A stretch of DNA of 64,000 bases, taken from an uncultured Smithella sp. GTDB lineage: Bacteria; Desulfobacterota; Syntrophia; Syntrophales; Smithellaceae. Under the pieces are notes generated by a model that was given only the letters and a program-made list of their open reading frames with translations, ran no database searches and had not been told where the DNA came from. This document shows positions 1 to 64,000 of this stretch, piece after piece (within the stretch, counting starts at the first letter, position 1; each line of letters opens with the position of its first letter). The stretch is from assembly GCA_964547345.1 (NCBI GenBank), contig CAZJMX010000003.1, forward strand, positions 24,800 through 88,799, read 5' to 3'. The translations under genes and the position numbers were made by a program.

Positions 1-705
1 GAATTTGGCGTTCGCGCCAACTATTGGTTTCCTGCTTTTCAGAGCACGCTGCGGGTGGATAAAGAAGCCGTGTTGGGGTCGGAGATTAATGCAAAAGATG
101 ATCTGGGCGTCAAGAGTGATAACATTCCTTTTGTGGAGGCCTATCTGGGCGCGGGAAATCATGAGCTTACCTTCATGTATGCCTACATCAATTGCGCGGG
201 CGAAAAAAACATTGAAAAGGATATTATCTTCGATGGCGACGTCTTTCATGTCGCCGCCAATGTTCAATCCCGATTGAAGGCCAATGTTTTTGATCTGGAG
301 TATCAATACAAAGCATTGAATTTTAAAAATATTCTGGCTGGCTTGTCCCTCGGGCTGCTTCTCAGAGTAAAATATATTGACGGAGAAGCAAAGCTTTTCT
401 CGGAAACAGCGGGGTCTAATTACGATATTAAGGAGAATCTGCGTCTGCCCATTCCCATGCTGGGGGCCGCCGCAAAGATCGGGATTCTGGCCAATATCCT
501 GGAGGCGCGAATCAAGGGCGCGGGCATGATTTATTCCGGGAACTATATTTACGATGTGATGGCCGATATCGCCATAACGCCGTTTCCCTTCATCGATATT
601 CACGGTGGCTACCGGATGATGTCGCTCAAGATTGACGGCGTCAGCGACATTTACGCCAGCATGACGTTTGCCGGCCCCTATGTCGGTGTCAAAGTAGGAT
701 TTTAA
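1..705 (+). CDS. outer-membrane beta-barrel protein, 5'-partial (open from window start)
   Basis: Frame 1 is open from base 1 (EFGVRANYWFPAF...). Alternating beta-strand-like pattern. C-terminus ...GPYVGVKVGF ends in Phe, as in OMP barrels. Confidence 0.45.
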   Translation, partial: EFGVRANYWFPAFQSTLRVDKEAVLGSEINAKDDLGVKSDNIPFVEAYLGAGNHELTFMYAYINCAGEKNIEKDIIFDGDVFHVAANVQSRLKANVFDLEYQYKALNFKNILAGLSLGLLLRVKYIDGEAKLFSETAGSNYDIKENLRLPIPMLGAAAKIGILANILEARIKGAGMIYSGNYIYDVMADIAITPFPFIDIHGGYRMMSLKIDGVSDIYASMTFAGPYVGVKVGF

Positions 706-723
706 CTGCACAGGCGAATCTGA

Positions 724-2292
724 ATGGTTAAAAAAGATAACAATCAAGCGGCCTGGCGCGAGATGCGCAAAGAAACATTCAAAATGAAGGCTTCGAGTTT
801 CCGGGATGTTCTTTGTGATGCCGTGACAAATTACGGCCAAAACGAAGACGGCAATCAGGCAGCGGCTATTGCCCTCTACGCCATTCTTTCAGCCATCCCG
901 CTTCTGATTTTAACCATCATTGCCGCCGGTTCATTTTTTACGTCCAATCCGAATGTTCAGGCGGACATTCTCACCGCTGTTCAGGATTTTCATCCGTATT
1001 TCACGGAGAAAATTTTCAAACAGTTGGGACACATTGAAGGCAAAAGCAAGGTGCTGGGCTGGATCGGGCTTCTGGGTCTTGTGTGGCTCTCCGCCGCGAT
1101 TTTCAACGCCATTGAATCGGCGCTCAACAACATTTTCCGCTCGCAACACCGGCGTAATTATTTCGTCTCCAAACTGATGGCGCTTTGCATGATCCCGACG
1201 GCCTGGTTGATCGGCGGCTTGAGCGTATTTCTCAGCTATGTGGCCGTAGTGCTTGCCAACAAGCCGCTTATTCTGCCAGGCGGTATGGAAATTTCATTGA
1301 CCCTGCCCGCGGAGATTGTTCTGCGTTATGTTTTGCCTTATGTAATGGTTGTGATGCTGGTGACGGTTATCTATAAGTTTATCCCGACCGCGAAAATCCG
1401 TTTTTCTGCGGCGCTTGCCGGCGCCGCGGTGTTTGCTTTGCTTCTGGAAATCGCCAAACAATTTTTCACCTGGTATGTCGCTAATTACACGCGCTATAAC
1501 GTGATTTTCGGATCGCTGGAAACTGTTGTGATTCTGGTGATCTGGGTTTTTTATGTTGCGCTGATCTTTTTGTTTTGCGCGGAAATGATGTCGTCCCATG
1601 AGCGGCGCAATATCCTGCTTTTGGAGCGGGCCTTGCTTACACCTCACCAGGCCGGCCTGAAAGTGGATGAACGTCTCTTCAAGAAATTCGGCCATACTTA
1701 CCCGAAAGACAACATCATCTTTCACGAAGGGGATTCGGGCCGCGAAATGTTCTATGTTCTTTCCGGCCGCGTCTGTCTGGAGCGCGTCGATTGTTCGGTG
1801 AAAAAGATCCTGGCGGAGATGGGACCGGGACAATATTTCGGCGAGATGGCGGCGCTGATCGACATCCGGCGCAGCGCAACAGCCAGAGCCCTGGAGGATT
1901 GTCATCTGGCTGTCATCGACGCATCCATCTTCAGGAGCCTGATTCGCGAAAGCCAGGGTGTCGCGCTGCATATGCTTCAGGAGTTTTCCACGCGTTTGAA
2001 AAATTCCAACGCCGCGCTGGAGGAATTTACCAATCTCTGGACGCGCATGGTGATCCTTCTTCATTTTCTGGATCAGACTGAGGCAACGATCGGGGAGCAT
2101 CTGTCCGGGCTTGCCACATTAACCGGCAAGAGTCCCTTCGAAGTTGAGGCGCTCATCTACGAACTAGGCGGCCAGGGTATTCTGATTATCAAAGGAGATA
2201 CGGTCCTGGAAGTCGCCCGCGAGAAAATGTGGTCGCTTATCGATTCCGGAACATTCAAAAAATGCTTTCTGGAAGACGAAAACAAGGTTTGA
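724..2292 (+). CDS. YihY/BrkB-family membrane protein fused to a C-terminal cyclic-nucleotide-binding domain
   Basis: N-terminal half has multiple hydrophobic helices typical of YihY/BrkB. C-terminal half carries a cNMP-binding signature (FHEGDSGREMFYVLSGRV...GPGQYFGEMAAL...RSATARA). Confidence 0.7.
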   Translation: MVKKDNNQAAWREMRKETFKMKASSFRDVLCDAVTNYGQNEDGNQAAAIALYAILSAIPLLILTIIAAGSFFTSNPNVQADILTAVQDFHPYFTEKIFKQLGHIEGKSKVLGWIGLLGLVWLSAAIFNAIESALNNIFRSQHRRNYFVSKLMALCMIPTAWLIGGLSVFLSYVAVVLANKPLILPGGMEISLTLPAEIVLRYVLPYVMVVMLVTVIYKFIPTAKIRFSAALAGAAVFALLLEIAKQFFTWYVANYTRYNVIFGSLETVVILVIWVFYVALIFLFCAEMMSSHERRNILLLERALLTPHQAGLKVDERLFKKFGHTYPKDNIIFHEGDSGREMFYVLSGRVCLERVDCSVKKILAEMGPGQYFGEMAALIDIRRSATARALEDCHLAVIDASIFRSLIRESQGVALHMLQEFSTRLKNSNAALEEFTNLWTRMVILLHFLDQTEATIGEHLSGLATLTGKSPFEVEALIYELGGQGILIIKGDTVLEVAREKMWSLIDSGTFKKCFLEDENKV

Positions 2293-2308
2293 TCTCGTCT
2301 CAGTCATT

Positions 2309-3496
2309 TCAGACTTTACGGCGCACCAGTCTTTTACGGATCACCTTCTTTACGCCTCCCGTCTGCGGAGCTGCGGCTGAAAGCGGCAGGCGATACTGGC
2401 AGGTGGCGCGGGGGCACTTCAAGAAAATCTGTCCTTCATTGTCTGCGACTTCCACCATAAAAGGATTTTTACAGCGGGCGCATATTGTGTGATGCGGTTT
2501 GCCCCAACTGATGAAATTACATTTGTCCGACGGGCAGGAATAAAATAGTTTTCCGGCGGTGGTTTTTTCCTCTTTCAGCGCATGGGTTTTGCAGATCGGG
2601 CATACCAGCGCCAGTTCTTTTTCAAAGGCGGCGATTTTTGCGGCAATTGCATCATCCTCCTCTACTTCCTCTACTTTTTCTTCCGGCTCGGGTGGCGTTT
2701 CCCGGATTTCAATGGGCGGCGCTTTTACAATTTCCGGTTCAGGGGCAACAGGAGGGACAATGACGTCGATGCCCGGATCCGGCATTGGGATTTCCCGTGC
2801 AGCAGGCGCAGCGGCCTGACGCGGAATCGCGGCGGTCGGTGCGGCGACGGTTTCCGGCGCTACAGGTTTTTCGGGTTTTGCTTTTGTCGGCGCGGCGACA
2901 ACATAGTCCCGGATGATTCTCGGAGAGCTGGGTTTGAGCTCCTCCTGCTTTTTTGGCGCCGCTGCGGGTTTGGGCGTCGGCGCAATGACGGGAATCTTCG
3001 GTTTGGGCAGCGGAACGCCGTGATTTTGCAGTGTCTGATCAAAACGGGACAAAGCGGATTCCAGATCAATGCGTCCGCTTTTGACCTCCTGCATCGTCTG
3101 TCCGATATAAGCCAGCAGGCTCAGGCCCTGCATTTTAGGATAAACGCGGTTGAGCATCCGTGCGGTTTCGCGTGTGGCCTGATAAGAATAGAACTTGCCG
3201 TCCGGCTGAATATGCAAGAATTTCTTCGCTACCAGATCATCCATGGCTTTTTGCACATGATCGTCCGTCTCAATGCCTGCATCTCTGGCGTCGGCCGTGA
3301 AGGTTTCCATGGAATAGCGTTCGCTGACGTCGCCGTAAATGTCTTCAATATCGAGTTCGCGCCCGCCGAAAAGAATAAAGCACACGATATTCTCCATCGT
3401 AAAAGGCAGGCCGCCCACGGATTGCTTTGTGTTGGTTAAACGCTCATAATGCTTTGCAAATATCATTTCGAACTGATGTTTTACGGTTTCTTCCAT
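2309..3496 (-). CDS. hypothetical protein with Pro/Ala-rich linker and C-terminal tandem Cys4 zinc ribbons (topoisomerase-type)
   Basis: C-terminus CPICKTH...YSCPSDKCNFISWGKP...CARCKNPFMVEV...LKCPRATCQY. Long PAAPK/PEP low-complexity linker. Confidence 0.55.
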   Translation of the reverse strand: MEETVKHQFEMIFAKHYERLTNTKQSVGGLPFTMENIVCFILFGGRELDIEDIYGDVSERYSMETFTADARDAGIETDDHVQKAMDDLVAKKFLHIQPDGKFYSYQATRETARMLNRVYPKMQGLSLLAYIGQTMQEVKSGRIDLESALSRFDQTLQNHGVPLPKPKIPVIAPTPKPAAAPKKQEELKPSSPRIIRDYVVAAPTKAKPEKPVAPETVAAPTAAIPRQAAAPAAREIPMPDPGIDVIVPPVAPEPEIVKAPPIEIRETPPEPEEKVEEVEEDDAIAAKIAAFEKELALVCPICKTHALKEEKTTAGKLFYSCPSDKCNFISWGKPHHTICARCKNPFMVEVADNEGQIFLKCPRATCQYRLPLSAAAPQTGGVKKVIRKRLVRRKV

Positions 3497-3683
3497 CTTT
3501 CCCCTCAGTCTATTCAGTTTGTGATCGGACGGTTTTCAATACTCTTTCCCTATATCGGCGCTTGCGTCCGAAAAAATGACTATTTTTTTAATTCTTTTTT
3601 GATTATTCTGCAAGAGGGTCAATGAAACTTAAGTAATGACGTATATTCTCGATATATAATTTAAATTCCCGGGAGATGCCGCT

Positions 3684-6600
3684 GTGTCCATTATTATCAA
3701 GCTTCAGGATATCGACGAAGCAATAGAAAATCTTCGCTACAAGAGCGAGACGACCCTCAAAGCGAAACTGTTGAGGGCGGTGCGGCAATACTATTCCGAT
3801 GATGCCGTCTCCGAATCGCTTTCCTTAATTGACACGGAAGAGCTGGTCAAAACGATCTGGGACACAGGCGACGACCGCGAGCTTCTCAAAGCCAAACGCA
3901 AGAATTTCAGTTCAGTCAAATCCGGCGTCAACACCGATCTGAAAAAACTCTATGCCGACGGAAAAAACCCGCAGGGCATCGTGATCGGCCAGGCCAACAC
4001 GTTTGTCATATCTGATGAGGCCAAGGACAAGGCGCTATCGGGCATCATGGACGCGTTTAAGGAAAAAGGCATCGACACGACCAGTAAGATCACGGATATT
4101 CTTTCGGCGTTGGGCGATGTGCTTTCCACTGCCGTGTCGGATGCCGCAGCCATTGACGCCAAAGATGAAATCGACCGCCTCAAGGAAATTCTGGGAGGCA
4201 TCTCTGAAAAGCTGGGTCTGTCGCCTCAGGATCTGATCCGGCGCGCTGAAGCAGCGGCCGGCGGGGCATTGCAAGGCGGCGGCAAAACGACGACGGGCGG
4301 GGGAGAGGATCTGTCCGGTTATATTCGTGACGGCGTCTCGATGCTGGACAAAGAGTTGCACGGTCTGACCGAAGAAGCGGGGGGGGCATTAGAAAGTGCG
4401 GCCCGGCCGGGCATGAAAGAATCCCTGCGGCAGGCGCTGGCCGATATCATTCAAACGTTGAAAGACCCGGCGTCCGATATGTCCGGCAAGGCCGGGAAAA
4501 TTATGGCGGCCGTGGAGCAAATCCTGTCTGATGCCATGGACAGCGCGGGCGAAGAGCTTTCCTCCGAACAGGCTTCCCAACTCAGCCAAATTTTTGCTGA
4601 CCTGCGCGAAGGCGCCAAAGCGGCCGTGCCTTCGGAATTGCAGCCCGCAGAGGATCAGGCAGTGTCTTCTGCCGCTCAGTCGTCCGGCGCTGATTTGGCA
4701 TCCACTGCGGCGGATGGGCAGGCTAAACTTTCGGGCGAAAAGTTGCTGGCCGAGGTTGCGTCGATTCTTGGCGAAGGCGGAGGGGGCGCGGGAGACAAGA
4801 TTGGCCGGATCATGGCCGCCGTAAACGACATGATCGGCGAAGCGCTGGCAAATTCCGGGTTGTCCGGCGAGGAAGTCGCGCAAATTCAAGAGATGATGGG
4901 CAACATTGCCGGAAATCTCGAAGCGTTTGCTCATGAGGCGCTGGCTGAAGAAGATATTATCGAGGAAATCATTGAGGACGACACGGGCGGCAGGGATTCA
5001 GCCGTCGAGGACGTTACGGATGGCGCGGGGGCGGCAATGGATGCCGGACCAGGCGAATCGGCAGACGAAGAAGTCGTTCCGGAAGATCAGCCGTCCTCAA
5101 CGGATGAGTTTGTGGAAATCATCGAAGAGGTTTCCGACGAGGTGTTTGCAGATGCTGCTCAACCGGAGGCAACCGCTGCGGGTGATGCGGTTCTCGGCGG
5201 GGAAGGCGCGGATTTTACCGAGGAGGCTGTGGATGAAGGATATGATCAGGCCGGTTTGACCGAGCAAGATGCAGCGTCCCGGACTGGCGGTGATGAGTGT
5301 GTCGAGATCATCGAAGAAATTGTTGAAGAAGAATCCGGTGTGCCGGGCCCGGGGGCGCAAGCGCCTGCTGAGGACTCCGCAGGGGAAGGGTTCGTAGAGG
5401 AAATCGCCGGAGCGACCGAAGACATGGCCCTGGCGCCACCTGAAGTAGAAGCAGTCGGTGAGACTGCGGCAGGCGATGGCGTGGCTGAAGGCCAGGCAGA
5501 AGCAGAAGCGCTTTGGGAGGTGATCGGCGAAGGTGTCCCGGATGTCGCCGATGCGGCGGATGTTGCAGCCCCGAAAGCCGCTGAAGATCAGTTTATCGAG
5601 GTGATCGAAGAGGTCGCGGGAGAAGACCTCCCGGCATCCGGCGTACAGATGCAACCGGCGGATGAGGACTCCGCAGGGGAAACGCCAACCGATGAAACCA
5701 TTAGTGCTGCCTCAGGTGACGCGATTGTCGAAATGCCCGAAGATATTTCCGGCCAAGATGGAACCCTGGTCGGTGAGGGAGGAGCCGCTTCGGGTGATAT
5801 GATCGAAGGAATGCCTGCCGGGGCGGATGTTGTCGAAGAGGCGATGGAAGCAGGCGCGGGTGGCGTTACGGATGAGATCGTGGAAGTCGTCGAGGAACTG
5901 ACAGGGGAAGATGCCCCGGAAACCGGCGCGGACATGATGGCCGAAGTGGCGAATATCGAAGCGTTGGAAGATGCTCTGACGGAGATAGTCGAAGTCGACG
6001 AAGGAGCACCGGAAGCTCCTGAAAATCTCACTTTAGAAACGGCTGTGGAAGACGGAAAAACAGCAGGTGACGCAGGAGTCGTCGAAGAAATCGCGGATTC
6101 TGACATTGTCGAAGAAATTATCGAAGACGGGGAACCCGAAAGCGCAGGCGTCGGGGTGACGCCGTCCGACAAACCCGTCGATGAAGAGTTGCGGGAGAAA
6201 ACGGACTTGCTTTCGCGTCTGGCCGAAGCTGCGGGTGTGCTGGAAAAGCTCGGTCCTGATTTAAGCGGCAGTATTTATACGGAAGATGAGCTCAGGGGCA
6301 AGGCCAAATTTCTGTCCGAGGAGTTCGACCGCTACCTGAGCATCCGCGACAAGTTTTTCAACGCCCACATTTTGATCAAGGGCGGCGACTATCTGGTGGG
6401 CGGCGCGCATCTGGCCAAAAGCGAGCTTGAAGAACAAATCGTTACGCTGCCTGATTTTTACATCGGCAAATTTCCGGTCACCAACGCGCTTTTTGAAATT
6501 TTTGTGGAACAAACCGGCTATGTCACCACGGCTGAAAAATACGGCTATGGACTGGTATATTTTCCGCGCATGCAGCGCTCCCGGGATCTGATCACCGGCG

Positions 6601-7118
6601 CGGAGCGCTTTACGCTGCACGCTCAGGCATACTCTAAAAGAGTGAACGGCGCGTGCTGGCACAGGCCCTTTGGCCCGGACAGCACGCTGCATCTCAAAAG
6701 AACGCATCCCGTGGTTCAAGTCAGCTTCGAAGACGCGCGCGCTTATGCCGCGTGGACCGGCAAGAGGCTGCCCACGGAAATCGAATGGGAAGCATCCGCC
6801 CGCACGGCGCAAGGCTTGCTTTTTCCTTGGGGGAACCAGTGGCAGGAGGACGCCTGCAATACGGAAAAGAGTTTGCATGGCGACACGACGCCGGTGGATC
6901 ACTATCTGAAATTCGTAAACGCCTACGAAGTCGCCGACATGCTCGGGAACGTCTTGGAATGGACGATGGATGCGGTAGGCGACCGGGAAACGTCGGACAT
7001 GTATATCGCCAAGGGTGCCAGCTGGATTTCGCACCACGAGATCAGCCTGGCCGACCGGCACTACCTTGAGAAAAATTCATCATCCAATATCCTGGGGTTC
7101 CGCTGTATCGCGATATAG
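3684..7118 (+). CDS. large acidic-repeat protein with C-terminal FGE/SUMF1-type (sulfatase-modifying-factor) domain
   Basis: GTG start. C-terminal about 300 aa match FGE-sulfatase hallmarks (FYIGKFPVTNALF, RLPTEIEWE, GNVLEWT, ILGFRC). The middle is about 800 aa of Asp/Glu-rich sequence. Confidence 0.7.
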   Translation: MSIIIKLQDIDEAIENLRYKSETTLKAKLLRAVRQYYSDDAVSESLSLIDTEELVKTIWDTGDDRELLKAKRKNFSSVKSGVNTDLKKLYADGKNPQGIVIGQANTFVISDEAKDKALSGIMDAFKEKGIDTTSKITDILSALGDVLSTAVSDAAAIDAKDEIDRLKEILGGISEKLGLSPQDLIRRAEAAAGGALQGGGKTTTGGGEDLSGYIRDGVSMLDKELHGLTEEAGGALESAARPGMKESLRQALADIIQTLKDPASDMSGKAGKIMAAVEQILSDAMDSAGEELSSEQASQLSQIFADLREGAKAAVPSELQPAEDQAVSSAAQSSGADLASTAADGQAKLSGEKLLAEVASILGEGGGGAGDKIGRIMAAVNDMIGEALANSGLSGEEVAQIQEMMGNIAGNLEAFAHEALAEEDIIEEIIEDDTGGRDSAVEDVTDGAGAAMDAGPGESADEEVVPEDQPSSTDEFVEIIEEVSDEVFADAAQPEATAAGDAVLGGEGADFTEEAVDEGYDQAGLTEQDAASRTGGDECVEIIEEIVEEESGVPGPGAQAPAEDSAGEGFVEEIAGATEDMALAPPEVEAVGETAAGDGVAEGQAEAEALWEVIGEGVPDVADAADVAAPKAAEDQFIEVIEEVAGEDLPASGVQMQPADEDSAGETPTDETISAASGDAIVEMPEDISGQDGTLVGEGGAASGDMIEGMPAGADVVEEAMEAGAGGVTDEIVEVVEELTGEDAPETGADMMAEVANIEALEDALTEIVEVDEGAPEAPENLTLETAVEDGKTAGDAGVVEEIADSDIVEEIIEDGEPESAGVGVTPSDKPVDEELREKTDLLSRLAEAAGVLEKLGPDLSGSIYTEDELRGKAKFLSEEFDRYLSIRDKFFNAHILIKGGDYLVGGAHLAKSELEEQIVTLPDFYIGKFPVTNALFEIFVEQTGYVTTAEKYGYGLVYFPRMQRSRDLITGAERFTLHAQAYSKRVNGACWHRPFGPDSTLHLKRTHPVVQVSFEDARAYAAWTGKRLPTEIEWEASARTAQGLLFPWGNQWQEDACNTEKSLHGDTTPVDHYLKFVNAYEVADMLGNVLEWTMDAVGDRETSDMYIAKGASWISHHEISLADRHYLEKNSSSNILGFRCIAI

Positions 7119-7192
7119 TCCTGATCGCTTCTTGACATGGCCATTAATCTTTGAAATAAGCTTCCGAGCAAAGACCTGAAAGGAGCCAACCT

Positions 7193-8203
7193 ATGAAAGC
7201 AGCAGTTCTGCATGGCGCAAAAGATATCCGAACCGAAACCGTACCCGATCCCGTCTGCACGCCGCACGGTGTGATCATCAAAGTGAATACCTGCGGCGTT
7301 TGCGGTTCCGACCTGCATGTTTACAAAGAGGATGGACACGACGGAACCATCTTCGGCCATGAGTTCAGCGGCGATATTGTGGAAGTCGGCGCGGATGTTA
7401 AAGGTATTGACACCGGCACACGCTGCACGGCGGTTGGTTTTTCTCCCTGCGGAAAATGTTTCTGGTGCAAGCAGGGGAAAATGCATCGCTGTTCGGCTAT
7501 GGCGCTTTTAGGTTATCAGTTTCCCGGTGCGATGGCCGAATATGTTCATGTGCCATTCGCGGCCCTGGGCCGCAGCATCTTCCCGCTTCCCGAGGAGCTG
7601 ACCTACGAAGACGGGGCATCGGTGGAACCCCTGTCCATTTCTTATTTTTCCGTCAACCGGGGTCAACCGAAACCCAATGAAATTATCGCTGTCATTGGTC
7701 TGGGCGTCATCGGCCTTTTCGCTGTCCAGGTGCTCAGAGCGATGGGCGTGGAAAAAATTCTGGCCGCCGGACGAAGACCTGCGCGGCTTAACGCCGCAAG
7801 CCTCAGCGGTGCACATCTTGTGATTGACGCGGTAAAAGAAGACACCCTGCAAGCCGTCATGAACGCGACGGATCTCCTGGGCGTCAATACGGTTGTAGAA
7901 TGCGCGGGCAACCAGACCACGTTTGATCAGGCGGTTGCCATGGCGCGTGGCGGCGGCAAAATTCTGCTGGTTGGCATTTACGAAGATCCTCTGAACTGGC
8001 AGCCTTTGTCCGTCATCAGCAAAAACCTCACCCTGGTCGGCTGCCTGGGCGGCAATTTCCCCGCCGTCATCGAATTGCTCAAAAGCGGCAAAGTCAAAAC
8101 GAAAAACCTGATTTCACATTCTTTCCCGCTGGATCAGGCGGCCGTTGCCTTTCAGACCCAGCTTCAGGACCCGACTGCCATCAAGGTGATGATCAAACCT
8201 TAA
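7193..8203 (+). CDS. zinc-dependent alcohol dehydrogenase (MDR family)
   Basis: GVCGSDLHVY and GHEFSGDIVEVG zinc-site motifs. Structural-zinc Cys cluster CGKCFWCKQGKMHRC. GLGVIG Rossmann motif. Confidence 0.85.
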   Translation: MKAAVLHGAKDIRTETVPDPVCTPHGVIIKVNTCGVCGSDLHVYKEDGHDGTIFGHEFSGDIVEVGADVKGIDTGTRCTAVGFSPCGKCFWCKQGKMHRCSAMALLGYQFPGAMAEYVHVPFAALGRSIFPLPEELTYEDGASVEPLSISYFSVNRGQPKPNEIIAVIGLGVIGLFAVQVLRAMGVEKILAAGRRPARLNAASLSGAHLVIDAVKEDTLQAVMNATDLLGVNTVVECAGNQTTFDQAVAMARGGGKILLVGIYEDPLNWQPLSVISKNLTLVGCLGGNFPAVIELLKSGKVKTKNLISHSFPLDQAAVAFQTQLQDPTAIKVMIKP

Positions 8204-8213
8204 AAGGTGAGCC

Positions 8214-8903
8214 ATGCACGAAGACTATTTAAAGCCGACAGAATTTATTGACAGCGATTCACCGGAAATTCAGGCTTTTGCGCAAAAAGCAGTAGCGGGC
8301 GCGTCAACGCCGCAAGAAAAAGCCATTCGATTATATTACGCCGTTCGGGACGACATTTATTACGATCCCTACCGGATCGATCCTTCCCGCAATGCATTCA
8401 AGGCCAGCACGATCTTGCGTCAGGGGTATGGCTACTGCGTGGCTAAAGCCGTTGTGTTGGCCGCCGCCCTGCGCGCGCAAGGCATTCCCTGCAAACTTCA
8501 CTTTGCCGACGTTCGCAATCATTTGACCACGGAGCGGCTCAAAGCGCTGATGCAGACGGATACTTTTTTCTACCACGGCTATAATGATATCTGGCTTGTT
8601 GACCACTGGGTCAAGGTGACGCCGACATTTAATTTGTCGCTTTGCGAAAAATTCAAAGTGAAGCCGCTCGATTGGGACGGCCTTTCCGACGCAGTGTTTC
8701 ATCCCTTTGATCTGGAAGGACGCCGTCATATGGAATACATCACTGATCACGGTACCTTTGCCGATCTTCCCTACGACGCGATTATCGAAACCTTCCTCAC
8801 CTGCTACGGAGACGCGGCAAAAAATCAGCTGAACGGAGCGGGTCAGGCCGGAGATTTTGAGCGCGAAGCACAAAGGGAAGCTGAAAAGACGCCATCATCA
8901 TAA
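8214..8903 (+). CDS. transglutaminase-like domain protein
   Basis: GYGYCVAKAVVLAAALRAQGIP core with the catalytic-Cys context typical of transglutaminase-like cysteine proteases. Confidence 0.65.
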   Translation: MHEDYLKPTEFIDSDSPEIQAFAQKAVAGASTPQEKAIRLYYAVRDDIYYDPYRIDPSRNAFKASTILRQGYGYCVAKAVVLAAALRAQGIPCKLHFADVRNHLTTERLKALMQTDTFFYHGYNDIWLVDHWVKVTPTFNLSLCEKFKVKPLDWDGLSDAVFHPFDLEGRRHMEYITDHGTFADLPYDAIIETFLTCYGDAAKNQLNGAGQAGDFEREAQREAEKTPSS

Positions 8904-8921
8904 TTTGGAATCGATAGGAAT

Positions 8922-9323
8922 ATGCAAGAAAGAATCCTGCAAGTCATCCATCATCCCCTGCACCGGCATCTGGGCATCACGGACGCGCACTCGGGAGACG
9001 GGAAGGGAAGATTTGTCTTTACGGTCGGCGACACAACCGTCAATCCCGCAGGCGCCCTGCACGGCGGCGTGGTTTATCTTTTATGCGATGTGTGCGCCTA
9101 TCTGGGATTGCTGAGCGTTCTTTCTGAGCGTCAGGAAGCCGTAACGCATGACATTCATGTGTCGATGCTGCGCTCGGCTCAGCGTGGCGACACGGTCACG
9201 ATGGAATCGCAGGTTCTCAAGAAGGGCAAAAGTCTTTGCTTCATCGATGTGATGGCAACGGCTGCAGGCCAATTGATCGCCACCGCCCGCATTACTAAAA
9301 GTCTGGTTTCCATCCGCGTGTAG
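8922..9323 (+). CDS. PaaI-family hotdog-fold thioesterase
   Basis: NPAGALHGGVVYLLCDVCAY motif and a size of about 130 aa. Confidence 0.7.
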   Translation: MQERILQVIHHPLHRHLGITDAHSGDGKGRFVFTVGDTTVNPAGALHGGVVYLLCDVCAYLGLLSVLSERQEAVTHDIHVSMLRSAQRGDTVTMESQVLKKGKSLCFIDVMATAAGQLIATARITKSLVSIRV

Positions 9324-9383
9324 GGGGGCGAGATCGTTCTCCACGGCAGTCAGTCGATTTTCCTTTCACCTTGAACTTCTTTC

Positions 9384-10208
9384 CTATTTCCAGTCTATTT
9401 GAGCTTCATTACGTTTGGGTATCCGCGTGTAGTGGTACTGCGGATAGCCGAGCATGAGAGCGCCCTGGCACTGATACCCCGCGGGAAGAGCGATCATGTC
9501 CATGATCGGTGGGTGGGCGTTTGCCGCCCCTGTGAAATAGCCGGCCCAGCAGGTGCCTAATCCTCGTGAAAATGCGTAGAGTTCCAGATACGCAAGGGCG
9601 GTGGCGCAGTCTGTGGCGGGAAAAGACGTATCCGGCGGGCAAGAAACGATGACCAGGTGCGGCGCGCCGCGCAGAATCCGGTCGAAGCCTTTGTCCCAGA
9701 TGTCAATCAGACGGTGGTAACGCCGAATGGAGGCTTCATCCGTCGCCAGCGGCAGCATCAGTTTCATAAAGTCGATGACGAGCGAGGCCAGATGGTGGAC
9801 CTCGTCGGGGTTTTGAATCACGGTCCAATGAACCGGTTGCTTGTTGCTGCCGGTGGGCGCAAAGCGCGCCGTGTCAATCAAATCCTGAATTACGCTTCGG
9901 GCAACAAGCTTTTTCGAATAGCATCGGACGGATCGCCTGGCCAGCAGAAGCTGCCGGGCGGCAGCTGCGTCGGGCAGCGTTTCCTTGTTGATTGCCGGGC
10001 AATCGGAAATAGGCATAGTCGTAAGCGTCAAAGCCCCATGCGGGCAGGCGGCAATGCAATGCCCGCAGTTGATGCAGAACTCCTCCGCGTCCGCAACGGG
10101 CGTTGGATAATCTTTCTTTGTCGTCTGTAGGATAAGTTTACCCGGACAGACCGCAGTACAGATGCCGTCTCGTTTGCATTTTTTTGGATCAATCGTGAAA
10201 AGCGACAT
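9384..10208 (-). CDS. nitroreductase-family protein with N-terminal 2x[4Fe-4S] ferredoxin domain
   Basis: CKRDGICTAVCP and CINCGHCIAACP clusters, followed by a nitroreductase fold (RRSVRCY...). Confidence 0.8.
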   Translation of the reverse strand: MSLFTIDPKKCKRDGICTAVCPGKLILQTTKKDYPTPVADAEEFCINCGHCIAACPHGALTLTTMPISDCPAINKETLPDAAAARQLLLARRSVRCYSKKLVARSVIQDLIDTARFAPTGSNKQPVHWTVIQNPDEVHHLASLVIDFMKLMLPLATDEASIRRYHRLIDIWDKGFDRILRGAPHLVIVSCPPDTSFPATDCATALAYLELYAFSRGLGTCWAGYFTGAANAHPPIMDMIALPAGYQCQGALMLGYPQYHYTRIPKRNEAQIDWK

Positions 10209-10347
10209 GGCTTTGTTCCTTCCTGGTAAAAGATGGCTATGTCTAAATCAATGATTTGATTATTGCAATGATAAAATATATTTCACTGTTGTGATATTTC
10301 TCTTTTTATCTATAATGCGGCGACGACAGAGAAAGGGACGTAGCACA

Positions 10348-12726
10348 ATGGCCAAACTGACGCTGGATGAGTGGATCACCCGCCTGAAAAAAAATAAAAG
10401 TTTCAACGCCAATGCGGCGGCAGTGGTCGAAATTCCGGCCAAATCCGGCGACTTCGAAGACTATCCGGCCTGGGTGAATCCGCGCCTGCGTGACGTTCTG
10501 GCCAAACGCGGCATGGAGCGGCTCTACAAACATCAGGCGCAGGCGGTTCGTTTTATTCGCAGCGGGCAGGATGTTGTGCTGGTGACGCCTACGGCCAGCG
10601 GGAAAACCCTGTGTTATAATCTGCCGGTGCTGCAAAGCATCTTAGACGAGCCGGAAACCCGCGCGCTGTATCTTTTTCCCACCAAGGCGCTCGCCCAGGA
10701 TCAGATGCACGAAGCGCACAGCCTGATTACGGATTTACAAGCCGACATTAAAACCTTCACCTACGACGGCGACACGCCCGACGACGCACGCCAGGCTATC
10801 CGCAGGCAAGGACACATCGTCGTCACCAATCCCGACATGCTGCACGCGGGGATTCTGCCGCATCACACCAAATGGCAGAAGCTCTTTATGAACCTCAAAT
10901 ACATTGTCATCGACGAGCTGCATATTTACCGCGGCATTTTCGGCTCGCATTTTGCCAATGTGATCCGCAGGCTCGTGCGGATCTGCCGCTTCTATGGTGC
11001 GAATCCCGTGTTTGTCTGCTGTTCGGCCACTGTCGCCAATCCGCGGGAACATGCCGAAAAAATTCTGGAGCGTCCCGTGGCGCTGCTGGATAAAAGCGGC
11101 GCTCCGACGGCCGCCAAAACGTTTGTTTTGTATAATCCGCCCATCGTCAACCGAGAGCTGGGGATCAGGCAGAGCGCCATGACGCCCGCGCGCAAGATGG
11201 CCTCCGATCTCATTGAGAACAACATTCAGACGATAGTTTTTGCCACCAGCCGCCTCAACGTCGAAGTGCTCACGAAATATCTCAAAGACAAATTCGTCAA
11301 AACAAAACCGAAAGATGATTATTTCGTTACCGGCTATCGCGGCGGTTATCTGCCGAACCTGCGGCGCGAGATAGAAAGCGGCCTGCGTTCGCGCGAGGTG
11401 ATGGGCGTCATCAGCACAAACGCCTTGGAGTTGGGCATCGACATCGGCAATCTGGAGGCCTGCATTATGGCGGGCTATCCCGGGTCGATTGCCAGCACCT
11501 GGCAGCAGGCCGGGCGCGCGGGCAGACGAACGGGACGGAGTCTGGCGATTCTGATTGCGCGCAGCAATCCGCTCGATCAGTTCATCATGGAAAATCCCGA
11601 TTACTTCTTTGCGCTCTCGCCTGAACATTGCCGCATCAATCCGGATAATCTTTTAATTCTGCTGCATCACATTAAGAGCGCCGCATTTGAACTGCCGTTT
11701 GAAAAAGGGGAAAAATTCGGCGGCGAAAATCTGGAGGAGTTTCTGCAATATCTGGAAGAAAAGGGTGTGCTGCACCGGACGAATGACCGCTGGCACTGGG
11801 CGGCGGAGAGCTACCCGGCGGACGAAGTGAGCCTGCGCGCGATTAATCCGGAAAATGTCGTGGTTGTCGATACCACCGATGCCGGAAACCACAAGGTCAT
11901 TGCCGAAGTCGATTGGGACAGCGCCTTTACCGCCGTGCATGATGAAGCCGTCTATATGCTGGCCTCCGAGCAGTATCACGTGGATAAGCTGGATCTGGAA
12001 CGAAAGAAAGCCTACGTTCGCAAGGTGGATGCCGACTACTACACCGATGCGATGACGTACACCAATGTGCGGGTGATAGACTCTTTTGAAAATCATAAGA
12101 CGGCGGGCGCCATTGTCGAGCACGGCGAGGTACAGGTGGTGCGCAAGGTTGTGGGCTATAAAAAAATAAAGTTCTACACGTCCGAGAATCTGGGCTACGG
12201 GGATGTGAATCTGCCGGAAAAGGACATGCACACGACAAGCTACTGGTTTACGATTCCGCGCGACCGATTGCGCGGGCTCGATTTTACGCCTGCGGAAATT
12301 ATTGACGGTTTGTCGGCGCTGGCCTACACGCTGCAACATCTGTCGGCCATGTTTTTGATGGCGGATACACACGATATTGACCGGTCGCTGGGCGACAAAA
12401 GCGGTGAGTGGTTTGTGAGCCAGGGGAAAACCGGCCGCGTCATTACGTCGTTTTCAGCCGGCCGGCCGCAGACGGAAAGCATCATGAGCGTGCGCATTGA
12501 TGAGTTCGATCCGACTATTTTTATTTTTGATTCCTATCCCGGTGGCATCGGCTTTTCCGAGCTGCTCTACCGCGAGCACGCAAGCCTGCTTGCGGCGGCC
12601 AAAAGCCTGATTGAAAAGTGTCCCTGCGCTTACGGCTGCCCGTCGTGTGTCGGCCCCACGCTGGAAGTCGGCAAATCCGCCAAAGAAATTGTGCCGAAGA
12701 TGATTGACTTAGTGCTGGGGAAGTGA
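10348..12726 (+). CDS. mrfA: DEXH-box helicase with C-terminal DUF1998/zinc-binding domain (MrfA/YprA-like)
   Basis: Walker A TPTASGKT, DELH box (VIDELHIY), helicase-C motifs (QQAGRAGRR), C-terminal CPCAYGCPSCVG. ATG at 10348 preferred over the upstream ORF-track start at 10291. Confidence 0.75.
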   Translation: MAKLTLDEWITRLKKNKSFNANAAAVVEIPAKSGDFEDYPAWVNPRLRDVLAKRGMERLYKHQAQAVRFIRSGQDVVLVTPTASGKTLCYNLPVLQSILDEPETRALYLFPTKALAQDQMHEAHSLITDLQADIKTFTYDGDTPDDARQAIRRQGHIVVTNPDMLHAGILPHHTKWQKLFMNLKYIVIDELHIYRGIFGSHFANVIRRLVRICRFYGANPVFVCCSATVANPREHAEKILERPVALLDKSGAPTAAKTFVLYNPPIVNRELGIRQSAMTPARKMASDLIENNIQTIVFATSRLNVEVLTKYLKDKFVKTKPKDDYFVTGYRGGYLPNLRREIESGLRSREVMGVISTNALELGIDIGNLEACIMAGYPGSIASTWQQAGRAGRRTGRSLAILIARSNPLDQFIMENPDYFFALSPEHCRINPDNLLILLHHIKSAAFELPFEKGEKFGGENLEEFLQYLEEKGVLHRTNDRWHWAAESYPADEVSLRAINPENVVVVDTTDAGNHKVIAEVDWDSAFTAVHDEAVYMLASEQYHVDKLDLERKKAYVRKVDADYYTDAMTYTNVRVIDSFENHKTAGAIVEHGEVQVVRKVVGYKKIKFYTSENLGYGDVNLPEKDMHTTSYWFTIPRDRLRGLDFTPAEIIDGLSALAYTLQHLSAMFLMADTHDIDRSLGDKSGEWFVSQGKTGRVITSFSAGRPQTESIMSVRIDEFDPTIFIFDSYPGGIGFSELLYREHASLLAAAKSLIEKCPCAYGCPSCVGPTLEVGKSAKEIVPKMIDLVLGK

Positions 12727-12736
12727 CTCGGGTTAC

Positions 12737-12804
12737 GTCATACCGGCGAAGGCCGGTATCCAGTTTTTTAATGATTCCTAGATACCGGCCTTCGCCGGTA
12801 TGAC
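12737..12804. repeat. pair of perfectly inverted 24-bp REP-like hairpin units (gtcataccggcgaaggccggtatc)
   Basis: Unit at 12737-12760 and its exact reverse complement at 12781-12804. Each unit is itself a hairpin (taccggc/gccggta). Confidence 0.85.
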
Positions 12805-12866
12805 GCCGCTCAGGGCACTTCTTCCTGTTGCGACACGGTTTCGAAGGCCGGGAACCAGGAAATTAA

Positions 12867-13157
12867 ATGATTAAACAGCCTGCAGTTTACATTCTGGCCA
12901 GTAAAAGAAATGGAACACTTTATTCGGGTGTGACCTCTGACCTCGTCAAAAGAATTTGGGAACACAAGAATGATTTAGTGGACGGGTTTACAAAACAGTA
13001 TCGTGTTCATAATCTTGCATGGTACGAATTGCATGCCGATATGATTTCGGCGATTGAAAGAGAAAAAAATATTAAAGAATGGAAGCGCCAATGGAAGTTA
13101 AACTTGATAGAAAGCAAAAATCCCGATTGGAGAGATTTATACAATGATATTATCTAG
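12867..13157 (+). CDS. small GIY-YIG nuclease-family protein (UPF0213/COG2827-like)
   Basis: AVYILAS...GTLYSGVTSDLVKRIWEHK matches the GIY-(x)n-YIG core. 96 aa. Flanked by 15-bp direct repeats aggccgggaaccagg (12845-12859, 13173-13187). Confidence 0.8.
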   Translation: MIKQPAVYILASKRNGTLYSGVTSDLVKRIWEHKNDLVDGFTKQYRVHNLAWYELHADMISAIEREKNIKEWKRQWKLNLIESKNPDWRDLYNDII

Positions 13158-13200
13158 ACGTCTTTCCGGCGGAGGCCGGGAACCAGGTTCAATAACGCTG

Positions 13201-13243
13201 GATACCGGCCTTCGTAACCTAAAGGTCACAAGACCGGTATGAC
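13201..13243. repeat. third copy of the REP-like unit, interrupted by a 19-bp insert
   Basis: gataccggccttcg (13201-13214) + 19 bp + ccggtatgac (13234-13243) together reconstitute the 24-mer seen at 12781-12804. Confidence 0.7.
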
Positions 13244-13257
13244 GAAGCGGTGGAACT

Positions 13258-14574
13258 ATGAAATCGATTGATAAATTAAAGCGCCTGACCGGCGAGGATG
13301 TGGCTCCGAAAAAGACGGAGCCGCAAAACGCGCCTGCGTCAACTGAAAGACAGTCGCAGCTTGATGATCTGCGCCGCCGGATCGAAAGTGTGACTTCGCG
13401 TACGGACGTGCGGCAACGGGCGGCCAGAGACGAAGCGCGGGTGCGCGGCAACCAGGGACTTGCCGACATTCTTGACGGGTGTGAGATCGAAAACGAACAC
13501 GGACACTTTTTCCTCGTCAGCCGCATGAACCGCAGCGCGAGCACGCATGGGCATCGTACCATCCACGAGGCGTGGAATTTTGACATGAGCGCCGCAGCGA
13601 TGCTGGCCAACAATCCCATCATCAGCGCGTTCAGTTCTGAGGACGCCCTGTTTCTGGATACCGAAACCACGGGCCTTGCCGGCGGCACCGGAACGATGGC
13701 TTTTATGATCGGCCTGGGCTGGTTTGAAGACGGCCACTTTCAGGTTAGGCAAATTCTGGCGCGTGATTTCGGCGAAGAGAAGGCGGCGCTTTTTTATCTC
13801 AAAGAAATCGCTGCGCGGAAAAAATTTCTGGTGACGTTTAACGGCAAAGCATTTGACGTCAATCTGCTGACCACGCGGTTTATTTTAAACAAGCTGCAAA
13901 GCGACCTGGCCAATTTGCCGCATCTGGATTTGCTGCACCCTTCGCGCCGTATCCTGGGACATCGCCTGGAAAACTGCCGGCTCGTCACGCTGGAGTCGGA
14001 TATCCTCGGCGTCCAGCGGGAAGGTGATATCCCCGGCTGGGAAATCCCGCAACGCTATTTCGACTGGCTGAAGCGGCGCGATCCGCGGCTGCTTGCCGAT
14101 ATCTTTGAACACAACCGGCTGGATGTGGTTTCCATGGCGACGCTGACTGCGCATCTGGTCGAAATCCTCACCGCGCAGGCCCTCAAGCAATACGCGCATC
14201 CCGATGACTATCTTGCCGCCGCCCGCCTGTTATTGAAACGCGCAAACGACGAAGGCGTTGAAAAGATACTGGACATCTTTCAGGAAGGCGGCTGCACGGA
14301 TTTCTCCGACCAGTCCAAAAAGAAACTGGCGCAATTATACAAGCGCACCGGCAAAATAAACGAAGCCGCGCAAATCTGGCGGCAGATGGCTGCCTGCGAA
14401 CCTGTGGAATTCTATGCCGTCTCGGAGATGGCCAAATATCTGGAGCATCGCGCAAAAGATTACGTCCAGGCCAAAGAGCTGATCGAAACTGCCTTTGCCA
14501 GGGACAATACTTTTTCCGAAGATGAACGAGCGTCCCTGCTGCTCCGGTTACAAAGATTGAACACCAGACTGTGA
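13258..14574 (+). CDS. mrfB: RNase-H-like DEDDh exonuclease with C-terminal TPR-like region (MrfB/YprB-like)
   Basis: LFLDTETTGL, FNGKAFDVNLL and HNRLDVVSM exonuclease motifs. Located downstream of the MrfA-like helicase. Confidence 0.7.
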   Translation: MKSIDKLKRLTGEDVAPKKTEPQNAPASTERQSQLDDLRRRIESVTSRTDVRQRAARDEARVRGNQGLADILDGCEIENEHGHFFLVSRMNRSASTHGHRTIHEAWNFDMSAAAMLANNPIISAFSSEDALFLDTETTGLAGGTGTMAFMIGLGWFEDGHFQVRQILARDFGEEKAALFYLKEIAARKKFLVTFNGKAFDVNLLTTRFILNKLQSDLANLPHLDLLHPSRRILGHRLENCRLVTLESDILGVQREGDIPGWEIPQRYFDWLKRRDPRLLADIFEHNRLDVVSMATLTAHLVEILTAQALKQYAHPDDYLAAARLLLKRANDEGVEKILDIFQEGGCTDFSDQSKKKLAQLYKRTGKINEAAQIWRQMAACEPVEFYAVSEMAKYLEHRAKDYVQAKELIETAFARDNTFSEDERASLLLRLQRLNTRL

Positions 14575-14619
14575 AGTATTTTATCGCCGCATATCAGAGA
14601 GGGTGATCACTCTCCCGCT

Positions 14620-14650
14620 GGTTCAATCATTTTGATTGAACCTTTCATTT
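14620..14650 (+). terminator. intrinsic terminator after mrfB-like gene
   Basis: Perfect 9-bp stem ggttcaatc/gattgaacc with 5-nt loop, followed by tttcattt. Confidence 0.6.
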
Positions 14651-14810
14651 GGCCTTGCTCTAAATGCACCAATCAGTGCGGCAAAGGACTGATTAATAAA
14701 GATTTGCTTCAACCTGCAAGCTTGAACCAGTAAAAAAGAGTTATTTGCTATCCGCCCGCAGTTGGTGTAGCGTACCTCCCTGATATCCCTTACAAATACA
14801 AAGGCACGAA

Positions 14811-15243
14811 ATGCAATGGATTGAATCGGAAACCTTGGAGCTGAAGAAATCAACCGGTGAGTTGAAAGTGGGCATTGTTTCTCTTGTCGCTATGCTCAAC
14901 AAGCATCATCGGGGAGAACTCTGGTTTGGCATTAAAAACGATGGAACAGCCGTCGGCCAGACCATTTCCGAGGCCAGTTTGCGGGAAGTCGGGAAGTCCA
15001 TCGGCGATCATATCGAACCTAAAGTCTATCCCTCCGTGGAAAAAGTGATGGTTGAAGAGAAGCCCTGCATCCGGGTGCAGGTGGAGGGAAAATCGGCTGG
15101 AGATTCGCAATTCCGGTCTGCTTTATGGCGGGCTTACCGTTTCAGACATCCGGAAAAAGATGGTTTCTCTGCGGCGCAGCCGCGATATATCAGCCGTTAA
15201 GTTGGACGATTATCTGATGCAAGTGGCTGTCTTTAAAACATGA
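14811..15243 (+). pseudogene. remnant of an AlbA_2/Schlafen-type (RecG-like) putative DNA-binding regulator, frameshifted and internally deleted
   Basis: N-terminal ESETLELKKS...ELWFGIKNDGTAVG (AlbA_2 domain) in one frame. A C-terminal-type segment LEIRNSGLLYGGLTVSDIRK continues in another frame (15052-15243). Confidence 0.55.
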
Positions 15244-15328
15244 TTGACTTTCTCTTTTAAATCGGGATAACTAACGATCACGATCTTTAGATGAACCGCT
15301 CATATCCCTAACAGCAGGAGGTGTTTTT

Positions 15329-15535
15329 ATGAATACCGTTAAAAAAATATACGCCGACATGCCGGAGATCATAAATGTTCCAAAAGAATTTATTCATAGA
15401 AAAGGCGAGGTCATTATTATTCTCGATGACGCTGCCCCTAAGAAGGCATCTTTTTTAAAGGATTTCTATGGATCAATTCCCGATTTTCCTGAAAGAACTT
15501 CTCAAGGGGATTTCGAGGAAAGAGTCCCTCTATGA
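15329..15535 (+). CDS. AbrB/SpoVT-like VapB-type antitoxin
   Basis: 68 aa with INVPKEFIHRKGEVIIILDD. Its stop overlaps the ATG of the vapC remnant (ATGA). Confidence 0.55.
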   Translation: MNTVKKIYADMPEIINVPKEFIHRKGEVIIILDDAAPKKASFLKDFYGSIPDFPERTSQGDFEERVPL

Positions 15536-15646
15536 AATATGTGTTGGACACCAATGCGTGCATCAGATTGTCGTATCCTCATTACACACAATAAAAGAGA
15601 ATTTTCCCGAATAGACAATCTGGTTATTGAAGACTGGGAAGAGTAA
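15532..15646 (+). pseudogene. internally deleted PIN-domain vapC toxin remnant
   Basis: Starts MKYVLDTNACI (canonical PIN N-terminus), then a premature stop. A typical VapC C-terminus, EFSRIDNLVIEDWEE*, is readable ending at 15646. About 90 codons appear to be missing. Confidence 0.6.
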
Positions 15647-15835
15647 CTCCTTCAATATGAGATAATTTCAGGACACGACAATTAACTCAGACTTTTTTTT
15701 GCGGCGGTCAAGAAAATTAAGGGTTATGTCCCCTGAACAGCCAATCTTCAAGATTGAACATGCAAAAAATGAGATGATGAAAAAGATTAAATGAATATTG
15801 CGGACACCTGACCAGACTATGTGGAAATATTAAAA

Positions 15836-18800
15836 ATGGGATTTGAATCCGGTGGATTAGCAGATAAATTAGGCAATAGATATGAGGGCCGCTGGATAGC
15901 AAAACAGCTCCTGCGTCTATTAAATGAAGAAATCCAATCTGTGACAATAGAGGCCATCGGCGATGATGAAAGAGGTGTGGATCTATGGATAGGGCAAAAT
16001 AATGGCGTCCGTCAAGCACAGCAGTGCAAAGCTCGTAACCGGAGTGAAGAATCATGGTCTATAAATGATCTTAAATCTCGAAATATTTTCAATCATGCCA
16101 AATTTCAACTTGATAATAACAGAAATAATACATTTGCCTTTGTTTCAGCAGTCGGGGCACAAACATTTCATGATCTGTGCGAAAGCGCCAGAAATTCAAA
16201 TCTAAATCCTGATGATTTCTACAAGTACCAAGTTGAGGCTGTCGGTCAAGCACGTAGAGAAGGATTCAAAAAGTTCTGTGAGGCCATTCAGGTTAATTCT
16301 GAAGACCCCTTAGCGCGTGTTCTGGCATTTAATTACCTCAAACGAATAGATACTATTCTTTACCCTGATGATCATAATAATTGGCAAAATTTGTTAGCAG
16401 ATGCGCAATATCTATTGACCGGTGCACCAGAAACCACAGTTTCAACTTTGATAGCTTATTCAGAAAATAATTACGCCTTTAGAAAGCCTATCTATGCAAA
16501 TGAACTACGAGAACATTTAGCAACCTTGGACATCCGACCAAAGCTACTTGCGCATGATGCGCGTATCGCACCCGTTATCGATGAATTACAGAAACAGTTC
16601 GAAGAGTCTATTAGTCCACGGCTGATCTGTGGCAACATCATCCCAAGGGAAGAAACTACAAAACTGATTAAATTAATCCAAGAAAGTTCAGATGCTATTT
16701 TGCACGGTACGGCGGGTAATGGGAAAAGTGTCGTGCTTTATGAGCTCACTCGGTATCTTCAACTAGAAAATATTCCATTTCTTCCTGTCAGGTTGGACCG
16801 CCGCGAAGCAAATAACACCGCTGCACAATTCGGCTGCGATATGGGATTGCCTGATTCTCCAGTTTATTCATTAATCGCACTTGCCGGTGAGCGCCCTTGT
16901 GTTTTGTTGCTGGACCAACTCGATGCCATAAGATGGACGTCTTCCCACTCAGCAAATGCTCTTGATGTCTGCAAAGAACTATTACGGCAGGTAAAGCAGT
17001 TGCGTTATGGCGGGGGAAAAATAACCGTGGTGCTATCCTGTCGAAGCTTTGATCTGGAAAACGATCCGGAAATTCGGAACTGGCTGAATGCTGACAAGAC
17101 ATTGAGAAAAGTTGAAGTAACTCCTCTCAGCGCAAAGGCCATAGGCGAGATACTGGGCCCATCCGTGAATCAGATGACAAGTCGTCAGAAACAAATTCTG
17201 GCATGTCCCCAAAATTTGGCGATGTGGATGACATTGAAGAAAGAAAATTCGATTCCTGAATTCCGGTCTGTCACAGAACTGATGCGCTGTTTTTGGAAAA
17301 ATCGCCGCGAATTACTGGGGAATGCCGGTATTGCTATGACAGAGTTGGACAGGATCATTGATATGATTCTTGATGAGATGGAACGCAGTGGTAGAGTATC
17401 AGTGTCTACCCGTATTCAATCCCACTTCCCAAGAGTTTTTTCTGCATTACAATCTTATGGTATACTTCAGGAAAGCAATGGCAAAGTGACTTTTTGTCAT
17501 CAGAGTTATTTGGATTACCTGATTGCCGACCGCCTGCTACAGCAAATTACTAATAAAGGTGGCGAAATAACCGACTGGCTTGGCCCAAAAGAGCGACAAT
17601 CGTTGTTTCGTCGTGAACAACTGCGTCAAGCTCTTGCTATGATGAACGAAGAATCTCCAGACGACTTTGCAAAAATGGTTAAGAATATATTGGAATCTGA
17701 CAAAATACGGTTTCACATCAAGCATGTTGTTCTTGAGTTTATTGGTCAATTGGAAGAGATAAATGAAGAACTTGGCACGTATTGCCTTACGCTCCTTACC
17801 AATGATTATTGGGAAAAACATTTTTTTGAAACCGTATGCATTGGACACGATGCATTTGCCATGCTTCTGATTGAAAAGAGCACCATATCAGAATGGCTAA
17901 ACTCAGGCATGGAAGATGATATCAATCGCGCATTATGGCTTCTTCGTTCTGTCAATGACAAGATTCCAGACAAGGTAACAGAAGCACTAGAACCTTTTAT
18001 GGAAAAAGGTGAACATTGGTATTCGCATATATTGAATACACTTTGTTGGAACGTGGCTGATGATTCTGATGTGATGTTTAATCTTCGCTTAAGACTTATT
18101 CATAAAGGCACGTATGCCAATTACATAAATTGGCAAGTTCTCTGTAAAAAATATCCACTTCGAGCATTACAGTTAATCGAGTCACTTGTCTCGACCTGGC
18201 CAGAAGAACGAACTGATACTGTATCTATGCCCATGACGTCATCTGCACCGATCGACCGAGTGGACAAATTGTATGACGAAGACATGAAATCCCTTAAAAG
18301 TATTGCAGAAAGCTATCCAATGGAAACTTGGGATCATCTCATCCCGCATATAGCAAGGTTGACAGAGTTTCAACCCTCACCTAATTATGATAGCCGATTA
18401 GATAAGTGGCAAAGAAATTTATGGGCGCGCGTTGACAGATACAATGACATCAGAAGAGGTATTGTTGAACTTGCAATTACTGCTGGAAAGAAACTGGCCG
18501 CTGAAAATCCCGAAGAATTGTTCAGGCTGACGACTGCCTTGGAAAATAGTATTTCTATCGTTATTCAGGAGATCATCATTAATGTATATTCTCAGCTTAA
18601 TCCAAACTATGCTGATATCGGTATCAATTGGCTGATTTCCGATCCATTAAGATTTCAACTTGGATCTGGTTATGATGAACCCATTTGGATGCCCGCAGTC
18701 CGCCTAATGAAATCATTATCCCCTCATTGTTCAGAGTTGATATTTCGGAAATTAGAAATGACGATAATCAATTGCCATCCGGCAGATGAAAAGCGAATGG

Positions 18801-20491
18801 CAAAACATTATCTTAGCGCCTGGCGTGATGGCTATTTCAATGACTATTGGGGGCGACTCCAATATTTTCTTCTTCCCTCTCTTGATTCTAATAGAATGCT
18901 TCCAACGACAAGCAATTTAATTGATGTGCTGAATCGCAAGTACATGAAGTATGATAAACATCGATTTCTCAAATCTGGACGAGTATCAGGAGGTTCGATT
19001 GGTTCCAAGCTCGATAAGTCGCTTGATAGAATCAGTGACCGTTCTTGGCTGGCTATTATAGAAAATCAGAATATTCCTGTAAGCCATAATCATTGGCAGC
19101 AAGTTGATGAACATCACGCCGTTACATCGACAGTTGAACAATTTTCGCGTAGCCTCGGAAGAATCGCTAATCGTTTTCCAGAGCGGTTCGCGCAACTTGC
19201 CCTCCGTCTGCCACAAAATGTACATCCATATTACTTGTCAGCAATTATTGATGCATTAGCGTTGAAAGAACCACAAGGTGATGTGGCAGCATCGGAAAAG
19301 GCCAGTTGGTGTCCAGCAGATTTCGGTACCATAGAGAATGTGCTGTCAAAATACTACGCGGGTAGCGACCGAGACTCCGCGATGTCATTATGCAGGCTCA
19401 TTCATGCGCGACCCGAAGAATCTTGGTCTGATGAAACAATAGCGATACTTATCAATTTTGCAATGAATCACACTGACCTAGAATTAGGAAAATTGAACAT
19501 TCATTGTGATAAATCTTCGGATGCGGCAACGATACAAGAGCTTTTCAATAACACCATTAATTGTGTCCGTGGCTATGCCGCGGAAGCCATTGGAGCATTG
19601 CTATGGGCACATACTGATTGGTTGGAAAAATTCAGGATTGGGATCGAAGCGCTTGTGCGCGATTCCCATCCAGTAGTGCGAATGGCAGCAATAGACACTT
19701 TACTGCCAGCTATAAACATCGATAAAGACCTTGCTGTCAATTTGTTTTGTCTAGCTTGCAGGGATGATTTGCGTGTAGCTGCGTCACCTAGAGCGATTCC
19801 ATTTTTTAATTGCGCTTTCACAAGCCATGCAGATCAACTCTCACCACTAGTCAAAGCAATGGTTACCTCACCTTTTGAAGGCGTGTCTCAGGAAGGTGCC
19901 GAAGAGGTTACCGCACGCTGGCTTCTTCAGGATTTATTCAGTGAAGAACTCAGCAATTGTAGAAACGGTAGCATTTCACAGCGTAAAGGCGTCGCCCAAG
20001 TTTCATCGCATTTTCTCCATGATGACAAATACACCGTGCGTTGCCAAGAATTACTTCTTCCCTTGATAAATGATCCAGAAAAAGATGTCCGAACAGAAGC
20101 AGCAAGGATAGCTAGAAATCCAGCTTTCTTGAAGTGTACCTTGGATCATGCTTTCATAACTGCATATATCAAGTCCAAAGCCTATATTGACGATCCATCG
20201 GGTATTATTTACGATTTGAAAGAATTTCCAGGTTCTTTATTGCCTTTATCAGAAATTATTTTTGATATTTGCAAAATATTCTCAACCATTTTAGTATCGG
20301 AATCAAGAGATCTTCGTTTGCATATCCCCCATTCTGTTTCTGAAGTCTACTCTTTGCTCTTAAGACTTTACGAACAGTCAGAAGGCCTGAACAATACGAA
20401 GATAAGCGATAGATGCTTGGATGTATGGGATATGTTGTTTGAAAATAGAGTTGGTATGATTCAAGAGTTGGCTAAAGCGATTGAAAAATAA
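15836..20491 (+). CDS. giant single-gene candidate defence protein: N-terminal Cap4/DUF4297-like PD-(D/E)xK nuclease, central P-loop NTPase, C-terminal HEAT-like solenoid of about 1100 aa
   Basis: SGGLADKLGNRYEGRW...EAIGDDERGVDLWI...QAQQCK nuclease-like motifs. Walker A GTAGNGKS at 16706-16729. Walker B VLLLDQLD. HEAT-like repeats (VRMAAIDTLLPAI, DPEKDVRTEAARIA). ATG at 15836 preferred over GTG at 15821. Confidence 0.65.
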   Translation: MGFESGGLADKLGNRYEGRWIAKQLLRLLNEEIQSVTIEAIGDDERGVDLWIGQNNGVRQAQQCKARNRSEESWSINDLKSRNIFNHAKFQLDNNRNNTFAFVSAVGAQTFHDLCESARNSNLNPDDFYKYQVEAVGQARREGFKKFCEAIQVNSEDPLARVLAFNYLKRIDTILYPDDHNNWQNLLADAQYLLTGAPETTVSTLIAYSENNYAFRKPIYANELREHLATLDIRPKLLAHDARIAPVIDELQKQFEESISPRLICGNIIPREETTKLIKLIQESSDAILHGTAGNGKSVVLYELTRYLQLENIPFLPVRLDRREANNTAAQFGCDMGLPDSPVYSLIALAGERPCVLLLDQLDAIRWTSSHSANALDVCKELLRQVKQLRYGGGKITVVLSCRSFDLENDPEIRNWLNADKTLRKVEVTPLSAKAIGEILGPSVNQMTSRQKQILACPQNLAMWMTLKKENSIPEFRSVTELMRCFWKNRRELLGNAGIAMTELDRIIDMILDEMERSGRVSVSTRIQSHFPRVFSALQSYGILQESNGKVTFCHQSYLDYLIADRLLQQITNKGGEITDWLGPKERQSLFRREQLRQALAMMNEESPDDFAKMVKNILESDKIRFHIKHVVLEFIGQLEEINEELGTYCLTLLTNDYWEKHFFETVCIGHDAFAMLLIEKSTISEWLNSGMEDDINRALWLLRSVNDKIPDKVTEALEPFMEKGEHWYSHILNTLCWNVADDSDVMFNLRLRLIHKGTYANYINWQVLCKKYPLRALQLIESLVSTWPEERTDTVSMPMTSSAPIDRVDKLYDEDMKSLKSIAESYPMETWDHLIPHIARLTEFQPSPNYDSRLDKWQRNLWARVDRYNDIRRGIVELAITAGKKLAAENPEELFRLTTALENSISIVIQEIIINVYSQLNPNYADIGINWLISDPLRFQLGSGYDEPIWMPAVRLMKSLSPHCSELIFRKLEMTIINCHPADEKRMAKHYLSAWRDGYFNDYWGRLQYFLLPSLDSNRMLPTTSNLIDVLNRKYMKYDKHRFLKSGRVSGGSIGSKLDKSLDRISDRSWLAIIENQNIPVSHNHWQQVDEHHAVTSTVEQFSRSLGRIANRFPERFAQLALRLPQNVHPYYLSAIIDALALKEPQGDVAASEKASWCPADFGTIENVLSKYYAGSDRDSAMSLCRLIHARPEESWSDETIAILINFAMNHTDLELGKLNIHCDKSSDAATIQELFNNTINCVRGYAAEAIGALLWAHTDWLEKFRIGIEALVRDSHPVVRMAAIDTLLPAINIDKDLAVNLFCLACRDDLRVAASPRAIPFFNCAFTSHADQLSPLVKAMVTSPFEGVSQEGAEEVTARWLLQDLFSEELSNCRNGSISQRKGVAQVSSHFLHDDKYTVRCQELLLPLINDPEKDVRTEAARIARNPAFLKCTLDHAFITAYIKSKAYIDDPSGIIYDLKEFPGSLLPLSEIIFDICKIFSTILVSESRDLRLHIPHSVSEVYSLLLRLYEQSEGLNNTKISDRCLDVWDMLFENRVGMIQELAKAIEK

Positions 20492-20655
20492 GTTGTCCAG
20501 AAAAACCTGAGAACACCATAATTAAATGGACCGGTTCTATTAACTTCAGGAATCACATAGCAGAAGAAGTGAATGTATCCATTTTGCCATGCGGCTTTTC
20601 GAAATATTTGTAACCAAAGTATACCAAAATATGTTAATAGATCTTAACAAATGCG

Positions 20656-20856
20656 GTGGAGGTAAATATGCAGGCTGTAAGAGAAAATGTGATCACCATG
20701 ATCAAAAATATGCCTCAGGATGTTTCTATTGAAGATATTATGGCAGAGTTATATTTTCGTTATGAAGTTGATCAAGGCTTGAAACAATTGGATGAAGGCA
20801 AGGGCATTCCGCATGAAGAAGTCGAAAAACGGATGAAAAAATGGTTAAAAAAATAA
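20656..20856 (+). CDS. putative antitoxin of the downstream ParE/RelE toxin
   Basis: 66 aa. Overlaps the toxin start by 16 nt. C-terminal GKGIPHEEVEKRMKKWL is typical of small addiction-module antitoxins. Confidence 0.55.
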   Translation: MEVNMQAVRENVITMIKNMPQDVSIEDIMAELYFRYEVDQGLKQLDEGKGIPHEEVEKRMKKWLKK

Positions 20857-21131
20857 GGTGGTCGCCAAAAGCTTCTGACAACTTTGAGGACATTTGTAAT
20901 TTCATCGGCAAGGATTCAGAATATTATGCCTGCATGTTTGCCAAGAAAATTAATGATATTGTTTTAAATATTCCCGCTTTTCCAGAATCCGGTCGGATCG
21001 TGCCGGAATATCAGGATTCCAATCTAAGAGAAAAAATATTTCAAAATTATCGAATCGTCTATCGAATCAGCGGGAATTTTATTGAGATCGTGACAATTTC
21101 CCATGCTGCAAAACCGATAGATGTTCAATGA
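20841..21131 (+). CDS. RelE/ParE-family type II toxin
   Basis: 96 aa with W.P.A..D...I..FI, PESGRIVPE, YRIVYRI....IEIVTISH pattern. Confidence 0.7.
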   Translation: MVKKIRWSPKASDNFEDICNFIGKDSEYYACMFAKKINDIVLNIPAFPESGRIVPEYQDSNLREKIFQNYRIVYRISGNFIEIVTISHAAKPIDVQ

Positions 21132-21198
21132 TTATCTGTGAATTCTACTGTTAGCTTAATCCACAAGATTAATCCGGAAAATATAGTATAGAGCGGAC

Positions 21199-21632
21199 AT
21201 GAAACTCCTCCACGCTTCCGACTGGCACCTGGGCCGCGCCCTTTATAATCGCAAGCGGTATGACGAGATTGAAGCTTTTCTCGCCTGGCTTGCGGGAATT
21301 ATTGAGCGCGAAAATGTTGATGTGGTTTTGATTGCAGGCGATGTTTTCGACAACAGTACGCCCAGCAATTATGCGCAGGAGCTATATTGCCGGTTTTTGT
21401 GCCGCGTGGCTGGCTCCGCCAGCCGTCAGGTGGTGGTTATTGCCGGCAATCATGATTCGCCGTCCTTTTTGAATGCGCCGAAGGAACTTCTGAAATTTCT
21501 CAATATTCACGTGGTCGGATATGCGGCAGGCGATCCTGCCGATGAAGTGCTTGTGCTTTCCGGGACGGATGGCCAACCCGGCCTGATGGTCTGCGCTGTT
21601 CCCTATCTTCGGAACCGTGACATAAAAATATT
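21199..21632 (+). pseudogene. sbcD: sbcD N-terminal fragment (about 145 codons)
   Basis: MKLLHASDWHLG, LIAGDVFD and AGNHDS metallophosphoesterase motifs. The frame breaks near 21621-21635. Confidence 0.75.
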
Positions 21633-21926
21633 TCCGGCGGGGAAAGCTTTCTGGTCAGTCTGGCGCTGGCTTTAGGCCTGTCGCGCATGGCCAGCCGCAA
21701 CGTCCGGGTGGATTCGCTTTTTCTGGATGAAGGATTCGGAACCCTCGATGACGAAGCGCTTTCGACCGCTCTGGACACACTGGCCGAATTGCAGCAAGCC
21801 GGCAAGCTCATCGGCGTTATTTCCCATGTCCCCGCGCTCAAAGATCGTATCGGCACACAGATAACGGTGACTCCGGAAGCAGGCGGCCGCAGCTCGCTTT
21901 CCGGCCCCGGCTGTTTGCGAGGTTGA
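21633..21926 (+). pseudogene. sbcC: sbcC C-terminal fragment (ABC signature to stop)
   Basis: SGGESFLVSLALALGLS signature motif, Walker B/D-loop LFLDEGFGTLD and H-loop VISHV, joined directly to the sbcD fragment in a different frame. Confidence 0.75.
21882..21926 (+). repeat. left copy of 45-bp direct repeat (last 14 codons + stop of sbcC)
   Basis: ggcggccgcagctcgctttccggccccggctgtttgcgaggttga. 43/45 identical to 28380-28424. Confidence 0.85.
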
Positions 21927-22132
21927 CAGACGGGCATTTTTCATGCATTAAAAGACCACTCCAAAGAATTCTGAAACATTTGCGTCGTTGATTTTGGGAA
22001 AGATCCGGGACATGTTGATCGTCTGAAGTTCCAACTGAAGATTTCGCGCAAGCATTATCGATTTATCCGTATGATGGGTCAGCTTTAATAAATTTCTTTA
22101 TCATTGCCATTGCAAAGGAGGAAATATAAATC

Positions 22133-24085
22133 ATGGCATTTCCCATCGCAATTCCGGTGGCCATTTCCGCTGTCAAAGCGTTAATCAGGTTTCGCGGTCA
22201 GCTCGATACCATCCTTTCGCAAAATGTAACGACAACAGGGCTCCCGTTTGCCTTGCCTCCGGCGCCGACTGACGATGCCCGCTATCTCAAAGACATGCTC
22301 GGCTTCTTCTCCACGGATCAAGGCAAAATGGTGTTGCATCTTCGCGGCCTGGCAGAGGAATTTAAAAATGTTGAAGCCAGCCCGCATTCAACGGATGCAT
22401 CGATTGATGAAAAGCGAAAGAAGCTCTTCGAATTGTATTACCTTGCGGCGGACGTGCGCCCCGATATTTTGGGACCCTCCGATCCCGGTCAGGCTGCTCC
22501 GGCCAGAGGGCCCAGCGCCGACATGCGTCTGGCCTATTTTGTCGTTGAATCGCAACGTCTCTCCCGCAATATGGCCACGGTGCGCGTGTTGCTTGCCACG
22601 GCCGATACGCTGCTGGAATTTACCGGTGAAAACGCCGGTCTCTTTATTTCCAATCCTCAAACCCGATCTCTGATCGAAAACCTGATCGAAGAATTTGCCG
22701 GAAAACGGAACTTCGATGACGACGGAATAGAGACGATTTTCAAATCGCTTCTGGGGGCTACGCTTGCGGCACTGGCAAACCATCCCGGTGATCTCGTCAA
22801 TAAACCGGCCATGAAAGCGCTCTTTGCCGCCCTGGGCGACGTTCGGGACAAAATGGGAAATAATTTCGCCGCAGAGATTATTTCCATGGAAGGTTTTGAG
22901 AAACTTGTTGCCTCTTACGCAACGTTTGCGGCGAAAGATCCGTCGTTCATGACGGACAATGTTTACTTGCAGCAGGTTCTGTCCGCCATGCTCGGTATGA
23001 TCGGCAGCGATTTTCCGAAAATGGTGAAAGACCCCAAGGCGTTTCTGGGGATTCTGGAGGCGGGCCTTGGCGCGGCTACGGCCCATGTCAATATTCTTTT
23101 GAAAGGCAAGCTCGAGGGGCAACCCGTGCTGGCGGCCGTCTTGAAAAGCGTCTGCGGCGAGGTCGAAGCGCTGGCCCATAAAAATGCGTTGTTCAAAAAC
23201 ATCGGGAGCGGTCAACTGATTGCGGATATTTACAAAACCGGTCTTCAGGCGGTTGCGGCAAATCCTGTTTTGTTTTCCACTCAAAACGATACAAACAAAT
23301 TTATCTCTTCTTTACTTTCCGGTCTTGCATCCGCCCTTGCGCAAAAGGATCTCTCGACACTGTTTTCGGAAGACACGCTCCGGGCGCTGGCTTCAGAGAG
23401 CCTTGTTGTTCTTTCCGCCAATGCTACATTTTTAACCGGTCACCATGAGTTTGCAACGAACCTCCTGGCCGCCGTTTTTCAGTCGGGAGCAAAGTCAATA
23501 AAAGACGGCGTTACGAAAGACGACCTGATCGACATCGCAAAGGCCGCCCTGAAAGCCGCATCCGAAAACATTGCGCTAGTCAGGATGGATGCCCGGTTTG
23601 CCGCCATTATTTCATCATTTTGCAATGCCTGCTCCGGTGTGGATTCTAAGCAACTGACTACTGCGCAGGGACGAAAGGATTTAGTGCTGATCTCTTTGCA
23701 GGTTGTTGCAGCCAATCCGCAGGTATGGGGGCAATGGGAAGAGAAGAAATTGGCACAACCTCTAGTGGAGGCGGTTCTTGCGGGCCTGAAAGAAGATCCC
23801 ACCCAACTGCTTTCCGGCCCAGTGCTGGTCGATGCCGTGCGCCGCATCCTGATTTCCGTTGCCCGCCGGGGAAATCAAATCATCAGCAAGTCCGTCAGTC
23901 CGGAAGTCCTGAAAAATATTCTTCTGCAATGTCTTAAACGCGCCAATCAGGAGATCGGCAAGACAGTGGACGGAGAAAACCTGCCGCTTTATCTGGAGCG
24001 GGCTGTGATCTCGTTTATGGCCGTCCCCGGCATGAAGTCTGCGGAGATGGCCGGTATGCTCGATGGGGTGATTGCCGGACTTTAA
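22133..24085 (+). CDS. hypothetical 650-aa all-helical protein (no recognisable family), hydrophobic N-terminus
   Basis: AAGGAGG about 10 nt upstream of the ATG. Ala/Leu-rich helical repeat character. N-terminus MAFPIAIPVAISAVKALI. No catalytic motif seen. Confidence 0.6.
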   Translation: MAFPIAIPVAISAVKALIRFRGQLDTILSQNVTTTGLPFALPPAPTDDARYLKDMLGFFSTDQGKMVLHLRGLAEEFKNVEASPHSTDASIDEKRKKLFELYYLAADVRPDILGPSDPGQAAPARGPSADMRLAYFVVESQRLSRNMATVRVLLATADTLLEFTGENAGLFISNPQTRSLIENLIEEFAGKRNFDDDGIETIFKSLLGATLAALANHPGDLVNKPAMKALFAALGDVRDKMGNNFAAEIISMEGFEKLVASYATFAAKDPSFMTDNVYLQQVLSAMLGMIGSDFPKMVKDPKAFLGILEAGLGAATAHVNILLKGKLEGQPVLAAVLKSVCGEVEALAHKNALFKNIGSGQLIADIYKTGLQAVAANPVLFSTQNDTNKFISSLLSGLASALAQKDLSTLFSEDTLRALASESLVVLSANATFLTGHHEFATNLLAAVFQSGAKSIKDGVTKDDLIDIAKAALKAASENIALVRMDARFAAIISSFCNACSGVDSKQLTTAQGRKDLVLISLQVVAANPQVWGQWEEKKLAQPLVEAVLAGLKEDPTQLLSGPVLVDAVRRILISVARRGNQIISKSVSPEVLKNILLQCLKRANQEIGKTVDGENLPLYLERAVISFMAVPGMKSAEMAGMLDGVIAGL

Positions 24086-24107
24086 GAAAAAGATACGGAG
24101 GGAGACG

Positions 24108-24956
24108 ATGATGAAAAATGACTCGAACCGAAGGCTGATCAATCGAATGCGGCAGGCGATGATTGCCGGGCTGATCTTGTTATATCTGGTGCTGGCGGGC
24201 TGCGCATACATTTTACCTGAAACAACAGCGCTCGATAAAATACATGAGACCTACCGCCTCGATTTTCAGAAATACGTGCAACTGTCCGTGCCGGTTGCGT
24301 CGACGCAGCCGACCCTGATGCCGGTAGGAAAGGAGCATCCGCTTTTTGCGGATACACTTCGGAAAATACGCGATTACCGGGTGAAATACGGTGAAGACTC
24401 CCAGGAGGCGGCGCATCTGAAAGTGCTGGAGGGCATGATTTATCTGCAATCCGGTCAGGTGGGCATGGCGCGTCTCGTTGCATCCGACGTTCAGGCCGCG
24501 CAAAGTAAATTGATATCAAAAACCGGTTCCTATACGCGTGACCAGTTGCTGGCCGGAACATATCCGGATTTAATTGCCGGCTGGGAGCAGATTGTCAACA
24601 AGGGGACGGATGCCGGAAAATTGAAAGCCGCCGCCGACCGCATCGGAGCCGAGCTGCGAGGGCTGGATAAGTCAAAAATGGCCGAACCGGAGGTGGATGA
24701 AGGGGCGGTTTATCTGGCGACAACCGCCGCAATATTTTATGTCTGGGTATACAGCAAAGAAGTTTTTTCCTGTGCGGGCGCAAAAGTGTGCGCAGACGGG
24801 TTGCGAAAAGATTATTTCGGAAAAGGAAAAGATTTGATCGGGATGTTTTTAAGCGAGACGGAAAAAAAGGCTGCAGCCGACAAAAGCCGGTCCGCCGATG
24901 TGCCGCCCGGTCGCCTGCGATACATTTCATGGTACGGTTATTTACTGGTGGAGTAA
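24108..24956 (+). CDS. predicted lipoprotein (unknown family)
   Basis: Signal peptide with lipobox LVLAGC. ATG-ATG at 24108 preferred; the ORF-track start at 24072 overlaps the upstream gene. Confidence 0.6.
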   Translation: MMKNDSNRRLINRMRQAMIAGLILLYLVLAGCAYILPETTALDKIHETYRLDFQKYVQLSVPVASTQPTLMPVGKEHPLFADTLRKIRDYRVKYGEDSQEAAHLKVLEGMIYLQSGQVGMARLVASDVQAAQSKLISKTGSYTRDQLLAGTYPDLIAGWEQIVNKGTDAGKLKAAADRIGAELRGLDKSKMAEPEVDEGAVYLATTAAIFYVWVYSKEVFSCAGAKVCADGLRKDYFGKGKDLIGMFLSETEKKAAADKSRSADVPPGRLRYISWYGYLLVE

Positions 24957-24999
24957 GAACGAGATACACTCATTCATTAAAGCATTCAGGAATAAAACA

Positions 25000-27900
25000 A
25001 TGAACGATTCTGATCTGAAAAAAGAAACACGATTTGCGGTCATTATGTATGGCGGCGTTTCGCTGGCTGTGTACATCAACGGGATTGCCCAGGAACTCTA
25101 CCGGATGGTATCGGCAACGGCGAATCCGTCCGATGCTTCGGCAAACCCCAGGCCATGGGGCTCCGAGCCGGTCTATAAAAAAATCGGCGCGATGCTCAAG
25201 ACCCGTTTTGTGGTGGATATTTTATCCGGCACGTCCGCGGGCGGCATCAACGGCATATTTCTCGCCAAAGCTCTGGCCAACGGACAGTCATTCAAATCGC
25301 TGGAACAGTTGTGGCTGGATGAAGGCAATATCGAAGTTCTGATCAACGACGAAAAATCAAAAGATCGCGGCTGCCGGGCAGATGTTGCATATCCCAGGTC
25401 GCTGCTCAACAGCGAGCGCATGTATAATCACCTGCGGGATGCCTTCGATCAGATGGACGAAAATCCGTCCAAGGCAGGGAAGGCTGGCGCACCGCTGGTT
25501 GACGAACTGGATTTGTATGTTACGGCCACCGATTTGCAGGGGTTCCCCGTTCCGCTCAAACTGTCGGATATTGTTGTGCTGGAAAAAGAGCATCGGAATA
25601 CCTTTCACTTTCATTTTAAAAAAGGCTCGGCAAGCGACAATGATTTTATAAGGGACAATAATCCTTTTCTGGCTTTTGCCGCCCGCTGCACATCCGCTTT
25701 CCCTTTTGCCTTCGAACCGATACGCCTGCAGGATATTCCGGAGAGCGCCCGTCATCCGCAATGGAGCCGGTTTTATGAAAAATATCTGCTCGATTCCGAT
25801 CATTGCGGGAAGAATGCGCCCCCGGATCTCCCGGTGATCAATGGGAAGTATGACGTGTTTACAAAACGGTCTTTTGCCGACGGCGGCTATCTGGACAACA
25901 AGCCCTTCAGCTATGCGATCAATGCCATTACATCGAGAAGTTCCGGCGTTCCTATAGATCGCAAGCTGATTTACATCGAACCGTCGCCAGACGTTGAACC
26001 TGATCCCTGCACGGTCGAGGGACCGCCCAATGCCGTTGAAAATGTCGGAAAGGTGTTTTCTCTGGCGATTTACGAAACCATTCAGGAGGATCTGCGGCGG
26101 GTCATCGATCGCAACCGTTTAATCGAACGCGTCAACCGCATCCTGAAAGGAACGACGGATGATTTCCTGAAAAAAGAAGGAGGCCCGGAGACGGCCGTCC
26201 ATTGGTACGGTTCTTACCTTAAAGACATGATTGCAAGAGAAGGGATTCACTACGGCGGTTATCTGCGGCTCCGTGTCGCCCAACTGACCGACGACCTGAC
26301 GGAAATCATCACCCGGCATGCAGGCTTTGATGTTCAGTCCGATTTTTTCCTGGCCGTGCGCTATATCGTCCGCGCCTGGCGCGACGCCCGGTATGAATAC
26401 GACCGGGCGGATGACGCGAAAGCCTCCGGCAAAAAGTCGTTCAACCGGTTTTTGTACGATCACGATCTGGGATTTATGATTCGCCGCCTGGGTTATACGA
26501 TTTCCGTCATCGATACGGTTTTGTCTCTCGCGGAGATATGGCGGCAGGCCGCCTACCGCGAAAAACTGCCGGATGCGGAAAAAGGCAGACTGATCCAAGA
26601 ATATGGAGAGTTGTTCTTTGCGGTCGTAGAGCCTCTGAAAACGCCGGAAGAGATAGACAACTTTGTGGGCAGGCTTCGCGATATCCGCAGGGAGTTGAGT
26701 CAAAAAAGAGAAGCGATTTATGATCTTCATGCCATGCTGTTTAGCCCGGGCAAGAGAAAGGCGCCGTCCGATGAGATGCAAAGGCTGATGAAAGCCTTCG
26801 GCGATGTGAAAATCAAGCCGGCTGAGATGATGGAGAAAATTCTGGGGAAGTCGTCTGAAAGCGGTAAACATCCGACCGCTCGTTCCGAGTCAGAAAGTTA
26901 CAACGCGGCCAGGATTTTAATTGAAGAAGCCGGCAGAATAGGGCAACTCGACCGCGTGGCAGATATTGTCAGGCAAGTCGTGAGAAAGGCGGACGACTGC
27001 ATGTCCGCAGCCAAGGTTAAACTGGGACTGGAAATGATTTCAGGCCGAGATCAGCGGGAAACAGCCAGCGTCACGTTCAAAGCCCTGTCCGTTCCGGCGA
27101 CGGTTGCAGAGATGTTGGATGATCAGGCATTGACGGCTACAAAGGAGTTTGAACACTGGGCTCAAATGGAGAAGGCGAGTCGTCTGGCGACGTGGCTTCC
27201 CGCAATCTTTTTCAGGCGGTTTATGTGGTACGACGAAATTGCTTACCCCATTATCCAGTTTTCGGGAGTTGGGCAGGAACTCGATGAAGTGGAGATTGTC
27301 CGCATCAGTCCCAACGATGCTCAATCTTTATCCGACCGCGGTGTCAACAAACTGGGCGGAACGGCCCTCATGCACTTTGGCGCTTTTCTGGACCGCACCT
27401 GGCGCAAGAATGATATCCTATGGGGACGCCTTGACGGCGCCGAGCGAATCATCAAGGCATTGCTGGCGGGGGCGGATGAAAAAGCAATCGATGACCTTGT
27501 GAAAGAGGCGCATCTGGCGATTATTCAGGAAACGTTCTTTGAGAGGCGGGAAGATGATCAGGGCGGAGAAGACCGATTGCGTGTTCAGGAAACCATCGAC
27601 CTCCTGCTTCAATTCATTCTAGGAAAAAACAACGAAGAAAGAAGAAACAAAAAACTTAAAGTCATGAGCGGGCAGAACAGAGGCCTCTATAAAGCCATAC
27701 AAGATTTGATGGATAAAATAAGCCGAGGCGAAGTCGGTCAGGAAAAGGGTTGCCGATGCAACAGGGCGGCTGATGACGAAATTGTAAAAAGTATTCTGGG
27801 AAAAATACTGGGCGGAAAAATAACGAAAGAAACTATTTATTACTGGCTTAAAGGGTATGAAGTCAATAAGGATGTCAATCCTCAGCTGGCCTTGGAATCT

Positions 27901-28371
27901 ATCACCCGGTCAACAGAGGTTCTAGGAAAAATGCTTGGCGTCATGTCCAACGAATATGGAGCGCTGAAACGCCCGGCGGCGTGGCTTACAAGGCTTGGCG
28001 CTTTTGCCTGGGGATTGGTGGAAGCCTCCATCCCCAAAAGTTTACTCGACCTTCTGACCAGGAAACTGACGTCGCTTGTTACACTGATTGCCGTCATTCT
28101 GATTGCCGGCGGCATATTCATTCATGAAAATGCGGTAGAGAGAATCGGCATATGGCTGTTAATCGGCGCGCTCATTTTTACCCTGCTCAAATTTTATTTA
28201 AGAAGCTTTTTGATGAAAAGGAGGCTCCCTGCGCTCATCAGGCGCTTGCTTACGGCCCTGCTGGCGTTGGCGATATTTACCGTATTGGGCGTCGGCATTT
28301 TGTATTTGCCTGAAGCACTTAAGCGTTTGACGGACGCGCTGCAGGCGTTATACACCTCCGGCCTTAGATGA
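25000..28371 (+). CDS. patatin-like phospholipase with DUF3376-like region and C-terminal transmembrane helices
   Basis: MYGGVSLAVY oxyanion region, GTSAG (GxSxG) nucleophile, FADGGYLDN catalytic Asp, FGAFLDRTWRKNDILWGRLDG (DUF3376-like), four hydrophobic helices in the last 150 aa or so. ATG at 25000 preferred over 24898. Confidence 0.75.
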   Translation: MNDSDLKKETRFAVIMYGGVSLAVYINGIAQELYRMVSATANPSDASANPRPWGSEPVYKKIGAMLKTRFVVDILSGTSAGGINGIFLAKALANGQSFKSLEQLWLDEGNIEVLINDEKSKDRGCRADVAYPRSLLNSERMYNHLRDAFDQMDENPSKAGKAGAPLVDELDLYVTATDLQGFPVPLKLSDIVVLEKEHRNTFHFHFKKGSASDNDFIRDNNPFLAFAARCTSAFPFAFEPIRLQDIPESARHPQWSRFYEKYLLDSDHCGKNAPPDLPVINGKYDVFTKRSFADGGYLDNKPFSYAINAITSRSSGVPIDRKLIYIEPSPDVEPDPCTVEGPPNAVENVGKVFSLAIYETIQEDLRRVIDRNRLIERVNRILKGTTDDFLKKEGGPETAVHWYGSYLKDMIAREGIHYGGYLRLRVAQLTDDLTEIITRHAGFDVQSDFFLAVRYIVRAWRDARYEYDRADDAKASGKKSFNRFLYDHDLGFMIRRLGYTISVIDTVLSLAEIWRQAAYREKLPDAEKGRLIQEYGELFFAVVEPLKTPEEIDNFVGRLRDIRRELSQKREAIYDLHAMLFSPGKRKAPSDEMQRLMKAFGDVKIKPAEMMEKILGKSSESGKHPTARSESESYNAARILIEEAGRIGQLDRVADIVRQVVRKADDCMSAAKVKLGLEMISGRDQRETASVTFKALSVPATVAEMLDDQALTATKEFEHWAQMEKASRLATWLPAIFFRRFMWYDEIAYPIIQFSGVGQELDEVEIVRISPNDAQSLSDRGVNKLGGTALMHFGAFLDRTWRKNDILWGRLDGAERIIKALLAGADEKAIDDLVKEAHLAIIQETFFERREDDQGGEDRLRVQETIDLLLQFILGKNNEERRNKKLKVMSGQNRGLYKAIQDLMDKISRGEVGQEKGCRCNRAADDEIVKSILGKILGGKITKETIYYWLKGYEVNKDVNPQLALESITRSTEVLGKMLGVMSNEYGALKRPAAWLTRLGAFAWGLVEASIPKSLLDLLTRKLTSLVTLIAVILIAGGIFIHENAVERIGIWLLIGALIFTLLKFYLRSFLMKRRLPALIRRLLTALLALAIFTVLGVGILYLPEALKRLTDALQALYTSGLR

Positions 28372-28379
28372 AGAAAACG

Positions 28380-28424
28380 GGCGGCCGCAGCTCGCTTTCC
28401 GGCCCAGGATGTTTGCGAGGTTGA
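28380..28424 (+). repeat. right copy of 45-bp direct repeat (orphan sbcC 3' end)
   Basis: ggcggccgcagctcgctttccggcccaggatgtttgcgaggttga still reads GGRSSLSGPGCLRG*. Both differences from the left copy are synonymous third positions (ccc/cca, ggc/gga). Confidence 0.85.
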
Positions 28425-28426
28425 TG

Positions 28427-29053
28427 TTACTCCGGATGCCCGGGGCTCTCCTGCTTTTTTGCCGTTTTGTGTCCTTCTTCCAGGATATAGGCAATTTTAT
28501 CCGCCTGAAGATCATAGGCGCGCTGGATTTGTTCCTCTTCGGATGAAAAAAGATCGGCAGCATCGATTTTCATCAGTTTCATTAAGCGGTGTTCCGTATC
28601 ACGGTTGTCTTCCAGCGATCCGTCTTCCAGAATATGACGGATGTGGATGATCGGCCTACGCAGATTGCGGCAGATCAGCAGCATCCGGTGGCAGGTGAGG
28701 GGGTCCTTTTCGGCGCACATCAGCGCGATACGATGGGTCTCCATGCCCTTTTGCAGACGGCTCAGCCCCTGCTGAAAGATTTCTTTTTCGGCAATACGCT
28801 GATATTGGACCTTGCCGTTTTCATAGCACGATAAATCGGAGCTTCTCGGCCCCAGCTCAGCGCCCAGGTAGATGTACCTGATGCCGTGTTTCAAGACGTC
28901 TTCTTTGATGGATTCGCGGTTGAATTGAGGCGAATGGCGGCTGTAAGGGCTTGACCGGACATCGCACAGGGCGTTGACGGCATGTTGCTTGAGCAGAGCA
29001 ACAAACCCTTCAACGGTGTGAACCGAATGCCCGATGGTGAACAGCTCTTTCAT
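28427..29053 (-). CDS. DUF488-family protein
   Basis: LFTIGHS...LCDVRSSPYSR...YLGAELGPRS pattern characteristic of DUF488. Confidence 0.65.
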   Translation of the reverse strand: MKELFTIGHSVHTVEGFVALLKQHAVNALCDVRSSPYSRHSPQFNRESIKEDVLKHGIRYIYLGAELGPRSSDLSCYENGKVQYQRIAEKEIFQQGLSRLQKGMETHRIALMCAEKDPLTCHRMLLICRNLRRPIIHIRHILEDGSLEDNRDTEHRLMKLMKIDAADLFSSEEEQIQRAYDLQADKIAYILEEGHKTAKKQESPGHPE

Positions 29054-29286
29054 TTTCGATCCTTTGTTTTATAACGACCGCAACCCGTTTATAGCAAAAG
29101 CCGTTTGGCGGCCGGGGATATTGCCCAAAAGATGCCGGTGAACGTCCATCATCTGCGCGTGGATAAAGGCGAAATCAGCGCCTTTGATCTGGCGAATGAG
29201 GGGTTCGTGAGCGCAAAGAACAATGCCGGTAGCGAAAAATGGGTGCGGCGGTTTCGGATGAATGGTTTTGAAGGCGGAAAGCCGCC

Positions 29287-29466
29287 TTATTTCTTTTTGT
29301 AAATGTTCAAGCCGATCTTGATGGCATCTTTTTCCGGAATGGAGATGTTTCCTTCCGTAGAGGCAATGATGATGGTCTTTCCCGACGCCGACGGGCCAAA
29401 TTCTTTGGTCAGATCGACTTTAATCGTCAGGATATTTTCTTCCACTTTCATTTCGACGTTTTTCAT
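29287..29466 (-). CDS. small hypothetical protein (59 aa; below the ORF-track cut-off)
   Basis: AAAGGAGG 5 nt upstream of ATG. MKNVEMKVEENILTIKVDLTKEFGPSASGKTIIIASTEGNISIPEKDAIKIGLNIYKKK. A GC hairpin (aaggcgg/ccgcctt) lies next to the stop. Confidence 0.45.
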   Translation of the reverse strand: MKNVEMKVEENILTIKVDLTKEFGPSASGKTIIIASTEGNISIPEKDAIKIGLNIYKKK

Positions 29467-29576
29467 GTCAATCCTCCTTTGTTTCTTCGATCATTGGTTT
29501 TGTTTGACGAGTTGGCGACACGACGACAATGTTTTTCCCAATATCACGTCAGTATCAAAATGACAAACGTCATCAT

Positions 29577-30680
29577 TTATTCAAGACTTCTCAAAAGCTC
29601 ACTGGCAATGGCTGCGCTTTCCAGGCGCATGAGCGTTTCTTCGGAGTGGCCGTAACCCAGCAGATTGATGCTGCCGTACCAGACAATTCTCCGGTCGAAA
29701 ATCGCAAATTTTTGGTGAATGCCGGATTGAATAACAAGAGAAATGCCCAGGGATTTCAAGTTGGCAAATAGCTCCTGGAGCGCCATGGGGTCTTTGGATT
29801 CTTCGGCAGGCCGTGTCAGAAGGGTTACGTTGATTTGCTTTTGTAAAGCGGTTCGGAGAAGGGGGATGGCTTGCTGAAGTCTTCGTTTCGTTACAAAGGG
29901 GCTGACGATGAGAATTTCTTTGCCGGCTGCGGCTAAATCGTTTTCGTAAACCGGTCGGAAATTGTGCTGATCGAAAATAAGATTTACAGAGTGCTCGTCA
30001 ATATCCTCCCCTTTGACTTTATAACCGAGCGATGCATAACCGGCAAGCCTCTTGTGGTACATCTTCGCAAATACCCGAACCTGGCTGTCCACATAATCAA
30101 AAATCTGCACATTTTCCTTGCCGTCAAAAAGACGGTGCAGGCGGCCCGCATACTGCTGAACGGTTCCCTTCCAAGAGATCGACATGGCAAGAAACAGCGT
30201 GTCGAGCCTTGGCTCATCAAAGCCTTCGCCGATGTATTTTCCGGTTGCCAGTAATATCAAAGGCTGGCCCGGCGGTATTTCTTTGATTTTCAGAAATGCG
30301 GCTTTTTTATCTTTGGCGCTTGCATTGCCGGTGAGCGATATGACGTCGGGAATTTGCCCTTGCAGCATTTTGCTGAGAACCTCGACATGTGCGGTTCTTT
30401 CCGTCAGCACAAGGCAGTTTCTGCCTCGGGCATGGCTCTTAACGACGTCATCGGTAAGAAAACGGTTTCTCCAGTCATCCAGTGCAATCTCGGAATACAA
30501 TCCCTGAATGGTTGCGTCTTTCCCATCCGTCTCATATGCTGATCGAAAACTCGTAAATCTTGGAATCACGTAATGTTCAAACGGCCGCAATTCGGCCTGC
30601 TGTCTGGCATCCACCCGATAGCGGACGGGGCCGCAATGATCACTCTCTTTTCCCGTTCCACATTCATGGTGGACAATCAA
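29577..30680 (-). pseudogene. 5'-truncated SF2 helicase (helicase-C domain only) fused to a PLD/HKD nuclease domain
   Basis: Helicase C motifs (LLATGKYIGEGFDEPRLDTLF, QQYAGRLHR) and HKD motif (GIHQKFAIFD...YGSINLL). No Walker A or DEAD region. The ORF begins at a non-ATG codon right after an in-frame stop. Confidence 0.55.
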
Positions 30681-30821
30681 ACGAGGCTTTCGGCGGTGCT
30701 CGATGCCATCCAGGCGACGTTCTTTGCCATTCTCTTCGACGCGGAAAAGACCATGGATAAGATAAACGGAGAAATCATGGAAGCGCTGAAGGGGTACAAA
30801 AGGAAAGTCAGATGACGTTGG

Positions 30822-31439
30822 GTGAAAAGTATGTTGCGAGGTTTGAAAAGAATGCTGGTTTGTGTCTCTTTATGCTTGTTGATCTTCATATGTCTGATCG
30901 GTAACAGCCATGCTTTTGATCTTCCCACTGCCGCTTGGCACAGGGGCGACACGTCGTTCGCCCAGGAAAATTCGCGTTCGGCGGTGTTCAAGGCCCTCCA
31001 TTCAACCTCTCAGAATATCGAGGTGGACATCATCGACTTCATCGATCAAAACGGCAACCGGGTGGGACTGGTTTCGCATGACTACAAGATGAAAAGAGCC
31101 ACGGGACTGAGAGGCGCTTTCAGCGAGCGATATAACGATCCGGCTGAACTGCCGAAGAACCGGGCCAAACCCAATATAACACCAGAGCCATTTATGACGG
31201 TTGTGGAGTTATTCGACATGATCAAGGCCAGAAAAGACCAGGGAGTGACTCCGATGGTTTCATTGGACATGAAAGATGAAAGCAAAAAAGCCGAGGAGTT
31301 TGGTCAATGGGTTGGCAATCTTATTCGGCAATACGGTTTCCAAAATAACGTCTTCGCCTCTTCCTTTTTCAGGCGTTATGGGAGTTTGATCAACTGCTTC
31401 TTGACGACACGAACCGCGCTGTCAAGAAAACACTCATGA
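30822..31439 (+). CDS. glycerophosphodiester-phosphodiesterase (GDPD)-like secreted protein, possibly 3'-truncated
   Basis: Signal peptide, then HRGD...ENS...EVD...VSHD GDPD-type motifs. Only 205 aa, and the C-terminus reads as junk. Confidence 0.45.
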   Translation: MKSMLRGLKRMLVCVSLCLLIFICLIGNSHAFDLPTAAWHRGDTSFAQENSRSAVFKALHSTSQNIEVDIIDFIDQNGNRVGLVSHDYKMKRATGLRGAFSERYNDPAELPKNRAKPNITPEPFMTVVELFDMIKARKDQGVTPMVSLDMKDESKKAEEFGQWVGNLIRQYGFQNNVFASSFFRRYGSLINCFLTTRTALSRKHS

Positions 31440-32557
31440 TGATCGATTGGCTTACCGCCGCTGGAACAAAGGACATTGAAAAAAAATACCAGCTTTTCAG
31501 CGGCGTTATCAAGCGGGTTGGGGAGGATTTCATCTGGCTGGCCGAAACACTGGCCGCCCTGGCCAGAGTTGCCGGCTGGGAAGAACGTTTTGTCCGGTTG
31601 CTTGTCTGCCTGTCGCAGTGCCTGATCCACGGCGTAACCAAAAAGGGCTTGGCGCTTTCTTCCATTCGCATCCGCGGTCTGGGCCGGACATATATTAATC
31701 GACTCATTGCCGAAGGATACGACACCCCGGAGGCAATAGCCGACCTATCCCTGGTGGGACTGGAAAGATTACTTCCCAAACACCTGGCAGAGCGCCTCTA
31801 CCGTTATTACCACAAGAAATATCCAGTGCAGGGAGAGTCGACGGAATGGGCGACAAGCTTGGTTCACGATGTGGGAGATTCCGGATACACCGCTAAAGCA
31901 GCCAATCAATTGAAGCCGGATTCAGAAAGCATGTCGCCGGCAGCAGCGTCATTGGCTGTTCCGGCATCAACGTCAGAAGCAACATTAGCGGCAGCACCGG
32001 AACCGGCGATGACCACGACGACCACCACAACCATCATCACGACCAAAACCGCGCCCCCGGCCAGTGATATCTCTTTTCCCCGTCACCTTGCCGACATTCT
32101 CCAGTGTAAAAGTCTTCTTTTTGCCCTGCGCACCCGCCTTGCCGATACCAAAGACTTGCGGGAATTGATCGCCGATCCGCCGATAATTTTCATGGATGAA
32201 CGTCAGCAGCTTTTTTTCTATCGGGGCATTCCGATCAAGCTACAACCGGCGTGCTTTCGTTACTTGCTTCTTTTGACTGAAAAGCCGAAACAGATTGTCG
32301 CACGTGACGAAATCTACCACCGCCTCTGGCCCGGTCCCATGAATTATGATGGTTCCAACAAACCTTACGACCGCCAGATCTCCGACCACAAGCGCCGCTG
32401 TATCGCCCAGATCATGAAAGGTATCACGGGGAAAATCGATTTAGTGCCGCGTGAACTGGAATGCCTCATCTTAACACGGCCAAAGGTGGGGTACATGCTG
32501 AATGTAGGGCAAGAGGCGGTACTGATTCTCCCTCCGCGATGCCTGGACATGATTTAA
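31436..32557 (+). CDS. probable gene remnant or chimera: Hel308/Ski2-type helicase C-terminal (HhH) segment, poly-Thr linker, OmpR-type winged-helix domain
   Basis: IRIRGLGRTYINRLIAEGYDTPEAIADL (HhH). The in-frame upstream extension to 31349 (ALWEFDQLLLDDTNRAVKKTL) also looks helicase-derived. C-terminal FFYRGIPIKLQPACFRYLLLL...IVARDEIYHRLW resembles trans_reg_C. Confidence 0.4.
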   Translation: MMIDWLTAAGTKDIEKKYQLFSGVIKRVGEDFIWLAETLAALARVAGWEERFVRLLVCLSQCLIHGVTKKGLALSSIRIRGLGRTYINRLIAEGYDTPEAIADLSLVGLERLLPKHLAERLYRYYHKKYPVQGESTEWATSLVHDVGDSGYTAKAANQLKPDSESMSPAAASLAVPASTSEATLAAAPEPAMTTTTTTTIITTKTAPPASDISFPRHLADILQCKSLLFALRTRLADTKDLRELIADPPIIFMDERQQLFFYRGIPIKLQPACFRYLLLLTEKPKQIVARDEIYHRLWPGPMNYDGSNKPYDRQISDHKRRCIAQIMKGITGKIDLVPRELECLILTRPKVGYMLNVGQEAVLILPPRCLDMI

Positions 32558-32632
32558 GACATATTTTACTTGATAAATTATGATTATGCTGTATTTATAT
32601 AGCCTTACTAAATATCAAGGCCGGACATTTTT

Positions 32633-33811
32633 ATGGACATTTCTAAAGACAAAGTATCATCTGATAATTTCAGGAATCTTGTAGAAACCTCTCGGTTTGG
32701 TCCATTTTCTTTTCAAATTGGTGTGAATGAGCATGAGACGGAAATGCTTCTACAGCGTGTTGCCGATGCACAGTTGCGGTTCTTGAGTTCGCCCCTTTCC
32801 CAGGTTGCCAACCGCCTGGAACAGGAAGTTCTGGTCAGCAGTATATTCGGCACGAACACTATTGAGGGCGGGACGCTTAGTGAAGAAGAAACGAAAGATG
32901 CCCTCGATATCGATCCTGCGCAGGTGCAGGCCCAAGAGCAGCGACGTGTTGTCAATATCAAGACGGCTTATGATGTTGCTCAGAATTCAGCACAGGTTCC
33001 CCACTGGAATTTGTCGGTCGATTTCATGAAACAGATCCATGCCGCCATTACGGATGGCATTATCCACAAGTTCAGTCGGCCGGGCGTGATACGGAGTAAC
33101 CCAAAAAATATTGTCACCCGCGTTGGTGACACCGCGCATGGCGGCATCTATAAACCGCCGCAGTATGGAGGTGATATTGAGCTTTTGCTCGATCATCTGG
33201 CGGTATGGCACAATAAATTGGCGGATGCTGAAATACCGGCATTGATTCGCGCGCCACTGGTTCATTACTATTTTGAATTGATTCATCCTTTTTGGGACGG
33301 CAACGGCCGTGTCGGCCGCGTGCTGGAAGCGACGGTGCTGCACAGCGCTGGTTTCCGATATGCTCCTTTCACCATGGCCCGCTACTACATGGAGCGAATT
33401 GACCGGTACTTCACGCTCTTCAATCTTTGCCGCAAGCAAGCTGAGAAAAAGATGGCAGGCCCCAACACGCCTTTTGTCCTGTTTCATCTCGAAGGCATGC
33501 TTGCGGGTATTAATCGACTTCACGACCGGGTGAACGTCATCGTCAGACTGCTTTTATTCGAAACACGTATAAAGCACCTGCGAGATACAAAGGAAATTAA
33601 TCTGCGCCAATATGCCATTCTGACGCAGGTGATCGAGCGCGACAAACCAATAAAGATTGATGAACTGCGCCGCGCACCCTGGTTTGAGGCCCTCTATGCC
33701 AGACTGGGCGATAAGACCAAACAGCGTGACTTAAGCAGGCTTCGTGAGCAGGAACTTCTGTTTGTGGATGAAAAAGGCATCGTCTGGCCGGGATTTGTGC
33801 GAGGAAAATAA
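32633..33811 (+). CDS. Fic-family protein (AMPylase-type) with intramolecular inhibitory motif
   Basis: HPFWDGNGRVGR Fic motif. N-terminal TNTIEG matches the [S/T]xxxE[G/N] inhibitory helix. Confidence 0.85.
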   Translation: MDISKDKVSSDNFRNLVETSRFGPFSFQIGVNEHETEMLLQRVADAQLRFLSSPLSQVANRLEQEVLVSSIFGTNTIEGGTLSEEETKDALDIDPAQVQAQEQRRVVNIKTAYDVAQNSAQVPHWNLSVDFMKQIHAAITDGIIHKFSRPGVIRSNPKNIVTRVGDTAHGGIYKPPQYGGDIELLLDHLAVWHNKLADAEIPALIRAPLVHYYFELIHPFWDGNGRVGRVLEATVLHSAGFRYAPFTMARYYMERIDRYFTLFNLCRKQAEKKMAGPNTPFVLFHLEGMLAGINRLHDRVNVIVRLLLFETRIKHLRDTKEINLRQYAILTQVIERDKPIKIDELRRAPWFEALYARLGDKTKQRDLSRLREQELLFVDEKGIVWPGFVRGK

Positions 33812-33888
33812 AAATCAAATTCCCGGATTTCCGATCGCAAAGTCGGTTATGCCATACCGATCCAGAAATAATACTTGACGCGTTTATT

Positions 33889-33917
33889 CATAACCCGCAA
33901 GAAATTTGCGGGTTATG
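33889..33917. repeat. perfect 12-bp inverted repeat (cataacccgcaa/ttgcgggttatg), 5-nt loop
   Basis: Read directly from the sequence. No U-tract on either strand, so it is not a canonical terminator. Lies about 40 bp upstream of the abiE promoter. Confidence 0.6.
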
Positions 33918-33958
33918 AGAATCAAAATCAAGTTCAACCTGACGGGTATAAATTCGAA

Positions 33959-33987
33959 TTGACAATATCTTTTATTACACGTAATAT
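33959..33987 (+). promoter_or_regulatory. sigma70-like promoter of abiEi-abiEii
   Basis: TTGACA, 17 bp spacer, TAATAT. An imperfect palindrome acacgtaatataattgcgtgt overlaps the -10. Confidence 0.5.
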
Positions 33988-34027
33988 AATTGCGTGTTAA
34001 ATTAATAAATGTCATAAGCGAGCTGTC

Positions 34028-34834
34028 ATGAAACTGAGGGCTTTTTTCCGCAACCATCCTGTTTTTACTGTCGAGGACTTTGCCGGTTTTCTGTCTTCCG
34101 ATGGAACACATAATCTGAGAACGCAGGAATCTCTTCTTGCCTACCATGTGAAAGCAGGAAATATCGTTCGTGTCCGTCGTGGCCTTTATACATCGGTGCC
34201 CCCGGGGGCGTCTGCGGAAACCTATCCGGTCGATCCATATCTTCTTGCCTCCAAAATGGCAAAGGACGCAGTTCTGGCCTACCATACGGCCTTGGAGTTT
34301 CACGGCAAGGCTTATTCAGTGTATGAGCGATTCACGTATCTCAGCAGAAAACCCATGCTCCTCGTCAGCTTTCGCGCTCATCAGTTCAAATGCGTCAGCT
34401 TGCCCAAGGCCCTTGTCCAAAAAAATGCAACATCCTTCAACGTAATAAAAGCTGATCAGTCGGGGATGGCAATATCTGTGACCGGTCTGGAGAGGACCTT
34501 TGTGGATGTCCTGAACCGGCCAGACCTGACGGGAAGTTGGGAAGAGATATGGCGCTCTCTGGAATCCGTTGAGTATTTCGATCTTGAAAAGATTGCCTCA
34601 TACGTTGATTTCCTCGGCAACGCCACCACGGCCGCGAAGGTCGGTTTCTTTCTCGAACAACACCGGGAATCCCTGATGGTCGATGAAACGTACTTGAAAA
34701 CGTTGCGCGAGCGGCGGCCGCGCCGACCGCATTATCTGGAGCGCAGCCGAAGGCAGGCGGGCCGTCTTGTTGCCGACTGGAACCTTGTCGTGCCAGAAGA
34801 GGTTTATGGAAGAACATGGGAGGAACAACTGTGA
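34028..34834 (+). CDS. abiEi: AbiEi-family type IV TA antitoxin / transcriptional regulator
   Basis: N-terminal wHTH-like segment ...GNIVRVRRGLYTS, size 268 aa, directly coupled to the AbiEii gene. Confidence 0.75.
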   Translation: MKLRAFFRNHPVFTVEDFAGFLSSDGTHNLRTQESLLAYHVKAGNIVRVRRGLYTSVPPGASAETYPVDPYLLASKMAKDAVLAYHTALEFHGKAYSVYERFTYLSRKPMLLVSFRAHQFKCVSLPKALVQKNATSFNVIKADQSGMAISVTGLERTFVDVLNRPDLTGSWEEIWRSLESVEYFDLEKIASYVDFLGNATTAAKVGFFLEQHRESLMVDETYLKTLRERRPRRPHYLERSRRQAGRLVADWNLVVPEEVYGRTWEEQL

Positions 34835-35793
34835 AGATTTCTCCCGAGACGCTCATCAAACAAGCGGAGGCCACCGGATTCCGGCCGGACATGCTCGAAA
34901 AAGTAGGTCTGCTGCTGCAACTGCTCGATGCGATCCGTAATCACCCCTTTTTGAAAAACAAGCTGGTACTCAAAGGCGGCACAGCCCTGAACCTTTTTAT
35001 TTTCGATGTCCCGCGCCTCTCTATCGACATCGATCTCAATTATGTGGGCGCAGCGGATCGGGAGGCCATGCTTTTAGAGCGGCCCAAGGTTGAGGAAGCG
35101 CTGCAAGCCGTGTTTTCCCGCGAAGGATTTACAGTCCGGCGCGTGCCGGCGGAGCATGCGGGTGGAAAATGGCAGCTTCGCTATCCCGCTGCCAGCGGCC
35201 AGGGCGGCAACCTGGAAGTTGATGTCAACTTCATGTTCCGAATCCCCTTATGGCCGATACAAACTATGGATTCGCGACCAGTCGGCATCTGGCAGGCTGC
35301 GGGCATTGCCGTGGTCGACATGCACGAGCTTGCGGCGGGCAAACTTACGGCGCTGCTGTCCCGGCGGCAGGCTAGGGACCTGTTTGATTGCAGCAATCTC
35401 TTTCACCTGGATGGTCTTGATCGGGAACGCCTGCGCCTGGCGTTTGTCGTCTATGGCGCCATGAGCCGCAAGGACTGGAGAACCGTCACCCCCGGCGATG
35501 TGGATTTTGACATCGCCGATCTGGATCAAAAGCTGATACCCACCCTGCGAGCCTCAGGGATAGAAAGAATACAGAAGGATCATTTCGGCAAGAGCCTTGT
35601 TGCAGACTGCCGCAATTTTCTGGCCGAACTGCTACCATTTACAAAGTTGGAGATGGACTTTCTCGATCAGGTCCTGGACAAAGGAAAGATAGCCCCGGAG
35701 CTGCTGACCGACGATGCAAACATGCAGGATCGCATCAGAAGCCACCCGCTTCTTGAATGGAAAGCCATGAATGTGCGGGAATTTAAGAAATGA
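34816..35793 (+). CDS. abiEii: AbiEii/AbiGii nucleotidyltransferase toxin (DUF1814)
   Basis: LVLKGGTALNLF and LSIDIDLNY nucleotidyltransferase motifs. An alternative GTG start at 34831 overlaps the abiEi stop (GTGA). Confidence 0.8.
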   Translation: MGGTTVKISPETLIKQAEATGFRPDMLEKVGLLLQLLDAIRNHPFLKNKLVLKGGTALNLFIFDVPRLSIDIDLNYVGAADREAMLLERPKVEEALQAVFSREGFTVRRVPAEHAGGKWQLRYPAASGQGGNLEVDVNFMFRIPLWPIQTMDSRPVGIWQAAGIAVVDMHELAAGKLTALLSRRQARDLFDCSNLFHLDGLDRERLRLAFVVYGAMSRKDWRTVTPGDVDFDIADLDQKLIPTLRASGIERIQKDHFGKSLVADCRNFLAELLPFTKLEMDFLDQVLDKGKIAPELLTDDANMQDRIRSHPLLEWKAMNVREFKK

Positions 35794-36028
35794 TTAAATT
35801 TTAGCGCTCATCTTTGCCAGGCCGAAGGTGTGACTTTTACGAAAACATTAGTGTCTATCTTTTACAACCTATCTCAGTAGGATCAATATTCGTTAGGCGG
35901 TCATTGATATTGAAATTGCCTGTAACAACTGCTAATAAACCCCCGCAGGGTTGGAGGCTTCTTTCCGAGGCCGTTGAGTTATGTGATAAGGCGTAAAATA
36001 TAATGATTTCATTCCGGTATAATATTTC

Positions 36029-38791
36029 ATGAACGCAGTAGAAATTGAAATGGCCATCTCTGAATTTGCGCTTCAGCCGTTTGACGGGCCGGCGTTCCCG
36101 TTTTCATTTCTCCAAGCGTTTGGAAATAAGGAAACGACCATCAAGCGTTTACGCTCTGGAGCATCGAACAAGTCCGACCTGGGTGGGATTCTACAGACGA
36201 ACAATATTCACATCGCTATTGCTCATCTTGGCGAAGTGGCTAAAACCCTTGCCGCGCTCAAAGAAAGCCCGGCCACGACCAAGGCCAAAGCACGGTTTAT
36301 TCTCTCTACAGACGGAGTAGACTTTGAGGCTGAAGATTTGGAATCTGGCGAGACGATCGCCTGTGCCTATCAGAACTTTCCGGATCATTTTGGTTTTTTT
36401 CTGCCTTTGGCAGGTATCTCAACAGTCAAACAGATACGAGACAGCTCGTTTGATATCAGGGCAACCAGCCGCCTCAACCGACTTTATGTTGAGTTGTTGA
36501 AAGACAACCCAACATGGGGCGCAGCCGATCGCAGCCATGACATGAATCACTTCATGGCGCGCTTGATTTTCTGTTTCTTTGCCGAAGACACGGGGATCTT
36601 TCATGGTAACGGGTCATTCACCAATACCATTGAACAGATGAGCGCTCGGGACTCTTCGAATACCCATGATGTGATCAGCGAAGTCTTCCTCGCCATGAAC
36701 ACGAAATACGCCAATCGCGCAGATGCCAAAATCCCGCGTTGGGCCGATGCGTTCCCCTATGTAAATGGCGGTCTTTTCTCCGGCAGCGTTGACGTTCCGA
36801 CATTCAGCAGGATTGCCCGGTCATATCTGCTGCACATCGGAAGTCTCGACTGGACAAAGATCAACCCGGATATTTTTGGCTCTATGATTCAAGCTGTTGC
36901 GGATGATGAGGTGCGTGGTGCTCTTGGCATGCACTACACCAGCGTTCCGAACATTCTGAAAGTCCTCAACCCATTGTTCCTTGATGAACTGCGGGAACGA
37001 CTTGAGGAAGCAGGCGATAACCCCCGGATGTTGCTTAATCTGCGCAAGCGCCTGTCAAGGATAAGAGTCTTTGACCCGGCTAGCGGTTCCGGCAATTTTC
37101 TGGTCATCGCCTACAAACAGATGAGAGAGATTGAAAATACAATCAACGAGCGGCGCGGAGAGTTTGGGCGCAAAAGTGTGATCCCTTTAACCAATTTTCG
37201 TGGTATTGAGATTCGTGATTTCGCTGCCGAAATCGCCCGTTTGGCGCTCATTATCGCGGAGTATCAGTGTGACGTTCGGTACCTTGGCCAAAAGGAAGCA
37301 CTGGCTGATTTTTTGCCACTTTCCGCGGACAATTGGATTACCTGCGGTAACGCCTTGAGATTGGACTGGCTGAGCATTTGCCCACCGACTGGAACAGGCG
37401 TGAAGTTGTTATCGGACGACCTCTTCAGTACACCTCTCGATCAAGCGCAGATCGACTTTGAAAATGAAGGTGGAGAAACATATATCTGTGGGAATCCACC
37501 ATTTACGGGTACGCGAAAACAGACCGCTGAGCAAAAGAGTGACCTGCAAGCTGTCTTTTCGCGGCATACAACGAAATGGAAAAATGCAGACTATGTTGGG
37601 GCGTGGCTGGTTAAAGCCGCACTGTACAACGCCCGTTGCCATGCACCATTCGCTTTTGTGGCTACGAACAGCCTTTGTCAAGGGCAACAAGTACCTATAA
37701 CATGGATCGTATTGAGAAACTTGGGATTCCGGATAAGATTTGCATATACATCTTTTATCTGGTCAAACTTAGCAAAAAATCGAGCTGGCGTAACAGTAAT
37801 TGTTGTAGGACTGGATTCTGATATTTCATCCGAACGCTACTTGATATCAGGAGATAACAAACACGTTGTTGAAAACATTAACCCATACTTGACTGAGCAC
37901 AAAATCGATGTAGTTACTGCATCTCGCCACCCGCTTTTTACCGATGTCCCAATGGACTATGGCGTCTATTATTCAAAATCGGCGGGGCTGATATTAGAGC
38001 CGGACGAAGCGCGCAATCTCAAGCAGAATGGTTTGTCCGAGAAATTTATCAAACGCTTTATAGGATCATCGGAATTCATCAATGGCAAAGAACGATTATG
38101 TCTCTGGCTTAATGATGAGGATCTGAAAATAGCCATGCAGATTCCTGATGTTCGACATCGAATCGAAGCAGTTCGTCGGGATCGGTTAGAGACAGAGGAT
38201 GATGCAGTTAAAAAATTAGCTGATAGACCACACCAATTTCGCGAGCGCAAAGGTGATGAGCTACGAAAAATTCTTATACCCATTGTTTCTTCCGAGAATC
38301 GTAATTATCTTCCCGTTGGCTTAGCAGATGAGAGCATTATACCCACAAACAAGATGTTCTTCATCGGTGATGCCCCGATTTGGTGCTTGGCGATCTTGTC
38401 ATCAAAACTTCATCTTGCATGGATTGCTGCAATCTGCGGCCGTTTGAGGTCCGACTATTCTTACTCTAATACCCTCGGATGGAATACCTTTCCATTGCCC
38501 ACTCTTAGTGAAAAGAATAAGGCGGACCTCACGCGCCGTGCCGCAGATATCCTACTGGCGCGCGAGGCACATTTTCCAGCAACCGTCGCTGATCTCTACA
38601 ATCCTGACACCATGCCCTCTGACCTGTATGAGGCACACGAACGTAATGATGAAACACTGGAACGCATCTATATCGGACGCCGCTTTCGCAACGATACAGA
38701 GCGGCTGGAAAAACTGTTTGATCTTTACTCCAGGATGACCTCAACAGCGGGGTCAGGCAAAACAAAGAAGGGAGCAACTTGTGACCATTGA
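36029..38791 (+). CDS. MmeI-family (type IIL / PglX-like) N6-adenine DNA methyltransferase; N-terminal nuclease motif apparently degenerate
   Basis: LIFCFFAEDTGIF, AFPYVNGGLF, SLDWTKINPDIFGSMIQ, GMHYTSVPNILKVLNPLFLDEL, motif I FDPASGSGNFLV, motif IV NPPF at 37493-37504. The N-terminal region aligns by eye to the MmeI nuclease fold but shows no D...ExK. Confidence 0.75.
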   Translation: MNAVEIEMAISEFALQPFDGPAFPFSFLQAFGNKETTIKRLRSGASNKSDLGGILQTNNIHIAIAHLGEVAKTLAALKESPATTKAKARFILSTDGVDFEAEDLESGETIACAYQNFPDHFGFFLPLAGISTVKQIRDSSFDIRATSRLNRLYVELLKDNPTWGAADRSHDMNHFMARLIFCFFAEDTGIFHGNGSFTNTIEQMSARDSSNTHDVISEVFLAMNTKYANRADAKIPRWADAFPYVNGGLFSGSVDVPTFSRIARSYLLHIGSLDWTKINPDIFGSMIQAVADDEVRGALGMHYTSVPNILKVLNPLFLDELRERLEEAGDNPRMLLNLRKRLSRIRVFDPASGSGNFLVIAYKQMREIENTINERRGEFGRKSVIPLTNFRGIEIRDFAAEIARLALIIAEYQCDVRYLGQKEALADFLPLSADNWITCGNALRLDWLSICPPTGTGVKLLSDDLFSTPLDQAQIDFENEGGETYICGNPPFTGTRKQTAEQKSDLQAVFSRHTTKWKNADYVGAWLVKAALYNARCHAPFAFVATNSLCQGQQVPITWIVLRNLGFRIRFAYTSFIWSNLAKNRAGVTVIVVGLDSDISSERYLISGDNKHVVENINPYLTEHKIDVVTASRHPLFTDVPMDYGVYYSKSAGLILEPDEARNLKQNGLSEKFIKRFIGSSEFINGKERLCLWLNDEDLKIAMQIPDVRHRIEAVRRDRLETEDDAVKKLADRPHQFRERKGDELRKILIPIVSSENRNYLPVGLADESIIPTNKMFFIGDAPIWCLAILSSKLHLAWIAAICGRLRSDYSYSNTLGWNTFPLPTLSEKNKADLTRRAADILLAREAHFPATVADLYNPDTMPSDLYEAHERNDETLERIYIGRRFRNDTERLEKLFDLYSRMTSTAGSGKTKKGATCDH

Positions 38792-40847
38792 GATGAAATC
38801 AGTTCCTTCCGTTTCGGTGTCTTACGCTCGTAACGGCAGTTCGACCAAGGCCAACGTGCTCGGTATGAGGCCGATGCAGGAGCGCGCCTATGAACGGCGC
38901 GGTGAGCAGTACCTGCTTATCAAATCCCCCCCTGCCTCCGGTAAGAGCAGGGCTTTGATGTTTATCACCTTGGACAAAATCCATAACCAGGGACTCAAAC
39001 AGGCCATTATCGCAGTGCCGGAGAAAACCATCGGCGCAAGCTTCAGCGATCAGCCCCTGAGCAAATTCGGCTTTTGGACTGATTGGCAGGTCGAGCCGAA
39101 ATGGAACCTGTGCAACGCCCCCGGCTCGGATAATGGCGGGAAGGTTAAATCAGTGGGGGCGTTCCTTGAAGGTGAGGACAAGGTATTGGTCTGTACCCAC
39201 GCCACCTTCCGCTTCGCCGTAGATCAGTTCGGGGTAGAAGCGTTCGATAATCGACTGATAGCCATAGACGAATTCCACCACGTTTCAGCCAACCCCGACA
39301 ACAAACTCGGTTTGCATCTCGGGCAGTTCATCACTCGCGACCGGGCGCATATCATTGCCATGACCGGCTCATACTTCCGGGGGGATGCTGAGGCCGTACT
39401 GGCCCCGCAGGATGAAGCGAAATTCGATACCGTTACCTATACCTACTATGAGCAACTTAATGGTTACGAGTACCTGAAACAGCTTGACATTGGTTATTTC
39501 TTCTATTCCGGCTCTTATGCCGACGATATTCTCAAGGTGCTTGACCCGGTCGAGAAAACCATTGTCCACATTCCCAACGTCAATTCGCGCGAAAGCACAA
39601 AAGATAAAATCAGAGAGGTCGAGTACATTATTGAAGAGCTGGGAGAGTGGCAAGGAACTGATCCCGAGACAGGCTTTCAATTGGTCAAAACAAGCAATGG
39701 CCGTCTTTTGCGGATCGCCGATCTGGTTGACGATGATTCCGCCAAGCGCGACAAAGTTTCTGCCGCATTAAAAAACCAGGCCCAGAAGGAAAACCGAGAT
39801 CACGTTGACATCATTATCGCCCTTGGCATGGCAAAGGAAGGTTTCGACTGGATTTGGTGCGAGCACGCACTGACGGTCGGTTATCGGTCGAGCCTCACGG
39901 AAATCGTGCAGATCATCGGCCGCGCCACCCGCGACGCTCCAGGGAAAACCCGTGCCCGTTTCACCAACTTGATCGCCGAACCAGACGCCTCCGCACAAGT
40001 GGTTACGGAGGCAGTTAACGATACTTTGAAAGCTATTGCCGCGAGCCTCCTGATGGAGCAGGTTTTAGCGCCACGCTTTGAGTTCAAACCTAAAAATCCG
40101 GAGAGTGGCCCTGTGCAGGGATTTGACTATGGCGAAGCCGGTTATGATCCCAACAAATGCAATATCGGAGTGAACGAAGAGACGGGGCGCTATTTGATTG
40201 AAATCAAGGGTCTCGCAGAACCAAAAACCGAGGAGGCTGCCCGGATTTGCCGGGAAGATCTGAACGAAGTCATCGCAACTTTCATTCAGGATAAAACCGT
40301 CATCGAGCGAGGTCTGTTTGATGAAGAACTCGTACCCGAGGAATTGACTCAGGTTCGCATGGGCAAGATCATCAAGGAAAAGTATCCGGATCTTGCCCAG
40401 GAAGACCAAGAAGCAGTCCGCCAGCACGCAATCGCTGCCATCAATCTGGTGCAACAGGCGAAGCAACTTACAGACGGCACCGGGAGTAAAAGTCCGGGTG
40501 AACCAGTTGCCAATACTGCCCTGATCCAGGGTGTACGCAAATTTGCCATGGATGTTCGAGAACTGGATATCGACCTCATCGACCGTATCAATCCTTTTAG
40601 TGAGGCATATGCGATCCTTGCCAAGGCTATGAGTGAAGAGAGCCTAAAGCAGGTGGCGTCAGTCATTGCAGCTAAGCGAACAAGCCTCACACCCGAAGAG
40701 GCCAAGGAGCTTGCGGTTCGTGCTGTAAAGTTTAAGAAAGAGCGGGGACGCTTGCCGTCGATTGGCTCAGCAGATGCTTGGGAGAAACGGATGGCCGAGG
40801 GTGCAGCTGCCTTCGTTCGCTTTAAGGATGAGGGACGCTATGATTGA
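38781..40847 (+). CDS. SF2 (ResIII/DEAH-type) helicase
   Basis: Walker A SPPASGKSR, DEFH box (LIAIDEFHH), motif VI QIIGRATR. The GTG start overlaps the methyltransferase stop; an alternative ATG lies at 38793. Confidence 0.75.
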   Translation: MTIEMKSVPSVSVSYARNGSSTKANVLGMRPMQERAYERRGEQYLLIKSPPASGKSRALMFITLDKIHNQGLKQAIIAVPEKTIGASFSDQPLSKFGFWTDWQVEPKWNLCNAPGSDNGGKVKSVGAFLEGEDKVLVCTHATFRFAVDQFGVEAFDNRLIAIDEFHHVSANPDNKLGLHLGQFITRDRAHIIAMTGSYFRGDAEAVLAPQDEAKFDTVTYTYYEQLNGYEYLKQLDIGYFFYSGSYADDILKVLDPVEKTIVHIPNVNSRESTKDKIREVEYIIEELGEWQGTDPETGFQLVKTSNGRLLRIADLVDDDSAKRDKVSAALKNQAQKENRDHVDIIIALGMAKEGFDWIWCEHALTVGYRSSLTEIVQIIGRATRDAPGKTRARFTNLIAEPDASAQVVTEAVNDTLKAIAASLLMEQVLAPRFEFKPKNPESGPVQGFDYGEAGYDPNKCNIGVNEETGRYLIEIKGLAEPKTEEAARICREDLNEVIATFIQDKTVIERGLFDEELVPEELTQVRMGKIIKEKYPDLAQEDQEAVRQHAIAAINLVQQAKQLTDGTGSKSPGEPVANTALIQGVRKFAMDVRELDIDLIDRINPFSEAYAILAKAMSEESLKQVASVIAAKRTSLTPEEAKELAVRAVKFKKERGRLPSIGSADAWEKRMAEGAAAFVRFKDEGRYD

Positions 40848-42015
40848 TCTGGACGAATTACGGAAAGAACTAGATGAATTTGCAACGCCAGATAAGAAGG
40901 GGGGACGCTCGCCACGTGAGGAACGTATAATTGCAGGGTTTGAGGAAATCCAGCGATTTGTTGAACAACACGACCGCGTGCCGCAGCACGGTGAAGACAA
41001 AGACATATTCGAGCGACTGTATGCTGTGCGCTTGGATCGTTTGCGTGCGTTGGAGGAATGCCGCGTTCTTCTCGCGCCACTTGATCGTCAGGGACTGCTG
41101 ACCGACACCGAGGTCACCAGTTCAACGCCAGTGGATGCAATAAGCGATGATGAGTTGCTCGCCGAACTCGAAGGAGCGGCTGGTACATCAGGAATTACTG
41201 AACTACGCCATGTTCGCTCAAGAGGCGAAATTCGTACAGCCGAAGAAATTGCAAATCGCGAGAAGTGTGAAGACTTCGATCATTTTCAGCCTCTTTTCAA
41301 ACAGGCTGAAAATGAGCTTAAGTCCGGCCGCCGACAAACAAGACCATTTGGCAAATATGCCCGCGTTGACGCAGGCGACTTCTTTATTCTGAGCGGTCAG
41401 CTTGTTTATGTCGTTGAGAAGGGCGATGAATTTCAAACACCGAATGGTCATCTGGATGCTCGGCTCAGGGTTATCTATGCGAACGGCACCGAAAGCAATC
41501 TCTTGCTCAGATCTCTTCAGCGCGCTCTGTACAAGGATGAGGCTGGACGCCGCTTAACAAAGCCAGATTCAGAATCTGGGCCGTTGTTCAGTGAATCATG
41601 GGATGACGATGACATCGAAAGCGGCACAATATATGTCCTGCGTAGCCTGTCCGATCATCCGTTCATCTCAGAACACCGGGATCTAATACACAAGATTGGC
41701 GTCACTGGTGGAAAGATTGAATCGAGAATTGCCAATGCTGCGTATGATGCTACTTATCTGCTGGCGGATGTTGAAGTTGTCGCCAGCTACAAATTGGCGG
41801 GAATTAACCGGACAAAGCTGGAGAAGCTCTTTCACCGCATCTTTTCACCGGCTCAGTTAGATCTGACAATCCAGGATCGTTTCGGTAATCCCGTAAAGCC
41901 AAGGGAGTGGTTCCTTGTACCTCTGCGCGTGATTGATGAGGCTGTCCAACATATTCGCGATGGCTCTATTTCGTCACTGATATACGATCCTCAGACTGCC
42001 CGATTGGTGGGATGA
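40840..42015 (+). CDS. GIY-YIG / T5orf172 (MUG113-like) nuclease-domain protein
   Basis: The ATG overlaps the helicase stop (ATGATTGA). C-terminal GTIYVLRSL...IHKIGVTGGKIESRI...FH..F pattern. N-terminal helicase-associated-domain-like helices. Confidence 0.65.
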   Translation: MIDLDELRKELDEFATPDKKGGRSPREERIIAGFEEIQRFVEQHDRVPQHGEDKDIFERLYAVRLDRLRALEECRVLLAPLDRQGLLTDTEVTSSTPVDAISDDELLAELEGAAGTSGITELRHVRSRGEIRTAEEIANREKCEDFDHFQPLFKQAENELKSGRRQTRPFGKYARVDAGDFFILSGQLVYVVEKGDEFQTPNGHLDARLRVIYANGTESNLLLRSLQRALYKDEAGRRLTKPDSESGPLFSESWDDDDIESGTIYVLRSLSDHPFISEHRDLIHKIGVTGGKIESRIANAAYDATYLLADVEVVASYKLAGINRTKLEKLFHRIFSPAQLDLTIQDRFGNPVKPREWFLVPLRVIDEAVQHIRDGSISSLIYDPQTARLVG

Positions 42016-42321
42016 TGCTTGTATTCTTACGCACATCTGATTCCAACGAGTGTGATGACAGTGGGCAATTTTCTCTCACCAATGGAACACGACTACCTGG
42101 GTATTTTGTTGCGTGGCAAACAGCTGACAATTCTTTACCCGACAAGAGGAATGAGAGAGGCTTGCGCCTCGACGAAAAGGTAAGGCAGGCCAAGGACCTT
42201 TACTTGTCCTTTCCGCATTTGCCGATGAGCTTCTGGTGCCTTATGCCGCTCTTCTCGAAGCAGGCGCGCAACCTTCTGAGCTTTTATTGGTTCAAAACTT
42301 AAGTCATAGAGAGGAATTATC

Positions 42322-44166
42322 ATGACAACATTTGATTCAACAAAATCCGCGCTTAGCAAGCTACTGGAACATGTTTCCGAAGGAAAAATTCAACTGCCGG
42401 ATTTCCAGCGCGGCTGGATATGGGATGATGCACATATTCGTTCTTTGCTCGTCAGCATAGCTCGTTCATTTCCAATTGGTAGCATCATGCTTTTGGAAAC
42501 AGGCGGATCAGCTAAATTTCAGATTCGTCCCGTAGAGGGAATTACACCATCAACAACCGATAAAATTGAGAAACTTATTCTGGATGGTCAACAGCGTCTT
42601 ACATCCTTAACACAGGTCCTTAAATTGGCCACACCTGTCAACACTAAAAACGATAAGGGACGGCAGGTAAAACTTTTTTATTATATCAACATAGAGAAAG
42701 CGCGATCAGGTAATAGTTCAATAGAGGATGCCATATTTGCTGTTGATGAAACGAAGATGTTGCGCACGAACTTTGGGCGTGATGTCGTTCTTGATCTGAG
42801 CAATCAACAAAAGGAGTTTTCAGCATTTTGTTTTCCCTGCAGTCAAATTATGAATTCTGATTCATGGGAAGAAGGGTTAATGGCGCACGACCCAAGTAAA
42901 TTCCCCGGCTACATGGAATTCAGAAAAACAGTTCTTAATGCCTTTCGCGAATATCAGATTCCGATCATTGAGTTAAAAAAGGAAACGAGTAAAGAGGCTG
43001 TCTGCCTGGTGTTTGAAAAAGTCAATACAGGCGGCGTCCCCCTGTCCGTTTTTGAGCTCGTAACAGCAACCTATGCAGCAGATGGTTTTAATTTGCGCGA
43101 TGACTGGTATGGCAATCCTGCTGTTTCTATGCCAGGGCGACAAAAAAAGTTTGCAGTAAAGCCGCTTCTTCGCAGTCTGGAGCCCACTGATTTTCTTCAA
43201 GGGATTTCTCTGCTCCATAGTTATGAAAAACATGAGGCAGATATTAAGAATCATAAAACAGGAAAAGAGATAACGGCTGTAAGCGCGAAGCGGGAACATA
43301 TTCTTGAACTCCCATTGGATGCTTACAAAAATTGGGCGGATAAACTCACTGAGGGCTTTGTTAATGCAGACCAGTTTCTAAGAATGGAAGGGTTCCACAA
43401 TCCCAGGTATCTTCCATATCGAACACAGCTTGTTCCCCTTGCCGCGGTAATGGTTCATCTTCGTGAGCGATGGCTTGAGCCAGTCATTCGAGGAAAGCTT
43501 TGCCGTTGGTATTGGTGCGGTGTTTTAGGTGAATCATATGGTGGTGCAGTAGAAACAAGGATTGCATTGGATTTGCAGGATATACTTGAATGGATAAACA
43601 AAGCCGATGCGCCGGAACCTAAAACTATTGTGGATGCGGGATTTCAGCCGTCACGACTCGATACGCTACGCACACGAACGAGCGCTGCCTACCGTGGTAT
43701 CTACGTCTTGCTCCAAAGACAAGGATCGAAAGACTTTTTCTGGAAGGCCCGTATGGTGGATCTGGATCGTGATGAGTACAAGATTGACATACACCACATT
43801 TTTCCAAGTGATTGGTGCACCGGTCAAAAGATCCAACCGAAAGTATTCAATGCTATCGTCAATAAAACACCAATATCCTACAAAGCAAACAGGATGATTG
43901 GCGGCAAAGCGCCTTCACTGTATGTTGCGCAAATTCAGGGTCACGCGCAGGTGCAAATTACTTCTGACGAAATGAATGATATCTTGAAAACGCACTTGAT
44001 CGATCCATTAAATTTACGAAATGATGACTTTCAGACGTTTTACAATTCGCGCAAGCAATCTCTTATCAGGTTGATAGAAGCTGCAACCGGAAAAGCTATT
44101 CTTCCTGCCGGTACAGAAGCGCCTCCAGAGGATGCGGAAGAGGACGAGGAAGCATCAGACGATTAG
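42322..44166 (+). CDS. GmrSD-family type IV restriction-like enzyme (DUF262 + DUF1524/HNH-like)
   Basis: IQLPDFQRGWIWD and LDGQQRLTS (DUF262). C-terminal IDIHHIFP...NKTPISYKANRMIGGKAPS (DUF1524). Confidence 0.8.
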   Translation: MTTFDSTKSALSKLLEHVSEGKIQLPDFQRGWIWDDAHIRSLLVSIARSFPIGSIMLLETGGSAKFQIRPVEGITPSTTDKIEKLILDGQQRLTSLTQVLKLATPVNTKNDKGRQVKLFYYINIEKARSGNSSIEDAIFAVDETKMLRTNFGRDVVLDLSNQQKEFSAFCFPCSQIMNSDSWEEGLMAHDPSKFPGYMEFRKTVLNAFREYQIPIIELKKETSKEAVCLVFEKVNTGGVPLSVFELVTATYAADGFNLRDDWYGNPAVSMPGRQKKFAVKPLLRSLEPTDFLQGISLLHSYEKHEADIKNHKTGKEITAVSAKREHILELPLDAYKNWADKLTEGFVNADQFLRMEGFHNPRYLPYRTQLVPLAAVMVHLRERWLEPVIRGKLCRWYWCGVLGESYGGAVETRIALDLQDILEWINKADAPEPKTIVDAGFQPSRLDTLRTRTSAAYRGIYVLLQRQGSKDFFWKARMVDLDRDEYKIDIHHIFPSDWCTGQKIQPKVFNAIVNKTPISYKANRMIGGKAPSLYVAQIQGHAQVQITSDEMNDILKTHLIDPLNLRNDDFQTFYNSRKQSLIRLIEAATGKAILPAGTEAPPEDAEEDEEASDD

Positions 44167-44171
44167 AAATA

Positions 44172-45521
44172 ATGAACCCGATTCTATTTATTTACACTAA
44201 ACGTGATTTTAAGGGTGGTGAACTTGGTATGAGATGTTGTGAAAAATGTTTTGACGATGAATACATAAAGCAATTCATAGTAGATGACAATAATAAGGGC
44301 GATTGTGATTATTGCGGTAGCTCGGGTGTATTTGTTGCTGGTACATCGGAGGTTGGTCAGTTCATAAGGGATGGGTTAACCCGCGCTTATGAAAACGTCG
44401 ATGATTCCGGTGTTTACTGGGATTCAGAAGAAAAAGTATATACAGAGGGCGAGCATGCATGCGACCTTCTGATTGATACACATTGCATATTTTCGGATGA
44501 GGTAGAAGATAAGCGTGACGAGTTGCTCGATGATTTATTGTCAGACAGTGGGCCGAGTTATTCAGATATTAAAGATGGTGAATATGATGATTTGGATGGT
44601 GGCCTTGCACTATTAGTTTTGAGAGGCAAATATTTTGCGCCAGATGAAAACAAGTATGAGTATTCATGGAACACTTTCAAGTACATGGTGAAACACTATG
44701 CGCGCTTTTTTGATTTTGAAAAAGCGTTCTTCAATAGAACCGAACTCATTGCGCCAATTTGCGAATTGTTTAAAGAAGTGACACAAAACTTACCTGTGGG
44801 CACGCCTCTATGGCGTGCGCGTATTGTGAGGAAAAGCGAGCTTCCAGAACAAGCAGATAAGATACGTAAAGAGCTAGGGCCACCGCCAATAATTGACGCT
44901 AAAAACAATAGAATGAGTCCGGCCGGGATATCATATTTTTATTTGAGTGATAGTGAATTAACTTGCATAGCCGAGGTGAAACCAAACGTTGGACAGAGCG
45001 TATGGCTTGGTAATTTTATAACGGCAAAGGATTTAAAGTTGCTCGACTTGACTGAAATTCCAGACTATATACCCGATAACATTTTCAGCCCCGATTATGA
45101 TCATGACAAAAATTGGGCGTCCTTCTTTATGGATAGTTTTGCTAATGAAATATCCAGACCGGTGCCCGAAGGTGTTGATTATTTGAATTACGTGCCGACA
45201 CAAGTATTAACAGAATACATAAGAAAAAAAGGGTATGATGGCATAAAATATAAAAGCAGCCAGCGCTCTTCTGGTTGTAACTATACTTTATTTTGTGGAC
45301 CCGAAAAAGAAGATGGCGCTGATTACAAAACGATTGAAGAAAAAAGATTTGAATCATTCACGCAATGGCTGGGATTCACCGCGTTTAAAGAGGTCTATAT
45401 AAACGGCGTAGAATACGGAGTCAGGGAATCTTTCTGGGGTAAAAGGAATTTTACAGATGCGGATTTCGCGAAGGTAGTTGATGATACCGATCCGGATGAA
45501 TTAAACCTAATCAAAACATAA
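44172..45521 (+). CDS. RES-domain protein with N-terminal zinc-ribbon (HEPN/RES-NTD1-like) domain
   Basis: CCEKCFDD...GDCDYCGS N-terminal Cys cluster. RES motifs NNRMSPAGISYFYLS...CIAEV and GIKYKSSQ..GCNYTLF. An alternative start MRCCEKCF lies at about 44229. Confidence 0.7.
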   Translation: MNPILFIYTKRDFKGGELGMRCCEKCFDDEYIKQFIVDDNNKGDCDYCGSSGVFVAGTSEVGQFIRDGLTRAYENVDDSGVYWDSEEKVYTEGEHACDLLIDTHCIFSDEVEDKRDELLDDLLSDSGPSYSDIKDGEYDDLDGGLALLVLRGKYFAPDENKYEYSWNTFKYMVKHYARFFDFEKAFFNRTELIAPICELFKEVTQNLPVGTPLWRARIVRKSELPEQADKIRKELGPPPIIDAKNNRMSPAGISYFYLSDSELTCIAEVKPNVGQSVWLGNFITAKDLKLLDLTEIPDYIPDNIFSPDYDHDKNWASFFMDSFANEISRPVPEGVDYLNYVPTQVLTEYIRKKGYDGIKYKSSQRSSGCNYTLFCGPEKEDGADYKTIEEKRFESFTQWLGFTAFKEVYINGVEYGVRESFWGKRNFTDADFAKVVDDTDPDELNLIKT

Positions 45522-45602
45522 TCAGATAGTCAGGAACAGCGCTCTATTTATCATATTCTTAAAGAGCGCTGCCCCTAATTACCAAATGTATCTACTCTTT
45601 CG

Positions 45603-46541
45603 TTATCCTTTTTTCTGTTTTAATAACGCATGGATGTTTCTATCCCAACTCTCTTTATGGATGATTCGATCTTTTTGAAGCTTTGCATCCAAAATCTCGG
45701 CTTTAGTCTTTGTCGATAGTGTTTCCCAATTATCGGCAAATACATATGTCGCGTTACCGAAATAAATACTCTCAAGAATATATATGTCTTTATCAGGGAA
45801 TCCGAATATCACATATCCCCAAAAACCGGCACGGCCAACAGCCAAGAACTCAGGGCCATACTTATTCACAGATTCAAGCCTGTGATGAATGACGGCAAGG
45901 TTCCCTTTCGTCAGATTTCCTATAATCTGATTTACCTCTGACTTCAATTGCATCCATGGTCGTCTTCCTGGCGGAAGAACCGTCCAGTTCAATCGGCGTA
46001 AAGGCGCTTTTAAAAAGTCGCCTAAGTTCTCCGCGAAAAGTTGACATTCCCCAAATATCTCCAGGAAAAGATTGACGACATGTAACATTCTTTCCTTATT
46101 CTTTGGTGTATGCGTAATTGCATGCGTCACAATCACTTTTTCACCATCCGCACGTTGTGCAATGACTAACTCGATTGATGGTGGCGGAATAAAAGTTCTC
46201 GGATAACGTTGATATGGAATGTCGACAATTTTTGATTGCTCATCATAGTCATATCGCCCACGCCATTGTTTCCAGTGCCACTCAATCTGCCTATAGGCGG
46301 TTTCCATAGGCTCGTCTTTATGAACAAATGTTTTGCCATTAGCATTGTACGCACTAATTGGACCGAATATCGAAGCTGGTAAAACAGCATCGCCTAACGT
46401 TGGATTTTGAGAGAATCCAATTTGTTTGAGTAGATTGTTAGTTGTTGCGGCAGCGTAGATGCCGAATATTATGGTTTCCCCTTGCGGGACGAGTCGAGTA
46501 TAGTGTTCTAAATCTCGAATACGTTTTTTCTTGATTATCAT
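45603..46541 (-). CDS. hypothetical protein (312 aa), no recognisable family
   Basis: Long ORF with coding-like composition. AAGGGGA SD upstream of ATG at 46541 (MIIKKKRIRD). The ORF-track start at 46577 lies inside a terminator U-tract and has no SD. Confidence 0.55.
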   Translation of the reverse strand: MIIKKKRIRDLEHYTRLVPQGETIIFGIYAAATTNNLLKQIGFSQNPTLGDAVLPASIFGPISAYNANGKTFVHKDEPMETAYRQIEWHWKQWRGRYDYDEQSKIVDIPYQRYPRTFIPPPSIELVIAQRADGEKVIVTHAITHTPKNKERMLHVVNLFLEIFGECQLFAENLGDFLKAPLRRLNWTVLPPGRRPWMQLKSEVNQIIGNLTKGNLAVIHHRLESVNKYGPEFLAVGRAGFWGYVIFGFPDKDIYILESIYFGNATYVFADNWETLSTKTKAEILDAKLQKDRIIHKESWDRNIHALLKQKKG

Positions 46542-46582
46542 CTGGTCCCCTTTTTCATTAACAGTTTGTGTGTACATTAATC

Positions 46583-46616
46583 AAAAAGCTGCAGAATGGG
46601 CCGGGGACTCTGCAGC
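46583..46616 (-). terminator. intrinsic terminator / attenuator between leader ORF and the 312-aa gene
   Basis: On the minus strand: gctgcaga, 13-nt loop, tctgcagc, then TTTTT. Confidence 0.6.
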
Positions 46617-46631
46617 CACATAACGCAACCC

Positions 46632-46751
46632 TTATCGCTTATTTTTTACGCGAATGGCAATCACTCTGCCATTTTTGGGGTAGATGATTTTGCCTGTTCG
46701 CCAGTGGCGAAAGTGCTTTACAAAAATTATGGTATAGTCATCTTTGGACAA
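46632..46751 (-). CDS. candidate 39-codon basic small ORF (leader peptide or small protein)
   Basis: AGGAGG 7 nt upstream of a TTG start. (M)SKDDYTIIFVKHFRHWRTGKIIYPKNGRVIAIRVKNKR*. Below the ORF-track cut-off. Confidence 0.35.
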   Translation of the reverse strand: MSKDDYTIIFVKHFRHWRTGKIIYPKNGRVIAIRVKNKR

Positions 46752-46756
46752 GAAAT

Positions 46757-46800
46757 GTCCTCCTTTCCGCTGGCTTGAGGATTGGGCTTGACAGGAGGAC
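46757..46800 (-). promoter_or_regulatory. SD-sequestering hairpin in the 5' UTR of the small ORF
   Basis: 8-bp stem gtcctcct/aggaggac. The downstream arm on the minus strand is the AGGAGG Shine-Dalgarno itself. Confidence 0.45.
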
Positions 46801-46831
46801 ACCGATTTGATAACCGTTAGCCAATAGATTA

Positions 46832-46860
46832 ATTATCACCGGACCCCATCAGGGGTCCAA
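46832..46860 (-). promoter_or_regulatory. sigma70-like promoter (minus strand)
   Basis: TTGGAC, 17 bp spacer, GATAAT on the minus strand. The spacer contains the hairpin ggacccc/ggggtcc. Confidence 0.45.
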
Positions 46861-46909
46861 CTGTCCGACGATGACCCAAACCAGCTTATTTAGTCATCGC
46901 CAAAGCTCA

Positions 46910-46950
46910 AGAGCCACAAGGTTTGCCAGAACCAAGTGGCTCTTTTTATT
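46910..46950 (+). terminator. hairpin plus T-tract oriented as a plus-strand intrinsic terminator (abuts the RloB stop)
   Basis: agagccac...gtggctct with an inner ggtt/aacc extension, followed by ttttatt on the plus strand. On the minus strand the A-tract precedes the stem. Confidence 0.45.
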
Positions 46951-47500
46951 GTTTTCTCTTTTCCTTCATAAACCTCACAAGAATTTCTAATTCCTGAACC
47001 TGCATTTTTCTTTTTTCCAGAAAATCATATCTGAATATAATTTCGTATTTTCGGGGATCGAGTTTATCGTCGTCATTTAAGTATTTGTCAGCAAATAAAC
47101 GTTTGCATTCGTTTGTCGATTTAACAAGCGGGTCAAAGGCAGGGTCGATAATTTTCAAGAAAAGCCCTTCAATGCAGGGTACGCACCAGATCAATTCCAA
47201 TTTGTTTGTCTTGGCTCTTTTTAAGTAAGTGGGGCGACAGGGCAGGTCTTTATCCAGAAGTACAAAAGCGCGATCATAGTTTTTGGGATTCATTTTTATG
47301 GCATGCTTAATTACACATTCCGGATCACCGCCGCCAGCATAATGAATCCGGATCGAAATGCCATCGTCTCTCTTGTTAAATTGTCCTTTCATAAATTGAA
47401 GAAATGCTTTTTCTGTTTCACCTTCACCGACTGCCAGAACAGTCCAATTTGGTTTTCGGGGTTTATTTATGAAAGGATTCGATCTGGCCATGCGCAGCAC
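46946..47500 (-). CDS. RloB-like (TOPRIM-related) protein, partner of the upstream ATPase (AbiLii-like)
   Basis: VLAVGEGETEKAF, FVLLDKD, LIWCVPCIEGLFL match the RloB pattern. The start (GTG 47500 or ATG 47491) abuts the ATPase stop at 47501. Confidence 0.65.
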   Translation of the reverse strand: MLRMARSNPFINKPRKPNWTVLAVGEGETEKAFLQFMKGQFNKRDDGISIRIHYAGGGDPECVIKHAIKMNPKNYDRAFVLLDKDLPCRPTYLKRAKTNKLELIWCVPCIEGLFLKIIDPAFDPLVKSTNECKRLFADKYLNDDDKLDPRKYEIIFRYDFLEKRKMQVQELEILVRFMKEKRKQ

Positions 47501-48730
47501 CTAAATATTGGGCACAGCGCCGTATGCGCCTGCATCATACTTTGCATAAATATTATCATCACTCCGGACGCCTTTGATTTCATCCAATCGAATCACGTGG
47601 CTATAACCGTATTCATCTTTTTCAACGAGCAGTACTTGATACTTATCGAGCTTTTTCATGAGCTCAATTGAATGGCAGGAGAATATAAGCTGCGCATTGT
47701 TTGGGTTTGTCTTCTTTGAAATAAACAGATCCAATAGCGCTGGTATCATGTGCGGATGTAAATCGACTTCAAATTCATCGAGGACGGCAATACCACCGGT
47801 TTTCTCTTGTAGAATTGGTAATATTTTTCTTAAAATAATGAAGAGATTTTGCGTACCACTTGATTCATAAAATAAAGGGAGTTTATGTGTGCTTTTATCT
47901 TTGCCTACATGGATACCGAAAGGAAAAGGTATTTTTTCGGGCTTTCCTGATTTATCTGTGCCAACTTCCCGTTCTTCAATCTCAATGCCTGAAAGTCCTA
48001 AGTCGAAGCGTGTAAGAAGTTCTTCTGCTTTAGTCTTATAGTCACTGTGCTTATGGAAGTAAGCAGCTGTTTTAAAAATGTGAAAGATGACTTCCTCTTC
48101 ATCTAGATGACCATCACGTCCCTTTTCTCTGACATTTGTGGAAATTTTTGACCAGAATTCGGCAATATTTTTGCTCTCCTCATGGTTGTGTTGTAATGCA
48201 AGAGATATTGTTGATGCATTTTTCCGCATGTTCAGAGACTCACCGAAAGAATTGGGTAGTCCAAAATTTTTTGTTGAAAAATCGAAAAGCTTTTTATCTT
48301 CATTCCAATTACGTTTGAAAAGATACTTGAAGCCTTTACTGCTTTTAATATGCAGAGATTCGTTAAATATCTGGTCAGCTGATAATTTAAGGTCATATTG
48401 ATAAATTATACCCATTTGTATGAAATCAACGGATAAGGATGAAATTACGGGATGATCTTTTTCAAATCTAAAAGGTTGAATTGGTATTTTTGCATCAGGT
48501 TTTAAATTAAATGACTTATTGGTGAACCAACTTAAAAAAGACAAAGCTTTAAGAAGGTTTGTCTTACCCGATGCGTTGGGTCCAAAGCACGCCAATATCT
48601 TTGTCACGCGTTCTCCGTTTTCGGTTGTGATGTATGCATCCGTACAAGGGGATTTTTTATTTACAATGAACCTTACCGCATTCTCTTCTTTGAAAGAGTA
48701 GAAATTATTTATTGAAAAGCCGAGGATCAT
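47501..48730 (-). CDS. AAA_15/AAA_21-type ABC-like ATPase (AbiLi / RloA-like)
   Basis: Walker A GPNASGKTN, Q-loop/signature ESSGTQNLF, Walker B IAVLDEFEVDLHP, H-loop FSCHS. AGGAGG upstream of ATG at 48730. Confidence 0.7.
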   Translation of the reverse strand: MILGFSINNFYSFKEENAVRFIVNKKSPCTDAYITTENGERVTKILACFGPNASGKTNLLKALSFLSWFTNKSFNLKPDAKIPIQPFRFEKDHPVISSLSVDFIQMGIIYQYDLKLSADQIFNESLHIKSSKGFKYLFKRNWNEDKKLFDFSTKNFGLPNSFGESLNMRKNASTISLALQHNHEESKNIAEFWSKISTNVREKGRDGHLDEEEVIFHIFKTAAYFHKHSDYKTKAEELLTRFDLGLSGIEIEEREVGTDKSGKPEKIPFPFGIHVGKDKSTHKLPLFYESSGTQNLFIILRKILPILQEKTGGIAVLDEFEVDLHPHMIPALLDLFISKKTNPNNAQLIFSCHSIELMKKLDKYQVLLVEKDEYGYSHVIRLDEIKGVRSDDNIYAKYDAGAYGAVPNI

Positions 48731-48774
48731 AAGGGCACCTCCTATTAAATACAAAATATTGTTATTTCATTGGT

Positions 48775-48803
48775 AATATATATATTTAAATAAGTATTGT
48801 CAA
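48775..48803 (-). promoter_or_regulatory. strong sigma70-like promoter of the ATPase-RloB operon
   Basis: Minus strand TTGACA (48803-48798), 17 bp spacer, TATATT (48780-48775). Confidence 0.6.
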
Positions 48804-48834
48804 GCATAATCAACAAAATATTGTTGATTATGCT
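48803..48834. promoter_or_regulatory. 32-bp near-perfect palindrome (putative operator) abutting the -35
   Basis: agcataatcaacaa-aata-ttgttgattatgct, with 14-bp perfect arms. Confidence 0.55.
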
Positions 48835-49030
48835 ATAATATATAAAATTTATATCGTGGGGCGTGACGCGACGTATGGATTATCTGCAAAAATTTACTAA
48901 TAGTGCTCGCAATTTCAATGGTTTACGTTTGGTGAATGAGCAGGTTACATTACTACCCGCAGCGCTTCAAAGTGTCAACTCAAGTGCATGCCTGCCCCAA
49001 AATGCATCATAAATATCGTGTATCCGTCGG

Positions 49031-49204
49031 CTATTTTTCTTTTCTGACGCCCTTGAACGGATCATCATCGGCTTTTTGATCAATGAATCTGCCGGTTGTC
49101 GTGTCCCGTTTGACCCAGCGATCATTTTGTGGATTATATGTTTGTGACCGATCCGTTACCTGCCCATGTCGATGGTTATCCCCGTAGGGTGGATTCTTTG
49201 CCAT
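49031..49204 (-). CDS. small hypothetical protein (57 aa; below the ORF-track cut-off)
   Basis: AAGGAGG upstream of ATG. MAKNPPYGDNHRHGQVTDRSQTYNPQNDRWVKRDTTTGRFIDQKADDDPFKGVRKEK. Confidence 0.4.
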   Translation of the reverse strand: MAKNPPYGDNHRHGQVTDRSQTYNPQNDRWVKRDTTTGRFIDQKADDDPFKGVRKEK

Positions 49205-49229
49205 AATGTTTTACCTCCTTCCTAATTTA

Positions 49230-49862
49230 TTACAATTTAGGCGGCCATAGGCCTTCTCTCGATACGCGTATTTTTATTACATCGGTGGAAATACCAAACG
49301 GCTTACAAATCATAGAAGAGATGCTGGATAAAACAGCTTCGGGGTCATTTTCCAAATAAGTGATCAGGTTTTTTTCTTTTATGACTTTGGCGGCTTGTTC
49401 AATGGATAAAACCAAATCAGAATGCGGCACCAAGAGCCTTCCTGCAAATTCATTGGCCTGCCATTCAAAGCTGCTGTATTCGTAATCAGGGATGTTAAGG
49501 ATAAAATTCTTCCAGTCTTCGACGTTGCGTATATCAAATTCTGCAAATACTTCCTTATGCAAGAAGAAGTGACCGTGTTCATGTGCAAATGAAAATCGCA
49601 GACGATTGGTAAATTTTTCATTCATATAAAAATCATAGTCAACAAAAATGGATTTTACATTCATGCTCAGATACGCATCCATGTCGATTGATGTAAATAG
49701 TCCATGTTTGGGTTCGATGATGAACTGAAGACGAAATTCGACAATTTTTTCAACATCAATCGGCAGATGACCTTCTGGCCAGTGGGTCTTTCGAACATCA
49801 TCCGCGATAGACCAAAGATCTTTCTTGTCAATCCGTTTACACCGAAACTCGCTGGGCTCCAA
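49230..49862 (-). CDS. ImmA/IrrE-family zinc metallopeptidase
   Basis: HEHGHFFLH (HExxH) motif. Located immediately downstream of an XRE repressor gene. Confidence 0.75.
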   Translation of the reverse strand: MEPSEFRCKRIDKKDLWSIADDVRKTHWPEGHLPIDVEKIVEFRLQFIIEPKHGLFTSIDMDAYLSMNVKSIFVDYDFYMNEKFTNRLRFSFAHEHGHFFLHKEVFAEFDIRNVEDWKNFILNIPDYEYSSFEWQANEFAGRLLVPHSDLVLSIEQAAKVIKEKNLITYLENDPEAVLSSISSMICKPFGISTDVIKIRVSREGLWPPKL

Positions 49863-49865
49863 ATA

Positions 49866-50228
49866 TCACCCCCCCTTTTTAATCATCTGAATTAGTTTGT
49901 CCAATTCTTCGGCGGTCGGCTTATCGCTTCGGACGGTGCGAAAGAACATAGGCAAGGCTTTTAATACTTCTTCATTTGACCGGATGTCGTCAGGGATAAT
50001 GCCAGCATCGATATTCGCCAGATCTTTCATCTCCTTCCAGGTGTCCGAACCGATTTTAATACCTAACACACGGGCAATTTTTTTTAATTTTTCTTCATCC
50101 TGCGGTGGCGCTGACACGCCCCGTTCAATTTTGCTCCAGTTGCTGGCGTCCATTTCAACTTGTTTGCAAAATTCCCTCAGGCTTATTTCCTTTTTTGCTC
50201 TTAATTCTTTAATGAATTCTCCATACAT
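49866..50228 (-). CDS. XRE-family HTH transcriptional regulator (ImmR-like)
   Basis: ISLREFCKQVEMDASNWSKIERG HTH. GGGGGAGG SD upstream of ATG at 50228; the ORF-track start at 50324 is probably too long. Confidence 0.75.
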   Translation of the reverse strand: MYGEFIKELRAKKEISLREFCKQVEMDASNWSKIERGVSAPPQDEEKLKKIARVLGIKIGSDTWKEMKDLANIDAGIIPDDIRSNEEVLKALPMFFRTVRSDKPTAEELDKLIQMIKKGG

Positions 50229-50480
50229 AAAAACCTCCCCCAAGTTTTTGTGATTCCTGAATGCAATTAACAAATACCGCATGGTAAAATATTTACCACA
50301 TGTGGTATTATTATAACCACACACGTTGAGAAGTCAAGAGTTATTTGGGGATGTGTGAATGCAGAATGCCTCCCAGCCGCTTTTTGTCCGCATAAAATCC
50401 GCTAAAAAACCGCCTTTTGTCCGAAACTTCTTCCACTCTTTTGGGGTAGAACTCCCGCGATACTTTTTCCTTCAATAATT

Positions 50481-51236
50481 TTGAGGTCAAGCGCCGTGTA
50501 CGAGTGCCGATGTCCCCATGATGGTAAGAAGCTTGCCGAACTGGCCCGGCCACCTTTGGCTTTGGGTCATTATAACTACCCCTGCGAATGTGGGCGGTGG
50601 GTGCATGGAAAGCGGCGACCGAGATATGTTCCACCCGAAGATGACTTTTGGAAGGTTTATGATCAGGCAGTCGGTCAGGACAAGGTTATGCTCCTGGCGT
50701 TTCTTCATCTGGCGGCAAGACGATCGGAAGTATTTCACATCAAATGGTCGGATGTTGATTTTATAAACAACCAAATCTGCCTTTGGACCCAGAAGCGTGA
50801 AGGCGGTCACAAAGAATTCGATTGGCTCCCGATGACGTCGGATCTTCGACAAGCTTTGCTTCAATGGAGTGAAGAAAGATTGAAGCAAAAAACTGAAGAT
50901 AAAGAGCATGCGTTTGTTTGTCTTGATGAAACACCTTTTTGTGAGGAGTATTACGGCAAGCCGTTTATTCATCGGCAGCATCTGATGGCGCGTCTGTGCG
51001 CGAAGGCAAAAGTCAAACCTTTCGGGTTTCATGGCATCAGGCATCTGACTGCATCAATACTCTATCAAAAAGGATACACCCTTTCGGTAATCCAGACTAT
51101 ATTGAGACATGCGAGTCCGAATACGACGGCTCGTTATATCCACAGTCTCGGTTTGGAAGAAACAAGGGGAGCACTGGAGAAAGGTCTAAAAGGTCCTGCG
51201 CAGGGGATCGAGTTTAAAAAGGCAACTGTTCCATAA
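50481..51236 (+). CDS. tyrosine recombinase/integrase, catalytic domain only (probably N-terminally truncated)
   Basis: ARRSEV (Arg), HGIRH, RH...TTARYIH (Tyr) catalytic motifs. TTG start with an in-frame stop shortly upstream. No core-binding domain present. Confidence 0.65.
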   Translation: MRSSAVYECRCPHDGKKLAELARPPLALGHYNYPCECGRWVHGKRRPRYVPPEDDFWKVYDQAVGQDKVMLLAFLHLAARRSEVFHIKWSDVDFINNQICLWTQKREGGHKEFDWLPMTSDLRQALLQWSEERLKQKTEDKEHAFVCLDETPFCEEYYGKPFIHRQHLMARLCAKAKVKPFGFHGIRHLTASILYQKGYTLSVIQTILRHASPNTTARYIHSLGLEETRGALEKGLKGPAQGIEFKKATVP

Positions 51237-51265
51237 AAAACCCCCAGAGGGGCAACTCTGAGGGT

Positions 51266-51287
51266 ACTTGTGTCCGGACTTGTGTCC
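51266..51287. repeat. tandem direct repeat acttgtgtcc(gg/ag) x2 between integrase and tRNA
   Basis: 51266-51275 and 51278-51287 are identical 10-mers with 12-bp periodicity. Confidence 0.6.
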
Positions 51288-51332
51288 AGAGGTTAACGGT
51301 GAAGGTTGTTGTTCTTAATCCTTTGTAATTAT

Positions 51333-51407
51333 TGGTAGTCCCAAGGGGAGTTGAACCCCTGTCTCCGGCGTGAGAGGCCAGCGTCCTAACCACTAGACGA
51401 TGGGACC
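51333..51407 (-). tRNA. tRNA-Glu (anticodon CUC), CCA encoded
   Basis: The reverse complement GGTCCCATCGTCTAGTGGTTAGGACGCTGGCCTCTCACGCCGGAGACAGGGGTTCAACTCCCCTTGGGACTACCA folds by hand as a cloverleaf with anticodon loop CTCTCAC. Confidence 0.85.
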
Positions 51408-51586
51408 ATGTTGGTTTGTAGACCAGATTGAGAACTTACGCTGCTGGATTTCGCATCATGCGTTCGGTTGCTGGTCGATTCCCCACTGCTGGGGAAAGTT
51501 GAGGGGGAGTATCTATTCAATTTCACTTTAAAAGTCAAGATGAAATTGCCGCGACTTGTCAAAGACAGCCATTCCCCCGGATCAAT

Positions 51587-52993
51587 CTATTTTATCTGAT
51601 CTTCAATATAGGTAACGGCGGCGTTGATTCGCCGGATGACTCTTTCCTTGCCTAGCGTGACCATGATTTCGTCAATGCCGGGGCTGACGGTCTTGCCTGT
51701 CAGAGCCACACGCAGCGGCTGGGCAATAACTTTGAATTTAAGCCCGTTTGCTTCGATAAAGGTTTTCAGAAATTCCTCGGCGCTTTCTTTGCTGAAATTA
51801 CCCACAGATGGGATTGCTGCAGACAAGGCTTTCAAGTGGGCCGAAACGTCGGGCGTTAAAAACTTCTGCGCGGCCTGTTCTTCATAGTCTACCTGGTCGA
51901 CAAAGTAGAAATTTGCGGCGCCGGCCAGTTCCATAAGCGTCTTGACGCGCGGCTGTAAGTCGGCGATGATTTTTTGCGTAAAAGCTGAGTCGCCCGCCTG
52001 GGTTCCGGCAGGCCATAAAAGTTTCATTTCTTCCGCGAGACGTTCGGGTTTTGCTTCCTTTATATAGTGTGCGTTTAGCCAGAGGAGTTTTTCGGGATTG
52101 AAAACGGCGGGCGACTTGCCCACGTTATCCAGGCCGAAATGTTCAACCAGCTCTTTTTGTGAGAAAATCTCCTGATCACCGTGCGACCAGCCCAAACGGA
52201 CCAGGTAGTTGACGAGTGCCTCCGGCAGATAGCCCATCTCTTTATAGGCCATGACGGACGTTGCCCCGTGGCGTTTGCTGAGACGCGCTTTGTCCGAGCC
52301 AAGAATCATAGGAACATGAGCGAATTTAGGAACTTCAAAACCAAGCGCTTGATACATCAGAATCTGACGCGGGGTATTATTGACGTGGTCGTCGCCGCGG
52401 ATGACATGCGTGATGTTCATGAGTGCATCGTCGATGACGACGGCGAAGTTATAGGTCGGATAGCCGTCGCCGCGCTCAATGACCAAGTCATCCAACTCTT
52501 CGTTATTAAAATTTATATTTCCCTTGATGAGGTCTTCCACAATCGTGATGCCGGTTTCCACTCCGCGAAAGCGGACAACGCTGCCGGGAGATTTTTTTAA
52601 ACCTTTGTCCCGGCAGGTACCGTCGTATTTGGGCTTTCTGCCTTCGGCCATCGCCGTTTTTCTTTTATTTTCCAGCTCATCGGGTGTGCAGGTGCAATAG
52701 TAGGCCTTTCCCTCGTGGATCAGTTTCTGAACCATTTCACGATGCAGATCAACGCGTTGGGCTTGAAAATAAGGTCCTTCATCCCAGTTAAGCCCGAGCC
52801 AGGTCATGGCATCGAGAATGGCTTTGGTGGATTCGTCAGTCGAGCGCTGCTGATCGGTATCTTCGATTCTTAGCACAAATTCGCCGCCGTTATGACGGGA
52901 GAAAAGCCAGCTAAAAAGAGCGGTTCTCGCCCCTCCGACGTGCAGATAGCCGGTGGGAGAGGGGGCAAAGCGTGTGCGAATTTTGTCTGTCAT
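51587..52993 (-). CDS. gltX: glutamyl-tRNA synthetase
   Basis: [17 protein letters not shown] (HIGH) and RLSKRHG (KMSKS). Confidence 0.9.
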
Positions 52994-53155
52994 AGGGTTT
53001 CCCTTTAATTTTTAAAGTTTTATAGAATCCGCACCTGCCGTTTGTCAAGCGCCTTTTGCCGCGATGGACGCAAAATGTGCTTGACAACAACAATATTTTG
53101 TAATTTACTCACCCGCTTAGCGCGGCAAGCTAATAAAAAAAGGCAGTAGTGTTGC

Positions 53156-53698
53156 ATGTCTGATTCTTTGAAAATTAATCCGTTGATCCTTCCTGAAGAA
53201 GGGTTGCGGCTGTCTTTTTCCGAAGATGCCGTCTGGTTTGAAAAATGTTTTACCGCAGACGAGTTGCCGGAGTTTTCTTTGATCAGGGTGGATGTCGATT
53301 GTCTGATTACCCGATCCGGCGATACCATCTACATCCGGGGAAACCTGACGGCAAAAGTCAGTCAGGAGTGCAGCCGCTGTCTGGAGCCGGCCACAGTTGC
53401 GGTCGAAGGAGATTTTGTTTACACGCTGGTTCCTGAAAAGGCCGAGATTGCAGAAGATCTGGAGCTGACGGTCGAAGAGCTTGAAATCGGATATTATTCC
53501 GGGGATTTTATTGATCTGGCGCCGCTCGTTTGCGAACAGATTGTTCTTTTGGTGCCGATGAGGGCGCTGTGCGCTGAAGCGTGTAAGGGGTTGTGCCCGC
53601 AGTGCGGCACAAATTTAAATGCAGGTTTTTGTAAATGCTGTTCAGACGTTGTAGATGATCGTCTGGCGGTGTTGAAAAATTTTAGAGTGAAAAATTAA
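53156..53698 (+). CDS. yceD: YceD/DUF177 family protein
   Basis: C-terminal Cys cluster CAEACKGLCPQCGTNLN. Conserved position upstream of rpmF. Confidence 0.75.
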   Translation: MSDSLKINPLILPEEGLRLSFSEDAVWFEKCFTADELPEFSLIRVDVDCLITRSGDTIYIRGNLTAKVSQECSRCLEPATVAVEGDFVYTLVPEKAEIAEDLELTVEELEIGYYSGDFIDLAPLVCEQIVLLVPMRALCAEACKGLCPQCGTNLNAGFCKCCSDVVDDRLAVLKNFRVKN

Positions 53699-53720
53699 TC
53701 AAAAAAGAGGATAATTTACC

Positions 53721-53897
53721 ATGCCAAATCCAGTAAAACGACATTCCAAAGCAAGACGTAATACCCGACGGGCGCACGATTTTCTGACGTCACCTTCATT
53801 ATCGGTTTGCCCGCAATGCAGTCAGCCCAAAATGCCTCACCGCGTTTGTGCGGCCTGTGGCACCTATAAGGGCAGAGAAGTCACATCGGTGGAATAA
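53721..53897 (+). CDS. rpmF: 50S ribosomal protein L32 (58 aa; below the ORF-track cut-off)
   Basis: MPNPVKRHSKARRNTRRAH...CPQC...CAACGTYKGREV. Confidence 0.85.
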   Translation: MPNPVKRHSKARRNTRRAHDFLTSPSLSVCPQCSQPKMPHRVCAACGTYKGREVTSVE

Positions 53898-54200
53898 ATT
53901 TCCGAAAAATAACGATGGCCGCTTGCGGCAAAGGCTGGTTTCTGAGCGCCTTTTGCGCTTGCTGCGGAAATAAAATAAACCGGACGCCGCCGCCCTTGTG
54001 AATTTCAAAAGGGTGCAACGCATCCGGTGGAGCGCAGGCCGGTTCAACCGGCAAGTAACAAGCAGTTAAAGATCGACGGCCTGAAGATGCAGGCTTGTGT
54101 CCGCATCGAAAAAAATAAGGATTTTTTTTTCAAAAACAGGTATTAAGGTCGGCAATTGTAATAATTTGTTTGTCTAATCTTGGACTGGAGGAGGAAATTC

Positions 54201-54437
54201 ATGACGTTAGAAGAAAAAGTCATTAAACTGGTAATGGAACAGTTGGATGTCACTCAAGAGCAATGTAAGATTGAGGCATCGTTTATCGACGATCTGGGCG
54301 CTGATTCTCTGGATCTGGTTGAGCTGATCATGGAGATGGAAGAAGCGTTTGGTGTGGAAATCGCCGACGAAGAACTGGAAAAGATTCGCACCATCAAAGA
54401 TGTCATCGATTTTCTCCAGAAAAAAGGCATTAGTTAA
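54201..54437 (+). CDS. acpP: acyl carrier protein
   Basis: DLGADSLDLVELIMEMEEAF phosphopantetheine-site motif. GGAGGAGG SD upstream of ATG at 54201. Confidence 0.9.
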   Translation: MTLEEKVIKLVMEQLDVTQEQCKIEASFIDDLGADSLDLVELIMEMEEAFGVEIADEELEKIRTIKDVIDFLQKKGIS

Positions 54438-54465
54438 TTATCTTAATATATCAGGATCATAATCC

Positions 54466-55707
54466 ATGAAAAGGCGTGTGGTTATAACAGGCCTCGGTGC
54501 CCTGACTCCCCTTGGTAATTCGGTTGCGGAATCCTGGGCTGGCGCCATTGCCGGAAAATCCGGCATCGTCCCCATTACCCGTTTTGATGCTTCCGCTTTT
54601 CCATCCCGGATTGCAGGCGAGATTAAAAATTTTGATCCGATGCAATACGTCGATAAGAAGGAAATCCGCCGCTATGACAACTTTGCCATTTATGCCATTG
54701 CCACGGCTCAGATGGCCCTCGCGGATGCAGCGCTGACGATCAGCCCGGAGATTGCAGAAAGAGTCGGCGTGATCATCGGTTCCGCCATCGGCGGCGCGCA
54801 AACCATTGAGGATGAAGTCAGGGCGCTGCTGCAGGGCGGCCCCCGCAAGATTTCACCTTTTGGCGTTCCGGCGATTCTGGCCAATCTGGCCTCCGGCCAT
54901 GTGTCCATGCGCTCCGGCGCCAAAGGCCCGATCAACTGTACGGTGACCGCCTGTGCGGCGGGTACGTCGGCCGTCGGCGATTGTTATAAAACGATTGCTT
55001 ACGGCGATGCCGACGCCATGATCAGCGGAGGGGTTGAAGCAGCGATAACACCATTGGGCGTCGGCGGTTTCTGCGCGATGCGTGCTTTATCAACCCGTAA
55101 CGACGATCCGCAAAAAGCCAGTCGTCCGTTTGATAAGGGGCGCAACGGTTTTGTTATCGCCGAAGGTTGTGGTGTGCTGATTTTGGAAGAATTATCTTTT
55201 GCCCAAAAACGCGGCGCGAAGATTTATGCGGAAATTATCGGTTATGGCTGCACATCCGACGCCTATCACCTGGCCGCTCCGCCTCCCGGACACGAAGGCG
55301 CCGCTCGCAGCATGCAGGTGGCTCTCAAAGACGCAGATCTTAAAACGACCGACATCGATTATATCAATGCCCACGGAACATCCACACCGCTCAACGACTT
55401 ATATGAAACCCAGGCCATTAAGACGCTTTTCGGCGAACACGCGAAAAAGCTGCTGGTTAGCTCGACCAAATCCATGACCGGCCACATGCTGGGCGGCACG
55501 GGCGCCGTAGAAGCCATTTTTACCGCCAAGGCGCTTTCGGAAGGCATTGTTCCGCCCACCATCAATCTGGAAGAGCCGGATGAGGGTTGCGACCTGGATT
55601 ACGTGCCGAATGTTGCCCGGCATCAAAGCATCGCCACGGCGATGTCCAACAGCTTCGGATTCGGCGGCGTCAACGCAGTTCTCGTTATGAAGAAATATAC
55701 TGCTTAA
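54466..55707 (+). CDS. fabF: beta-ketoacyl-ACP synthase II
   Basis: Active-site TACAAG context, HGTSTPLND and GHMLGGTGA motifs. Follows acpP. Confidence 0.9.
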
Positions 55708-55734
55708 CATTTTATCGGAGGAATCTTTTTTATA

Positions 55735-56985
55735 ATGTCTGCTTTAGAAAAAGTTGATTCGGAAGTCGCTCGCGCCATCCAATTAGAAACAAGACGTCAG
55801 TCAGGAAAACTGGAACTCATCGCCTCGGAAAATTTCGTCAGTGAAGCCGTCCTGGAAGCTCAGGGCTCTGTCATGACCAATAAATATGCCGAAGGCTATC
55901 CCGGCAAGCGCTATTACGGCGGATGTGAATATGTTGATATCGTGGAGAGTCTGGCCATTGAACGTTGCAAAAAACTCTTCGGCGCCGAAGAAGTCAATGT
56001 TCAGCCCCATTCGGGCACGCAGGCCAACATGGCTGTGTATTTTGCGGCTTGCGCTCCCGGCGATACCATTTTAGGCATGAACCTGTCGCACGGCGGTCAT
56101 CTTTCGCATGGCTCTCCGGCGAACTTTTCCGGGAAATTCTATAAAATCGTTCCGTACGGTGTGAACCGTGATACGGAAACCATCGACTATGATGAGCTGG
56201 CCAAAATCGCCAGAGAAAATAAACCCAAGATGATCGTGGTTGGCGCGAGTGCTTATCCTAGAACGATTGATTTCAACAAGTTCCGCGCCGTGGCCGATGA
56301 AGTCGGCGCGGTGATTATGGCGGACATCGCGCACATCGCGGGATTGGTCGCGACAGGCCTTCATCCCACGCCGATTCCCGTATGCGAATATGTGACCACC
56401 ACCACGCACAAAACGTTGCGCGGGCCGCGCGGCGGACTCGTCATGTGCAAGGAACCCTACATCAAAATTCTCAACAGCCGTGTTTTCCCCGGCATGCAGG
56501 GCGGGCCGCTCATGCACGTCATCGCGGCCAAGGCCGTGGCGCTCAAAGAAGCCTTGATGCCGGAGTTCAAGACGTATCAGCAGCAGATTCTCCTGAACGC
56601 CCAGGCAATGGCGGATCAACTAAAGCTCGAGGGATTCCGCCTGGTATCGGGTGGCACGGACAATCACCTGATGCTTGTGGATCTGACCTCTAAAAAAGTC
56701 ACCGGCAAAGACGCGCAGGAAGCGCTGGATCGTGCGGCCATTACGGTCAATAAAAACGGCATTCCCTTTGATACCCTGGGGCCGATGGTGACCAGCGGCA
56801 TCCGTATCGGCACGCCGGCGCTCACGTCCCGCGGCATGAAAGAAGATGAGATGCGGCTGATCGCGTCGCTCATTGCCGAGGTCATCAATCACATAGATGA
56901 CGAGCAAACCATCAAAGCCGTGGCCGAAAAAGTCAAAACGCTCTGCGACGGGTTTCCTCTCTATCCGCTAAGGATGAAAGGATAA
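55735..56985 (+). CDS. glyA: serine hydroxymethyltransferase
   Basis: [16 protein letters not shown] and [14 protein letters not shown] (PLP lysine). Confidence 0.92.
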
Positions 56986-57041
56986 CACGAACAAAAAAGA
57001 AAGAGCGTGTAAGCGGGCGGCTCATCAGAAAGCGAAGAGAT

Positions 57042-57536
57042 ATGACGGAAAAAAATGCGCCCTCGCCTAACGTTTTGGAGCGGGTTCGGACGCGACCCGA
57101 CTGGGATACCTACTTTCTGGATATTGTCGAGTTGGTTTCCAAGCGCAGCACATGCCTGCGAAGAGCGGTAGGAGCGGGACTGGTTCGCGACAAAAGGATT
57201 CTGGCCACCGGCTATAACGGCGCTCCTTCCAAATTACAGCATTGCCTGGACATCGGCTGTCTGCGCGATCAACTCAACGTGCCGTCGGGCGAACGACATG
57301 AGTTGTGCCGCGGGCTGCACGCGGAGCAAAACGCGATCATTCAGGCCGCCCTGCACGGCGTCAACACGAAAGATTCCACGTTGTACTGCACCAATCATCC
57401 CTGTGTAATTTGCGCCAAGATGATTATTAACGCCGGCATTTCCCGCATTGTCATTCGTGACGGTTACAGTGACAAACTGGGCGGGGATATGTTAAAAGAA
57501 GCCGGGATCAACGTTGAAACATTGAAAAAATCATAA
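57042..57536 (+). CDS. dCMP (deoxycytidylate) deaminase, ComEB-type
   Basis: HAEQNAI and PCVICAKMI zinc-binding motifs. Confidence 0.8.
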
Positions 57537-57554
57537 GGATCGGCAAGCGACGAC

Positions 57555-58016
57555 ATGAAATGTCCTTTTTGCGGCAACGCGGAAAACAAAGTCATTGATT
57601 CCCGGATCAGCAAGGATGGCAAAGCCATCCGCCGCCGTCGTGAATGTCTGGGTTGTTCCCGCCGCTTTACCACTTACGAGTATGTGGAAGACATCCTGCC
57701 GATGGTTGTCAAAAAAGACGGGCGGCGCGAGCCGTTTGACCGGGTGAAAATCCGCAACGGGGTGAGAACGGCCTGCGAAAAACGGCCGATCAGTACGGAA
57801 GACATTGAAAAAATGGTCGAAGGCGTGGAAGCCGCCTGCCAGGAATTTCAGGGTGAGGAAATTCCCTCGTCGGTCATCGGCGAAAAAGTAATGAATGAAC
57901 TTAAAGCCATCGACGGTGTGGCCTATGTGCGATTTGCCTCGGTTTACCGGCAGTTTCGCGATGTAGGCGAGTTCATGACGGAACTCAAAGAACTGTTGAG
58001 CAAAGGTAAAAAGTAA
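57555..58016 (+). CDS. nrdR: transcriptional repressor NrdR
   Basis: MKCPFCG...VIDSR...[17 protein letters not shown] zinc ribbon plus ATP-cone. Confidence 0.9.
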
Positions 58017-58018
58017 AA

Positions 58019-58654
58019 ATGTTTACCGGCATTATCGAAGGATCGGGGAAAGTCATCCGCCTGACGACAAAAGGCGCGGACGCTGTTTTAGAAATCGACG
58101 CGGGAATCGATTTGAGCGACGTGCGCTTAGGTGACAGCATCGCAGTGGACGGCGCTTGCCTGACGGTCACCTCTAAAACGGCCAAAACATTCACCGCCGA
58201 CGTGTCCGCCGAATCCTTAAACAAAACCAGACTCCGGCATTTAAAGGCGGGACAGAAAGTCAATCTGGAAAAATCGCTGCGCATCGGCGGATTCTTAGGC
58301 GGCCACTTTGTGCTGGGGCATGTGGACGGGGTTGGCCGGATTCTCTCGAAGACGCAGAAATCAGGATCGATGATTTTTGCCATCGAAGCGGATGCCGCTG
58401 TGTCACGCTATATCGTCGAAAAAGGGTCGGTGGCTATCGACGGCATCAGTCTCACGGTGAACAAGCTTGAAAAAGGCCGGTTTTATGTTAATATCATTCC
58501 GCATACGTCCGCCAATACGACACTGACTGAAAAAAAAGAGGCGGATTGGGTTAACATTGAAACGGATGTTTTGGGAAAATATGTTGAAAAGTTATTGCAA
58601 AGCCCGCGGGGAATCGATAAGGACTTTCTCGCCGAACAGGGTTTTATTAAATAA
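58019..58654 (+). CDS. ribE: riboflavin synthase (alpha chain)
   Basis: MFTGIIEG... with the duplicated GDSIAVDGACLTV / GSVAIDGISLTV motif. Confidence 0.9.
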   Translation: MFTGIIEGSGKVIRLTTKGADAVLEIDAGIDLSDVRLGDSIAVDGACLTVTSKTAKTFTADVSAESLNKTRLRHLKAGQKVNLEKSLRIGGFLGGHFVLGHVDGVGRILSKTQKSGSMIFAIEADAAVSRYIVEKGSVAIDGISLTVNKLEKGRFYVNIIPHTSANTTLTEKKEADWVNIETDVLGKYVEKLLQSPRGIDKDFLAEQGFIK

Positions 58655-58667
58655 GTAAGGATATAAT

Positions 58668-59870
58668 ATGGCAGTCAGCAAAATTTCGGAAGCACTAGAA
58701 GACATTCGCAACGGGAAGATGATCATTCTCGTGGATGATGAAGATCGTGAAAACGAAGGCGATTTGTTCATGGCGGCGCAGTTTGTAACGCCGGAAGCGA
58801 TCAATTTCATGGCCAGGTTGGGACGCGGCTTGATTTGCCTCACGATCAATGAAGAAATTGCCCACCGTCTGAATCTGAATTTGATGGTGAAGGATAATCA
58901 GGCGCGTTTCGGCACGGCGTTTACCGTGTCCATCGAAGCGCGCCATGGCGTTTCCACGGGTATCTCGGCTGCGGATCGCGCAACGACGATTCTGGCGGCA
59001 GTGAATCCGGCAGGCAAGGCCGAAGATATTGTCAGTCCCGGGCATGTGTTCCCGATTCGCGCGCGCAAGGGCGGCGTTTTGGTGCGTACGGGACAGACCG
59101 AAGGCTCGGTGGACTTGTGCCGTCTGGCAGGGCTTACGCCGTCGGGCGTGATCTGCGAGATCATGAAAGACGACGGCACGATGGCGCGGATGCCGGATCT
59201 GGAAATCTTTGCCCGTGAGCACAACCTCAAAATCGCCACCATCGCCGATCTCATCGATTACCGGATGCAGCATGAATCGCTGATCCGGCGCGTCGCGGAA
59301 GCTGATCTGCCGACCCTCTACGGCGGCGATTTCAAAATCATCGTTTATGAAAACGATGTGGACGACATGCAGCACATTGCGCTCGTGAAAGGCGACATCA
59401 CCAAAGAGGATGACGTGCTGGTCCGCGTGCATTCGGAATGCTGCACCGGCGATATTTTCGCCTCCGCCCGCTGCGATTGCGGCGATCAGCTGCACCGCGC
59501 CATGGAAATGATTGAAGAGGAGGGCAAGGGCGTTATCGTCTATATGCGTCAGGAAGGACGCGGCATCGGACTGGCCAACAAAATCAAAGCCTATGCCCTT
59601 CAGGATAAGGGCCACGACACGGTCGAAGCCAACATCGCCCTGGGCTTCAAGGCAGACTTGCGAGACTACGGCCTCGGCGCGCAGATTCTGGCGGATGTGG
59701 GCGTGCATAAGATGCGGCTCCTGACCAACAATCCCAAAAAGATTGTCGGACTGGAAGGCTACGGCATTGCGGTATCCCGGCGCATGCCGATTGAAATTCC
59801 ACCCAATGAAAAAAACATACGGTATATGTCCACCAAAAAAAGCAAGATGGGACATATTCTGGATCTGTAA
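58668..59870 (+). CDS. ribBA: bifunctional 3,4-dihydroxy-2-butanone-4-phosphate synthase / GTP cyclohydrolase II
   Basis: [11 protein letters not shown] (DHBP synthase) and [15 protein letters not shown] (GCH II zinc site). Confidence 0.9.
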
Positions 59871-59978
59871 AAACTAAAGACGCCCCGAAGGCGCGGAAAA
59901 CCGGAACAAGGGGTCTTGCCACCCGAATGGGTGGTTGCAATCCCTTGTTCATATAAACATAAGGATGGTGCCAAAATC

Positions 59979-60449
59979 ATGCCGAAGATAATTGAAGGAA
60001 AGATAGTTGCCAAGGGAATGAAGTTTGCGATCGCCGCAAGCCGGTTCAACGATTTCATCAGCGGACGCCTCATTGAAGGCGCGGTTGACACGCTGGTGCG
60101 GGCCGGCGCCGATGAAAAAGACATCACGATCTGCAAAGTCCCCGGCGCTTTTGAGTTGCCGCATGCGGCCAAGAGGCTGGCCAAAAGCGCGCGTTATGAT
60201 GCGGTCATCTGCCTGGGCGCGGTCATTCGCGGCGCAACCCCGCATTTTGAATATGTCAGCTCGGAAGTCTCCAAAGGAATCGCCAATGTGGGACTGGATG
60301 CCGACGTTCCCGTCATCTTCGGTGTGTTGACGACCGACACCATCGAGCAGGCGATTGAACGGGCGGGCACCAAGTCCGGCAACAAAGGTGCGGACGCGGC
60401 GCTTGCGGCCATTGAAATGGTCGATCTTTTCAAGAAGATCAACGCCTGA
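59979..60449 (+). CDS. ribH: 6,7-dimethyl-8-ribityllumazine synthase
   Basis: [12 protein letters not shown]...VPGAFELP...[17 protein letters not shown] at 59979 preferred over the longer ORF-track start. Confidence 0.9.
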
Positions 60450-60507
60450 TTTTTTACAACGCAATATGGCGCAGGCCTAAGCCTGCGCTTTTGGATTTGA
60501 GGAAAAG

Positions 60508-60948
60508 ATGCACGAACGGAGAAAGGCGCGCGAAGTCGCCTTGCAGGTTCTTTACGGTTTGAATTTTGTCAGTCTCGATGTCGAAAAAGCCCTGGCGCTT
60601 TTCTGGGGGAATTTTGTCGCCCCCAAGTCGGCTCAGGAGTTTGCGGCCACGCTGGTCGAGGGCGCCTGGGGGCATCGCACGGAACTCGACTCGCTGATCG
60701 ACGATTGTTCGGACAACTGGTCTTTGGGGCGCATGTCCAAGGTGGACATCAGCATTTTACGGATGGCGGTGTTTGAGCTTCTGTATTGCGAAGACATTCC
60801 GCCCAAAGTCACGATTAATGAAGCGGTTGATCTGGGGAAAATGTTTGGATCGGAAAATTCCGGTTCATTTATTAACGGCATTCTGGATGCCCTGAATTTG
60901 AAGCTGAGCAAAAACGATGCAGCTAAACCTGTCCACCCATCCGCCTGA
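60508..60948 (+). CDS. nusB: transcription antitermination factor NusB
   Basis: RRKAREVALQVLY...ILRMAVFELLY...INEAVDLGK...FINGILD. Confidence 0.88.
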   Translation: MHERRKAREVALQVLYGLNFVSLDVEKALALFWGNFVAPKSAQEFAATLVEGAWGHRTELDSLIDDCSDNWSLGRMSKVDISILRMAVFELLYCEDIPPKVTINEAVDLGKMFGSENSGSFINGILDALNLKLSKNDAAKPVHPSA

Positions 60949-61486
60949 CCGGCAAAGGCATAGATGCCTGGTGCTCGGTTTTTTCAGTGATGAAAAACCG
61001 CCGCGAGGTGTTTGCGGATTTCTGGACTGGCGTCTCAACGGCATGATCTCGCGGGAGATCGTGCACAGACACGTGACAGGCGAGTTTAAGGAAAAAGTGG
61101 CCATTCCTTATCCGGATCGCATCGATTCCGATTTGTTGCTGCTCTTCGGGTTGGGCAATGTGTCCGATCTATCCTACGACCGTCTTTACAGCGCAGCCTA
61201 TGAGATTGCCGGCACCATGGACAAAATGAAAATTTGGGATTTTGCGTTTGACCTGCCGGGGGAAGGACGGTCCCAGCTCACCACCGCCGGCATTCTGGAA
61301 GCCATGATCACCGGCTATTTTGATTTCCTGTCGGAGGACATCAGCAAGCTATCTCTCGTCAAGACCTGCCTGGTCACATCTTCCGAGCGTCTGAAAGGCG
61401 TGGCGGAGGGCATTCGGCAATTTCACAAAAACGTGCGGCATCTGGGATCTGTTGATTTCAGCACTCTGGAACCGCATTTCACTTAA
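60917..61486 (+). CDS. hypothetical protein (possibly M17-aminopeptidase N-terminal-like domain)
   Basis: ORF overlaps the nusB end by 32 nt. The family assignment is a weak impression only. Confidence 0.4.
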   Translation: MQLNLSTHPPDRQRHRCLVLGFFSDEKPPRGVCGFLDWRLNGMISREIVHRHVTGEFKEKVAIPYPDRIDSDLLLLFGLGNVSDLSYDRLYSAAYEIAGTMDKMKIWDFAFDLPGEGRSQLTTAGILEAMITGYFDFLSEDISKLSLVKTCLVTSSERLKGVAEGIRQFHKNVRHLGSVDFSTLEPHFT

Positions 61487-61534
61487 GTATCTCGCATCTC
61501 GTCGTTCGTATCTCGTTAATAGAATAATCCGATA

Positions 61535-62845
61535 TTAATCCATGTGTTCCAATGACAGTTTCGCGGGCTGTTTGCCCAGAAGCACCATGCCGAAATGTTC
61601 GTATTTCTCGCCGGTCTTCACATCCATGTCATGCCAGCGGGCCAGAAACTCGCGTTCGCGCAGCCAGGTGCGTCGGATCGTTGCCGGGTCTTCAAACAGC
61701 AAAACGTCCTTGTTGAGGCCGATGACAATCGCGTAGTGGCCGTCGTCCCAGTCGCGGCGCCAGTCGTCGAGCGTCATGTAGCGATCCGCCCAGGCCTGCA
61801 AAAGCACAATCACCGGCGTTCCCTCGTCCACATATTGCTTCACCGAATTGAGCGACCATTGCGTGCCGGATTTCACTTCGAAGCCGTGGCTTTGCGCCAC
61901 AGCAATCATCGACTGAGGCGGCGTTCCCTCCTCACTTGTGCCGAGCGCCTGCATCAGTTCGTCGCTGTCGACCTCGACGCCATAATAATTCATGACGTTC
62001 TGGAGCGCTTGCGCGCCGCAGTCGTAGTCGTAGGCCTGCTTGCCGATATGCAGATCAATCATCGATACTTTTTGTGATTCCTGAAGCGATTGCAGCGTCT
62101 GGTTGAGCGATTCGGCAAATGCGCGCCGCAGGCGGTTGATCTGCCCGACATTGGGAGTGCCGTCGGCGTTTCTGAAAAGGCGTTCGTTGGTTTCCTGAAT
62201 AAAGGCGGGTGCGCGGGCGCCAATCCGTTTCATCGCATTGACCGAATGCGCGGCGCAGACGTGACCGTGCACGTGGACGAAGTCGGAGCCGTTGACGGTG
62301 ATGAGCACATCGGGCAAGTGTTTGCGCAACTCGGCGGCATAGGTCTCCACGATGATATCCGGGCCGTAAATGAGCGGTTTTTCATCGCGATCGGTATGCT
62401 GAAAATTCATCAGGTCGATTTGGTTGTCAACCATGCCGCGGGCGGTGATGGTGGAATGACCGTCAAACAGCAGGCCTGCGCCTGCGGCAATGTTTTCTTC
62501 GATATTGCGGTGAAAAGGTTTGAGGTATTTTTCCGACCAGGCCCCCCGCATAGAAGCGGACGGCTCATAGCCTGCGCGATAAATTGAACGGCCGAAGACA
62601 TCCTGAAGCGGCACGCTCTCGTCGATGTCCGCCGGATCACGGTTGGCTTCCAGCAAGATACTGCAATAGGGAAAGACCATCTGCCGGTTGCCGAGAATGT
62701 CCCGGAAATCGTAGAGCCACTGCGTATGCCAGTCGACATTTTTAATCAGCGCGGAAAAATCGTCGGTCAGGTCTTCCAGCGATATCTCCGGTGGAATGAC
62801 AACGCCGCTATGCGGCACAACAACCAGAATATCCGATCCCGTCAT
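61535..62845 (-). CDS. N-formylglutamate amidohydrolase-like domain fused to a C39-like cysteine peptidase domain
   Basis: N-terminal VVVPHSG...FDGHS (FGase-like). C-terminal YDYDCGAQALQNVMNYYG ... DGHYAIVIG (Cys/His papain-like pair). Confidence 0.5.
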   Translation of the reverse strand: MTGSDILVVVPHSGVVIPPEISLEDLTDDFSALIKNVDWHTQWLYDFRDILGNRQMVFPYCSILLEANRDPADIDESVPLQDVFGRSIYRAGYEPSASMRGAWSEKYLKPFHRNIEENIAAGAGLLFDGHSTITARGMVDNQIDLMNFQHTDRDEKPLIYGPDIIVETYAAELRKHLPDVLITVNGSDFVHVHGHVCAAHSVNAMKRIGARAPAFIQETNERLFRNADGTPNVGQINRLRRAFAESLNQTLQSLQESQKVSMIDLHIGKQAYDYDCGAQALQNVMNYYGVEVDSDELMQALGTSEEGTPPQSMIAVAQSHGFEVKSGTQWSLNSVKQYVDEGTPVIVLLQAWADRYMTLDDWRRDWDDGHYAIVIGLNKDVLLFEDPATIRRTWLREREFLARWHDMDVKTGEKYEHFGMVLLGKQPAKLSLEHMD

Positions 62846-63076
62846 AAGTCACATCCTTAAACTGATCATAGACTGTGTTGCAGTGATTCTACACGGTGCT
62901 ACCCATAAGATATAATTTATTTTATATCTTTTTCAGTTTTTTGAACATGTAAAAAAAGAAAAATGTTTTATAATTGTAACCATTTGATTCTATGGTGTTT
63001 TGTCTAGATATTCAATTAATTGATTGACACCTATCGCCGATCTTCTTATGCTTTTGCGCAAAGAGATTTAAAAAAC

Positions 63077-63164
63077 TCTCCCTACGGTCATTTCGACCGC
63101 AGGGAGAAATCTTTTGTGGATTAACCCGAATAAAATTTCTCATCGCATCGCTCGTCGAAATGAC
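63077..63164. repeat. REP-like element: hairpin unit plus an inverted partner (gtcatttcgac ... gtcgaaatgac)
   Basis: 13-bp stem tctccctacggtc/gaccgcagggaga (1 mismatch) at 63077-63107. 11-bp perfect inverted repeat 63087-63097 / 63154-63164. Confidence 0.65.
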
Positions 63165-63210
63165 AGTTGTGCGGAAGGTTTCTCAAAGAAAGCAGGTTCC
63201 TTTGAAATCC

Positions 63211-64000
63211 ATGCCCCCCTCATCTGATGTCCGGCAAAACTCTTTTCCCGGCGGTTTGACGCTTGCGGGCGTGATGCTGGCTTACGGTGGCATTTGCGGC
63301 AATGTGACCTATGCCTTCGGGGTATTTCTGCCGTCCATGAGTGAAACGTTTGGCTGGAGCCGGCAGGCTCTGTCAGGCCCCTATACCCTTTTTCTGATCA
63401 TCGGCGGCATGCTGGGGCCGCTGGCCGGATTTACGATTGCGCGGTTTGGCGCCCGGAAAAATATTGTTCTGGGAAACATCATCGCGGCGCTGGGCTTGCT
63501 GGGTATGTCTCAGATCCAGGAACTCTGGCATGTTTATCTCTTTTTCGGGGTGATGGGCGGATTGGGACTGGCCTTTTCTGAATTTTTACCCGTGACCACT
63601 GTGATTAATCAGTGGTTCATCAGGCGCAGGTCGCTTGCGCTGGGGTTTCTTTTCGCCTCCGGCGGTGCGGGCGGTTTTTTTCTGCCCCCGCTGATCAGTA
63701 TGCTGATGACCTCCTTTGGATGGCGTTGGACATGGGTTTGTCTGGCCGTCATCCATCTGCTGCTGGGGGTTATTCTGGCCGGATTGCTGATCCGGAACAG
63801 GCCGGAAGATGAAGGCCGGTTTCCGGACGGACACACATCGCAAGCCGCGTTTGATTCATCGGACCCTTCCGCGACAAGCCGCGTTTATTCCACAAAAGAC
63901 GACTGGCGTCTCAGCGATGCCCTGCGGACGCCGGTCCTTTGGATTTTGTTGATTTTGTTTTCCGTGCTTCTTTTCACCACCACCCTGCTGACCACCCATC
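63211..64000 (+). CDS. MFS transporter (oxalate/formate antiporter-like), 3'-partial
   Basis: ATG at 63211, open to the window end. Successive hydrophobic helices (GVMLAYGGICGN..., LFLIIGGMLGPLAG..., FASGGAGGFFLPPLI...). Confidence 0.7.
   Translation, partial: MPPSSDVRQNSFPGGLTLAGVMLAYGGICGNVTYAFGVFLPSMSETFGWSRQALSGPYTLFLIIGGMLGPLAGFTIARFGARKNIVLGNIIAALGLLGMSQIQELWHVYLFFGVMGGLGLAFSEFLPVTTVINQWFIRRRSLALGFLFASGGAGGFFLPPLISMLMTSFGWRWTWVCLAVIHLLLGVILAGLLIRNRPEDEGRFPDGHTSQAAFDSSDPSATSRVYSTKDDWRLSDALRTPVLWILLILFSVLLFTTTLLTTH

Follow-up and report, generated by a model that had tools for sequence, protein, structure and literature searches.

Cis-mobilizable elements (CIMEs) of 1.2-13 kb have been documented at the 3' ends of protein genes (PMC7563491) and, in streptococci, these att-flanked units are found at the 3' end of fda, rpsI, rpmG or a tRNA-Lys gene (PMC7563491). 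Islands which encode their own integrase are also known from such positions, an example being SGI1 at the 3' end of trmE (PMC8409611). The block described here, located in a window of 64,000 nucleotides (the whole stretch of DNA that was analysed), is an ordinary recombinase-less genomic islet at the end of sbcC. A DNA segment of 6,453 bp, with two genes (A and B) and a patatin-like phospholipase gene, entered the extreme 3' end of sbcC, and the final 45 bp of sbcC now stand on both sides of it (Table 1). The insertion left the sbcC reading frame whole on the left, and the DUF488 gene with its 3' flank whole on the right.

Table 1. Features of the sbcC-end locus, in window positions.
Feature	Position	Strand	Remarks
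sbcD remnant	21199..21623	+	first ~141 codons, Metallophos domain
sbcC remnant	21624..21926	+	final ~100 codons, including the signature motif, Walker B and the tail; joined out of frame to sbcD
Left repeat copy	21882..21926	+	last 14 codons and TGA of the sbcC remnant; ancestral CCC GGC at both variable sites
Inserted segment	21927..28379	+	6,453 bp, absent from relatives; GC 0.51, host-like
Non-coding leader of the insert	21927..22132	+	206 bp, AT-rich (38% GC), upstream of gene A
Gene A	22133..24085	+	650-aa all-alpha protein; found together with B, as a conserved pair, in 21 or more genomes
Gene B	24072..24956	+	predicted lipoprotein of 294 aa with lipobox LAGC; follows A directly in every case
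Patatin-like phospholipase gene	24898..28371	+	DUF3376 (TIGR03607); alternative start 25000 gives 1123 aa
Right repeat copy, orphan, non-coding	28380..28424	+	derived CCA GGA; right flank collinear with the empty sites of relatives
Convergent DUF488 gene	28427..29053	-	PADLOC PDC-M45B-like; conserved right-hand neighbour of sbcC in relatives
Terminator-like hairpin and T-run	28441..28462	+	within the 3' end of DUF488; equivalent sequence after sbcC in L005

The sequence-only reading had reported two copies of the sbcC end, with 43/45 identical bases and synonymous mismatches only, and this description holds. The mismatches fall at repeat positions 27 and 30 (CCC/CCA, Pro, and GGC/GGA, Gly), both being third-position changes, and the translation of either copy is GGRSSLSGPGCLRG followed by the stop. 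Identity between the copies begins at GGCGG on the left (the preceding five bases agree at 3/5) and ends immediately past the TGA on the right, and the orphan copy lies 8 nt past the patatin stop and 2 nt ahead of the DUF488 stop. When up to three mismatches are allowed, the window contains just two occurrences of the 45-mer, and 100 dinucleotide shuffles yield 0 matches. Four independent sequencing runs are represented by Logan contigs that match the window at 100% identity, with one 17.6-kb contig crossing both junctions, and in these four assemblies of the same population we saw the occupied form and no excised or empty one. The probability of two random substitutions in 45 bases both being synonymous is ~0.08 (39/135 squared), and the synonymous-only pattern is therefore suggestive, not significant.

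An empty site, with sbcC followed directly by DUF488, had been named as the thing to look for in related genomes, and it is present in three of them (L005, L062 and L041), where the sbcC stop is followed by 2 nt and then by the stop of the convergent DUF488 gene; two more (L037 and L047) also have an empty site, with an extra small gene. The 2-nt spacer of the first three sites is the one found between the orphan copy and the DUF488 stop. Given these empty sites, the segment 21927-28379 represents an insertion specific to this lineage, accompanied by a 45-bp duplication of the target, in agreement with the earlier claim that the repeats delimit the three genes as one acquired unit. The ancestral order in this Syntrophaceae-like lineage was an AlbA_2 gene, sbcD, sbcC and the convergent DUF488 gene, the two last having their stops 2 nt apart. 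When the repeat is compared with the sbcC end of eight relatives, the two copies are each other's closest relatives (2 differences, versus 4-11 to the relatives), and they have in common derived states which are absent from 8/8 relatives (AGC at position 12 and the tail TGTTTGCGAGGTTGA), while the two differences between them are unique to the orphan copy. It is from L005, the nearest relative, that the Syntrophaceae assignment was taken.

The unit has several features of the streptococcal CIMEs: it spans a few kb and consists of cargo only, it is bounded by direct repeats of its target gene's 3' end (as seen from the 45-bp copies together with the empty sites of L005, L062 and L041), genes for an integrase, a relaxase or transfer are missing, and the repeat on the gene side keeps the target ORF intact. 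The earlier observation that no recombinase lies within the unit was upheld by profile scans (Pfam, NCBIfam and PADLOC) of A, B, the patatin protein and two long antisense ORFs, which returned no recombination, mobilization or conjugation genes, and no recombinase was found next to the repeats either. CIMEs have att sites in common with a cognate ICE or IME and usually lie in tandem with one. No ICE or IME is known to use the sbcC end, and none with an sbcC-tail att turned up in 57 metagenome loci, three viral loci and the phage and plasmid collections; nor does the insert hold pseudogene remnants of ICE or IME modules that would point to derivation from such an element by deletion, its content being three intact cargo genes and the leader only. 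The host also differs, being a Syntrophaceae-like deltaproteobacterium. Like the tRNA-targeting islands and SGI1, the unit sits at the very 3' end of its target, has a direct repeat by which the gene is restored (the left copy reconstitutes the sbcC end up to the stop) and corresponds to an empty site in relatives. Those islands, however, have their own tyrosine or serine recombinase beside one att, which the sbcC unit does not: the sole integrase-family ORF in the window (50481-51236, 251 aa) is 22 kb away and abuts a tRNA-Glu gene, and a second att copy of this tRNA-Glu island, sought in order to tie the integrase at 50.5 kb to the region, was not found.

Xer-dependent integrative elements (IMEX) and pdif modules have no recombinase of their own either and depend on a host enzyme. 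Their recombination sites are dif-like, 28 bp long and AT-rich in consensus, and the GC-rich sbcC tail, judged by eye, presumably does not resemble them. Foreign or translocated DNA can also be inserted without a dedicated recombinase by homology-facilitated illegitimate recombination or end-joining; these events usually delete the target or duplicate it minimally, and a clean 45-bp duplication ending at a stop is atypical for them. Regarding integron cassettes, which end in an attC site and lie close to intI/attI, no integron-type integrase is present among the window ORFs scanned, and the 45-mer with its flanks folds no better than shuffled sequence (z -0.05 to 1.3), for which reason a role of the repeat in RNA structure was rejected. 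A transposon or insertion sequence was rejected as well, there being no transposase, a longest terminal inverted match of 5 nt in the insert, and a duplication of 45 bp versus the 2-15 bp typical of such elements.

The same site was not found occupied elsewhere. The sequence-only reading had advised looking for occupied sites with other cargo, and there were none among 57 metagenomic and three viral-collection sbcC loci: a second sbcC tail copy was seen in 0/57 of the former (up to 8 mismatches in 33 nt), and the three IMG/VR loci had no orphan tail. The phage and plasmid collections held no mimic of the sbcC tail, with 30-nt chance matches only, and our literature search returned no paper linking sbcC with attB.

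As to the cargo, A and B are a conserved pair of envelope proteins, and the whole appears to be an envelope- or lipid-directed module, not mobility machinery. Gene A has no Pfam, NCBIfam or PADLOC match, and its all-alpha AlphaFold model (pLDDT 72) has no PDB match at E ≤ 0.001, on which grounds we rejected it as a candidate recombinase. The leader has no similarity to any fetched locus. A search for a donor of the cassette led to unrelated contexts, both for the nearest homologue of A (67% identical, in L085) and for that of the patatin protein (53% identical, standing alone elsewhere), and the composition of the cassette is host-like and thus does not demonstrate a foreign origin. None of the 21 other A-B loci has sbcC near the pair. 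Two recombinase-less A-B units elsewhere are flanked by repeats: that of L018 measures 8.9 kb, has no integrase and is bordered by tRNA-Val on one side and on the other by a second copy of the tRNA-Val 3' half, which begins in the anticodon loop and runs on about 130 bp further, and in L007, A and B alone lie between 151-bp repeats of 85% identity, the repeat being an intergenic segment with a terminator-like hairpin at its end. Rfam, applied to the repeats of these two loci, recognized no family except tRNA. In L085, gene A lies about 4 kb from a tRNA-Asn gene, which abuts a large serine recombinase gene.

Our best reading of the locus, which we put forward tentatively, is a Campbell-type integration that left a decayed, CIME-like islet. 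A circular intermediate, already bearing the 45-bp segment, would have integrated by a single crossover, with a recombinase that acted in trans or was later lost, and the remaining unit would be a recombinase-less, att-flanked islet comparable to a CIME. The crossover would have taken place within the last 15 bp, the attached copy keeping the chromosomal CCC GGC and the orphan copy having the incoming CCA GGA; the differences between the copies fit such a position because in every relative the attached gene has C at position 27, at position 30 or, in most of them, at both. The incoming copy would have to derive from this lineage or one very near to it, since the lineage-specific bases are common to both copies. 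On excision, an attB-type junction would join the sbcC remnant tail to TGTTACTCCGG (ACTCCGGAAGCA, the 45-mer and TGTTACTCCGGATGC), and a circular junction would read GAAGAAAACG, the 45-mer and CAGACGGGC (GATGAAGAAAACG, the 45-mer and CAGACGGGCATTTTT).

In favour of integration are the precise junctions seen in all four assemblies, the empty sites in relatives, the lack of transposon hallmarks, the precedent of the documented CIMEs, the exact end of the repeat at the stop codon, the synonymous nature of both differences, and the other A-B units, namely those between diverged repeats (the tRNA-Val 3' half in L018 and the 151-bp repeat in L007) and the A homologue of L085 near tRNA-Asn and the serine recombinase. 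Against it, the derived bases on both copies are equally explained by an in-situ target duplication, the composition of the cassette is host-like, the synonymous-only pattern has p ~0.08, no excised form was seen in the four assemblies, no recombinase of matching specificity was found, neither another occupied sbcC site nor a tail mimic turned up in the loci and collections searched, and 0/21 other A-B loci are near sbcC. The earlier suggestion, in which the element is directed to a gene's 3' end and brings its own replacement end, is plausible but unproven: the stop-codon boundary and the L018 and L007 units speak for it, and the missing cognate integrase, the absence of another occupied site among the 57 and three sbcC loci, and the lack of a tail mimic in phages or plasmids speak against it.

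A one-off illegitimate insertion is a rather unlikely explanation, to be taken seriously all the same. Here, a double-strand break with 45-nt staggered nicks, or a template switch during repair or replication, would have captured the 6.45-kb DNA, with fill-in duplicating the 45 bp; the segment would never have borne an sbcC tail nor been mobile, and the two C-to-A changes would have come later, in the non-coding orphan copy. Such an event agrees with the lineage-specific bases on both copies, with differences that are derived and unique to the unselected orphan, with the host-like composition, and with the absence of a recombinase, a cognate element or a second occupied site in the collections searched. 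Additionally, the locus has undergone another illegitimate event, a 4.3-kb sbcDC deletion. With the two stops only 2 nt apart, selection for rare insertions sparing both ORFs could explain the boundary at the stop codon; that this exact coincidence requires a selection argument is, however, a weakness, as is the synonymous nature of both mismatches (p ~0.08). The two other A-B units between long diverged repeats, one of these being a tRNA 3' half, point instead to integrative carriers. Also, a 45-bp target duplication far exceeds those known from transposition or end-joining.

We regard as improbable an integration via a much longer sbcC or sbcDC homology (for example from a circle or a tandem duplication with much of sbcC on it), with the right copy later trimmed to 45 bp. 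RecA-type recombination is more efficient on long homology, deletions are known at this locus, and another lineage frequently has truncated sbcC tails, 11-40 codons long. Nevertheless, this route needs an extra deletion with its left end 3-8 nt past the patatin stop, leaving that gene unharmed, and there is no further trace of sbcC upstream of 28375 and no intermediate was seen. It is somewhat more doubtful still that A-B-plus-enzyme cassettes are widespread recombinase-less mobile units, entering the ends of genes or transcription units (sbcC, tRNA-Val in L018, an intergenic segment in L007) with a 45-170-bp target-end copy kept functional by selection, and moved by a helper or host recombinase; if they were, the sbcC tail would be a new attachment site. 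The alternative raised by the sequence-only reading, in which recombination with a diverged sbcC allele of another strain or species put a foreign sbcC end beside the cassette, is very improbable. Synonymous differences are what two functional alleles would be expected to show, but the copies are closest to each other, simple allelic exchange does not produce a duplication, and the derived bases common to both copies (in none of the eight relatives), together with differences unique to the orphan, leave a foreign or diverged allele unsupported. Least credible of all is an artefact of assembly, or a repeat motif that is common or arose by chance, given that only the metagenomic origin of the sequence suggests an artefact, against four identical assemblies with both junctions within one contig, and that the motif has no match in 100 shuffles, no unusual RNA structure and, in relatives, is simply the end of sbcC, as had been proposed.

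As it stands, the sbcC insertion is a single event in one lineage and can be placed in existing categories, as a CIME-like islet or as an illegitimate insertion. The locus is a clean example, resolved to the base, of a defence island gaining cargo without a recombinase, in which the insertion site is the 2-nt gap between convergent genes and the 45-bp duplication preserves both reading frames. Should a helper recombinase exist, the 3' end of sbcC would represent a novel attachment site, and the A-B-lipase family a new type of cargo for decayed integrative elements.

The insertion is not the only change at this locus. What had been called an sbcC remnant does include the sbcC 3' end, and can now be described more precisely as the N-terminal part of sbcD (21199 to about 21623) joined, in a different frame, to the final ~100 codons of sbcC, which corresponds to a 4.3-kb internal deletion relative to L037 and L047, with a microhomology of only 1-3 nt. 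sbcDC was inactivated by this illegitimate deletion, an event separate from the insertion of the cassette, and a low-GC block of about 6 kb was gained upstream of sbcD in a further separate event. A breakpoint hotspot shared with L050 and L055, where the orphan begins within about 3 nt of the same position, was considered and rejected, since with five other breakpoints in the 135-nt ascertainment window the near-coincidence is compatible with chance. The terminator-like hairpin within the DUF488 3' end now stands downstream of the patatin gene.

In L005, a Syntrophaceae MAG contig whose sbcC and DUF488 genes are 86% and 81% identical to those of the window, the sbcC stop is followed after 2 nt by the DUF488 stop, and the alignment covers the left repeat copy with its leftward flank and the right copy with its rightward flank, with no alignment to the 6.45 kb between them. 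The metagenome contigs L062 and L041 have the same arrangement, and L037 and L047, the nearest relatives whose sbcDC is intact, differ from it only by a small DUF488 paralogue about 25 nt past the sbcC stop (5432-5873 in L037, with an equivalent in L047; 147 aa, 27% identity to the 208-aa DUF488), so that this convergent junction has varied independently as well. Since relatives carry sbcC and then DUF488 directly, with the cassette left unaligned, the three genes are an insertion, and the 45 bp its duplicated target. The sequence-only reading had proposed one mobile or acquired unit between the repeats, to be checked by finding such empty sites; they confirm the acquisition, while mobility is a plausible hypothesis.

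The repeated 45-mer, GGCGGCCGCAGCTCGCTTTCCGGCCCCGGCTGTTTGCGAGGTTGA in the left copy, returns in the orphan copy with two changes (C27A and C30A), both synonymous and at third positions, and both copies translate as GGRSSLSGPGCLRG*; the earlier description of the two copies, exact positions included, was precise. A search of the whole window allowing up to three mismatches returned only these two copies, and 100 shuffles returned none. Of the 135 single substitutions that the segment allows, 39 are synonymous, which gives p ~0.08 for two random changes both being silent.

Positions and sizes of the features discussed (window coordinates unless a locus is named)
Feature	Position	Size	Remarks
Low-GC block	15179-21198	~6 kb	between AlbA_2 gene and sbcD
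sbcDC pseudogene	21199-21926
SbcD N-terminus, Metallophos domain	21199-21675 (ORF)		first ~141 codons of sbcD kept
Deletion junction	near 21620-21633
SbcC C-terminus	from ~21624	last ~100 residues	different frame from sbcD; SGGESF signature, Walker B, D- and H-loops, tail
Left repeat copy	21882-21926	45 bp	end of sbcC remnant
Insert between repeats	21927-28379	6,453 bp
Leader		206 bp	38% GC; before gene A
Gene A		650 aa
Gene B		294 aa	first 14 nt shared with A
Patatin-like phospholipase with DUF3376 (TIGR03607)			stop 8 nt before orphan copy
Orphan repeat copy	28380-28424	45 bp
Convergent DUF488 gene	28427-29053		stop 2 nt past orphan copy; resembles PADLOC PDC-M45B
Terminator-like hairpin and T-run	28441-28462
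Integrase-family ORF	50481-51236	251 aa
Repeat copies in L018	4726-4932, 13666-13834, 18823-18871		third partial, ~5 kb further on
Direct repeats in L007	170-320, 3577-3726	151 bp

The insert equals gltX and fabF in GC and GC3, unlike the low-GC block upstream. It has no terminal inverted repeats, which rules out a transposon, and encodes no recombinase-like protein, two long antisense ORFs included, which rules out an integrase-bearing island and agrees with the absence already noted from its genes. An integron cassette is a possible reading; the window ORFs scanned include no integron-type integrase, and the 45-mer with its flanks folds no more stably than shuffled sequence. The terminator-like hairpin, whose L005 equivalent sits after the sbcC stop, now lies behind the patatin gene, and because no terminator-like signal separates the sbcC remnant from the cassette, transcription from the sbcD promoter may run on into the cassette.

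Gene A has 80 database relatives, and gene B follows it directly in 18 of 21 genome loci (the remaining contigs, L017, L023 and L024, end before B), which range over Blastocatellia, Spirosoma, Chlorobiales, Planctomycetota, Kiloniellaceae and others. The envelope-active enzyme beside the pair varies by locus: it is a patatin in the window, and elsewhere the neighbours are an LCAT-like lipase (L086), Amidase_2/SH3 and S8 peptidase (L085), PG_binding_1 proteins (L009 and L013), DUF6765 (L011) and, in L018, an alpha/beta-hydrolase match too weak to reach the Pfam cutoff. Protein A is predicted to be all-alpha (pLDDT 72), and its model matches no PDB fold; the window's B carries a lipoprotein lipobox, and its relatives in A-B pairs are ~290 aa long. 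The nearest patatin homologues, 53% and 49% identical, stand alone. The A-B pair, found at 22133-24956 in the window and in loci L007-L027 and L085-L087, might serve as an envelope-directed module for conflict or remodelling.

Three other A-B loci speak for a more general element, two of them through repeats. In L018, an 8.9-kb unit without integrase (hydrolase-like gene, unknown gene, A and B) is flanked by tRNA-Val and a copy of the tRNA-Val 3' half, which extends from the anticodon loop to ~130 bp downstream (172 bp, 85% identity), the third copy suggesting tandem accretion. The L007 repeats (85% identity) enclose A-B alone and, by eye, contain a promoter-like stretch and end in a terminator-like hairpin, one stem position of which is T-A in one copy and C-G in the other; they have no Rfam match and may be a small-RNA-like target. 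Some 4 kb from the closest A homologue, in L085, a tRNA-Asn gene abuts a large serine recombinase gene. Against a general element, none of these A-B loci is at sbcC, none of the 57 metagenomic loci or three viral-contig-collection loci carrying this sbcC tail has a second copy of it, and the phage and plasmid collections contained no mimic of the tail. The window's sole integrase-family ORF abuts tRNA-Glu, 22 kb away.

When both window copies were aligned with eight relatives, codon 4 was AGC in both copies and AGT in all eight relatives, and the tail TGTTTGCGAGGTTGA was common to both copies and found in none of the relatives; two sites separate the copies, and 4-11 separate them from the relatives. 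Because they share these features and are closer to each other than to the relatives, the duplicated segment arose in the window's lineage or in one very near to it. The two variable sites read CCC GGC in the gene-attached copy, the state of the closest relatives (exact in five of the eight), and the orphan copy's A27 and A30 are unique against the left copy and all eight. A crossover, if any, would fall within the last 15 bp of the repeat.

Insertion, exact duplication and preserved reading frames are shown; the mechanism we infer. Our preferred reading, held tentatively, is a Campbell-type single crossover, in which the chromosomal sbcC end would recombine once with a circular intermediate that carried this 45-bp segment too, through a recombinase that acted in trans or was lost later, the remainder being an islet like a cis-mobilizable element (CIME). 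Such a crossover would account for a repeat that stops exactly with the gene's stop codon, for the polarity of the two differences and for how the other A-B units behave. The main rival, possible though rather unlikely, is a single illegitimate insertion event in which fill-in or a template switch duplicated the target, and selection acting on the 2-nt convergent gap would have retained just the products with both ORFs intact; it accounts for the derived bases common to both copies and for the missing cognate element, but requires an unusually long duplication. Integration through long homology followed by deletion seems improbable. Recombination with a diverged foreign sbcC allele, which the sequence-only reading had offered as an alternative, finds no support in the site counts and is very improbable, given derived bases that both copies share and all eight relatives lack. 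Finally, an artefact is hardly conceivable, since the Logan contigs of four independent sequencing runs match the window at 100% identity and a single 17.6-kb contig crosses both repeat junctions, which rules out mis-assembly.

CIMEs descend by decay from ICEs or IMEs, retaining the att sites but no recombination or transfer genes; they are 1.2-13 kb long and occupy the 3' end of fda, rpsI, rpmG, rplL or tRNA-Lys (PMC7563491). They are the closest known kind to the cassette, whose repeats likewise consist of the target gene's 3' end and which likewise lacks mobility genes; it differs in having no ICE or IME remnants, and no cognate ICE or IME was found among the metagenomic and viral loci or the phage and plasmid collections. 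As to excision, the four assemblies show the occupied form only. By analogy, the cassette may work like a CIME, as a candidate member only, and its novelty is modest: it adds one more case, and perhaps a new attachment site, to a known kind.

The gene that closes with the left copy is dead: the sbcD start is fused out of frame to the sbcC end, and the window is 4.3 kb short of the intact 5.0-kb sbcDC of L037 and L047. Because microhomology at the junction is just 1-3 nt, this loss is an illegitimate deletion. The low-GC block upstream (GC3 0.36, versus 0.58-0.66 in host genes) encodes ParDE and an AAA/HEAT protein of 1556 aa that weakly matches PADLOC PDC-M54A; L047, which lacks it and has only ~550 bp from the AlbA_2-homologous stretch to sbcD, shows by comparison that this DNA entered there, and its insertion may have truncated the AlbA_2 ORF.

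In another sbcC lineage, six metagenome loci (L050, L055, L070, L028, L038 and L045) retain only the last 11-40 codons, and the place of sbcDC is held by other genes, several of them defence-related. The tail is joined in frame to a HARE-HTH-like ORF in the first four (Pfam-confirmed for L055, where it comes after hsdR and a YgjP-like gene), and L050 has DUF6880 and PRiA4_ORF3 downstream; the genes that precede the tail in L045 and L038 resemble, by eye, BREX or type I RM genes. Each of the best 120 database matches to the SbcC C-terminus has a length of 79-177 aa, several of exactly 173 aa, one of these from a complete Halopseudomonas genome; their shortness is probably due to contig fragments, frameshifts and scoring that disfavours long proteins, or may, on another reading, reflect recurrent truncation.

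From ~10000 to 51300 the window is a defence island throughout, with an MrfA-like helicase and RNase_H_2 protein, AlbA_2, DUF488 (PDC-M45B-like), a PLD/helicase fragment, Fic, AbiEi/AbiEii, MmeI-type RM with helicase, T5orf172, GmrSD, HEPN/RES, and AAA_21 with RloB. At 50481-51407, the short Phage_integrase-family ORF, probably truncated, abuts tRNA-Glu(ctc) and gltX; the window holds no second copy of the tRNA-Glu 3' end. The block at 42-51 kb, low in GC and with a pair of M78 peptidase and HTH genes, has the look of a tRNA-Glu island in decay.

Follow-up and report, generated by a model that had tools for sequence, protein, structure and literature searches.

Architecture of the locus

The minus strand of the window (the whole 64,000-nucleotide stretch of DNA analysed here) carries, between 46860 and 45603, what looks like a textbook leader: a promoter-like sequence, a hairpin whose 3′ arm is a Shine-Dalgarno (SD) sequence, a 39-codon open reading frame (ORF) and a terminator-like hairpin, all standing in front of a gene for a 312-aa protein. 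This layout raises the question of whether the upstream elements serve that gene, as the first-pass annotation had supposed in reading them as an attenuator or leader-peptide switch that guards it. Our analysis partly confirmed the observation, which is real, and partly supports the interpretation: this stretch, together with sequence upstream of it, probably consists of two unrelated units, found side by side in the window lineage alone, namely a portable small-gene cassette (Unit 1, 46944–46583) and the 312-aa gene (Unit 2, 46541–45603). A textbook-looking 'leader' can thus be a regulatory unit that belongs to a neighbouring gene.

Both units lie at the end of a co-oriented array, which runs from an HTH_19 protein at its head (49866–50324) and an M78 (ImmA/IrrE-like) peptidase resembling CapP (49230–49862; partial capP match, 6.6e-14) through AbiLi and AbiLii to the cassette and, as the last gene, the 312-aa gene. 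The AbiLi-like AAA_21 ATPase (47501–48754, minus strand; PADLOC AbiLi, 1.4e-72; Pfam AAA_21) and the AbiLii/RloB-like protein (46946–47500, minus strand; PADLOC AbiLii, 2e-8; Pfam RloB), whose stop codon occupies 46948–46946, are encoded by abutting genes directly upstream of the cassette, and these two genes show the order by which AbiL is recognised, an AAA_21 ATPase and then a RloB/Toprim-OLD protein in one operon. Convergent genes for HEPN/RES-NTD1+RES and GmrSD lie downstream of the 312-aa gene, which is thus indeed placed between defence modules.

The cassette recurs apart from the 312-aa gene

The SD-sequestering hairpin, the 39-codon ORF and the 3′ hairpin make up a self-contained cassette that is found at about 75 metagenome loci, where it is followed by unrelated genes, by opposite-strand genes or by nothing close by, the downstream genes differing in family, strand and distance. 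Nucleotide similarity of 76–78% to other cassettes spans exactly 46963/46946–46632 and ends there. The leader hairpin, small ORF and 3′ hairpin are non-random, bearing the marks of covariation or of purifying selection at dozens of loci, and the SD-sequestering structure described upstream of the small ORF is a real feature conserved in many of them. Cassette neighbours are mobile-element genes, and cassettes recur on mobile DNA in many environments.

The first-pass annotation had named conservation of the leader upstream of homologues as the check on its own reading. Searching for the small ORF with tblastn and for the leader with nhmmer upstream of homologues of the 312-aa gene, we found neither at any of 80 loci, while the cassette recurs before unrelated genes; the proposed switch serving the 312-aa gene fails on this comparison. 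These results show that the cassette is independent and conserved, and that it is absent from other 312-aa loci.

Neither the leader nor the mini-protein encoded by the small ORF has a match in Rfam, Pfam or NCBIfam. Rfam 15 covariance models returned only noise, both for the window (at the gathering threshold, and at E ≤ 10 for positions 46400–47100) and for other cassettes (16 loci at the gathering threshold, and one, L093, at E ≤ 10). A search of IMG/VR for the mini-protein found a single locus, where a longer ORF has the motif fused to it, and phage and plasmid collections gave one marginal peptide match each. The cassette, a folded RNA leader with a basic mini-protein, is widely conserved and undescribed, and it happens to stand before the 312-aa gene here.

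The small ORF encodes a conserved basic mini-protein

The mini-protein gene was located correctly in the first-pass annotation (46751–46632, minus strand; UUG start; LSKDDYTIIFVKHFRHWRTGKIIYPKNGRVIAIRVKNKR), and UUG starts recur in several cassettes when these are read by eye. Its product belongs to a conserved family with the consensus IFVKxFRHWRTGKIIYPKNGxVIAIRxKKK, for which a search of 1.84 billion proteins gave 29 representative clusters at E ≤ 1e-3, in addition to the 75 metagenome loci. Variability is concentrated at the third codon position (0.49, against 0.24 and 0.20 at the other two), and the ORFs of the window and of one other cassette locus (L084) differ by 15 synonymous and 2 non-synonymous codons. 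Such codon statistics show that the small ORF encodes a real, selected protein. It is hydrophilic and highly basic, has no membrane helix, and is modelled by AF2 as a small beta-sheet (pLDDT 85) for which Foldseek returned nothing; a PDB sequence profile search with the mini-protein gave nothing significant.

Attenuators of the trp/his type depend on runs of regulatory codons in the leader peptide, whose protein sequence is not itself conserved, and their leaders are conserved in front of orthologues of the gene under control. The small ORF has no codon runs and is under purifying selection, which contradicts the earlier idea of a regulatory leader peptide.

The 3′ hairpin and transcription of the 312-aa gene

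The cassette ends in a hairpin (H6; 46583–46617, minus strand) that had been described as a GC-rich hairpin followed by TTTTT. The description holds, and the hairpin refolds with a stem of 11 bp and a loop of 9 nt, CCCCGGCCC, followed by UUUUU, at −15.4 kcal/mol; our scan tool had missed it because the loop exceeds the tool's 8-nt limit. As a stem-loop with a U-tract, it is likely an intrinsic terminator in the window. Among 62 loci of the family, most have a 3′ hairpin in the same place, many of these hairpins have a loop with CGG in common, and a terminator test that asked for a stem plus a T-run was passed by only 29 cassettes. Since most cassettes have no T-rich tail and many have CGG loops, termination is not the main role of the 3′ hairpin.

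The 41 nt between this hairpin and the ATG of the 312-aa gene hold no recognisable promoter, and no minus-strand consensus promoter was found between 46832 and 46541. The 312-aa gene would be transcribed either by read-through of the 3′ hairpin or from an unrecognised promoter, and in the window lineage alone it may be dependent on such read-through. There, AbiLi, AbiLii, the cassette and the 312-aa gene form a block that is seen only in this lineage, constant in loci L157–L164, also present in L087, and kept in at least 10 contigs. In one locus (L162) the block is intact despite a changed downstream flank, so that a functional link within the window lineage is possible. The lineage is 97% identical in nucleotide sequence across the shared region and its 312-aa proteins fall into one 90% cluster; with only about 3% divergence, the conservation of the block says little.

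A dedicated attenuator, in which promoter, hairpin, small ORF and terminator would together keep a toxic 312-aa effector off by conditional read-through until a signal arrives, would make sense of a stable, U-tailed hairpin so close to the ATG, of the missing consensus promoter and of an arrangement that persists in at least 10 contigs even beside a different flank. It is also consistent with the position of homologues behind DNA-damage-responsive repressors, as of a product that needs tight control. We nevertheless regard this reading as unlikely. Leader and small ORF are missing from all 80 homologous loci, about 75 loci have the cassette in front of other, unrelated genes or of none, the peptide is a selected protein and not a codon-sensing leader, the 3′ hairpin in most cassettes has no T-rich tail and in many has a CGG loop, and the persistence of the arrangement was observed across a lineage that has diverged by only about 3%. 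Comparison between loci gives no support to the idea that a toxic defence effector is guarded by an attenuator of its own.

The 312-aa protein belongs to a widespread family

On the preferred reading, the 312-aa gene (45603–46541, minus strand) is a unit of its own. Its SD, GGGGA (46550–46546), and its ATG at 46541 are where the first-pass annotation had put them; the start was confirmed by alignment A1, in which homologues share an M-I-I start. The gene had been taken for an orphan, which it is not: it belongs to a strongly conserved family of at least 716 proteins, 40–65% identical, in bacterial phyla (including candidate phyla) and archaea. The earlier remark that the protein has no recognisable motifs was borne out, as it has no Pfam, NCBIfam or PADLOC profile match, its single match in PHROGs was non-significant (phrog_1507, E = 0.069), and 30 family members compared with Pfam at E ≤ 1 showed no recurrent weak match. 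The AF2 model of the protein is confident (pLDDT 87), and Foldseek found no match for it in the PDB or BFVD; PDB sequence profile searches with the 312-aa family and with family X gave nothing significant.

Members of the family are found in mobile or defence islands, usually behind CapP-type peptidases, LexA-like S24 proteins or XRE/MqsA-Panacea HTH regulators. Full-length CapP is encoded directly upstream of homologues in two loci (L019 and L022; E = 1e-38 and 1e-36), LexA-like S24 proteins adjoin homologues in 12 loci, and MqsA-HTH-Panacea proteins lie upstream in two loci (L001 and L165). This positioning fits a tightly controlled island gene. The gene order at L019, L022 and the 12 S24 loci resembles that of immune operons controlled by CapH/CapP and LexA (bioRxiv 10.1101/2022.04.27.489752; PMC13228613), and operons under CapH/CapP encode an HTH repressor and an M78 peptidase at their head; the window array starts with an HTH protein and the partially matching CapP-like M78 peptidase. 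The 312-aa protein differs in belonging to no known regulated system, and its regulation is suggested by gene order. Conserved from candidate-phyla bacteria to archaea, with a predicted structure that resembles nothing in the PDB or BFVD, and repeatedly found behind regulators known to turn immune operons on after DNA damage, the family may well act in defence or stress as a single-gene effector that has so far escaped recognition. Of the neighbours of these homologues, three match the PADLOC entry 'PDC-S16'.

AbiLi-like ATPases precede the 312-aa gene in three lineages, including that of the window; in the other two, an AAA_21 gene lies directly upstream (L064, with the order AAA_21, RloB and then a 10-nt gap, and L075). 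The 312-aa protein could accordingly complete, as its third member, an extended system of the AbiL kind (AAA_21, RloB/Toprim and 312-aa protein), with the cassette as an insertion or internal regulator, and besides these two distant homologues the cohesion of the window block beside a changing flank would speak for this. We think it improbable, in that the arrangement occurs in only 2 of 80 other loci, most homologues having other or no conserved neighbours, and defence islands often contain AAA_21 pairs, whose adjacency could arise by chance. AbiL itself is described as a two-gene, bicistronic system (PMC10440598); the two genes directly upstream in the window match AbiLi and AbiLii, whereas the 312-aa protein and the cassette lie outside that two-gene system.

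The cassette leader is a structured RNA

On the preferred reading of two unrelated units, the elements upstream of the small ORF belong to the mini-protein gene, for which they form a structured 5′ leader of about 190 nt containing two hairpins (H1 and H2), a long-range helix (P1) and an invariant GUCAA. Whole-leader global alignment with MAFFT was too gappy, and leaders were therefore compared in motif-anchored segments. H1 (46909–46944, minus strand), a GC-rich hairpin, AGAGCCAC...GTGGCTCT, in the minimum free energy (MFE) fold, abuts the AbiLii stop codon and is the first conserved cassette element; nucleotide similarity between cassettes begins here, and other loci have a hairpin at the same position with different stem sequences. 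H2 (46867–46901, minus strand; GCGATGAC...GTCATCGT) has the family consensus GCGAUGGC-UAUCUAGnCCGUnCGG-GCCAUCGC, and shows compensatory changes in 8 of 8 pairs, with 96% of cells paired across 21 sequences whose stems are very different. The nhmmer part A model matches the window at 46943–46858 (E = 8e-10).

The 5′ strand of P1 (46852–46865, minus strand; GACAG-UU-GGACCCC) pairs with 46803–46790, within a 3′ strand (46788–46803, minus strand; GGUGUCCUCCUGUC) that includes an anti-SD, CCUCCU, and then the invariant GUCAA (46792–46788). The P1a part is 95% paired, with AU-to-GC swaps in both directions and U·G wobbles in the sense strand. P1 arms covary locus by locus, cognate duplexes having −17.1 kcal/mol against −10.2 kcal/mol for non-cognate ones, and are spaced about 45–110 nt apart between loci (about 50 nt in the window). 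Double changes occur at 10 pairs, compared with 4.0 ± 1.6 in shuffles (0/500 reaching this) and 1–4 in slid controls. This covariation shows that H2 and P1 are RNA structures, and the restriction of U·G wobbles to one strand identifies the sense strand as the structured RNA. In about 90% of loci this motif, as GTCAA, precedes the conserved IFV codon by 52–99 nt, and it is invariant in alignment A9. A further helix (P0, GGU with RCC, closing a three-way junction) was dropped, being only 71% paired with zero compensatory changes.

In our model P1 (GACAG and a variable arm, pairing with a variable arm and CUGUC) would enclose two hairpins, followed by the GUCAA junction and a loop to the SD. H3 (46841–46858, minus strand; GGACCCC-UGAU-GGGGUCC) is a local hairpin that competes with P1b for one 5′ arm; its energy in the window is −16.3 kcal/mol (z = −5.1), and most loci have equivalents (mean z = −2.6). 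H4 (46808–46838, minus strand; UGAUAA...UUAUCA) is an inner hairpin of the P1-enclosed domain whose sequence varies among loci, as judged from alignment and folds.

The promoter reported in the first-pass annotation, TTGGAC-17-GATAAT, is present (46832–46860, minus strand), but it is not better than chance: it matches the consensus at 9 of 12 positions, and the scanned region contains 14 such matches against 9.3 ± 3.0 expected. It overlaps P1, H3 and H4, its −35-like TTGGAC being part of the P1 5′ strand. Because the match lies within the P1 5′ strand and H3, which covary as RNA, the functional leader transcript, at least, probably starts further upstream than at this promoter as first proposed. 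The −10-like GGTGATAAT is invariant only in the window's subgroup (7 sequences), and an internal promoter there, truncating the leader, is possible on the basis of this conservation. A sigma-70 promoter just upstream of H1 in most cassettes was considered and withdrawn, with matches in 3 of 24 loci compared with 2.9 expected.

A candidate translational switch

The SD-sequestering hairpin of the first-pass annotation, GTCCTCCT...AGGAGGAC, is found where it was placed (46757–46800, minus strand), with equivalents conserved at many loci. It pairs the anti-SD with the SD (GUCCUCCU with AGGAGGAC), forms in the MFE structure and is mutually exclusive with P1; another group of loci (that of L086) has the equivalent pairing in altered sequence (CCUUCCG/CGGAAGG). 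Since the anti-SD lies in the P1 3′ strand, P1 with a free SD and H3 with the anti-SD:SD pairing exclude each other. An ON state would have P1 formed and the SD free, and an OFF state would combine H3 with the anti-SD:SD hairpin, burying the SD and, in the window, the UUG start. The window folds have −81.7 kcal/mol (OFF) and −74.1 kcal/mol (ON), and both H3 and the alternative pairing of region 1 with region 3 are available in most loci. We infer that the leader acts as a switch on translation of the mini-protein, and in the window this switch is predicted to rest in the OFF fold. As the anti-SD was found in roughly half of the cassette loci, SD sequestration is not a universal output of the leader, and the balance of H3 and P1b varies so widely between loci that the leader may not be a true two-state switch.

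The mini-protein itself, or some other factor, might set the switch. Ribosomal-protein leaders, RNA thermometers and translational riboswitches are classes of SD-sequestering or autoregulatory leader and belong to housekeeping operons, whereas the cassette lies on mobile or accessory DNA. The cassette shares with them mutually exclusive folds of the 5′ untranslated region (UTR), one of which buries the SD, and its leader lies in cis to the gene of a very basic small protein, a possible ligand of that leader; it differs in having no Rfam match and an anti-SD in only about half of its members. In the Lactococcus abortive-infection locus AbiD1, secondary structure in the translation initiation region holds expression down, and a phage protein or cold activates it (PMC2661086). 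This is the nearest documented precedent for the earlier attenuator idea, although the AbiD1 structure controls the Abi gene itself, that of the cassette would control a separate small ORF, and no homology was found between them.

With its solid covariation and partner mini-protein, the RNA motif is a testable candidate for a new cis-regulatory RNA or an RNA-protein pair, and the mini-protein is small enough for chemical synthesis. Extending the two-unit reading, we tentatively suggest that the cassette could represent a new class of mobile RNA-protein module, carried by integrative elements and self-regulating or addictive, in which the 39-aa protein would recognise the leader (H2, the P1 domain and the GUCAA junction) and the 3′ hairpin, and that the 312-aa protein could be a new-fold, pan-prokaryotic, single-gene immune or stress effector under DNA-damage-responsive control of the CapH/CapP or LexA-like kind.

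The mRNAs of type I toxins (hok/sok, tisB/istR, zorO/orzO) combine an extensive, folded 5′ UTR with an SD that is buried and an ORF that is short. The cassette resembles them in all three features and in its mobile or accessory setting, and it could be a type I-like module, a small toxic peptide whose mRNA is locked by the structured 5′ UTR, stabilised by hairpins at its 5′ and 3′ ends and opposed by an antisense RNA. The burial of both SD and UUG start in the most stable fold, the UUG starts seen by eye in several cassettes, the terminal hairpins H1 and H6, the mobile-element neighbours and an A-rich tract before H1, which on the opposite strand would give a U-tract terminator, can all be read this way. 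We judge this very unlikely, given that type I toxins are membrane-helix peptides and the mini-protein is hydrophilic, highly basic and predicted to form a beta-sheet, that the wobble pairs point to the sense strand as the one that folds as RNA, and that inspection by eye of the window and a few other loci revealed neither an antisense gene nor a shared antisense promoter. An antisense small RNA ending at H1 was not adopted on these same grounds of sense-strand wobbles and promoter inspection.

That the conserved inverted repeats are DNA operators or promoter elements for a dimeric regulator and not RNA structure is scarcely credible, for although H3 is a perfect palindrome between −35-like and −10-like hexamers and GGTGATAAT is invariant in the window's subgroup, the P1 arms covary per locus over a range of about 45–110 nt, U·G wobbles are restricted to one strand, H2 keeps 8 of 8 compensatory pairs in very different sequences, and the stems are free to change in sequence from locus to locus, unusually for operators. 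Within the window lineage, substitutions cluster in the loop of H4.

Elements of the locus and their link to the 312-aa gene

The elements reported in the first-pass annotation were all found on the minus strand: a promoter-like match, TTGGAC-17-GATAAT (46860–46832); an 8-bp hairpin, GTCCTCCT/AGGAGGAC (46800–46757), whose 3' arm is the Shine-Dalgarno sequence (SD); a 39-codon ORF with a TTG start (46751–46632); a GC-rich hairpin followed by TTTTT (46617–46583; 11 bp, 9-nt loop, −15.4 kcal/mol); and, 41 nt past this 3' hairpin, the ATG (46541) of a 312-aa ORF, which could also be read as 324 aa from 46577 but whose homologues begin at the same M-I-I as the shorter form. These observations were accurate, but the regulatory unit had been mis-assigned: what was taken for an 'elaborate leader' comprises the regulatory region and the body of a small-gene cassette that is independent, conserved and undescribed.

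Both the small ORF and the leader were sought in 80 loci with homologues of the 312-aa protein. No match to the 39-aa peptide was found by tblastn upstream of a homologue in these 80 loci, and profile searches with two conserved leader segments matched 0 of 80. Beyond the window's own lineage, the leader is not a companion of the 312-aa gene, which speaks against the proposed attenuator. Within that lineage, the order AbiLi, AbiLii, 407-nt gap and 312-aa gene is kept in a metagenome contig 97% identical to the window (L087) and in eight contigs whose proteins fall in the window's 90% cluster of 312-aa proteins (L157–L164), including one (L162) in which it is intact although the downstream flank differs. 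This conservation is uninformative, because the lineage sequences have diverged by only ~3% across the gap. In this lineage the 312-aa gene may well rely on read-through of the cassette hairpin for its expression; such read-through would be a local by-product rather than conserved attenuation. Among documented systems, the closest precedent for the original idea is AbiD1, in which mRNA structure keeps translation low (PMC2661086); no homology links it to this locus.

The small ORF encodes a selected mini-protein

Searched exhaustively with phmmer, 1.84 billion representatives yielded 29 mini-protein clusters (E ≤ 1e-3), mostly of 35–60 aa, with the family consensus IFVKxFRHWRTGKIIYPKNGxVIAIRxKKK, and a metagenome scan gave 75 loci. 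Across 58 distinct small genes, third codon positions were about twice as variable (0.49) as the first two (0.24 and 0.20), and the small genes of the window and of comparison locus L084 differ by 15 synonymous and 2 non-synonymous codons over 27 codons. Together, the existence of this family, the codon-position pattern and the 15:2 codon differences establish the ORF as a real gene for a selected mini-protein, and not the leader peptide it had been taken for. AlphaFold2 predicted a small beta-sheet (pLDDT 85), for which there was no significant PDB match. The phmmer search also returned a 512-aa protein (P0124) with seven tandem repeats weakly matching the mini-protein core (..Y..F..G.I.HP..); the fold may also exist as a repeat unit.

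A covarying leader precedes the small gene

In blastn comparisons, other cassettes share 76–78% nucleotide identity with the window from 46963 or 46946 to 46632, where the similarity ends; the shared stretch is bounded by the upstream gene's stop codon on one side and the end of the small ORF on the other. The aligned leaders follow a common plan, 5' to 3': H1, a GC-rich hairpin; H2, GCGAUGGC-UAUCUAGnCCGUnCGG-GCCAUCGC; GACAG followed by a variable arm; a variable domain containing H3 and H4, both hairpins; the arm complementary to the first, with CUGUC; AA; a loop, often GCCYAAAAAUAUCGGCGG; and the SD. GACAG:CUGUC (P1a) and the variable arms (P1b) make up a long-range helix, P1. When loci were anchored on the coding sequence, about nine in ten had a GTCAA pentamer 52–99 nt ahead of the conserved IFV codon.

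Covariation was assessed in a 21-sequence alignment from which the variable domain had been excised. H2 showed compensatory changes at 8/8 pairs (96% paired), and P1a was 95% paired; 7 sequences had AU<->GC exchange in P1a, and its U.G wobbles can pair on the sense strand only. Double-change pairs numbered 10, compared to 4.0 ± 1.6 in shuffled alignments (0/500) and 1–4 in slid controls, and the P1 variable arms paired far more stably with their own partners (−17.1 kcal/mol) than with those of other loci (−10.2 kcal/mol). Rfam 15 held no family matching the window or 16 other cassettes. The leader belongs to the small gene and not to the 312-aa gene.

Transcript start and 3' hairpin

The hexamers of the proposed promoter are present, but the match is 9/12 and at background rate (14 such matches in the region against 9.3 ± 3.0 expected), and the −35 TTGGAC falls inside H3 and also inside GACAGUUGG, a conserved sequence in the 5' strand of P1. 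RNA begun after GATAAT would be without H2 and the P1 5' arm. Covariation indicates that both are transcribed, which would mean that the functional leader transcript must begin upstream of 46901. The AbiLii stop codon abuts H1 in the window, making co-transcription of the cassette with AbiLi and AbiLii plausible; an additional internal promoter is possible, GGTGATAAT being invariant in the window's 7-sequence subgroup. An initial impression of a promoter just before H1 in most cassettes was rejected, a systematic scan finding 3 in 24 loci against 2.9 expected.

The 3' hairpin, previously read as the terminator of the switch, is likewise part of the cassette, lying in the same place after the small ORF in most of 62 loci and often sharing a CGG-containing loop (for example UUCCGGUCCG or CCCCGGCCC). 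With its UUUUU, the window's copy should terminate at least partly, but only 29 of the 62 loci passed a test for a stem and T-rich tail. The loops of H2 (46885–46870; ..CCGUnCGGGCC..) and of the 3' hairpin (46606–46598; ..CGGCCCGUCCGG..) are both conserved and contain complementary GGGCC/GGCCC and CCG/CGG runs, likewise in L093, L094 and L105–L107; the two loops could make a 5'–3' kissing contact or represent a single protein-binding site present twice.

A possible translational switch

By its logic, the leader is probably a translational switch. An anti-SD, CCUCCU, sits in the predicted P1 3' strand, and H3, available in most loci (mean z = −2.6), uses the P1 5' arm, whose alternative pairing with the distal arm averages −10.5 kcal/mol; P1, with the SD free, and H3 plus anti-SD:SD, with the SD buried, would consequently be mutually exclusive folds. 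In the window the OFF fold is favoured (−81.7 versus −74.1 kcal/mol for the ON fold) and also pairs GGACAG with CUUGUCC across the UUG start. A recognisable anti-SD occurs in only about half of cassettes, and loci vary widely in the balance of H3 against P1b. The encoded basic mini-protein is an obvious candidate for flipping the switch.

Genomic context of the cassette

Directly upstream of the cassette in 27 loci (among L082–L138) is a gene of a conserved ~115-aa family, family X (MAFERFTKTGRGYKPKVSIWSRGQIGFNQGA...; for example L083:1252–1614 and L119:975–1319), with no Pfam, PADLOC or PDB relative; other upstream genes encode ImmA/IrrE peptidases, restriction enzymes and, in the window, AbiLii. 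Downstream genes differ in family, strand and distance, and include those for resolvases and primase-like, Fic, GIY-YIG and HTH proteins. A tmRNA gene ~800 nt downstream of one cassette (L107:3077–3432) is consistent with cassettes lying near the ends of integrated elements, and the neighbourhood pattern points to a portable module on integrative elements.

Family X was also seen directly upstream of 312-aa homologues in two loci (L008:4522–4908 and L045:5179–5634), and therefore links two otherwise unconnected families. In L008, the intergenic region between the two genes (4905–5105) is structured and without a small ORF. It comprises an H1-like hairpin, another hairpin that ends in ACTGTCAA and, immediately ahead of the SD, the terminator-like stem ACAGCGC...GCGCTGT with TTTTT after it. 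This region may be related to the leader in degenerate form and act on the 312-aa gene directly; nhmmer with leader segments did not detect it.

In the window, the region is a tRNA-flanked island. A tyrosine integrase gene (50481–51236) at the island entry lies next to a tRNA gene (51336–51407, minus strand), beside the core genes GltX (51587–52993), YceD and FabF. Integrase and tRNA gene (50481–51407) mark one boundary of a ~20 kb defence island that runs leftward at least to a Fic gene at 32633–33811. The minus-strand array comprises, in order, an HTH protein (49866–50324), an M78 peptidase with partial likeness to CapP (49230–49862), AbiLi, AbiLii, the cassette and the 312-aa gene; leftward lie convergent plus-strand genes for HEPN/RES-NTD1+RES, GmrSD, T5orf172, a helicase, an MmeI-like enzyme, AbiEii and Fic. 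The space separating the 312-aa gene from HEPN/RES, with which it converges, contains an inverted repeat of 9 bp, CAGCGCTCT...AGAGCGCTG, around an AT-rich loop (45537–45571); neither strand shows a clear U-tract there.

The 312-aa protein family and its neighbours

Far from being an orphan, the 312-aa gene falls in a large uncharacterised family in which the cassette is normally missing, with 716 homologues (E ≤ 1e-3), mostly of ~308 aa. Among species-representative genomes, homologues 40–65% identical were found in candidate-phyla bacteria, Chloroflexota, Proteobacteria, Firmicutes, Bacteroidota, Cyanobacteria and archaea, and 56 columns were invariant in an alignment of 30 family sequences. 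The protein had no Pfam, NCBIfam or PADLOC match and a single insignificant PHROG match (E = 0.069); a Pfam scan of all 30 aligned members at E ≤ 1 revealed no recurrent family, and a PDB sequence profile search no match. The AlphaFold2 model is confident (pLDDT 87, pTM 0.83), and Foldseek returned nothing credible for it (best E = 0.13 in PDB and 0.08 in BFVD).

Among the homologue loci there was no universal partner, the recurrent neighbours being regulators: LexA-like S24 proteins in 12 loci, some 3–7 nt upstream; XRE-type HTH proteins; MqsA-HTH-Panacea antitoxin-like proteins in L001 and L165; and full-length CapP directly upstream in L019:4937–5773 and L022:5143–5979 (E = 1e-38 and 1e-36). 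According to published work, CapH/CapP responds to DNA damage by turning on CBASS along with many further immune operons (bioRxiv 10.1101/2022.04.27.489752; PMC13228613). CapP in these two loci, together with the HTH/CapP-like head of the window's array, suggests DNA-damage control of the whole minus-strand array. Judged solely by gene order, the 312-aa family resembles an island effector under tight regulation.

Two distant homologues directly follow AbiLi-like AAA_21 ATPases (L064:50–1451 and L075:4420–5724) that share 28–37% identity with the AbiLi of the window, in L064 with an RloB gene between ATPase and homologue and a 10-nt gap, which hints at a recurrent association of AbiL-like pairs with the family. 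A Shedu SduA gene is among the neighbours in L006. A DUF2188 gene (74–90 aa), absent from the window, overlaps or closely follows the homologue in at least 7 loci (L016:6927–7166, L021, L028, L030, L053, L072 and L075:6928–7152). We also observed an unannotated ~100-aa family (MAKTNEIIISEIKAFMAKWGGRYIDWYAGIASDP...; no PADLOC match in 3 members checked, no Pfam match in 1 checked) 11 nt upstream or just downstream of homologues in four loci (L003:5687–5989, L004:113–415, L005:4613–4918 and L020:4808–5299), three of them from candidate-phyla bacteria and the fourth, L020, from a Smithella MAG.
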